A stretch of DNA of 34,694 nt from Pseudomonadota bacterium (GTDB lineage: Bacteria > UBA10199 > 2-02-FULL-44-16 > JBDRGF01): NCBI GenBank assembly GCA_043818055.1, contig JBDRGF010000162.1, forward strand, positions 1 through 34,694, given 5' to 3'. Every line of letters starts with the position of its first letter. The stretch's first letter is position 1. This document shows positions 1 to 34,694 of this stretch, piece by piece. A program made the translations under genes and the position numbers. The notes below the pieces were generated by a model. That model made no database searches. It had not been told where the DNA came from and saw only the letters and a program-made list of their open reading frames with translations.

Positions 1-123
1 TGCGGAGGGCTTCGACACCCGGATTACTCCGACCTGTCGCCTCCTTAGCTACATGTCGTATGGACAATTCACATGGTAAACTCCTTTCAGCTTACAAGTC
101 TGACCAGATTTATCCTGGCGCAC
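1..123 (-). mobile_element. Group II intron, 5' end (start of domain I), truncated by the window edge
   Basis: Minus strand from 123 reads GTGCGCCAGGATAAATCTGGTCAGACTTGTAAGCTGAAAGGAGTTTACCATGTG..., the GUGYG 5' consensus followed by domain-I-like sequence. It starts exactly where the REP hairpin at 124-192 is broken. Confidence 0.85.
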
Positions 124-192
124 CATTCTGAGCGAAGCGAAGAATCTTGTAATTTCGAAAACATAGGATCCTTCGCTTCACTCAGGATGACA
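124..192. repeat. TGTCAT...ATGACA REP-like hairpin missing its first 3 nt (intron insertion site)
   Basis: CATTCTGAGCGAAGCGAAGAATC ... GATCCTTCGCTTCACTCAGGATGACA form an imperfect inverted repeat; the left-arm TGT is replaced by intron sequence. Confidence 0.8.
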
Positions 193-244
193 CCTAAAAG
201 CAATTGCGACACAGTCTCTTTGCTCAGGATGACAGGGAAGGTTT

Positions 245-931
245 TTAGAGGCACCTTAATGGGAGTCCTGCAATTTTTTCAAGGCTCTCTAATAGGAACT
301 CCGGCTTTTCCTTCGCAAGTTCGTCAAATGAAAATGGACCGCTGGCGACAGCTATCATCCGAAAACCATTTTGACGACATGCGATAATGTCCCGCGGCGT
401 ATCGCCAATGACAAATACTGCATCGTTTGGAATGGCTGTTTTCACAGCACTTTCAGCCTTTTGCTTTGCTATGGCGAGGATCTTATCACGTTCTTCACAA
501 TCGGAGGCAAACCCGCCGAACTCAAAATATTCATTTAACCCCGCGCGTTCGAGCTTGATGCGAGAACCCCTTTCAAGATTTCCTGTTGCAAGGGCCAGGA
601 TATTTCGTTCATCGGTTTTAAGATAATCGAGACATTCAAACACACCTTTCAACACATGATAATTTTCAGACTCTTTTACCTCCTGAGGAAGTAATCTTAA
701 GTATTCTTCCAGAACCCGATCGACCTCTGATCGTGGCACATCATCCCTCTTCAAAAAGCCCTTTAGGATTTCCCGGACTATTATGGGATCAGTCTTGCCG
801 TGCGGCATTATCGCGCTCATCACATCATCGACGCCATATAGGTTTTTGATAGCGCGCGTGAGCGATCTGTCACCTGCGTCCCCTGTCCAGACGAGCGTTC
901 CATCTATGTCGAAAAGAAAGAGTCGATGCAT
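245..931 (-). CDS. HAD-family hydrolase (phosphoglycolate phosphatase-like)
   Basis: Motif I LFDIDGTL, motif II ATGN, motif IV IGDTPRD; 228 aa. Confidence 0.9.
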   Translation of the reverse strand: MHRLFLFDIDGTLVWTGDAGDRSLTRAIKNLYGVDDVMSAIMPHGKTDPIIVREILKGFLKRDDVPRSEVDRVLEEYLRLLPQEVKESENYHVLKGVFECLDYLKTDERNILALATGNLERGSRIKLERAGLNEYFEFGGFASDCEERDKILAIAKQKAESAVKTAIPNDAVFVIGDTPRDIIACRQNGFRMIAVASGPFSFDELAKEKPEFLLESLEKIAGLPLRCL

Positions 932-1070
932 ATTCTCAGCTCTTTACAGTCGCGCGATTCCAAAGTCAAACTGAGATCGATTTAAAAGCATCGGTCGCCT
1001 AATCTGATTGTATTAATTAAAAAATTACAATTTCCTCGACAGGTGGGCTTTGAATTGGTAATTTGTTGAT

Positions 1071-1280
1071 ATGAAGAAGAAGAAGAAGATAGTTATGGCA
1101 AGACTTGTAAAACTCAAAGATGCTGATGACAGCTTCGATCTGGAATTCTGGCAAAAAGTTGGGGTGGCAGGTATTTTTGCCGCTATGTGGGAAATGGTTT
1201 ACGAATACCATAAGTCAAAGGGGGATTATGACCGTTCACCGAGACTTCAAAGACATGTTGAAGTGCTTAAACGCCGTTAA
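1071..1280 (+). CDS. Small protein, likely partner (antitoxin-like) of the downstream nucleotidyltransferase
   Basis: 69 aa with DLEFWQ...PRLQR, overlapping the nucleotidyltransferase start. Preceded by TCGACA-17-TAATTT only 6 nt before the ATG. Confidence 0.65.
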   Translation: MKKKKKIVMARLVKLKDADDSFDLEFWQKVGVAGIFAAMWEMVYEYHKSKGDYDRSPRLQRHVEVLKRR

Positions 1281-1692
1281 AGCTAGATATTTATTGGTCG
1301 GGGCATATGCGGTATCTGCTTATACTGAGCCTCGTTATACAAAAGACCTGGATATTTGGGTTGATGCGAGCCCTGATAATGCAAAAAAAGTATACGAAGC
1401 ACTGAAGATGTTTAAAGCACCGTTAATCAATGTTACTGAAAATGATTTTTCTGAACCCGGGCTTGTATATCAAATTGGAGTGGAACCTGTACGAATAGAT
1501 ATTCTTATGAGTATTTCTGGTGTCACCTTTGATTCTGCATGGAAACACAAGACAAGAGAATCTTTTGGAGATACTTTTGCTCATGTTATTGGCATGGATG
1601 ATCTTATAAAAGCAAAGGAAGCTGCTTCCAGGCCAAAGGATAAAATTGATTTAAAACAGCTCAAGAAGAAAAAGACAATACAACTAAAATGA
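1228..1692 (+). CDS. Nucleotidyltransferase (DUF6036/MNT-like)
   Basis: YLLVGAYAV...PRYTKDLDIWV, RIDIL and LIKAKEAASRPKDKID motifs. Start moved to ATG 1228, behind GGGGG. Confidence 0.85.
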   Translation: MTVHRDFKDMLKCLNAVKARYLLVGAYAVSAYTEPRYTKDLDIWVDASPDNAKKVYEALKMFKAPLINVTENDFSEPGLVYQIGVEPVRIDILMSISGVTFDSAWKHKTRESFGDTFAHVIGMDDLIKAKEAASRPKDKIDLKQLKKKKTIQLK

Positions 1693-1742
1693 TGGACAAA
1701 TTGTCGTAAATTGGCTAATTAGCCGAGCTGAATTTAAAATAT

Positions 1743-1818
1743 GGTGGCTGTAGTTCAGCGGTAGAGCGCCAGGTTGTGGTCCTGGTTGTCGTGGGTTCGA
1801 ATCCCATCAGCCACCCCA
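1743..1818 (+). tRNA. tRNA-His (GTG)
   Basis: G-1 plus acceptor stem GTGGCTG/CAGCCAC, anticodon arm CCAGG-TTGTGGT-CCTGG, T arm GTGGG-TTCGAAT-CCCAT, C discriminator and encoded CCA. Confidence 0.97.
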
Positions 1819-1858
1819 GAATAAAAGAGAGACCCTTTGGGTCTCTCTTTTATTTTGG
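1816..1858 (+). terminator. Long hairpin, probable intrinsic terminator after tRNA-His (type T1; repeated at about 3190-3232)
   Basis: AATAAAAGAGAGACCC-TTT-GGGTCTCTCTTTTATT. Confidence 0.8.
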
Positions 1859-1963
1859 AATGACTTCGGGATTCGAAATGGACCGAAGGTCCAATGTTCG
1901 ACGACCAACCTTCAGAATGGTTTATCCAATAGTTGAAGTGTCGGTGCGGTTTTGCACCGACGC

Positions 1964-2092
1964 CCCATCAGCCACCCCAGAAATAAGAAACCCTGTCGAA
2001 AGACGGGGTTTCTTGTTTCTGATGTGAATTATGGATTCGAAGTGGCCCCGAATGGCCAATGTTCGACGACCAACCTTCAGAATGGTTTATCC
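1964..2092 (+). repeat. tRNA-His 3'-end copy 2, hairpin T2 and GGATTCGAA...GTTCGACGACC motif
   Basis: CCCATCAGCCACCCCA is identical to tRNA 1803-1818. It is followed by AAGAAACCCTGTC-GAAA-GACGGGGTTTCTT and the motif also seen at about 1870-1927. Confidence 0.9.
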
Positions 2093-2210
2093 TATAAGTG
2101 ACAACCCTGTTAGAGTAAGCCTCTGACGGGTTTTTGCTGTTTATGGAGACAGGAGATGGACCTGAAGCTTAAGTCTTCTAAAGGGGTCACCCATTTGTTG
2201 CCATAATCAG

Positions 2211-3020
2211 TTATTTTACTTGAACCGTTTCGTTAACCTCTAAAAAAGTTAATACAACTTTGGCGAATTCGGCAGGTGCTTCGTTAATCAAAGTGTGTGT
2301 TCCATTCTTAAATTGAACCAACCATGCTCCCGGAATGGTAGAAGCCAAGGTCTTTGAGCTTTCAACTCCTACAATGGTATCCCCGGTTCCAACTAAAAGC
2401 ATAACAGGATTGGTGATGGAGGCTAGTTTGTTCAATGGGGTTTTCCAGTGGGTTGTAACTTCTATTTGTCGCAAAACAATGGGGTCGTCAGACACCTTAC
2501 CCTTCAAGGTGTTGGCAACATTAGCTCCATCTGTTGAAGTTGCATAAATAATCGCCTTATTCACTCGTTGAGGATATTCAAGTAATAATTCTTGCGTGAT
2601 AACGCTACCCATAGAGAAGCCAAGAACATTTGTTTTGTCCACTCCAAGAGCATCAAGAAGACCGATCACATCATCCGCAAACAAATTATATGTGAATTTT
2701 TCATCACCGGCTGTTGTGTATCCCAGACCTCTATTGTCCATAATGATCAACTGATACTTTTTTGATAACTCTCCGATGACTTCATGAGACCAGCTTTTCA
2801 TTGTCCCACCCAGCCCCATGATCATGACAAGTGGTTTGCCTGAACCGATCAATTTATAACCTATTTCTATACCATTCGCATGAGTTTGATATATTGCATT
2901 GCCTTGATTATCTGAGCCGATTTTCTTGCCTGTTGGTTTGATATCTTGGTTTGATATACAAGAGCAGCTGATAGCCAATAATGCCAACAGTAAAAAAGAT
3001 AGGTAGGTTATTTTTTTCAT
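2211..3020 (-). CDS. Alpha/beta hydrolase, probable lipoprotein
   Basis: Nucleophile elbow GFSMG, IMGLGG oxyanion loop, DNRGLG, C-terminal GTH; signal peptide ending LAISC. Confidence 0.9.
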   Translation of the reverse strand: MKKITYLSFLLLALLAISCSCISNQDIKPTGKKIGSDNQGNAIYQTHANGIEIGYKLIGSGKPLVMIMGLGGTMKSWSHEVIGELSKKYQLIIMDNRGLGYTTAGDEKFTYNLFADDVIGLLDALGVDKTNVLGFSMGSVITQELLLEYPQRVNKAIIYATSTDGANVANTLKGKVSDDPIVLRQIEVTTHWKTPLNKLASITNPVMLLVGTGDTIVGVESSKTLASTIPGAWLVQFKNGTHTLINEAPAEFAKVVLTFLEVNETVQVK

Positions 3021-3181
3021 TATTCGTGTTCCCCTTATTGAAGTTCAGAATATTAAAATCGTCTAAGAATATCTATGTGATGATCATCTAATTTATTCAA
3101 ATATCAGATTTGTTTGTCTTAAGCTATCATTTTCCGCGCAAGCAGTTCTCCTCCAAAGGCGGACAAATAAAATCGTCCAGC

Positions 3182-3446
3182 CAGCCACCCCAAAATAAAA
3201 GAGAGACCCTTTGGGTCTCTCTTTTATTTTGGAATGACTTCGGGATTCGAAGTGGCCCCGAAGGGCCAATGTTCGACGACCGAGGGCAAAGGATGAGCGA
3301 AGCGAATCAAGCCCGAGGAAGTGTCGAAGCAAGGCGAGACCGACCAACCACCAGAATGGTTTATCCAATGCTGAAGTGTCGGCGAGGGTTTGTTCGCCGA
3401 CGCCCCACCGTGTCCTGAGGTTCTCGAAGGATCAGCCACCCCAGAA
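3182..3446 (+). repeat. tRNA-His 3'-end copies 3 and 4 enclosing the long form of the tRNA-linked repeat
   Basis: CAGCCACCCCA at 3182-3192 followed by T1 and the motif, near-identical to 1808-1979; ATCAGCCACCCCAGAA at 3431-3446. Confidence 0.9.
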
Positions 3447-3542
3447 ATTTTGCGACAGTAAAATTTTCCCGATATACGATACACGCTATTCGGAGTGCTG
3501 CAAAATTCGTATATTGTTCGTCGAGTAAAAGGCCTTTTTTAC

Positions 3543-3586
3543 TTCCTCCTTGCCCACCGACGTTTTGGTGGCGAGCATTCTTCCAT
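3543..3586 (+). repeat. About 43-bp TGCCCRCC...TTTTGGTGG repeat, copy 1 (others at 8201-8243 and 9186-9227)
   Basis: Three direct copies of TTCYYCC(T)TGCCCRCCGAYRTTTTGGTGG...ATT...TCCAT. Confidence 0.8.
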
Positions 3587-3689
3587 TTTCAAAGCACAAA
3601 GATGAAGTCATTGTAGGAAAGAATTGTAAGTTAGAATAATACAATGTATGTTGTCCGACATAATGACTTTGATTTGAAAGAAGGTGTGG

Positions 3690-4808
3690 ATGAATTATGT
3701 AACTTTCGAAAAAAAATGTCTGGTTGTCGTATTTGCCATAATTATCTGTTGTATCGGTTGCGCTTCTTCAGACGATGATGACTTTGTTGTCGCCGCGGAT
3801 CTGCAGGAAAGGAACGATGCGCTGAAATTGCTCTTCACCGAGAACATGTATAACACGATAACAGAAAAATCCCGCAACAATCTGGACTGCAGGGAATCCA
3901 ACCGCGCGACCTTGGGCCTCTCTGATCTTCCGAACGGAGAGTGGTATTACACTTACGATAATTTGATCGCGGGAATGGCCAAGATGGAACAGTTCGCCAG
4001 CGAAGGGGATGACAATACGAACAAGCTTGAGATCGCCGCATTTCTTGCAAACATAGCACAGGAGACCGGCACAGGGATCGATCTTGACCCGACGTATGGA
4101 GGCCCCGGTTGTTTCATCCAGGAGGTCAATCAGTACGGCAGCACTGCTTACAACAGCTCAGCCTGTGGCATAGATTATACCTGCGCAGCGGCCGGATACA
4201 TCGGAAGAGGCCCGCATCAGCTTTCATGGGATACCAACTATAAATCGTTCGGTGAGACGATGGGTGTCGGGTTAGAATATGTGACCGATCCCGACATTCT
4301 TACAAAGGACCACGAGATCGGCATTGCCGGATCGATATGGTTCTGGGGGCATGCGGAACATGCCAGCGGATGGCCCTCGAATATTCCCTATAAACCATCG
4401 GCCCACAACGTGATCGTCAGCAAATGGACTCCGACAGATCGCGATGTGACTTGCGGAAGAACACAGGCAGGCCTTGGCATCATAACCAACATTATCAACG
4501 GCGGCCTCGAATGCGGCAATAGATCTTCGGCTGTAGGACGCGAAAATGCTGCGAAACGCGTCACTTACTTCAACAATATTGCCGCAGTGATGGGAGTAAC
4601 GGTGCCGGACGGCTGGGCCGACAATTGCACGGGACAGCAGGACTTTGAGGAATGCCCCTCGTACAGAAACCTGACCCCGACCACGCGATGCGGGCTCAGC
4701 TGGGCGGAGGCCCAATCGAAGTGCGGGACATACTGTCAATCCGATGTTGATTGTTCCAACGATGAGAAATGTTTCGCGAATCTCAGCAGAACCCCCTGCC
4801 CGAATTGA
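3690..4808 (+). CDS. Glycoside hydrolase family 19 chitinase, lipoprotein with a C-terminal Cys-rich domain
   Basis: [44 protein letters not shown] and [10 protein letters not shown] motifs; lipobox-like IGC. Confidence 0.92.
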
Positions 4809-5025
4809 TGAACGGTGAGTACAGAGACATCCCATCGACTGAAAATGATTGAATATTATAATACTCCTTTTTAACGATTTCACCGTTCCACCAATATCTA
4901 GATGGCCCTTTGATAATAAAAGAACCCGCTACGAGTCGTTTCTTTACGAGAACATCAGATATGCTGTTCGCTTCGTTTCTATCAACAGCGCTGATAGTTA
5001 CCTGACAGTAATTGTTATCACTCAT
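4783..5025 (-). pseudogene. cutA: Truncated CutA divalent-cation tolerance protein
   Basis: EANSISDVLVKKRLVAG...SRYWWNGEI matches the CutA N-terminal half. The HxYxxPxI C-terminus is absent and the ORF runs into the end of the chitinase gene. Confidence 0.75.
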
Positions 5026-5029
5026 TTTT

Positions 5030-5947
5030 TTACCTCCCTGAGATTGCTAAAATAGTATTATTGAGTCTATCTATGAAATTTTCTTCAAACTTTGTTTTCA
5101 ATAAACTTTCATATTGAGCAGCGGTATATCGATATGAAATTGCTGCTATAATTTTATCACCATCTTTGACACCATGAGCCTTTAGTTTTGGGGGAACTCT
5201 TTTCAAAGTAAAGGCCGTTTCTATGCGTTGATTTCGGAATGAAACAGCGTATTCAACTTGGTTATCAACTAGTCCCAAAATTGACAGAGGTGCAAACACG
5301 AATTTCCGGGCATTATTGGTCTTATAGCCCTCCATCAGACGTTCAACATCAATGTCACCAATGCATTCAATGGCCGATAAGCAAACATCACTTTTATGTG
5401 ATGCACAGTCAGCTAGTAACTTGAGAATATATTCAGAATCAAAATTCATAAAAGTCAGACCAATTATGATGAGTTTTGGGTAGTCAATACCAGCTTTTCT
5501 GATAGCCTCAGCAGTATTTTCAAATAGCATCTTTTTAGCATACGATTCTTCTACACCTCTTCTTGCAATTGCATCCCGAGCGATTTTACAAAAATGATCG
5601 TTAACATCTATAGCCCAATATTGAACGCTCTTTCCTCTAGCCAATAAAGTGTCAATTATTGAAAAAGTTTTCGATGGATAGCCAGGTCCGAGATCTACGA
5701 TGAGAATCGAATCATCCTTAAAATAATCTACAAGTCTCTCAGAGTTGTTTTTTATAAGAATCTCAGCTGGATCGTGAAATCTTGAGGTATATCTATCATC
5801 TCCCATCAGCTCTAAGTACAGTTTCCCCTGAGAATCTGTTAAATACAGGTTTTTGGGATTGTAGAAGTTCCATACACCAGGCCTCTCAGGATCAAGAACA
5901 AGATCTTCTAAAATATCTTTTTTGGTCAGATCGGTGGGAATTACCAT
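5030..5947 (-). CDS. EgtD-like (Methyltransf_33) SAM-dependent methyltransferase
   Basis: PKNLY...G..LY.ELM...RY....E..IL, IVDLGPG...KT, YWAIDVN, GLTFMNF and ISYRYT. Start probably ATG 5947. Confidence 0.8.
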   Translation of the reverse strand: MVIPTDLTKKDILEDLVLDPERPGVWNFYNPKNLYLTDSQGKLYLELMGDDRYTSRFHDPAEILIKNNSERLVDYFKDDSILIVDLGPGYPSKTFSIIDTLLARGKSVQYWAIDVNDHFCKIARDAIARRGVEESYAKKMLFENTAEAIRKAGIDYPKLIIIGLTFMNFDSEYILKLLADCASHKSDVCLSAIECIGDIDVERLMEGYKTNNARKFVFAPLSILGLVDNQVEYAVSFRNQRIETAFTLKRVPPKLKAHGVKDGDKIIAAISYRYTAAQYESLLKTKFEENFIDRLNNTILAISGR

Positions 5948-6104
5948 GATGATCTGCTTACAGAAAATAAGAATAAGAGGCAAGTTGATTTCAGTTATAC
6001 GGCTATTTCCATACACACAGTTCTATACGTAGCCGTTGAGCAGAAGGTGCGAAGCGGATTCTGTGATTACGGATACGGATCCCCGGAGGGGAAAATTGTC
6101 CATC

Positions 6105-6209
6105 CAGCCACCCCAGAAATAAGAAACCCTGTCGAAAGACAGGGTTTTTTGTTTCTGATGTGAATTATGGATTCGAAATGGACCGAAGGTTCAATGTTCG
6201 ACGACCAAC
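6105..6209 (+). repeat. tRNA-His 3'-end copy 5, hairpin T2 and conserved motif
   Basis: CAGCCACCCCAGAAATAAGAAACCCTGTCGAAAGACAGGG...GGATTCGAAATGGACCGAAGGTTCAATGTTCGACGACCAAC, near-identical to the unit starting at 1969. Confidence 0.9.
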
Positions 6210-6327
6210 AACATATCGTTCACCGAAGACAAACAATTTAATACTGAAGTGTCCGATGTGAAATATCCAAAAAAACCTTTCTATACAATTTGCCTTTTTT
6301 TCAAAATACGGTAATTAACATGTACCT

Positions 6328-7266
6328 ATGAAACCAAATTACGAAAAAATTGGAGTTAAAATCTCGATTCTTGGAAGCGGATTGCTTTCACTTAGCGCTG
6401 TCATAATGGCTTTAGTAGCTAAATCTCAAGCAATCTTATTGGATGGTTTATATACGTTCATCACTCTCGCAATGGCTTTTATTTCACTAAAAGTAATAAA
6501 TTTAGTTGAAACTCCCGAAACAAAAACCAGACCCTTTGGCTATATGGCGCTCGAACCATTTCTCAATTTAACAAAAAGTTTGGTGATCTTGACCCTCTTA
6601 ATTGTATTTCTTGTAACAAATATACAGGAGATATGCACTGGCGGAAGAATAATATCCCTTGATATGACAACTCTTTATATTTTCATATGCCTTATTATCT
6701 ATGGCATCATAATATTATTTCTTAAAAATTACAAAAAAAGAACAAACTCAAGCATACTCGCGCTTGAGATAAAAAATTGGTATGTAGATGCATTGATCAC
6801 GCTGGGAATCGCTATCTCTCTCATAATTGCCATGATCGTTCTCCGTATGGGTCATACGAAAATACTACCGTATATCGATCCTATAATTGTAATTGCACTG
6901 ATCGTCGTATCTTTTCCTGTCCCTTTAAAAGCATTTTTGATTGCGCTTAAAAGGCTACTTTTAGTCTCTTCTGAAAATAGCATTGAGGTCGAAGCGAAAA
7001 ATCAGATACGTGATCTCATATCTAAATACGGTTTGGTCGATACCAGAATCTGGGGACTCAAGAGCGGAAGGACTCATTACCTCTTTGTATATTCAGGTCT
7101 AAAAGAAGAGAATACGACAATCACACATCTCGATGAAATCAGGGCCGAGATATTCAAGGAGCTTTCAAAACTCTATCCAAAGTTTTGGGCAGACATCATG
7201 TTTACTTCAATCAATCCAGAAAATCCTTTTCCAATATCTAAAACTATTCCGGACAATGAAAAATAG
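6328..7266 (+). CDS. Cation diffusion facilitator (CDF) family transporter
   Basis: Six hydrophobic segments; SQAILLDGLY, RPFGY..LEP, NWYVD and YIDP; soluble C-terminal domain. Confidence 0.88.
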   Translation: MKPNYEKIGVKISILGSGLLSLSAVIMALVAKSQAILLDGLYTFITLAMAFISLKVINLVETPETKTRPFGYMALEPFLNLTKSLVILTLLIVFLVTNIQEICTGGRIISLDMTTLYIFICLIIYGIIILFLKNYKKRTNSSILALEIKNWYVDALITLGIAISLIIAMIVLRMGHTKILPYIDPIIVIALIVVSFPVPLKAFLIALKRLLLVSSENSIEVEAKNQIRDLISKYGLVDTRIWGLKSGRTHYLFVYSGLKEENTTITHLDEIRAEIFKELSKLYPKFWADIMFTSINPENPFPISKTIPDNEK

Positions 7267-7354
7267 CGAGATGAAGGACATGATGTGGAATTTATCTTGG
7301 CATGATTCCTAGAATGAAGTATATATTATATCATCAAATAAAAAACTTGGGGGG

Positions 7355-8146
7355 ATGACCATGAAATCTATGAATAGAATAGTATGTGTTGGTGTGCTGT
7401 TGATGTACGTGCTGTTGGTGTCCGCATGCGGCAGCGGGAGCAGCAATGGTGGAGGCGGTACAGGAGCGACGCTCACCGGCACTGTCAACAACTTCACCGC
7501 AACATTGGCAGTAGAGAAGAAGTCCCTATTTGCTCAGATCAAGGATTTTTTCCTATCCAAGGCATCCGCCCAAACCGCTGGTATAACGGTTTCGGTGGGC
7601 AGTTTGTCGACCACGACGGATTCAAGCGGCCATTTTACACTCAGCGATATTCCGGAAGGTAGTTCGACCATCACGTTCACACAGGGTGGCAACAGCGCCA
7701 CTTATACGTTGGCAGGCGTAGCTGCAGGAGAAACATTTACACTCAACGATATTGATATTGTTGGCTCAGCGGTATCAACTGCACACACCGGAACCTGGAC
7801 GGGAATCATGACAATGAATATATTTACGGATACACCGGTAGATGTTGCGTTTACGTTAACAATAGCTGCCGGCGGGAATTCTATAAGCGGAAACATGTTC
7901 ATAGACGAGGGAGGGTTAGGGGAAGTTGGCACATTTTCTGGAACTGAGACTGGAACAATACTAGATGCCAGATGGGCTAACACGGTTCCGGATAGTGAGG
8001 GCTGTATTTTATCAGGTCCTTTGACCGGCACCTTTGATGGAAACACCTTAACAGGAAACGAACCCATCGATGATGCAGGCAGTTGTCCCCTGCAGCCCGG
8101 GGATGATGATCCGGATAGCCATCCCTTCACACTTACCAAACAGTAG
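7355..8146 (+). CDS. Lipoprotein with a carboxypeptidase-regulatory-like beta-sandwich
   Basis: Lipobox VSAC, G/S linker, TTTDSSGHFTLSDIPEG motif; GGGGG RBS. Confidence 0.7.
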   Translation: MTMKSMNRIVCVGVLLMYVLLVSACGSGSSNGGGGTGATLTGTVNNFTATLAVEKKSLFAQIKDFFLSKASAQTAGITVSVGSLSTTTDSSGHFTLSDIPEGSSTITFTQGGNSATYTLAGVAAGETFTLNDIDIVGSAVSTAHTGTWTGIMTMNIFTDTPVDVAFTLTIAAGGNSISGNMFIDEGGLGEVGTFSGTETGTILDARWANTVPDSEGCILSGPLTGTFDGNTLTGNEPIDDAGSCPLQPGDDDPDSHPFTLTKQ

Positions 8147-8262
8147 GTACGAACCGGATAGTAAAAAATATTAGCCAACAAAAATTGCCGCAGACAATTC
8201 TTCCTCCTTGCCCGCCGATATTTTGGTGGTGGGAATTTTCCATCATCACCCTCGTGCTTCTT

Positions 8263-9099
8263 CTACGATTTCTTCTTCAACAATCTTCTGTTCTCCGGCT
8301 CTTTGAGATAGTTGTTATTTGAGATGACAGGACGTTTGATTTCTTTTTCGAGTTTTTGCCTTGCGCCACCCGCAATATCTCCGCCTCGTTTCGCATCATG
8401 TTGCAGTTTCGGCATACCCTTCGAGTCCTCGACTTTTGTGATTTCCGTTGTAGCCCGCTCTCCTAACATGTTGAAAATAAGTTCGAGATCGTTCATGTGG
8501 TCGCGAAGATTTTGTCTGTCCAGTCCTTTGAAATCTTTGTATTCAGATGGCGTCATTCCAAAAGTCGCCTTCGAAATTTCGGCAGTCAAGATCGCGTAAT
8601 CCCGCTCATCTTCTGCACCACGCTTATTCCATTCGTCAGTCAGCTCTTCGCGAATGGCAATCCCACGCATCCGCTTTTCTATCCAGTCATCGGAATATCC
8701 CTTTGCTTTGTAAAGTGCCCTTGTTCTTTTTGTTCCAAGCTCCGGATCCTCAATCTCCTGGATTCTTTCATATCCTACACTTGCGAGCCATCTCTTGAAG
8801 GGCTCTGCTTTCGGAGAAGGAATGGATTGAACTATGCGAAACATCGTCTCTGTATTAGCACAGTCCGTTTCGTAGAATTTGCTATCTGACGATGCTAATT
8901 TCAGTTGTACGATTTTATCGTACAACTCACCAAACCCTTCGTTTTCTTTGAGGTTTCGCTTTAAGTCTGACCAATAACGCCTTGGATTTGCACTTTCGGT
9001 CAGAACCTCAACAACATCAATCACCGAAAACCACCACTCCTTGTTGTGTATGGCCTTCCTCACCCGTTTTCCCTTGAATATCGCAATTTTTGTTTGCAT
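8263..9099 (-). CDS. Bro-N domain protein (phage antirepressor-like)
   Basis: WWFSVIDVV, PRRYWSDLK, FRIVQSIPSPKAEPFKRWLA, YKAKGYSDDWI and NLRDHM. Start ATG 9099 behind GAGGAGG. Confidence 0.9.
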   Translation of the reverse strand: MQTKIAIFKGKRVRKAIHNKEWWFSVIDVVEVLTESANPRRYWSDLKRNLKENEGFGELYDKIVQLKLASSDSKFYETDCANTETMFRIVQSIPSPKAEPFKRWLASVGYERIQEIEDPELGTKRTRALYKAKGYSDDWIEKRMRGIAIREELTDEWNKRGAEDERDYAILTAEISKATFGMTPSEYKDFKGLDRQNLRDHMNDLELIFNMLGERATTEITKVEDSKGMPKLQHDAKRGGDIAGGARQKLEKEIKRPVISNNNYLKEPENRRLLKKKS

Positions 9100-9371
9100 G
9101 ACAGCCTCCTCGTAACTTCCATATAATAAAATCATGCTCGCCGCAACTGAACTTATCTTTATTCGAAAGTAGTTATACTCATTTTTTCTCCCTGCCCGCC
9201 GACGTTTTGGTGGTGGCATTCATCCATGTTCGCAATAATCAATGCGGCTCTGAGATAATTAAACCCTTCTTATAATCTATCGTCACACTGAATTGCCTAA
9301 AATAATCCAAGCCAATCAAGTCTTTTATCCCCTAGCAACAATTTAACCCATTCAACCGATAATATAGATGT

Positions 9372-10359
9372 ATGGCGATAAAACCAACATCACAGAATTT
9401 TACACCTCTTACAACTTATGGGGCAGCATCGCTAACTCTTCCCGTTAAAGCAGATACCACATCGCTAAAACTAGACGATATCGAAAATCTGAGTTTAGCT
9501 GATCTGCTACAAGGTTCTAACAACCCTTTGGCCAATAAATTGTTGGGAGATCTGAATGCAACTACATCGAGCCTTCCAATAAATACTGATGAAGTTCCCT
9601 ATTATACAGAAAACATAACTGTTTCCGGCTGCGAATTAACTCTGTGCTGCCACATCTCAAGAGTAAATGGTGATTTAGTGGTGGTTGCCGATCTGCTGGG
9701 TAGTGATGATCTCTGTCATGATAATTCAGACAAAATCGAAAAGCTTCCAGGAAAATTTATTCTCTATAGTTCTGAATACGAAATCGTGGATAACAGCCTC
9801 ATATTTTCAAATGTTAAAAGATATAACTCAGCCAGGCCTATTTCGGGGGCGTCACGCGCTTTAATTGAAAGAACCATTGATTTTATGAAAATAAATGGAC
9901 ATCTCGAGGGAGTTGAGCAAATCGTTGGAGGCTATATCCAAAACAGCACATTCCTTCATGAGTTCACACAGCAGTCCAATATGGCAAAATCTGGATTGCC
10001 AACAACGACAAAAGAAAAAAGAGTTAGAATTGTTGAGATGTATAACTGGATAGCCGAAAGAATGGGATTGAGTGATGAGAGAAGTTTTAGCATTAAAATC
10101 ACCAGGGAACCTAGCCATAGAGCAGAAGGCGAAGGCACAACTCTATATGAAGAGAGATAATACAGATGGCACATACTCAATCTCAATCAGAAAAGACGAT
10201 GATAATTCCGATTTGATTAACATCGATAGACTAGAGCACGAACAAGCTATGAGATATCGATCAAAAGCAATTGAAAGATACAACATCAAAAACCCAAACG
10301 AACATCGTTTGGATCATGTTATTCATGAAGATTTAATTTTCTGGGTAATGATTTCTTAA
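9372..10359 (+). pseudogene. Hypothetical gene, possibly split by a frameshift (ORFs 9372-10160 and 10072-10359)
   Basis: Two overlapping same-strand ORFs; no clear RBS for the second; no recognisable family. Confidence 0.45.
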
Positions 10360-10453
10360 TATATAAAATCAAAAACTTTTAAAGCAACTTTGTTGAACTA
10401 CAATGTCATCCCCGTGAAAGAGACTTTTGGCGAACTAATCCCCCTCCTTGATA

Positions 10454-10570
10454 GAGGCTGTTGCCGAACTAAAATGTAGGGGCAACCCCCCGTGGTTGCC
10501 CTCTTATAAGGGCAGGCACAGGGGCCTGCCCCTACAAAAACATAAAAAAACAGACTTCAGCAACAGGCTC
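10454..10570. mobile_element. MITE-like element: TIRs GAGGCTGTTGCCGAA/TTCAGCAACAGGCTC enclosing a GTAG-REP doublet
   Basis: Inner TGTAGGGGC...GCCCCTACA at 10475-10536; related to 22838-22953 and, inverted, to 31608-31704. Confidence 0.75.
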
Positions 10571-10645
10571 GAAAACGAGAATCAGTTTCTTTACCTTGAC
10601 CCCTTCATTTCCTTCAGACAGAATCAACCAAAAGGAGGTTACCTT

Positions 10646-11386
10646 ATGATGACATTTAAAAAATTAGTGTATTTCGTTTGCGCCTTTGCAGTTTTCTTTA
10701 CATTAGCAAATAGCGCTATTGCTGGGAATGATAAGGAGCTGATTAAAATCTACGATGGCTATAATGTCGTAGCCAAGGCGGGAGATGTCGACAAGATGCT
10801 TGGCTTTAGAACATCTGAGATGGAAAAAGAAATTCGTGAGCAAATGAAAAAGCCGGAAGATCGCGACTATTTTATACTGATCGGACGGGCTCAGGTGCCG
10901 GAGTCATATGAAGTAGAGCATATCACCTGGTCGAAGAAAGGCAATGAAGCAGACCTGTACTTGCTGTGTCAGCTCCCCGCCATGAAAGAGATCAAACGCC
11001 CTCGCACGAAGATGGAGATGATGGTTTCCTTTAAAAAGGAGTCGGGCAAGTGGAAGATGGACATCATTCGTCCACTTGGAAACCCCAGTGAGATCAAAAG
11101 ACCGAAAAATCTTACTTACAATGAGAGCGATGCCAAACAAGATGTGACTTTGGCATCCATCGCCGGTCGCATTGTAAGTCTGACATTCAAACCCGACCAT
11201 ACGCTGGTCATGGTAAGAGTGATGGACGAGGAGATCGCGGTATTCCTCCCTCCCAAGGAGACGCTCATAAAGGCCAAAGTCAACTTTGAAGAACTCGCCC
11301 CGTGGAAGATGCGCATCTTTACAGGCTATCCACACAAAACAGACAAGCTCAAATTCTTCGCCACTGGCGATCATCCGATGGAGTGA
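10646..11386 (+). CDS. Secreted hypothetical protein (N-terminal half possibly NTF2-like)
   Basis: AAGGAGG RBS, signal peptide ending AIA, FKKESGKWK motif. The upstream ORF extension runs through the MITE. Confidence 0.75.
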   Translation: MMTFKKLVYFVCAFAVFFTLANSAIAGNDKELIKIYDGYNVVAKAGDVDKMLGFRTSEMEKEIREQMKKPEDRDYFILIGRAQVPESYEVEHITWSKKGNEADLYLLCQLPAMKEIKRPRTKMEMMVSFKKESGKWKMDIIRPLGNPSEIKRPKNLTYNESDAKQDVTLASIAGRIVSLTFKPDHTLVMVRVMDEEIAVFLPPKETLIKAKVNFEELAPWKMRIFTGYPHKTDKLKFFATGDHPME

Positions 11387-11431
11387 GAAAAGCGGTGAGA
11401 GTTATCTTCCTTCGTCACCCGACATTTTCTA

Positions 11432-11797
11432 TCACGCTGCCAGGTTAAACTCTATGGTATCATAGGGAACTATAGGCGTCTTTACTTCACGGCCAGAGAC
11501 TCTGGTTGTCTTGACTTCTAGAGCTCCAACTTCTTCGAAAAAGAGTATTACCTTGTTTAGATTGGATACGTCTATCTTGATTAACTTTGCCAATTCATAA
11601 ATGGACTTTGGTTTGAAAACCAAGATGTATTTTAAGATGTAGATGTTTTTCACAAAACGATCAAAGTCGTTTTTGTTGTCGAAACTGATCTCATAGTGCG
11701 GTTCAGCTATTTTCTTCTTTTTAGCCCTCTTCATGGCCTTCTTGAAATTATCGAGAATTTCATCTGATGTCTTCAGGGATATAAGTAAGCGCTTCAT
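11432..11797 (-). CDS. HVO_A0114-like HTH antitoxin
   Basis: KPKSIYELAKLIKIDVSNLNKVI...GREVKTPIVPYD; ATGA overlap with the upstream toxin gene. Confidence 0.8.
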   Translation of the reverse strand: MKRLLISLKTSDEILDNFKKAMKRAKKKKIAEPHYEISFDNKNDFDRFVKNIYILKYILVFKPKSIYELAKLIKIDVSNLNKVILFFEEVGALEVKTTRVSGREVKTPIVPYDTIEFNLAA

Positions 11798-12084
11798 ATT
11801 TTCACCTCCATGTTTATTAAAACCAACTCTTTAAAATCCTTTATCAGCTTTTCTTCATTAACATAATCATAAGGCAATTCCTGATCGTTTAAGTGAATAT
11901 GCGGACCCTTTGGATGATGATTGTCCATAAGGACTCGTTTACCGGTTTTTGGATCGGTCAATATCAGGCCGTATTTTATGCCTTGCGGATATCTTTCAGA
12001 CTTACCCACCTGATAAATCTCCATTTCCAATACATACCGTCCATGCAAACGAGCTTTATGCCAGTAAACCAATTTAGCCTTCAT
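11794..12084 (-). CDS. DUF6516 (TumE-like) toxin
   Basis: YPQGIKYGL...RVLMDNHHPKGPHIH...LIKDF. Confidence 0.82.
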   Translation of the reverse strand: MKAKLVYWHKARLHGRYVLEMEIYQVGKSERYPQGIKYGLILTDPKTGKRVLMDNHHPKGPHIHLNDQELPYDYVNEEKLIKDFKELVLINMEVKI

Positions 12085-12106
12085 ATTGGTTGTAATATAC
12101 CAATAT
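12083..12106. promoter_or_regulatory. Palindromic operator over the TA promoter
   Basis: ATATTGGT-N8-ACCAATAT overlaps the -10 of a minus-strand TGGACA-18-TATATT promoter and the start codon. Confidence 0.6.
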
Positions 12107-12137
12107 ATAGTGAAAATTGTCCAGCATTATATTAGGA

Positions 12138-12263
12138 CACCCCCTAAAAGTTTATATTTTCTTCCTGTGGTGTCATTATAAAACAGATCAACTCAAATTC
12201 TTCCCTACCGGCGATGAACCGATGGAGTGAAAACGGTTGTAAAAGTTATCTCTGTCTTAAAAA
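12138..12263 (+). repeat. Decayed copy of the 3' end of gene 10646-11386 (copy 2)
   Basis: Translates as PLKVYIF...KTDQLKFFPTGDEPME*, versus PWKMRIF...KTDKLKFFATGDHPME* in the gene. Confidence 0.9.
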
Positions 12264-13379
12264 TCACAGCGTTTCGATGAAACTTTTTAAAAAGGGATCG
12301 ATGATGAAGAGGCGATTATCGGTATCGTGGGATATCAGTGGTGAATTTTCCAAATCGGAATTTGCCCTCGAAAGTTCAGTCGCACTAAGCTCTGTGAGAT
12401 TTTGCATTTGTTGTCCTGTTGCACTATCCAATCTTCCGGTTTTAGCGACCGCCTTGAGAAACTTTTTTTGATTTGCAGTGTATCCATATAATACGCTGTG
12501 GTACCGCCCGCGCTTGGATTGCGTCGCCGCCTCCAGAGCTACATCTATGTGTTCATTCGTAAGTTCAACATTGTTCATAGTATCGACTATCCACGCGCCC
12601 AGCTCATTGATATAATTTGGTATGTTGTTCATCCGGTCGGCCATATACTCCGCCACATCCTTTGATATATGAATATCGCTCATGGCGAAGCGTTCATTCA
12701 TATAAGGCAGATATTCGCTCAATGGAATTTCATGAAGCTCTATGTCCTCACCAAAACCGAAAAACGGGAAACTCTTATCGTTGAACATCTTGTACAAAAG
12801 CCTCTGATTACTTCCCATCAAAACCACCGCGGACTTGTTGAGCTTTTGAATTTCTCTTCTGAGCAACGCCTGAACATCGCTCAATTCAGCAATTCCCTGA
12901 AACTCGTCTATTATGAGTGAAATTTCATATGAGGAGGCCATATCGCGCAATTCCTGAAACAGCGACATGAGATACGCCTCGGATTTCTCCCCGGGACATT
13001 TGTTCATCGACAGCTCAAACCCGCCCGGAATTTTTAATTTAAGTTTCGACATCAGCGATGCGATCAACTGCTTTGCCCGTTGCATCGGAATCTGTTCTTT
13101 AAGCGCCTGCTCGTAATGAGAATGAAAACGAAGGGCTACTTCAGAGAGCGATTCAACTTCATTCAGGTCAACATAGAGATGAAACGCATTGGGCACCTCG
13201 CCTCTGATCTTTCTGCTGCAAACATCGACCAGCGATGTCTTACCCATGCGCCTTAAACTGTAAATCACCACCCTCCCCGCCCGTTTCATGAGAGAGATAA
13301 GGCGCTGTTTTTCAGCCTCCCTGTCGCACATTTCCTCTTCAGTCAGTATCATATCGAATTTAAAGAGTTTTTTCATCAT
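12264..13379 (-). CDS. AAA/STAND-like ATPase (archaeal ATPase type) with a probable C-terminal wHTH
   Basis: Walker A YSLRRMGKTS, Walker B LIIDEFQ, VLMGS, PNYIN and terminal IDPFL. Confidence 0.88.
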   Translation of the reverse strand: MMKKLFKFDMILTEEEMCDREAEKQRLISLMKRAGRVVIYSLRRMGKTSLVDVCSRKIRGEVPNAFHLYVDLNEVESLSEVALRFHSHYEQALKEQIPMQRAKQLIASLMSKLKLKIPGGFELSMNKCPGEKSEAYLMSLFQELRDMASSYEISLIIDEFQGIAELSDVQALLRREIQKLNKSAVVLMGSNQRLLYKMFNDKSFPFFGFGEDIELHEIPLSEYLPYMNERFAMSDIHISKDVAEYMADRMNNIPNYINELGAWIVDTMNNVELTNEHIDVALEAATQSKRGRYHSVLYGYTANQKKFLKAVAKTGRLDSATGQQMQNLTELSATELSRANSDLENSPLISHDTDNRLFIIDPFLKSFIETL

Positions 13380-13389
13380 ATGGGAGCTT

Positions 13390-13477
13390 TGTACACAAAA
13401 ATGTGTATAAAGTCAAACGATTTTATACACAAATTTGTGTATAATATAGGTCGTATTTATACACAAGTTTGTGTATA
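13390..13477. promoter_or_regulatory. Three 20-bp palindromic operators (consensus TATACACAAATTTGTGTATA) with a 34-bp period
   Basis: Copies start at 13390, 13424 (perfect) and 13458. The first fills the spacer of a minus-strand TTGACT-17-TACAAA promoter. Confidence 0.8.
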
Positions 13478-13544
13478 AGTTATCCTATTGAGATATTTTT
13501 GTGGGAGGAATTTGACCCCGTCTGAAAAATTAATTCATTTTTTT

Positions 13545-13678
13545 GTCATGCCGGACTTGATCCGACATCCAGGATTAGCGCTATTTGCAAGGCTATTCTG
13601 AATCCCGTATCAAGTACGGGATGACGTCGTGAGTAAAGAAAAAAGCATTTAAATACGTTCTTTTATCTCTTGAACAAT
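13545..13678. repeat. TGTCAT-type REP hairpin plus a tail repeated at 17433-17501
   Basis: TGTCATGCCGGACTTGATCCG...CGTATCAAGTACGGGATGAC; 13611-13678 aligns with 17433-17501. Confidence 0.8.
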
Positions 13679-13716
13679 GTAAAACCAACTGCGTCCAAAG
13701 GTCAGTTATATTAAGG

Positions 13717-13842
13717 CACCCCCTAAAAATCTGTATTTTCTTCCTGTGGTGTCATTATTAAACAGATCAACTCAAATTCATTGCCACTGGTGATAAGCCG
13801 ATGGAGTAAAAACGGTTGTAAAAGTTGTCTCCGTCTGAAAAA
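13717..13842 (+). repeat. Decayed copy of the 3' end of gene 10646-11386 (copy 3)
   Basis: About 125-bp direct repeat of 12138-12263; translates as TDQLKFIATGDKPME*. Confidence 0.9.
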
Positions 13843-13896
13843 TTCTTTTTTTTGAGAGCCCTCACTAATCACTATTGATACATTTTTAATGTAAAA

Positions 13897-14088
13897 TTAT
13901 TCTTCCTCGTAGATTATCAGTGCATCGTAATGAATAAAACGTTCACTCAATGCCGTTGAAAACTTAATGTCCACGATATTCTTGCCTTCGAGTTTTTTCA
14001 ACTCTTCATTCAGCAATTGATCTATTGGTCCTCTTCTTGGTTGTATATTTGCACCTTCTACACATGACACCAATCTCGTCATTTTCAT
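13897..14088 (-). CDS. Small protein, Cse60/DUF2758-like
   Basis: LNEEL...NIVDIKFS...ALIIYEE pattern; G-run RBS before ATG 14088. Confidence 0.55.
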   Translation of the reverse strand: MKMTRLVSCVEGANIQPRRGPIDQLLNEELKKLEGKNIVDIKFSTALSERFIHYDALIIYEEE

Positions 14089-14200
14089 TCCCCCCCCCTT
14101 TTTTTTCTGGTTATTTCCCATAATCATAATTTAAAGTCTCTACGAAATATCCTTTAGCTCAATAACGCTTTTCACCAATCGGCACAGCCCCTACATGAGC

Positions 14201-15022
14201 CTATTTACTCATAAAACCTTTAAAGATAAATCTTATTGCATAGAATATTCCCCACATCATAGAAATAACAACCAAAGACCAGCTAATTAGATAACCAAAG
14301 AAGTCAGCACCAAAAGCTATCGAAACATTTTTGCTGAGATAGTCACGGCATACAATAAATGGAATAATAATAGTGGCAATACCTACTACCCTCTTAAACC
14401 CTCTTTCATAATTCACTTTATCACCAAGCCCTGAGGTAATGTCTTTTACAAAATAAGCCTCACACGCATTGACCAATGCATTGAACTCATCACCATATTC
14501 ATCACGCTCCTTGAATACATCTTTACCAAATAGTTGCCAATAGAATTGGCCTAATTTAGCACTTGGGTCTTTGTCTATGCCTATAAAGTACACGCTATAA
14601 GCCATATTAAGCTTTTCTATGTAATCCAGAATATTTTGAATTTTGGACGTTCCCTCGCTTTTCCAAAACATTTCAATTTCATGAATAATCAAACGAATCT
14701 CATTACATTTATCTTTTACGATTTTTAGTCGTTTTGAATATGCATAAGCCTGATCGCGTACGGCCTTTTGATGTGATGTCTCATCATCTCTTTTTTTTCG
14801 ATCTGCCCATTCAAACAATTGGAATCCTGGTGATCGAGTAGTTTGTATAGCATCTCGTAAATCATATACTTTTAGCAGAACTTTTCTCGACAAATCATAG
14901 CGATTTTTCCCATGCAATTCACTTTTCCATTTACGAAAACCAACAATACTAAAAATAGGAACAAGTATCGCAGAAATACCCACCGCTATATTATAAAATG
15001 ATTCACTTGAAATAACACCCAT
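14201..15022 (-). CDS. Hypothetical membrane protein (one N-terminal TM, two C-terminal TMs)
   Basis: 273-aa AT-rich ORF with a GGGGGAG RBS. Confidence 0.7.
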   Translation of the reverse strand: MGVISSESFYNIAVGISAILVPIFSIVGFRKWKSELHGKNRYDLSRKVLLKVYDLRDAIQTTRSPGFQLFEWADRKKRDDETSHQKAVRDQAYAYSKRLKIVKDKCNEIRLIIHEIEMFWKSEGTSKIQNILDYIEKLNMAYSVYFIGIDKDPSAKLGQFYWQLFGKDVFKERDEYGDEFNALVNACEAYFVKDITSGLGDKVNYERGFKRVVGIATIIIPFIVCRDYLSKNVSIAFGADFFGYLISWSLVVISMMWGIFYAIRFIFKGFMSK

Positions 15023-15283
15023 AACTCCCCCTATATTCTAAGAGCCTTCTAAACTGAACTTTGAAAAAAACACATACCTTATTCAGGGCTTTAAGTTTAA
15101 CATTTATATTAATCAAAGTAACTCTTTTCAAATTGAAAACCATGATGGTGAATGATTTAACAGCATCATATAAAAGAGTTATCTTCCTCCATCACCCAAT
15201 ATTTTCAAACTCTTGATTTTACAAGCATGAAAAGACTATTAAATTCCTGCTACACAACAAATGTTTTGTAACAAAAAATAGTA

Positions 15284-16615
15284 TCAAATCTGACTAGCTG
15301 GGGGCTTTAGTGAGAGATCAACTCCCATTACCCTAATTCTATCGAGCCATTCTTCTGCTAATCCTAAGGTTGTCGCCTTTTGCCGTAATGTACTGACTAT
15401 TTCAGTTACATTATTATAATGTTTTGGATTATTAAATTTCTTTCCTTTAAACCATAGAACACAATATATTCCATACTGTACCCTTTCTGATAGCATGTAA
15501 GTAGGTAATTGTTTAACAAATCCATGATCCAATTTTTCAGAGTGCGCATGTTTAAATTCGCAATGAACTGATTTTATTCCAATCCCCTTAATATTAGCAC
15601 TAAACTTTACATCAAGATCACCGCGACCAGTTTTATTTTCAACACTAATTTTTATTCCCGCCAGTTCGGCAGATGATTTTAAAAAAGCAACTAAAGTAGC
15701 AACAACTTGAGGTTCTTCTTTTGGAGTTACACCATCATCCCTGTAGAAAATTTTAATTCTAGCAAGTTGATTGATATTGTCTTGTAAGCTTTGCAGCAGC
15801 AAATGAAGTTTTTGTCTAAAATTCTCTTCAGAATCATATTCAATTATTTGTAATTGTTGTTCTTTTGCAAGTATGTCTAGTAATTCAAATGGAGGAGTAG
15901 TTGACAATGTGTTTTTCTCTTTTTTTATCTGAACACCATCTACAATTGCATGCAACGCAATTAGATCTGGTCGCCAATATAGACCCAATAAAAGAGGAGA
16001 AATCGTATTCTTAAGTTCATTGCTTGAAATTACAATTTTATCGTCATTTCTTTGCAAGATCAATTGTTGGCTTTCTCCAAATAATTGAAAAATGTAATTT
16101 TTATATGCAAGCCTGAAAATAATTCCATTAATTGGCAATTTTGCCCAAAAAGAAAATCCAGTGCCTTGGCTAGAGATATCATTCCTTAAAAAATCGCGAG
16201 GAGTAATGCTTCCTTTAAAAATAGGTGAAACATCAAAAAAGTTATTGATTTGTTCTAATGGCACTGCATTAATCCAGGCTTGTTCGATTTTCCAATTCAA
16301 AAACTTAATTTTGAAAGTAAAATTTTGAGTTAAATCAAGACCAGAAGGTATTATGAACTGTTTCATTGATAAAGGAGCAGTGTCATCAATTCGTGCCAAC
16401 AAAACAAATACCTTCATCAAAATAGGGTCCACTTTTAATGTAATTTGGAAATTTGGAGGATTAAAAATAATATTATTTGCCGCTTTATTGGTTAGGAAGA
16501 TTTGGCCTAGTATCGTTGTAATAAACTCCCCTGAACCAAAATATGAATCATTATAAAAATTAATCTCAGATGATTTAAATCCTTCAGCATAATTTTCTGG
16601 GCTAATTAATTTCAT
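15284..16615 (-). CDS. Protein with a C-terminal PD-(D/E)XK restriction-endonuclease-like domain
   Basis: VENKTGRGDLDVKF...HCEFK...QLPTYM...YGIYCVLWFKG; beta-rich N-terminus; AT-rich. Confidence 0.7.
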   Translation of the reverse strand: MKLISPENYAEGFKSSEINFYNDSYFGSGEFITTILGQIFLTNKAANNIIFNPPNFQITLKVDPILMKVFVLLARIDDTAPLSMKQFIIPSGLDLTQNFTFKIKFLNWKIEQAWINAVPLEQINNFFDVSPIFKGSITPRDFLRNDISSQGTGFSFWAKLPINGIIFRLAYKNYIFQLFGESQQLILQRNDDKIVISSNELKNTISPLLLGLYWRPDLIALHAIVDGVQIKKEKNTLSTTPPFELLDILAKEQQLQIIEYDSEENFRQKLHLLLQSLQDNINQLARIKIFYRDDGVTPKEEPQVVATLVAFLKSSAELAGIKISVENKTGRGDLDVKFSANIKGIGIKSVHCEFKHAHSEKLDHGFVKQLPTYMLSERVQYGIYCVLWFKGKKFNNPKHYNNVTEIVSTLRQKATTLGLAEEWLDRIRVMGVDLSLKPPASQI

Positions 16616-16618
16616 TTT

Positions 16619-16993
16619 TTAAAAGAAAAGAGGTTTTAGGTTAAGATTTTTAGACAAGACATTAACAAATGTTTGATCCTTATATTCATAGCTTCTCCAA
16701 ATACAATTACATAATATATCAACAAACTGGATGTTTAGAGAATGACTACTATATACTGGATGAACATCAAGTTGTGTTGATGAATCATTTTCAAACCAGA
16801 GCTTTGTTTTCAAATACTCTGTTAAACTATTACCGCTTTTGACTTTTACGGATTTCATATTAAAAAACTCAGTTCGGGGAGCACCTGTATCGAGAATTGC
16901 ATCAAATTCATGTCGTTTGCCGTTTTCTGTCGTCAAAAATATTGAGAGAAAAATATAGCGTTCTTTCGTTTCAAATGTGGTCGTGTTTTGCAT
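16619..16993 (-). pseudogene. In-frame chimera: retropepsin-like aspartyl protease N-terminus plus DUF3800-like C-terminus
   Basis: AILDTGAPRT followed, after about 16864, by SSHSLNIQFVDILCNCIWRSYE. Start ATG 16993 behind GGAG. Confidence 0.6.
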
Positions 16994-17213
16994 GTGATCT
17001 CCATCCTCCGGGAAATTGACATTCTCCTGTATATCTGAAGGCGCAATTCTTTCCCAGGGACGGGAGAGCAAATACTTCTTTATCATTCTTTGAGTGTCGT
17101 TCAACTACACCGTCTGCAACCCCACCATATTTATCAATCTTAAAGTCTGTGATCAGCAACCATTCATCCGGATAAGCCTTTTTCATTTCGTCCCATGTCA
17201 TTTTTTGTCCCAT
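16971..17213 (-). CDS. Small DUF5678-like protein (usual partner of aspartyl protease genes)
   Basis: MTWDEMKKAYPDEWLLI...GVVERHS...FRYTGE; AAGGAGG RBS. Confidence 0.7.
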   Translation of the reverse strand: MGQKMTWDEMKKAYPDEWLLITDFKIDKYGGVADGVVERHSKNDKEVFALPSLGKNCAFRYTGECQFPGGWRSHAKHDHI

Positions 17214-17327
17214 TATACCCTCCTTTACCGTGATAGAAGACTATATAAAATTAATTGGAATATCAATGGATATATACCTGACCTTAGGACACAAATCAGT
17301 GATAATGGAAAATCAAGGCATTCAAGT

Positions 17328-17430
17328 GACTGTGTCGCAACTCGGATTTTGTAGCCGCAGGCTTTAGCCTGCGCATTATAACGCGGGCTAAAGCCCGCGG
17401 CTACATTGAAAAACCAATTACGACACAGTC
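17328..17430. mobile_element. MITE-like element: TIRs GACTGTGTCGCAA/TTACGACACAGTC enclosing a GTAG-REP doublet
   Basis: Inner TGTAGCCGCAGGCTTTAGCCTGCG...CGCGGGCTAAAGCCCGCGGCTACA; the same right TIR occurs at about 204-216. Confidence 0.75.
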
Positions 17431-17520
17431 TCCAAGTACGGGATGACATCGTGAGTGAGTAAACAAAAAAACTTTTAAATGCGTTTTATCCCTTAAACAA
17501 TACATATCGTTTCTATCGCA

Positions 17521-17967
17521 CTATGGCAGCAGTTTACACGACATGTAGTGGGATTCGACTGTTGGGGCTACTGATCCGGATACGGATGAAGTACCTACGA
17601 TGAGTCCACTCTTTTTATTTAAGAGCAGAGTTTCGATTGAAGTCCTTCCAACATTCTGGGCGATCATCGTATTAGCATCGTTTGAGATGATTTTCCATTT
17701 CACAGCCATGCCCATCTCATCTTTGATTGTTAACACTTTTCTGCTGATCTCCATGATCGCATCCATATCCTTTGAGTTATCGATCACGCTGCTTTTCAGC
17801 TTTGTTACCTTCTCATCTGTGGAGAGCTTCGTATCCATCAGCGACGAGCACCTGAAGTTGTTTCCCGTTATCTGATTCGGCGCTGGCAGTTTTTTTGAGG
17901 CCGCCTCGGAAGAATGTGCAACGGTCACTAGTGAGACTAAAACCAACAACGCATAGAACTTTTTCAT
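17521..17967 (-). CDS. Secreted hypothetical protein
   Basis: Signal peptide, AAGGAG RBS, two Cys. Confidence 0.75.
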   Translation of the reverse strand: MKKFYALLVLVSLVTVAHSSEAASKKLPAPNQITGNNFRCSSLMDTKLSTDEKVTKLKSSVIDNSKDMDAIMEISRKVLTIKDEMGMAVKWKIISNDANTMIAQNVGRTSIETLLLNKKSGLIVGTSSVSGSVAPTVESHYMSCKLLP

Positions 17968-17988
17968 GTCTTCTCCTTGATATAATAA

Positions 17989-18046
17989 TGTAGCGGTCGA
18001 CCCATGTGTCGACCCGTTTTAAAGGGCAGACACAGGGGTTTGCCAT
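17989..18046. repeat. Degenerate GTAG-REP doublet
   Basis: Similar to 22859-22920. Confidence 0.7.
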
Positions 18047-18124
18047 AATTTCTTAAGTCTTTGACTTCCATCTTGGAAAGCCTTCCTTACTCTCTAAAAA
18101 TATGGCGACTATCACTAGTTCCAA

Positions 18125-18793
18125 TCAACCCTCAATACTCGTCGTAAGACAACCCGGCGGGCTCATGGCTGACTCGTCGTAGGCATTGGGATCACTTTCG
18201 AGCGCCTCCCATTCATTCATGAGATTTGTAATCTCTGCTTCCAATCCTGATGCGACACTTGAATCGAGATAATTCATTGGGCAGTAACTTAAAAAATCGG
18301 TGTTGTTATAGAGTTGAAGTTCAGTTCTTCCAAGATTTTCATCCCACATTCCAGCTTTTCCAATAGCATCACCCGCTGCAACAATAGTACCCACCGCCAC
18401 TACAGGTGTCAGCACATGGTCTAAAAATAGTGACCAATCATTTGTATCCTGTGGAGTTATCGAAACAGTGTAGTCATTGCTATCTGATCTAAAATGCACA
18501 TCAGCAATCACGCCATCAACAGGGGATATGATATCGCTACCAAACTTGAGATAAAATTCGAAGGTAGGATTTAACTGTGTTGCCGTCAGCACACCTCCAA
18601 ATGGTAAAAATGGCTTTCTATCCTCATTTGCCAATATTGTTAAATCAAAATCACTGAAGTTTATAGCGAGATTTTTAAGAATTGGGTTCAGTGAAGCGGG
18701 CGTCACCCCACCGCTATCACCTCCACCACAGGAGGCACAAATCAAAACTGTTAAGAATGTCATACAAAAAATAGTTTTTTTAAAAATAGGCAT
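18125..18793 (-). CDS. M23-peptidase-like lipoprotein lacking the zinc ligands
   Basis: ISPVDGVI and LDHV...V..G..VAAGDAIGKAG patterns; lipobox ASC. Confidence 0.7.
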   Translation of the reverse strand: MPIFKKTIFCMTFLTVLICASCGGGDSGGVTPASLNPILKNLAINFSDFDLTILANEDRKPFLPFGGVLTATQLNPTFEFYLKFGSDIISPVDGVIADVHFRSDSNDYTVSITPQDTNDWSLFLDHVLTPVVAVGTIVAAGDAIGKAGMWDENLGRTELQLYNNTDFLSYCPMNYLDSSVASGLEAEITNLMNEWEALESDPNAYDESAMSPPGCLTTSIEG

Positions 18794-18922
18794 AATGTTA
18801 ACCTAACGTAATTAGCTCAACTTGTCAGCTAGATATTCTAATCTCAGATCGATAATCTTCAAACCAAAGTTTAACCTACCTTTTTTAGAGGAGGTTTTTA
18901 GAGATTTCCATATTTCAATAAT

Positions 18923-19513
18923 TCAACTATTCTTCAACCCAAGAATCCACGCTACTTTATCTACTTTTGGCGATTTGTAAGTTTTGAATTTCTTGAGTAA
19001 CTCTTCAGGACTCTCATCGATCAACACCCTTGCCATATCAACTGACCTGACAAAATTCTGATCAACAGCTTCATTTAGAAATTTTATGATATGATCATAA
19101 TATCCAGAGACATTAAGAATACCGCAGGGTTTGCTGTGGATGCCGAGTTGCGCCCACGTCAAAACTTCAAAGAACTCTTCGATTGTGCCCAGTCCTCCCG
19201 GAAGCGCGATGAACGCATCGGAAAGCTCTGCCATCAGCGCTTTGCGCTCATGCATCGAATCGACAACTCTCAAATCTGACAACTCTTTATAAGCAACCTC
19301 TTTTTGGGCAAGCGCCTTTGGAATCACACCGATCACCTCGCCACCCTGTTCAAATACAACGCGAGCGATCTTGCCCATAGTACCGACATCTCCGCCGCCA
19401 TAGACGAGCCCCATATTATTTTTTACCAAAAGATTTCCCAGACGTTCGGCCATTTCAAGATACTGCGGCCTTTTCCCGGGACTCGATCCGCAAAACACAC
19501 AAACTCGTTTCAT
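18923..19513 (-). CDS. LOG family protein (TIGR00730 phosphoribohydrolase)
   Basis: VCVFCGSS, LVYGGG, MHERK and PGGLGTIEE. Confidence 0.95.
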   Translation of the reverse strand: MKRVCVFCGSSPGKRPQYLEMAERLGNLLVKNNMGLVYGGGDVGTMGKIARVVFEQGGEVIGVIPKALAQKEVAYKELSDLRVVDSMHERKALMAELSDAFIALPGGLGTIEEFFEVLTWAQLGIHSKPCGILNVSGYYDHIIKFLNEAVDQNFVRSVDMARVLIDESPEELLKKFKTYKSPKVDKVAWILGLKNS

Positions 19514-19560
19514 GTTTATTCTCCTTTTGAATGTGATCTATATACACAGCGCGGCCATAA

Positions 19561-19591
19561 TGTAGCGGCGGGTTTGAAACCCGCCACTACA
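19561..19591. repeat. Single GTAG-REP hairpin
   Basis: TGTAGCGGCGGGTTT-G-AAACCCGCCACTACA. Confidence 0.7.
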
Positions 19592-19762
19592 AAACCGTTG
19601 AAGAAACCGCAATCTACAACAGCGCTGAGCATATCAAACCGGAAATATCTTACAAGCAGTTATAGTGGCGGGGAAAGGGGCATAATCAGGGATTGAGATA
19701 GCTATTATCCTGTTATCGAGGTGTGCTGTTTTCCACAGTCCAAGGTTCATCAAACTTTCTTT

Positions 19763-21190
19763 TTAATATCCCGTCTTTCCCTGGCTTTGTTTTTTGTGCG
19801 GTTTTATCTCCTGTGAAGCGAGAAGCTTTGAAATATCGCTCATGAGGGCTGAATACTGTTGTTCAATTCCTCTGACTGTTTCGTTCATGATATAATTGTA
19901 TTTGTTTTCTGCTTCGTATGTCGTGCCAGTTATACAGACCAAATCTATTTTTATTGGAGCGGTTTTTTTCATCAACAGCAGTGCGAAATTTTTCATATCC
20001 CGTATTTCCATGGTGATCGTTGCGCCTACCTCGACATGTGTTGTGATGGAAGATGCTTTTTTTACATCTCGCGTTGTGAACATCATCTCAATTTTGGGAA
20101 TGAGGTAATAATCGATACTCTTCTTGTCAGCAGGTGAAATCGCTTCATAATAATCAAATGGACCCCGGACTTTGAAACCCTTTGCAAAAAGAAGTTCAGC
20201 TATATCTCTTCGCAACTTTGTCCCCATGTTGGTAAATTGCGCAAAACTGTACCAAAACATTTTATCACCGGCTTGATCAATCTTTCCAAAAAGAGATAAT
20301 TCATCCCTCCATAATTGATCCGGTGTTTCACTTGGTGTAGGAGTGATCTTTGCCACCGCAAAACTAACCCCTTGTGAACCGGGCGCCTTCTGGGCGAGTG
20401 GCTTATAAGCAAAAGTCGCCACATAGGGTTCAACCTTTTCCATGAATGATGGTGTAACGGGCGCTTGAGTCTCTTTTTTGAGAGCTTTTATCTCTTCAGG
20501 GTCGAGCATTTTTGCCATCGAAGCCATAAGATCGGGATACTGTTTCTCAAGCCCCCGGGCTACATCATTCATCACTTCTGGTTTTAAATCGACTGAAGCG
20601 ATATTTTTCAGCACTTTTTCATCGTCGATGGTTTTAATAACGCTGGGATCTTGCCAGTTTATCTGATTTATCTTGTTCCAGAAAGAGGGATCTTTACATT
20701 CAAGACTCGTAATGAGCGGGAAGGGAATACTGCTTGACCAGATGATTTCGTGCGTCGCAACATCTTCGAGTTTCAGCGTGATTTTGCCTTTGACCTCAAC
20801 TTTCACATCATTCAAACGATAGACCGGTGGCGTGCTGGTCACAAGCTCAACCGTTGGCACCAAGAGCAGATCGATGGTTTTTCTCTGCGATTTTGAAATC
20901 TTCTTCGACGTAAAAGGACCTTTCACACTAAACCCTTTTGCCTTAAGAATTTCAGAGAGGTCATCTTTGATAGCCTGATCTAAGCTAACAAATTCAGGGG
21001 AATTATACCACATATCCTGCATGCCGGACTTATACTCCGCTTTTCCTACCGCAATAGTCAGACCGGCTGAATCCGGTGGGTTCTGAAAATCAGGCTTATA
21101 TTGAAAGTTCGCCACATACTTCGCTGACTGGGCAACAGGTGAAATAAACAGGATAACGCACACCAGGCTGACTAAATACTTTTTTGTCAT
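19763..21190 (-). CDS. Secreted protein made of two tandem homologous domains
   Basis: Signal peptide; YVANFQYKP/YVATFAYKP, LKAKGFSVKGPF/FAKGFKVRGPF and MNDVARGLEKQY/MNETVRGIEQQY. Confidence 0.8.
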   Translation of the reverse strand: MTKKYLVSLVCVILFISPVAQSAKYVANFQYKPDFQNPPDSAGLTIAVGKAEYKSGMQDMWYNSPEFVSLDQAIKDDLSEILKAKGFSVKGPFTSKKISKSQRKTIDLLLVPTVELVTSTPPVYRLNDVKVEVKGKITLKLEDVATHEIIWSSSIPFPLITSLECKDPSFWNKINQINWQDPSVIKTIDDEKVLKNIASVDLKPEVMNDVARGLEKQYPDLMASMAKMLDPEEIKALKKETQAPVTPSFMEKVEPYVATFAYKPLAQKAPGSQGVSFAVAKITPTPSETPDQLWRDELSLFGKIDQAGDKMFWYSFAQFTNMGTKLRRDIAELLFAKGFKVRGPFDYYEAISPADKKSIDYYLIPKIEMMFTTRDVKKASSITTHVEVGATITMEIRDMKNFALLLMKKTAPIKIDLVCITGTTYEAENKYNYIMNETVRGIEQQYSALMSDISKLLASQEIKPHKKQSQGKTGY

Positions 21191-21394
21191 ATGTCCCCCT
21201 AACAGGTTTAGGATTCTTGGTTGGTTAAATCTATCACAAACACTTTTATGAGTCATTTGTTGTTTTTTTCAAGCCGCTTCGAAAGCAGCATCGGAAACCT
21301 TTGTTCCCGGATGATAAATATATTGGATTCTATTGGTATAAGTGATATGAAGGCTTTAAAATTGTCTGTATCAGATGCCTAAGGGGGGAGACAT

Positions 21395-22498
21395 ATGAGT
21401 ATTTCTCGAAATTTTTCATTGGTTGCATCTCTTGCGCTAATCATCGCTGGATCTGTAACACCGACGTATGGTAAGAGTGTTGCCACCTCTCAGATTGCAA
21501 CTGAGGCTGAAATTGTAAATCAAATGGGGTGGGAAGAGAAGGAGAGCTCTGGCGGTCGAGTCTATCCATCGATTACCTCCCCCTCAGAAGAGATCAATGT
21601 CCGTGCTTATAGCGACACCGATAAACCGATTGCCTCTTATAAAACTTTTAATTTTGACTACACCAGCGAGACTAACCCGCTTCTGGAAAAAGAGCTTTTC
21701 AGACAGTTGGAAAAAGTCTTGCAGGCGCATGGGATGACACGCGTTGAAAAAAATCCGCAAGTTTTGATCACCATGAATTTCTTTGTCGGTAAAAGGGAAC
21801 AGTACACTCCGCCGACCACGATCATCACTACGAAAACGAAGTATGTCTGGAACGCCCTCTCACTCGGCTGGAATGTAGGAGGTTTCAGCTCTGCGGTGCC
21901 TATCATAAGTTCGACCACCACACCTGGCCATACAACAACCAGCTATTACAGCAATATCCGTCTCAATTTCCTGAACTACTCCAAGTTGGTGGGAGGTGCT
22001 AAGTCCAAGACACCGCCACTCATCTGGCTCGGCGAAGCCGAACATCAAGGGTTTAATTCGGATGTCCGGGGTATCGCACCGGTTATCTTCGGCGAGCTCA
22101 TGGAGCAGTTCTCGGATCAAGCCACCAAGGCTTCAAAATGTTATGTGCGCCGTTTTCGTTACGGCGGACTGGGACTCGGATTTGATTCTTCCGACTGGCG
22201 CATAATCCGTTATGTAGAACCCTCGTCGGTGGCGGCAGCACACGGTATAAAACCGGGAGATGTCCTGATGAAAGTCAATGGCAAGAAAGCAAAAAAATCT
22301 TATACCTTTTCGGATTATCCAGAGAACTCCAAGGATCCATATCTTAGGTTCGTCTTATCCAACAAAGGAGTCGCGGATGTTGAACTGGTGATCAAGTCGG
22401 CTGAGACAGGGAAAAAAGTTACGCTTAAGGTGAGACCTCGCAGTGAGGATCGCTACATTGATGTTGATTCAACCGGCGCCCCTCTTCAGGGGCTATGA
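21395..22498 (+). CDS. Secreted DUF4136-like plus PDZ domain protein
   Basis: ASYKTFNF...LEKVLQAHG...IWLGEA; PDZ motifs GGLGL...VEPSSVAAAHGIKPGDVLMKVNG. Confidence 0.8.
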   Translation: MSISRNFSLVASLALIIAGSVTPTYGKSVATSQIATEAEIVNQMGWEEKESSGGRVYPSITSPSEEINVRAYSDTDKPIASYKTFNFDYTSETNPLLEKELFRQLEKVLQAHGMTRVEKNPQVLITMNFFVGKREQYTPPTTIITTKTKYVWNALSLGWNVGGFSSAVPIISSTTTPGHTTTSYYSNIRLNFLNYSKLVGGAKSKTPPLIWLGEAEHQGFNSDVRGIAPVIFGELMEQFSDQATKASKCYVRRFRYGGLGLGFDSSDWRIIRYVEPSSVAAAHGIKPGDVLMKVNGKKAKKSYTFSDYPENSKDPYLRFVLSNKGVADVELVIKSAETGKKVTLKVRPRSEDRYIDVDSTGAPLQGL

Positions 22499-22837
22499 AT
22501 TTACCCAGCCAATCCATCGGCCGCAAGGCAATCGAATGGAATCATAAAATGAAAGCGCCTCACCCGGTTTCAATACACTTATGGCAGAACCTCTGATGCC
22601 ATGAACAACTTTTAGATATTGATGATGCAATGTTGTCAGCACTGTGGAGCGTTCTTCCATCACTGTTGTTAAGGGGGGTAATCCAAAGTGTCTTTCAAGC
22701 AGTGAACTAGCAATCTGGGTTTGTATTTTTTTAATCCATCCCATATTACAACTGTCGGCAGTTTTCTGGATTTGTTGCTTACAGAAAAGGCCAAAATCCG
22801 ACACTCGATTTCACCATACTTTCCTCCCTCCCTTGAG

Positions 22838-22953
22838 GAGGCTGTTGCCGAACTTAAATGTAGGGGTCGACCCATGTGTCGACCCGTTTTAGAGGGCTGA
22901 CACATGGGTCAGCCCCTACAAAAATATTAAAAAACGACTTCGGCAACAGCCTC
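22838..22953. mobile_element. MITE-like element with perfect 15-bp TIRs around a GTAG-REP doublet, inserted in the loop of an outer hairpin
   Basis: GAGGCTGTTGCCGAA...TTCGGCAACAGCCTC; flanks CTCCCTTGA and TCAAGGGAG. Confidence 0.8.
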
Positions 22954-23073
22954 GTCAAGGGAGAGGGGCAAAGAGGTATCGGATTGTGAAAGGGTTTTAA
23001 TCTGAGCGTTATATCACTATAGCGTTTAGAACCATGATATTTATTAAATTGTTACAAGGAATTGTTCCGATCA

Positions 23074-23787
23074 TTATTTTTTATACATTTCGATTTGTCC
23101 GTTTCCAACGCTTAATACAATACTTCCGTCACCTGTGCCAAGCGTGCCAATAAACTGAGTGCTTGAAACTTGCTGGTTTGTGAAGGTCAGGCCGGCATTG
23201 TTTATCGTTCCATTCACAACAGATGCAGTGAGGTTTGCGTTCGTAGTATCCGGCAGAGTCAGATCGATATCGCCGTCTCCCACGGCGATTGATACAGCAC
23301 AATTATCGTTGAGTATGAGGTCTGAATTAACAGTGCCATTTAAAAGATTTATATCCACCGACGTAGTCACAGATTGCAGAGTAATATTTCCATTGACCAG
23401 AGTAATGACGTAGTTAAAATTATTGGGCACAACGATATCAAAGTTAACTTCGTAACTCCTGCTATCACTTGTAGGATGAGCAACCTCATACCTGATGTTG
23501 CCCGCATTATTATCTACCGTGACAGTAATATCTGAAATATGCGATTGTGCATCGCTGTCGCTTATTTTGCTTGTTACCTTTTTTGAGATGGAACAAGTGA
23601 GAGCATCTGTCGTATCTGAACCGGTAATAACTATATTTCCATTGGTATCTTCAACGATGAGTTCAGTTTGTGTCGTCAGGGTGAGAGTATCTGAATCGTC
23701 CTCTTCATAAATAAATGAGGAGCTGGAATCTCCACCACAACCAGAGGTGAGAAAAAATAATAAAGCCAAAAAGAAACACCGTTTCAT
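23074..23787 (-). CDS. DUF4097-like beta-strand repeat lipoprotein
   Basis: Lipobox SGC; repeated NG.I motifs. Confidence 0.8.
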   Translation of the reverse strand: MKRCFFLALLFFLTSGCGGDSSSSFIYEEDDSDTLTLTTQTELIVEDTNGNIVITGSDTTDALTCSISKKVTSKISDSDAQSHISDITVTVDNNAGNIRYEVAHPTSDSRSYEVNFDIVVPNNFNYVITLVNGNITLQSVTTSVDINLLNGTVNSDLILNDNCAVSIAVGDGDIDLTLPDTTNANLTASVVNGTINNAGLTFTNQQVSSTQFIGTLGTGDGSIVLSVGNGQIEMYKK

Positions 23788-23841
23788 CTCTTCTCCTGTT
23801 ACCATTGTCGCATTAGAAACGTCGGGAGATTATTAAAAAGA

Positions 23842-24630
23842 CTACTGATCGACTCTGGCACCCACCTTAAATTCCACAGTACCACCCGGCGCGTTGTCGC
23901 GCTTGATGTTGCATATCTCGCTATTTTGACATGTCGGCGCTGTTGTGAGAGCCGGGCAGACAGGATCTCCTTCCAGTGCCGTACAAATTGTGCATCCATT
24001 TGGATAGACGCCTGGAGTACCGACATTGGTATTTAGCGCACCGCTGGGTCCCACAGTTGTGATAGCGGTGGATGTGCCGTAATACCATCCAGAACCTAAT
24101 TCAATTGAAAGCGCGTAATTAACTCCGTTCACGCCACTGATATCCACAACCTCCTGCGTCGTGTCTATCGGATTCAGTGTGAACTCGCCTTGAGTCCATC
24201 CTGTAGGAAATTCCGTGGTGTTGCATGTTGCAAAACCGCCGATTCCGAATCCGCCGGACATGCATTCGTTGTCAGGGTTAGGAACGGTTACAGATGCGTT
24301 GGTGCCTCCCGCTGCATCGAGAGTAACAAGGCATTTTCCCGCACCATCGACACCGGCCTGGTAATCCGTACACCAGCCTGCAGCAGAGAGTTCCTCGGCA
24401 GTGAGAAGATTGTTAACATCAGCACAAGCGCCACCCGCTGCGGCTGTGACAAATCCGATTATCACCGCTGCGGCAGTTGTGTTCGTAAGTTTTAACAGGG
24501 TGACCGTTGTGCTGGGTGTGTTGCCGCCGCTGCTGTTGCCGCAGCTGACAAAGTGAAACGAAAATATTGTCACCATAATTGCAACTAAAACTACACTAAA
24601 ACTAATAAGACCAGTTTTTTTTCTATTCAT
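23842..24630 (-). CDS. Thaumatin-like Cys-rich lipoprotein
   Basis: TQGEFTLN...VVDISGVNGVNYALSI resembles thaumatin T.AEFTL...YDVSLVDGFN.P; lipobox VSC. Confidence 0.6.
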   Translation of the reverse strand: MNRKKTGLISFSVVLVAIMVTIFSFHFVSCGNSSGGNTPSTTVTLLKLTNTTAAAVIIGFVTAAAGGACADVNNLLTAEELSAAGWCTDYQAGVDGAGKCLVTLDAAGGTNASVTVPNPDNECMSGGFGIGGFATCNTTEFPTGWTQGEFTLNPIDTTQEVVDISGVNGVNYALSIELGSGWYYGTSTAITTVGPSGALNTNVGTPGVYPNGCTICTALEGDPVCPALTTAPTCQNSEICNIKRDNAPGGTVEFKVGARVDQ

Positions 24631-24692
24631 ATCCCCCCCTAATTTGTTTGACGACATATATCAGACTGAGATGTTTTTTACAATTATATAGT

Positions 24693-25982
24693 CTAAGATT
24701 TGCGATGATGTGCCCGCCAACGGTGGGAGAAATTCATGACGAGATAGTAGATGGGTTGCGACCGGTTTGCCCAGGCGCGCTTCAGAATCGAGCGCCACGA
24801 GTAGAACCGCTTTGGAAAGCGAAGGTGAATCGATTCGATCTCCTCCTTGGTCATCGTCGGATGATGGCACACCAGATTCGCGCCTGTGTAGTGCTCCCAG
24901 TTGAAATCGAAGATCCGTTTTTCGCGTAAAGCCTCATCGAAAAAAGCGGTTCCCGGGAAGGGAGTCATGATTCCGGTGTTCACGATCGCGAGGCGATTGC
25001 GCACTGCAAAATCATACACTCCGTTGAGCGTCTCCCTGGTATCCTGATCAAAGCCGAACATAAAAGCGCCTATCAGATTGATCCCCGCCCGCGTGATCTT
25101 GCGGATGTGGGCATCGTAATTCTTGACCTTGTTGAATGATTTATTTGCTATGTTGAGAGTCTCCTGATCGATCGACTCGATTCCGACAAATAGACTGATA
25201 CAGCCGGATTTGACGGCGAGCTTCAGCAGCTTTTCGTCGCACGCGATCATCTCCAGTGAGCCCTGCGACCCCCATTTGATTTTCAGAGGAATAAGCGCCT
25301 CAAAAAGTTTGTAGGCGTATTCTCTCGTGAGGAAGATGTTGTCATCCACAAAAAAGAAGATGCGCGAGGGAAAGCGTTTGATCTCCTCGACGACATGTTC
25401 GACGGGACGCGTTCGATGCTTGCTGCCATACATTTTTGTCACCGTGCAAAAATTACAGCCGAGCGGGCAGCCCCGGCTGGTCTGCAGCACCTGCGTATTG
25501 AGCGTGGTTCTCCCCTTTAGGAAGAGGTCCTTGCGGGGCATCGGCAAATTCTTTAGATCGATAAATGAGTCCGTGCGATAAACCGGCATCAGCGCCCCTG
25601 CTTGAAAATCCGCCATGACCTGAGGCCACACTGACTCGGCCTCGTTGACGACCACGGCATCAAAATGTTGAGAACACTCTCCGACCATGAACGAGGAGTG
25701 ACTTCCTCCGCAGATGGTCGGAATGCCTCTCTTGCGGAAATGATCCGCGAGCTGATATCCACGCGTCGCCTGGCAGGTCATCATAGTAATGCCAACGAGG
25801 TCCGCGGTTTCGTTCATATCCAGCCGCTCAAAAGTCTCTTCCACGATCCTGATCTCGTCGAAAAAGGGCGTGGCCAGTCCCGCCACCATCGCAAGGCTGA
25901 GGTGATGCGCGTATTTCCCCTTTGCCTTTTGTACTTCGAGGCTTGCAGGTGCGATGAGTAAAAGTTTTTTTGGTTGCTTCAT
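24693..25982 (-). CDS. B12-binding domain radical SAM protein
   Basis: DLVGIT...GGSH, SRGCPLGCNFC, FVDDN, GIES and TPFPGT. Confidence 0.93.
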   Translation of the reverse strand: MKQPKKLLLIAPASLEVQKAKGKYAHHLSLAMVAGLATPFFDEIRIVEETFERLDMNETADLVGITMMTCQATRGYQLADHFRKRGIPTICGGSHSSFMVGECSQHFDAVVVNEAESVWPQVMADFQAGALMPVYRTDSFIDLKNLPMPRKDLFLKGRTTLNTQVLQTSRGCPLGCNFCTVTKMYGSKHRTRPVEHVVEEIKRFPSRIFFFVDDNIFLTREYAYKLFEALIPLKIKWGSQGSLEMIACDEKLLKLAVKSGCISLFVGIESIDQETLNIANKSFNKVKNYDAHIRKITRAGINLIGAFMFGFDQDTRETLNGVYDFAVRNRLAIVNTGIMTPFPGTAFFDEALREKRIFDFNWEHYTGANLVCHHPTMTKEEIESIHLRFPKRFYSWRSILKRAWANRSQPIYYLVMNFSHRWRAHHRKS

Positions 25983-26190
25983 TCGGTTCACTTTCAAAAG
26001 TTCCGCATTGCCACCAATCGATCGAAGTGCCCACTATCACAATTGCTGCGAAGGTGGAAAGAAAAAGTTTTGCAACGCCATTGACATCGAATGTAGCTTG
26101 AGGAAATGACAGTTTCCTGAATAGTCACTTTATTTTGTTATATTACTAGCTTGATATTCTCACTTCATACCAATATCATGCGCAATTGAT

Positions 26191-27225
26191 ATGAAGATCA
26201 TCTATTCAGAAAAACAACAGCTTCATTCTCCACGAAGAGAGTGGAACTTTGGCCGCAGCGTGCCTAATCCTGAACAAACAAAACGGCTTGAACTTATTTT
26301 AGCAAGTTTGAAAAAAGCAGGGTTCTCAGATTGTATCACAAAAACTAAACAATATCCGATGTCGCATATCCTGAAAATTCACGACAAGAGGATGGTCAGA
26401 CATATAAAGTCCTGTGCTGATCTAAATGAAGGTGAGGCGGTGCACGCCCATATATTCCCCTATAGAGTTTACGATCCACATCCAAAAACCAATTTAAAAC
26501 TAGCCGGATATTTTTGTTTTGATGTCGGCACTCAGATCGTCAAGCACACCTTCGATGCCGCTAAATCCGCTGTGGATTGCGCAGTTCATGCTTCTGAGCT
26601 TATCCTGAATGGAAAGGAAAAGATTGTCTTCGCCCTCACCCGCCCACCGGGACATCATGCCGACACCGCTATGTATGGGGGGTATTGCTACTTCAACAAC
26701 GCAGCCATAGCTGCTGAAAACCTTTCTCACCATGGCAAAGTTGCTATTGTAGATCTCGATTTTCATCATGGAAATGGAAGCCAGAGCATCTTTTATGAAA
26801 TTCCAAACGTCTATTTTATTTCGATTCATGGAGACCCCGCAAACCACTACCCATACTTTTCAGGTTTCAGAAGCGAGAAAGGATGTGGGCCCGGAGAGGG
26901 ATCAAACCTCAACATTCCTCTGCCAAATGGCATTGGTGATGCTGAATACAGAAAAGAGCTGCAGAAGATCTGCAAAATTCTATCAAAATGGAAACCCGAC
27001 TATCTTATAGTCTCCATGGGGTTTGACACATTCAAAAGAGATCCACTAGGCGATTTCAATTTAACTTCCGGCTTTTACAAGGAGATCGCGGAAATGATGA
27101 CAGGTTTGAACATCCCGCTATTAGTTTGTCTGGAAGGTGGATATGCTGCGAAATATCTTGGAACTAACGTAGTCAATTTCTGTGAAGGTCTTGCCCTGTC
27201 TGAAAAACGGGAAATTTCATCATAA
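26191..27225 (+). CDS. Histone deacetylase family protein (acetylpolyamine amidohydrolase-like)
   Basis: RPPGHHA, GGYCYFNN, DLDFHHGNG, SIHGDP, GFDT...DP and LEGGY. Confidence 0.93.
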   Translation: MKIIYSEKQQLHSPRREWNFGRSVPNPEQTKRLELILASLKKAGFSDCITKTKQYPMSHILKIHDKRMVRHIKSCADLNEGEAVHAHIFPYRVYDPHPKTNLKLAGYFCFDVGTQIVKHTFDAAKSAVDCAVHASELILNGKEKIVFALTRPPGHHADTAMYGGYCYFNNAAIAAENLSHHGKVAIVDLDFHHGNGSQSIFYEIPNVYFISIHGDPANHYPYFSGFRSEKGCGPGEGSNLNIPLPNGIGDAEYRKELQKICKILSKWKPDYLIVSMGFDTFKRDPLGDFNLTSGFYKEIAEMMTGLNIPLLVCLEGGYAAKYLGTNVVNFCEGLALSEKREISS

Positions 27226-28287
27226 TCTCTTCACCCAGATATTCATATCTTCATAACTGCCCAAAATATCACAGTTGTTTATAAGACGACCGGAATATTC
27301 ATAACCGAGCCTAAAAAAGACTCTGTTCATACTGACGCTCTTCGCCCTCGACAACGTATAGGCTGTTGAAATTTTTCTTTTCTTAAGATCCTTCTCAAGC
27401 GCACTTAAAATATGCTGCATCAGACCTTTCCCCTGCGCTTTAGGAATGGTAGCGCAATCGGTCATCTCAGCATTAGAATATTTATCGTTAATTTCCGCAC
27501 TTGCCACTGCCAACGCATCTCCATTTAGAACAGCCATTTTGTAGAGCACATTTCTGTCCATTGTGGATTTTATATAATCAGGATTGGTCAGGGGAGAGGG
27601 ATATGTGGCGAAAATATTTCTATAGATAAAAGTCAATTGTGGTATGTGCTTATAATCAGCAGTTACAATCTTAACGCCCGGATACATTTTTTTTAATGTT
27701 TTTTTCTCTGTATTGAATATCAGTTCTTCAATAAGTTCAGATTCTTCCATCAAACTTGAGCTTATCGCCCTCTTTTTAGATGAAAATCTGGACAAAACAT
27801 ATGCATCCTCACCATTAAAATAATACCGAAGCACGCCCTCCAAAACATAGCCATGAGAGAGAAATTTCTGAAAATCTTTCTTTCTGGCTTTAAAAAATAT
27901 CTTATCAAAATTATTATGCAGGGCGAGCCAAAGCAGACGCTTTGTCAAAGCCGAGAAGTCAGTGGCCTGATAATCCAGAACCTTGAGTCGCTTATTATAG
28001 TAATCAAAAAAAACGTTAACCGTACATCCTTTAACACTAATCTGAAAATCCAGGCCATAAACTGTTCCAATCACCGTCGTAGAGACCCCCTTATCCAAAT
28101 TAAAATGAACAAGGCCCATATCCTTTTCCGTCGGTTTTAGGGAGGTCCATTCATCTGAGACAATTTCGGCATTTTTTGATATCTGAGAATCGTTCAGGAG
28201 CTCCCCTATATCTTCCCTGGTTACAATAGTTCTGTTAGATCTGGTTTTAATAACTCTCTTTTTTGATTTCAGCTGTATTTTTTTCAT
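27220..28287 (-). CDS. ablB: Beta-lysine N-acetyltransferase-like GNAT with an N-terminal extension
   Basis: DYYNKRL..DY, KIFFKA, YFNGEDA, F.TYPSP, NAEMTDCAT, QGKGL and GRLINNC...EDMNIWVK. Confidence 0.8.
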   Translation of the reverse strand: MKKIQLKSKKRVIKTRSNRTIVTREDIGELLNDSQISKNAEIVSDEWTSLKPTEKDMGLVHFNLDKGVSTTVIGTVYGLDFQISVKGCTVNVFFDYYNKRLKVLDYQATDFSALTKRLLWLALHNNFDKIFFKARKKDFQKFLSHGYVLEGVLRYYFNGEDAYVLSRFSSKKRAISSSLMEESELIEELIFNTEKKTLKKMYPGVKIVTADYKHIPQLTFIYRNIFATYPSPLTNPDYIKSTMDRNVLYKMAVLNGDALAVASAEINDKYSNAEMTDCATIPKAQGKGLMQHILSALEKDLKKRKISTAYTLSRAKSVSMNRVFFRLGYEYSGRLINNCDILGSYEDMNIWVKRL

Positions 28288-28518
28288 GTTTATCAATGTC
28301 TCAACTTTATACTCACATGTCAAATCGTTACATTCTCAGTCCTGGTGTCTGGAACCTCTTGACTTTTAATCAGATTTGGCCTACAGAGGCACCTCTGGAT
28401 GTTGATTTGAAATGATTTGTTGAGATTGTATTGAGCTTTATCTTCTCCCTTTCTATTTTAAATCACAGAAAAGGGTAACGATTACAACATATTGCGGCAT
28501 TAAAGGAGGCAGGCGGTT

Positions 28519-28938
28519 ATGGTTAAAGATACAAAATATGAATTAGGAAAAGATGCTCTCTCTTACTGTGGAAAATGCAAGATGCCTTTGGCCCATACAA
28601 TTACCAAGTTAACTGCCAAGGGTGGTGTCGATCGTTGCGAATGCAATACCTGTAAGACATCTCACAAATATAGAGATCCAGATAAACCCGTAAAAGCCAA
28701 GGGTTCAACTAAGAGAGCCACAAAAGCGACAATTTCCAATGAGGCAACCTGGAATGAAGCCATTTCGAAGGCAAAGGGATCTTTTAAATTATACGAAATG
28801 TCCGCCAAGTTTGCTGCTGGGGATCTTATGGAACACTCTATGTTTGGCAAGGGTGTCGTAAAAGAGCTTATCGGATATAATAAACTCATAGTTATCTTCG
28901 AAAAATCCGAAAAGCTTTTAGTCCACAATCGTGAGTAA
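28519..28938 (+). CDS. Conserved hypothetical protein with a zinc ribbon and a Tudor-like C-terminus
   Basis: CGKC...H...CNTC..H and HSMFGKGVV; AAGGAGG RBS. Confidence 0.75.
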   Translation: MVKDTKYELGKDALSYCGKCKMPLAHTITKLTAKGGVDRCECNTCKTSHKYRDPDKPVKAKGSTKRATKATISNEATWNEAISKAKGSFKLYEMSAKFAAGDLMEHSMFGKGVVKELIGYNKLIVIFEKSEKLLVHNRE

Positions 28939-29006
28939 TTTTTGGTGCTGATCACCCATATATAATCTAATTTCCAAATTCATCAGATAATCTTCATATA
29001 AACTAA

Positions 29007-29145
29007 TAATAATTAACGCTGTGTTCGAGTTTTTTTCGTAACATATTGATTTTTGTAGGGGCGAACCCATGTGTTCGCCCGCAATCTTTTCGGGCAGACA
29101 CGCGGGTCTGCCCCTACAAAAATTAGCACACAGCGTTAATTATTA
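29007..29145. mobile_element. MITE-like element with perfect 18-bp IRs around a GTAG-REP doublet
   Basis: TAATAATTAACGCTGTGT ... ACACAGCGTTAATTATTA; inner REP at 29054-29118. Confidence 0.75.
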
Positions 29146-29148
29146 AGC

Positions 29149-30381
29149 CTATGTTTCAGAGAGGCAGCTTGTCGTTGTCGTCGGGGTCAGCGCGGATGAA
29201 AAATCTATGGAGTTGGCACTCTCACCATCGATTACTTTGAGCGTGTAATTGTCATCCTGATTGAGAGTTGCAACATCCGCTCCGAATGAAGTCACACAAT
29301 CGACTAGCGGCACATACTTCGACGTCACTACACTTGTGCCGATCTCAACACAGCGATTAGAATCAGGGCTGTTTTTTATGCCTGCGACATCTGCGGGTGT
29401 ATTTGGAAAAATATTTGCAGACCAGGATTGATACCAGAGGTGGCTTCCGTTTGATCTCATCCGCTCAATGTATTTGTTGGGATCCTGCACGCGCACCTGT
29501 ATCGCTTCAAATTCAGCGGGAATAGCCGAAAGCGTGCCGGTGTATGCGGCGATGTTCACACCACTCCCCTCGCCCCGACCTGAATAATAAGCGGGAGACC
29601 CGGTGCCGATGAACAGAAATTCGTCGTTAGCAACATCCTTGATACCTGTATAAAGCCAGTTCGAATCGAGCGATAAAAAATACTGCTCATTTCCAGCAGC
29701 ACCATCGTTTACAGTCCACCACATACCGCCAGTTCCACTCGAATAGTAACTCGAAAAATTCACAGTCTCGGGAATACCCCATGAGGCGTACCACGGAATT
29801 GCAGAAGAAATATTGACATCCCCACCCTGCACAGTTTTGCATTCAGCGATATTCGTGATCTGACCTACCATCGAATCGAAGAAACAGGGATCGACGCCAA
29901 AATTTACATACCTGCCGGCCGTTGTTGAAGTCGTCGCACATGCTGTGGGATTGGCCAGCATCGTGGGCTTGATAAACTTGGTCGTTCCGACTGAGCCTGT
30001 ATTACAATCCGCACAGTCGAAACAGGTGCCATCATCCAAAAAGGCGGTCGTGCATTCACTGTTGTAATCGAGGCCCCACAATCTCATGAGGATTTCCCCG
30101 GTGGAGCTATCTCCACCGCCCGTTGCCGTGATATTTGGGCAACCTGTATAGTCCGCAGCGCAGGTTCCGGAGAGCGTCTTTCCAAAGATCACCGCGAGAC
30201 TTCCATTTACACCGCCGGTCTTGAGGCCCGCAGGGATCGCATCGTTAAGGTCTTTGCCAAAGGTGGCGTAGACAGCTGCATCTGTGTTTGAAGAGCTGGA
30301 ACTGCTTGAACCGCATCCAGGAAAAAACGAGATCGTGACCAGGACAAACAACAACTCAAAAATTCGTACTTTTTTCCTCAT
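29149..30381 (-). CDS. Cys-rich lipoprotein of unknown function
   Basis: Lipobox-like PGC, Ser linker, G-run RBS; 410 aa. Confidence 0.75.
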   Translation of the reverse strand: MRKKVRIFELLFVLVTISFFPGCGSSSSSSSNTDAAVYATFGKDLNDAIPAGLKTGGVNGSLAVIFGKTLSGTCAADYTGCPNITATGGGDSSTGEILMRLWGLDYNSECTTAFLDDGTCFDCADCNTGSVGTTKFIKPTMLANPTACATTSTTAGRYVNFGVDPCFFDSMVGQITNIAECKTVQGGDVNISSAIPWYASWGIPETVNFSSYYSSGTGGMWWTVNDGAAGNEQYFLSLDSNWLYTGIKDVANDEFLFIGTGSPAYYSGRGEGSGVNIAAYTGTLSAIPAEFEAIQVRVQDPNKYIERMRSNGSHLWYQSWSANIFPNTPADVAGIKNSPDSNRCVEIGTSVVTSKYVPLVDCVTSFGADVATLNQDDNYTLKVIDGESANSIDFSSALTPTTTTSCLSET

Positions 30382-30449
30382 ATCCCCCCCTTTTTTTGAT
30401 ATTTGGAAAATATCAATTCAGGGCTACTCTGTCGAGCTAATATTTCTGG

Positions 30450-30567
30450 AGGTTGTCCGAAAATATCATGTTTTGCTTTTTGTAGGGGCAGCCCCCTGTG
30501 GCTGCCCGGGTTTTAACGGGTCGGCACAGGGGGCAGCCCCCTACATTAATACATTTTCGGATAGCCT
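30450..30567. mobile_element. MITE-like element (AGGTTGTCCGAAAAT/ATTTTCGGATAGCCT) around a GTAG-REP doublet
   Basis: IR matches at 13 of 15 positions; inner REP at 30481-30545. Confidence 0.7.
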
Positions 30568-30629
30568 TTGATCATGTTTGACGGGAATGGAAAAAGGGAA
30601 TAATCATGATATCCCATTAAAGGAGCGTT

Positions 30630-31586
30630 ATGACGAAAGATAAATTCACAAAGTATCCGCATATGAAGAACCTCGACGAGATGACGAGCATTTATAATCT
30701 CGACGAAGTCATAGTCACTGAGAAGGTGCACGGCAGTTCGATGAGGATCGGCATGATCGATGGGGCATTGAGAATCGGAGGCAGGCGCTTAGAGTTTACA
30801 AATATCAGTCCTGAATCAAAAGATGGACAGGGGTTTGTCTCATGGGTGATCGATACAGGCCTCAATCAGCGCTTGCAGGAAAAGTTCAGCGATCATGATA
30901 TCACCTTCTACGGAGAGTGGTTCGGCAGTGGAACTCCCAAAAGGGGATGGCCAAAGATTCAAAAAGGGATCCGTTACATCGATGGCAACGATTTTCGCGT
31001 CTTCGATGTTAAGCTCGATGGAAAGTATCTCGCTCAGGATGAGGTCGAAAAATATGCGACCATGGTCGGACTCAAAACTTTGCCGGTTCTGTATCGCGGA
31101 AAGCCTGACGAAAAAACATTCTTCTCATTCATTGATACTTTCTCCCGCCTTGGAAAAGAAAACGGCATCGACGATCCGCAGAATACGATCGAAGGCATCG
31201 TCATCAGGCCTGTCGAATTTATGTGGGCAGAGAATCGCGATCCGATGATGGCTAAACTAAAAATCGGCAAGTGGGCTGAGAGGGCTTCCATGAGCAAAGG
31301 TCCTAAGACACCCAAAAAGAAGCGGGAGATTATCCCGGGCGCTGAAGAGTTTGCAAAGGAGTTTGTGACCGAGATGCGCCTCGAGCATATTTTGGATCAG
31401 CTGCGCGAGGAAAAGATCGATATCGCACCAACCGCGATGGGAGAGGTGATGAAGCGAATGGGACAGGATATCAAGCGCGAAGGCGAGACAGCTCTCACAG
31501 AAGCTAGCCTCGAATGGAAGGATGTCAGCTCATTTGTAACCAGATTCACGAAGGACATTTTTTTGAAATTTTTGAAATCCTGCTAG
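30630..31586 (+). CDS. Rnl2-family RNA ligase
   Basis: Motif I TEKVHGS, YGEWFG, FRVFDV, IEGIVIRP, AKLK, and C-domain FVTEMRLEHI. Confidence 0.88.
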   Translation: MTKDKFTKYPHMKNLDEMTSIYNLDEVIVTEKVHGSSMRIGMIDGALRIGGRRLEFTNISPESKDGQGFVSWVIDTGLNQRLQEKFSDHDITFYGEWFGSGTPKRGWPKIQKGIRYIDGNDFRVFDVKLDGKYLAQDEVEKYATMVGLKTLPVLYRGKPDEKTFFSFIDTFSRLGKENGIDDPQNTIEGIVIRPVEFMWAENRDPMMAKLKIGKWAERASMSKGPKTPKKKREIIPGAEEFAKEFVTEMRLEHILDQLREEKIDIAPTAMGEVMKRMGQDIKREGETALTEASLEWKDVSSFVTRFTKDIFLKFLKSC

Positions 31587-31607
31587 GCATCTGTCATTTC
31601 CATAGAG

Positions 31608-31704
31608 GAGCTTGTTGCTGATGATATTTTTGTAGGGGCGGTCCCCCGTGACCGCCCTTATAAAAGAGGGCAACCACGGGGGGTTGCCCCTACATTTGAG
31701 TTCG
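31608..31704. mobile_element. Decayed inverted copy of the 10454-10570 MITE
   Basis: GAGCTTGTTGCTGA, REP at 31631-31694, then GTTCG. Confidence 0.65.
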
Positions 31705-31713
31705 TTGATAGGA

Positions 31714-32031
31714 TCACTTCGTAGTAAACTTGAGACCTGCAATACCGCAAAAGATTAGCATTATACACATAAGTCTGAATAAGCTATATGACTCCTGAAA
31801 CAGAATAATGCCACAGATGGCCGTTCCCAGGACCCCTATCCCAGTCCATACCGCATAGACAGTCCCTATCGGCAGGGTCTTTGCCGACAACGACATCAAA
31901 AGAAAGCTGAGCAGCAACGCAAGCATCGTAGGAATAGTCGGTAAGATCTTAGAAAAACCATCCGAATATTTAAAACCTATAGGCCATGCTATTTCCAACA
32001 TGCCTGCTGCTATCAATAAAAACCATGCCAT
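31714..32031 (-). CDS. sugE: SMR family transporter (SugE/Gdx-like)
   Basis: MAW...AGMLEIAW...KYSDGF and LPIGTVYAVWTGIG. Confidence 0.88.
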   Translation of the reverse strand: MAWFLLIAAGMLEIAWPIGFKYSDGFSKILPTIPTMLALLLSFLLMSLSAKTLPIGTVYAVWTGIGVLGTAICGIILFQESYSLFRLMCIMLIFCGIAGLKFTTK

Positions 32032-32077
32032 GATATCACCTCGATTTGTTTATATTTAAGAAACGATGAGACTAATT

Positions 32078-32368
32078 TTATTTCATCTTTCGATTTTTAC
32101 ATATCTCAATGAGTACATTCCAGTCACGATTATTCATATTCTCAAACTTGATTTTAGATTTAAGATCCTCAAATGTCCAACCTTCATCGACCAGCTTTGC
32201 AAAGCCCTCGTCAAAAAATGAGGTACTAGCTATTACAACTCCTGTAAAATCCAGCTCAACGATTTCGTTTTTTTTAGATGCTTCGACAATCATGTTTCTC
32301 AGGCGCTCGCCTGATTGTCTCGTAATCCAATCCCCTTCGAAATCTTTTTTGATATATATTTTTACCAT
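32078..32368 (-). CDS. STAS-like (DUF4325) protein
   Basis: TRQSGERLR...LDFTGV...STSFFDEGF. Confidence 0.85.
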   Translation of the reverse strand: MVKIYIKKDFEGDWITRQSGERLRNMIVEASKKNEIVELDFTGVVIASTSFFDEGFAKLVDEGWTFEDLKSKIKFENMNNRDWNVLIEICKNRKMK

Positions 32369-32370
32369 CT

Positions 32371-33195
32371 TCAATCCTCCAGAGGAAATCTGGCAAAACA
32401 CCATGTGCCGGAAAGTGGGTATTTCAGAATATTTTTTTGCGAACGCCTAGTTGTAAAATATCGTCGAATCTGCGCTCCACGGCTTACAATGGTTAATTTC
32501 CCACCGCTATTCTTTAACAATTCAAAAAAGTAATTAAGCCCAAGCCCTCCTGGTCTCACCCGTCGCGTACTCGAACCTTTTTTAAGTGCCAGATTTAAAT
32601 ATGCAAGATCGTCATCGCATTTGTATTTTTGTTCCAATTTAGCCGGAACAGTAATTCCCATATCCAAAACTCCCACATGAAATTCTTTTCCCCAAATCCC
32701 TGCATACAAATAATATCTTTCCGAAGTTGAATGATCGACACTGTTTTGCATCAATTCATTGATGATCAAAGAAGCATCGTACAGCAACTCCTCTGAACAC
32801 AGCGTTGAAAACTTCCCAAAAATATGCTCAGTAAAAAACGGATATAGCGAGCCCTGCCTACCTCTCAATATCATCATAGTATCTTCATAGTCATGAACTG
32901 AAGGATTTGGAATGCAAGTATATTGCTGAATATTTTTAAAATGTTGGATGGTTGGATAACAGAGCAGCTTTTTAGCAATATGAATATTTGTCACTCGCAT
33001 TTTTTGTTCAGCGAAATTATCAAATAAACATGAGAGAATTGCGAGACCCGCTGGAGAAATGTCCCGAACCTTACTCCAATCGAGTCGAATTTCTTTTCTT
33101 TCGTCCGTATCATTTTTCGATAAATTGATTAAGTTAAGTATATTATCAATACGGCCATCACTTATAATGCTATGTAATATAACTACTTTTTTCAT
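32371..33195 (-). CDS. STAS plus HATPase (anti-sigma-kinase-like) protein
   Basis: LDWSKVRDISPAGL, ELMQNSVDHS, DMGITVP and GGLGL. Confidence 0.85.
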   Translation of the reverse strand: MKKVVILHSIISDGRIDNILNLINLSKNDTDERKEIRLDWSKVRDISPAGLAILSCLFDNFAEQKMRVTNIHIAKKLLCYPTIQHFKNIQQYTCIPNPSVHDYEDTMMILRGRQGSLYPFFTEHIFGKFSTLCSEELLYDASLIINELMQNSVDHSTSERYYLYAGIWGKEFHVGVLDMGITVPAKLEQKYKCDDDLAYLNLALKKGSSTRRVRPGGLGLNYFFELLKNSGGKLTIVSRGAQIRRYFTTRRSQKNILKYPLSGTWCFARFPLED

Positions 33196-33315
33196 GCGAT
33201 CACATATATAGTCGCAAATAGCCACTTTTGCAACCAAATTATATAAAAATATCGATTTATATTATATAATCACTTGATATTATTGATTAAATTTTGCGAC
33301 TATATATACAGTCGC
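33196..33315. promoter_or_regulatory. Two 20-bp palindromic operators 100 bp apart, with an IHF-consensus site between them
   Basis: GCGATC-N8-AGTCGC at 33196 and GCGACT-N8-AGTCGC at 33296. Minus-strand TATCAAGTGATTA at 33267-33279. Promoter TTGCAA-17-TATATA. Confidence 0.6.
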
Positions 33316-33347
33316 TGCTATTAAAACGCTGAACTAATACAAAAAAC

Positions 33348-34106
33348 TCATTTCACCAGGTAATAATCGATAGTCGAAACGACACGAACTTTTTTCTCTA
33401 TCTGAAGGGCATCGGGACTTACTGGATATGGGGAGTCATATGACTGGTAACCAGCGCCAACGTTCTTTGCCTGAATGGAAAACATCCCCTGATTTGCCCT
33501 GCGAATTGGGCCGACCTTGCTCCCGGAATCGAGTGCGAATTGCACAGCTGACTTCCGGGCGTTTTTGGTCGCCTCAGCTATCATGTCCGGCTTGATATCG
33601 TTGAGCTTCGTAAAGAGAAAGACGGGGCCTGAATTATCCGCTAACGCGACTCCCTTTTTCAACAAATCGCCTGTCTTTCCGGAGAGGGTCTTGATCTTCT
33701 GCACATCGTTTGAACGAACGGTTTCCGAAAAGCTGATGATATACCTGCTCTTCTGAGCCTGCTCGGTCCTGTAACGCTCGGACATCAGGTCTGTAACGTT
33801 GTATTGCCCCACCTCCATCTCCTCCGCTGAAATTGCATTTTCAGTGAGAAATGAGATGAGCTGACTTTTATCCCCCTCTATCTTATCCTGAACAGCTGTG
33901 AGATCATCCCCCGTCGCAACAAGCTTGATGTTCCATATCGCAAGATCAGCGACCACTTCCTTCTCAGCTAGACCTTTGACAGTAACATAGCGATCATCCA
34001 TCTTGCTCTTATAAAAACCATCGCCTATGAAATAGCCAGAGCTGAAGATACCAGCACTCAAAAACAAAGCGCTAAAAATGCAAATTATGATCGTCTTAAT
34101 GGTCAT
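33348..34106 (-). CDS. SIMPL (DUF541) domain protein
   Basis: VTVKGLAEKEVVADLA, LNDIKPDMIAEATKNAR, IRRANQG and KKVRVVSTIDY. Confidence 0.92.
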   Translation of the reverse strand: MTIKTIIICIFSALFLSAGIFSSGYFIGDGFYKSKMDDRYVTVKGLAEKEVVADLAIWNIKLVATGDDLTAVQDKIEGDKSQLISFLTENAISAEEMEVGQYNVTDLMSERYRTEQAQKSRYIISFSETVRSNDVQKIKTLSGKTGDLLKKGVALADNSGPVFLFTKLNDIKPDMIAEATKNARKSAVQFALDSGSKVGPIRRANQGMFSIQAKNVGAGYQSYDSPYPVSPDALQIEKKVRVVSTIDYYLVK

Positions 34107-34204
34107 ATTTCCCCCTTTTAGATTTAGTGGTACATCATTATAATAAAATCCTTGGTATTACAATACATTTTGGACTAGGTTAAGGGTTGTAAAGGAGGCT
34201 GATT

Positions 34205-34486
34205 ATGAAATTATTTTCGACAATGTTGTCCTTGTGCCTGCTTCTGATTTTCTCCCTTTCAACAGCTTATGCCGTCAAACCGAAAACAGTCGAAGAGAGA
34301 AAACAGCAGGAACAGATGAATGAAAAGTTTCAGCGCGACCAAAAGGCCCGCGAAGCAAGCTGCACCTACGGCATCAACAAAAGAACCGGCAAATGCTACC
34401 AGCCCAAAGAGGGACAGTTCTACCGCGACCCGAGGACCGGAGATGTTAAAGTTAAAAAGACAACAGATGTCAATCTGCCGTGGTAA
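34205..34486 (+). CDS. Small secreted hypothetical protein
   Basis: AAGGAGG RBS, signal peptide ending AYA. Confidence 0.7.
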   Translation: MKLFSTMLSLCLLLIFSLSTAYAVKPKTVEERKQQEQMNEKFQRDQKAREASCTYGINKRTGKCYQPKEGQFYRDPRTGDVKVKKTTDVNLPW

Positions 34487-34563
34487 AACAATTCGCACTC
34501 AAAAAAGAAATAATTTCAGCTCTGTAAAAAATTCTATAATCGTTTAACTTTTTAGTAGGTTGT

Positions 34564-34694
34564 GTAGAGTAGAAAGGGGCCGCTGTTGATGCGGCGCCCT
34601 TCCCCTCATCGCACCGGACGTGCAGATTTCCCGCATCCGGCGCTCCCAGCTATTTCTCCATGAGCATGCACAAGAGAGCCTCACAAGTACACCA
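34564..34694 (-). mobile_element. Group II intron, 3' end (domains V and VI), truncated by the window edge
   Basis: Minus-strand DV GCGCCGGATGCGGGAAATCTGCACGTCCGGTGC (34643-34611), then GATGAGGGG...CTACTCTAC ending in AC. Confidence 0.93.

Follow-up and report, generated by a model that had tools for sequence, protein, structure and literature searches.

Class C introns target terminators and attC sites, and a CGC triad is a trait of class C (IIC). RmInt1 (class D) homes into ISRm2011-2, a transposase gene target. Homing of En-minus introns such as RmInt1 depends on the replication fork and is primed on nascent strands. The group II intron that we describe here resembles RmInt1 in being an En-minus intron that seems to rely on EBS-IBS pairing to spread among the copies of a selfish repeated target, but the target of RmInt1 is a transposase gene, whereas here it is a non-coding REP of 30-70 bp. 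It resembles class C introns in lacking an endonuclease, in its short EBS1, in its intergenic sites beside palindromes, and in its CGC triad. It differs from them in that its RT lies outside the class C branch, its lineage has EBS2, and it cuts inside a stem-forming arm. (A class C intron from the same genome, L001, cuts after a hairpin and a T run.)

More similar are the introns of class F, or IIF (Ge.ur.I1, Pe.th.I2, So.us.I2, D.a.I1, and Ni.ha.I1; PMC3552965, PMC3753933). Like our intron, these have an RT-X protein without an endonuclease, are about 1.9-2.0 kb long, and share a domain V loop of 5 nt, the placement of alpha' in a terminal loop, and the EBS1/EBS2/EBS3 layout; also, the RT of our intron groups next to that of Ni.ha.I1 (g3). 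The 5' exon of Ge.ur.I1-1 is reported to contain repeated IBS1 motifs (CAUUCG, AUUCG) that resemble the flank of L207, a member of the clade described below. The available text mentions neither REPs nor other repeats as targets of class F ("repeat" has zero matches in that of PMC3753933), and our intron differs in having a CGC triad and a weak EBS2 match.

REPs are targets of several insertion sequences (IS1397, IS621, ISPa11, ISPpu9/10, and ISRm19/22; PMC1525189). For these, as for our intron, the REP is a safe, multicopy target with a fixed insertion position, but they are DNA transposases, whereas the intron is a ribozyme retroelement. (A table in PMC1525189 includes a group II intron of P. 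putida with a weak REP association, 2/9.) The REPs in question belong with the CGTC REPs (Di Nocera et al. 2013, PMC3733652), which are defined by a CGTC/TGTC head, an 8-9 bp stem that starts with AT, a 4-5 nt loop, a CCA tail, and an extragenic location, mostly as head-to-head dimers. Ours share the TGTC head, 8-bp AT-start stem, 4-5 nt loop, CCA tail, and dimers of those families, which include dRS3 of Neisseria and RPE-4/6 of Rickettsia. The available text of PMC3733652 has zero mentions of "intron", whereas here the CGTC head motif is the probable homing site of an intron.

Among broader sources, class C is named as the subgroup with a specific intergenic context or terminators, while other classes hide in mobile elements (PMC12584367, PMC7306698, PMC8919778). 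The available part of PMC7306698 has zero matches to "repeat" or "palindrom", that of PMC8643678 does not cover class F, and PMC12306157 has zero matches to "intron". We found no report of a REP-homing group II intron in the literature searched, which included few subscription papers; the supplements of surveys could list such flanks. The novelty lies in the likely change of target to CGTC REPs, by a class-F-like intron with guides that match the head of such a repeat.

One intron breaks the assembly at both ends of the window

The window, by which we mean the whole 34,694-nt stretch of DNA that was analysed, is the entire contig G000:C162 of a fragmented assembly (166 contigs). One multicopy group II intron breaks this contig at both ends. 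The features at the two ends are:

1-123, minus strand: 5' end of the intron (the first 123 nt of domain I, starting with GTGCG), truncated by the contig end; identical to positions 4-126 of the full-length copy L054 and to 4 other contig ends
124-128, minus strand: IBS1 (GAATG), the last 5 nt of the 5' exon, which pairs with EBS1 (CAUUC)
132-136, minus strand: candidate IBS2 (TTCGC), with 4/5 pairs to the EBS2 core GCCAG in a register picked post hoc
124-192, minus strand: head-to-head dimer of a CGTC/TGTC-type REP, broken 3 nt short of its end (the terminal ACA is absent)
193-255, minus strand: outer composite repeat; 255-241 is an IS/MITE-like end (GGTGCCTCTAAAAAC), and another TGTCATCC unit, incomplete, starts from 234
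245-931, minus strand: HAD-family phosphatase-like gene, directly upstream of the intron and on the same strand (weak NCBIfam matches, all under the cut-off)
34564-34694, minus strand: 3' end of another copy of the intron, ending in CTCTAC
34694-34681, minus strand: last codons and stop of the RT ORF
34645-34610, minus strand: domain V, with CGC triad and 5-nt loop, followed by a short domain VI
34561-34563, minus strand: start of the 3' exon, ACA, which is the final three bases of the REP; the A at +1 is IBS3 and pairs with EBS3 (U)

On the minus strand, the REP dimer at 192-124 ends with ...CTCAGAATG, and the intron follows from 123 with GTGCGCCAGG, which has the GTGCG start. The dimer folds as one long stem once its missing end is supplied. 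Ends that resemble the composite repeat at 193-255 are also found after several 3' exons and empty REPs. At the right end of the window, the Rfam model Intron_gpII matches 34645-34564 (50 bits); the intron's 3' terminus, CTCTAC, is at 34564, and ACA is at 34563-34561.

When we compared both window ends to the genome with BLAST, the 5' end of the intron was identical at 5 contig ends and the 3' end was identical at 6. The intron is therefore multicopy, as an earlier note on this DNA had proposed, and it explains the assembly breaks at both ends of the window: all of the identical ends lie at contig ends, and L054 is a collapsed copy. The 5' exons end with G(A/G)ATG in 5/5 cases, with TTCGC 8-13 nt upstream, and the 3' exons begin with ACAA in 6/6. 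As a chance estimate for the 3' flank, the genome has 5,031 GRATGA sites, and 150 of these (3%) continue with CAA. All five 5' exons are of REP type rather than unrelated sequence, and the genome has 91 distinct empty REP ends. The junctions at both sides (5/5 and 6/6) thus agree with the proposed insertion at ATG^ACA of an abundant REP.

The earlier note had also matched the ACA at the right end to the REP's missing bases. The 3' exon there (ACAACCTACT...) has intact homologues in C68, C63, C166, and C140, each with a REP-type end before it (..GGATG or ..GTGATG) that is fused to an IS-like end. The 5' exons at C62 and C29 are of the same REP/IS-like composite type, so the right-hand ACA is not a chance match. 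Judging by these homologues, rather than by a pairing of 5' with 3' ends in the assembly, the 5' exon of the right-hand copy is probably also a REP. The window's ends are two different insertion loci of one intron. So, the claim of the same junction at both ends holds for the shared ATG^ACA site, but the ends are not halves of one locus.

The full-length intron and its class

L054 comes from a scan of metagenome contigs with a domain V pattern, which gave at least 120 loci. It is a public metagenome contig of 1,946 nt, made up of ATG, a 1,940-nt intron, and ACA. Its ends are 100% identical to both window ends, so these belong to one intron family and not two. The window and L054 may share a data source, and the latter is not counted as independent support. 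Its three-base flanks are evidence for a shared site because a collapsed repeat extends only while all copies agree.

The intron body is absent from the window's own assembly: a search for RTs turned up L002, which is unrelated, and L001, the class C intron, but nothing else, and BLAST of L054 gave 11 end fragments only. A DNA search found no copy in 40 relatives, and the junction pattern found no second genome with a REP-targeting variant among 93 genomes of the phylum. (Two extra matches were chance coding sequence.) Against plasmids, blastn gave short domain V matches only. In viral contigs, the strict domain V pattern had zero matches and a loose pattern found only class-B-like introns, which served as the outgroup. 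In three DNA runs, read depth was 29, 19, and 15 at the intron end versus about 5, 3, and 2.5 on adjoining unique DNA. Depth is not the same as copy number, but the ratio of about 5-6x is in line with about six copies.

As read from L054, the RT ORF has 473 amino acids from stop to stop, with a YADD motif. Its only domains are RVT_1 (PF00078) and GIIM (PF08388), and it passes TIGR04416 (380.9 bits; the cut-off is 300). It is an RT-maturase without an endonuclease domain; the ORF lies in domain IV and stops right before domain V. The group II hallmarks are present: the GUGYG 5' end, domains V and VI, and the AY 3' end.

In a tree of 112 proteins (434 columns; FastTree only, and without g4 or basal-F references), the RT belongs to a large clade, supported at 0.957, and the closest branch to this clade is the g3 reference, Ni.ha.I1 (0.989). 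This clade is apart from g1, class D, class B, and L001, whose class C label comes from its own features and not from a named reference; g2 is outside with weak support. (The list of classes is from PMC3552965.) The g2 mark, FADD in RT5, is absent, as the RT has YADD. At the RNA level, the domain V loop has 5 nt (GAAAU), and the alpha/alpha' pair is TTGTCCAT/ATGGACAA, with alpha' in a terminal loop; by eye, the two change together in relatives. A 5-nt domain V loop and alpha' in the terminal loop of Id3 are RNA traits of IIE/IIF introns (PMC3753933). The following points speak against class C: the RT is outside the class C branch, the insertion is not just after a stem-loop, and the lineage has EBS2. 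Overall, the intron is class-F-like, not class C. (We had first labelled it g1, from the CGC triad; we rejected this because the g1 references branch elsewhere and the triad varies within the clade.)

The target is a CGTC-type REP

The genome has 195 units that fit the CGTC REP definition, versus 82 in shuffled DNA. The head is TGTC in 153 of the 195, and the commonest tail is CCA (46); in the window's subfamily, the stem is imperfect and the tail is CTT/CCT. Head-to-head dimers are present at 3/5 filled flanks and at many empty sites. By crude gene calls, 60/81 empty REP ends are intergenic. The intron's cut falls within the REP head motif as read on the complementary strand, and leaves the last 3 nt of the REP beyond it (ATG^ACA).

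A near-identical CGTC dimer element with many copies also breaks the assembly, at the ends of C11, C17, C18, C71, C92, C131, C156, and C165. Every assembled copy of this C11/C17/C18-type dimer is empty, yet one such junction occurs in runs X1 and X4. The window also has REPs of a second family, with GTAG-type dimers (TGTAGGGGC...GCCCCTACA), at 10442-10551, 17981-18050, 22820-22971, 29007-29145, 30473-30544, and 31623-31704. Some of these are nested in IS-like ends, and none adjoins an intron end.

Upstream of each of the five filled 5' exons (C162, C96, C62, C56, and C29), at a distance of 121-187 nt, there is a called ORF that shares the intron's strand. ORF orientation at empty intergenic REP ends is 25 vs 26. 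(The gene calls are crude, and the C62 call is doubtful.) A same-strand ORF upstream of all filled sites could reflect a need for read-through transcription.

Filled and empty alleles in other runs

Run X2 (RNA), which comes from another study, includes a contig of 2,268 nt in which the intron adjoins a REP. It covers window positions 1-217 with 13 differences and then diverges. A REP at G000:C33, near 83,012, has 13 differences from the window over 124-217, including those listed for X2, and has the same continuation as X2. This site is empty in G000. It would thus be a filled/empty pair, unless the X2 form arose by reverse splicing into RNA.

Runs X1 and X4 contain a sixth 5' flank, ending ..CCTTCGCGGGGATG, which is not among the five that were assembled and is again a REP end. 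(We deduced this flank from the loose ends at place 126, and took these for junction unitigs by their length.) The window's own junction also occurs in a separately assembled unitig (X1 record 2, covering window 97-153). We considered an obligatory A at +4, which is present at 6/6 filled sites versus 35/91 empty ends, and dropped it because the X2 site has a T at +4.

Guide pairings and their limits

A consensus fold of 25 aligned domain I sequences places CAUUC in the terminal loop of Id3 and has an 11-nt single-stranded stretch at the position of EBS2. EBS1 (CAUUC) is complementary to GAATG, and to GGATG via one G-U wobble, which explains the one variable base in GRATG. EBS3 is U, complementary to the A at +1. 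The earlier note had asked whether EBS1 and EBS2 complement the last ~13 nt of the REP. EBS1 does pair with IBS1, but IBS1 is 5 nt (GRATG) instead of 6, and EBS2 makes only 4/5 pairs.

We then compared guides and flanks across the clade. Of 84 clade loci, 44 had no domain I boundary by simple patterns; from the other 40, we removed 2 that were mis-bounded, 2 with too little flank, and 3 that repeated another row's guides, which left 33 distinct introns. The paired cells number 148/165 for EBS1-IBS1 (shuffle mean 97.7), 120/165 for EBS2-IBS2 (101.3), and 21/22 for EBS3-IBS3 (7.6). More than 20 different EBS1 sequences are involved, and 0/10,000 shuffles reached any of these counts, which overstates the case because related introns are not independent. 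By these sequence comparisons, EBS1, EBS2, and EBS3 covary with the flanks across the 33 relatives.

For our intron, the EBS2 core GCCAG makes 4/5 pairs with TTCGC in all five filled 5' exons, and 22/91 distinct empty REP ends allow as many; the register was chosen post hoc, and 87/1,024 random 5-mers fit all five exons equally well. The criterion for EBS2-IBS2 in IIF introns is at least 5 bp: our intron has 4/5, and its lineage covaries. Sites with IBS1, IBS3, and IBS2 (at least 4/5) number 444 in the genome, and ACA is next in only 60 of these. With a perfect EBS2 core, there are 28 sites, none of which continues with ACA. Going by these counts, RNA pairing alone does not account for the site specificity. 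If only intergenic three-guide sites are considered, ACA is next in 36/66 (43/87 under a looser gene call), so the loss of genic copies by selection could account for much of the remaining specificity. Protein contacts at +2/+3 are the other candidate.

Targets of related introns

Among loci with DNA, the sister group (support 0.994) has arrays of heptamer repeats, of the CTCTGCG type, as its target. Relatives from genomes with long contigs are in repeats particular to those hosts. Of the G041 copies, 2/2 are in such heptamer arrays; the pattern has 22 empty copies there, whereas neither the reversed control nor any of four other genomes has one. By eye, 5/5 copies in G044 and 4/4 in G043 are in other arrays that match their own EBS1, while four copies in G042 are less clear as to repeat. 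No obvious repeat was seen by eye in the flanks of clade members L157, L166, L181, L184, and L192. The closest proteins (P0003-P0018) are 68-95% identical to our RT, and the CAUUC guide is in no other locus among those compared.

Two other clade members, L178 and L180, appear to be in other palindromic repeats (GTAG-like; GGGGTGCGA hairpin apex), which suggests further switches of target family. Many clade members (L080, L101, L159, L074, L044, L172, L175, L214, and L077) apparently have non-canonical 5' ends (GAGCGCCAG, GAAAGCGCCAAG, GAACGCCAG, or GTACGCCAG) instead of GTGCG. G042 also has a more distant intron (L249-L259; 45% identity) with 19 copies; the 7 copies examined have a common 5' flank ending ATTTCGGATTTCGG and 3' flanks that start with T(A/T)AA. 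An in-genome contrast is L001 (G000:C30:1-1900), the second, class-C-type intron, which has a 467-aa RT and lies right after a hairpin and T run. The 3' end of this intron is also found at the left end of C23.

Other features of the window and genome

A tRNA lies at 1744-1815 of the window, and within 1744-6209 its 3' end (CAGCCACCCCA...) is repeated several times, with hairpins and shared downstream motifs. These repeats (families D8-D15) are spaced between short gene blocks, and the region resembles a series of cassettes that were inserted at the tRNA. At 13388-13483, three palindromic TTATACACAAnTTTGTGTATAA units with 34-nt spacing are a possible operator or iteron array. Elsewhere in the genome, at G000:C109:1716-3251 (L002 1036-2571), a 511-aa RT that does not belong to an intron lies behind a 288-aa nucleotidyltransferase-like ORF. 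It may be a defence-type RT.

How the intron might reach REPs

The junctions and guides point to a recently spread class-F-like intron at GRATG^ACA in CGTC REP heads, which likely retrohomes by RNA-DNA pairing; we consider this account probable. The spliced intron RNP would reverse-splice into the GRATG^ACA site. With no nuclease, it would use DNA made accessible by the replication fork, with nascent strands as primers, which is the established mode of En-minus introns like RmInt1. The weak EBS2 pair (GCCAG/TTCGC) may bias the intron towards one REP subfamily, and the specificity for CA at +2/+3 would come from the protein or from the purging of genic insertions. The REP would offer dozens of harmless intergenic landing sites. 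The branch likely moved to CGTC REPs from the heptamer-array repeats of its sisters by a change of guide.

The earlier note implied a class C mechanism in which the hairpin itself is read: the RNP would recognise the REP hairpin in single-stranded DNA, and EBS1 and EBS3 would only set the cut. The site does lie in a stem, when folded, in 4/5 filled 5' exons. The exception, C29, retains only the last 13 nt of the REP and has no partner arm, and its sole TGTCAT head within 700 nt is already paired with its own dimer partner. Also, the site is within the paired arm and not downstream of a stem, which is the position used by L001, and in the tree the RT joins the g3 reference Ni.ha.I1. Across 15 relatives, pairing of the site is not raised: it is 0.53, versus 0.47 with shuffled upstream DNA, and 7/15 are above the control. 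EBS2 is ambiguous in this respect. Its pairing is weak here, perfect EBS2 sites outside of REPs are unused, and EBS2 of IIF introns is dispensable for in vitro splicing (PMC3753933), all of which would fit recognition of the hairpin, but EBS2 covaries across the lineage. We think that recognition of the hairpin is improbable.

A similarly improbable alternative is that the intron has no preference for REPs: any GRATG^A would do if EBS2 pairs to some extent, only the intergenic copies would survive, and REPs would simply be the commonest of such sites. Given that ACA is next in 36/66 intergenic three-guide sites, the probability of 6/6 by chance is about 0.02-0.03 in that pool. However, 209 matching sites are within ORFs in sense orientation, in which splicing ought to reduce the harm of an insertion, and 0/6 copies are there. 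The additional junctions in X1/X4 and X2 are REP ends again, and the guides of relatives repeatedly match repeats. Finally, every junction is at a contig end of a fragmented assembly, which is where misassembly induced by repeats could create joints between REP and intron. But the joint is exactly at the GTGCG or AC boundary of the intron in 11/11 cases, with different flanks; those flanks are complementary to EBS1 and EBS3; and the same window junction is in the separately assembled X1 unitig. An assembly artefact is thus very hard to credit. We return to retrohoming by RNA-DNA pairing at REP heads as the preferred explanation.

Implications

With this case, a defined non-coding target can be assigned to a class-F-like intron. 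Both filled and empty alleles are present, and more than 20 EBS1 sequences are natural variants of the guide. This makes it possible to test the role of EBS2 in IIF introns, where splicing in vitro can do without it (PMC3753933), and to ask how high specificity is attained by an intron that has no endonuclease and a core guide of 6 nt. In the literature surveyed, the intron is the first retroelement partner for CGTC REPs. It also accounts for a recurrent type of assembly break in genomes from metagenomes.

More broadly, and more tentatively, the class-F lineage may be a specialist parasite of small dispersed repeats that re-tunes its 5+1-nt guide in each host. Our intron would then have been caught after a jump from heptamer arrays to CGTC REPs: EBS1 and EBS3 fit, EBS2 fits poorly, and REP copies are still being filled within one population. 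We regard this as a serious possibility, just short of an even call. If it is true, then there would be a second route, besides that of class C, to safe intergenic targeting, by guide and not by hairpin shape.
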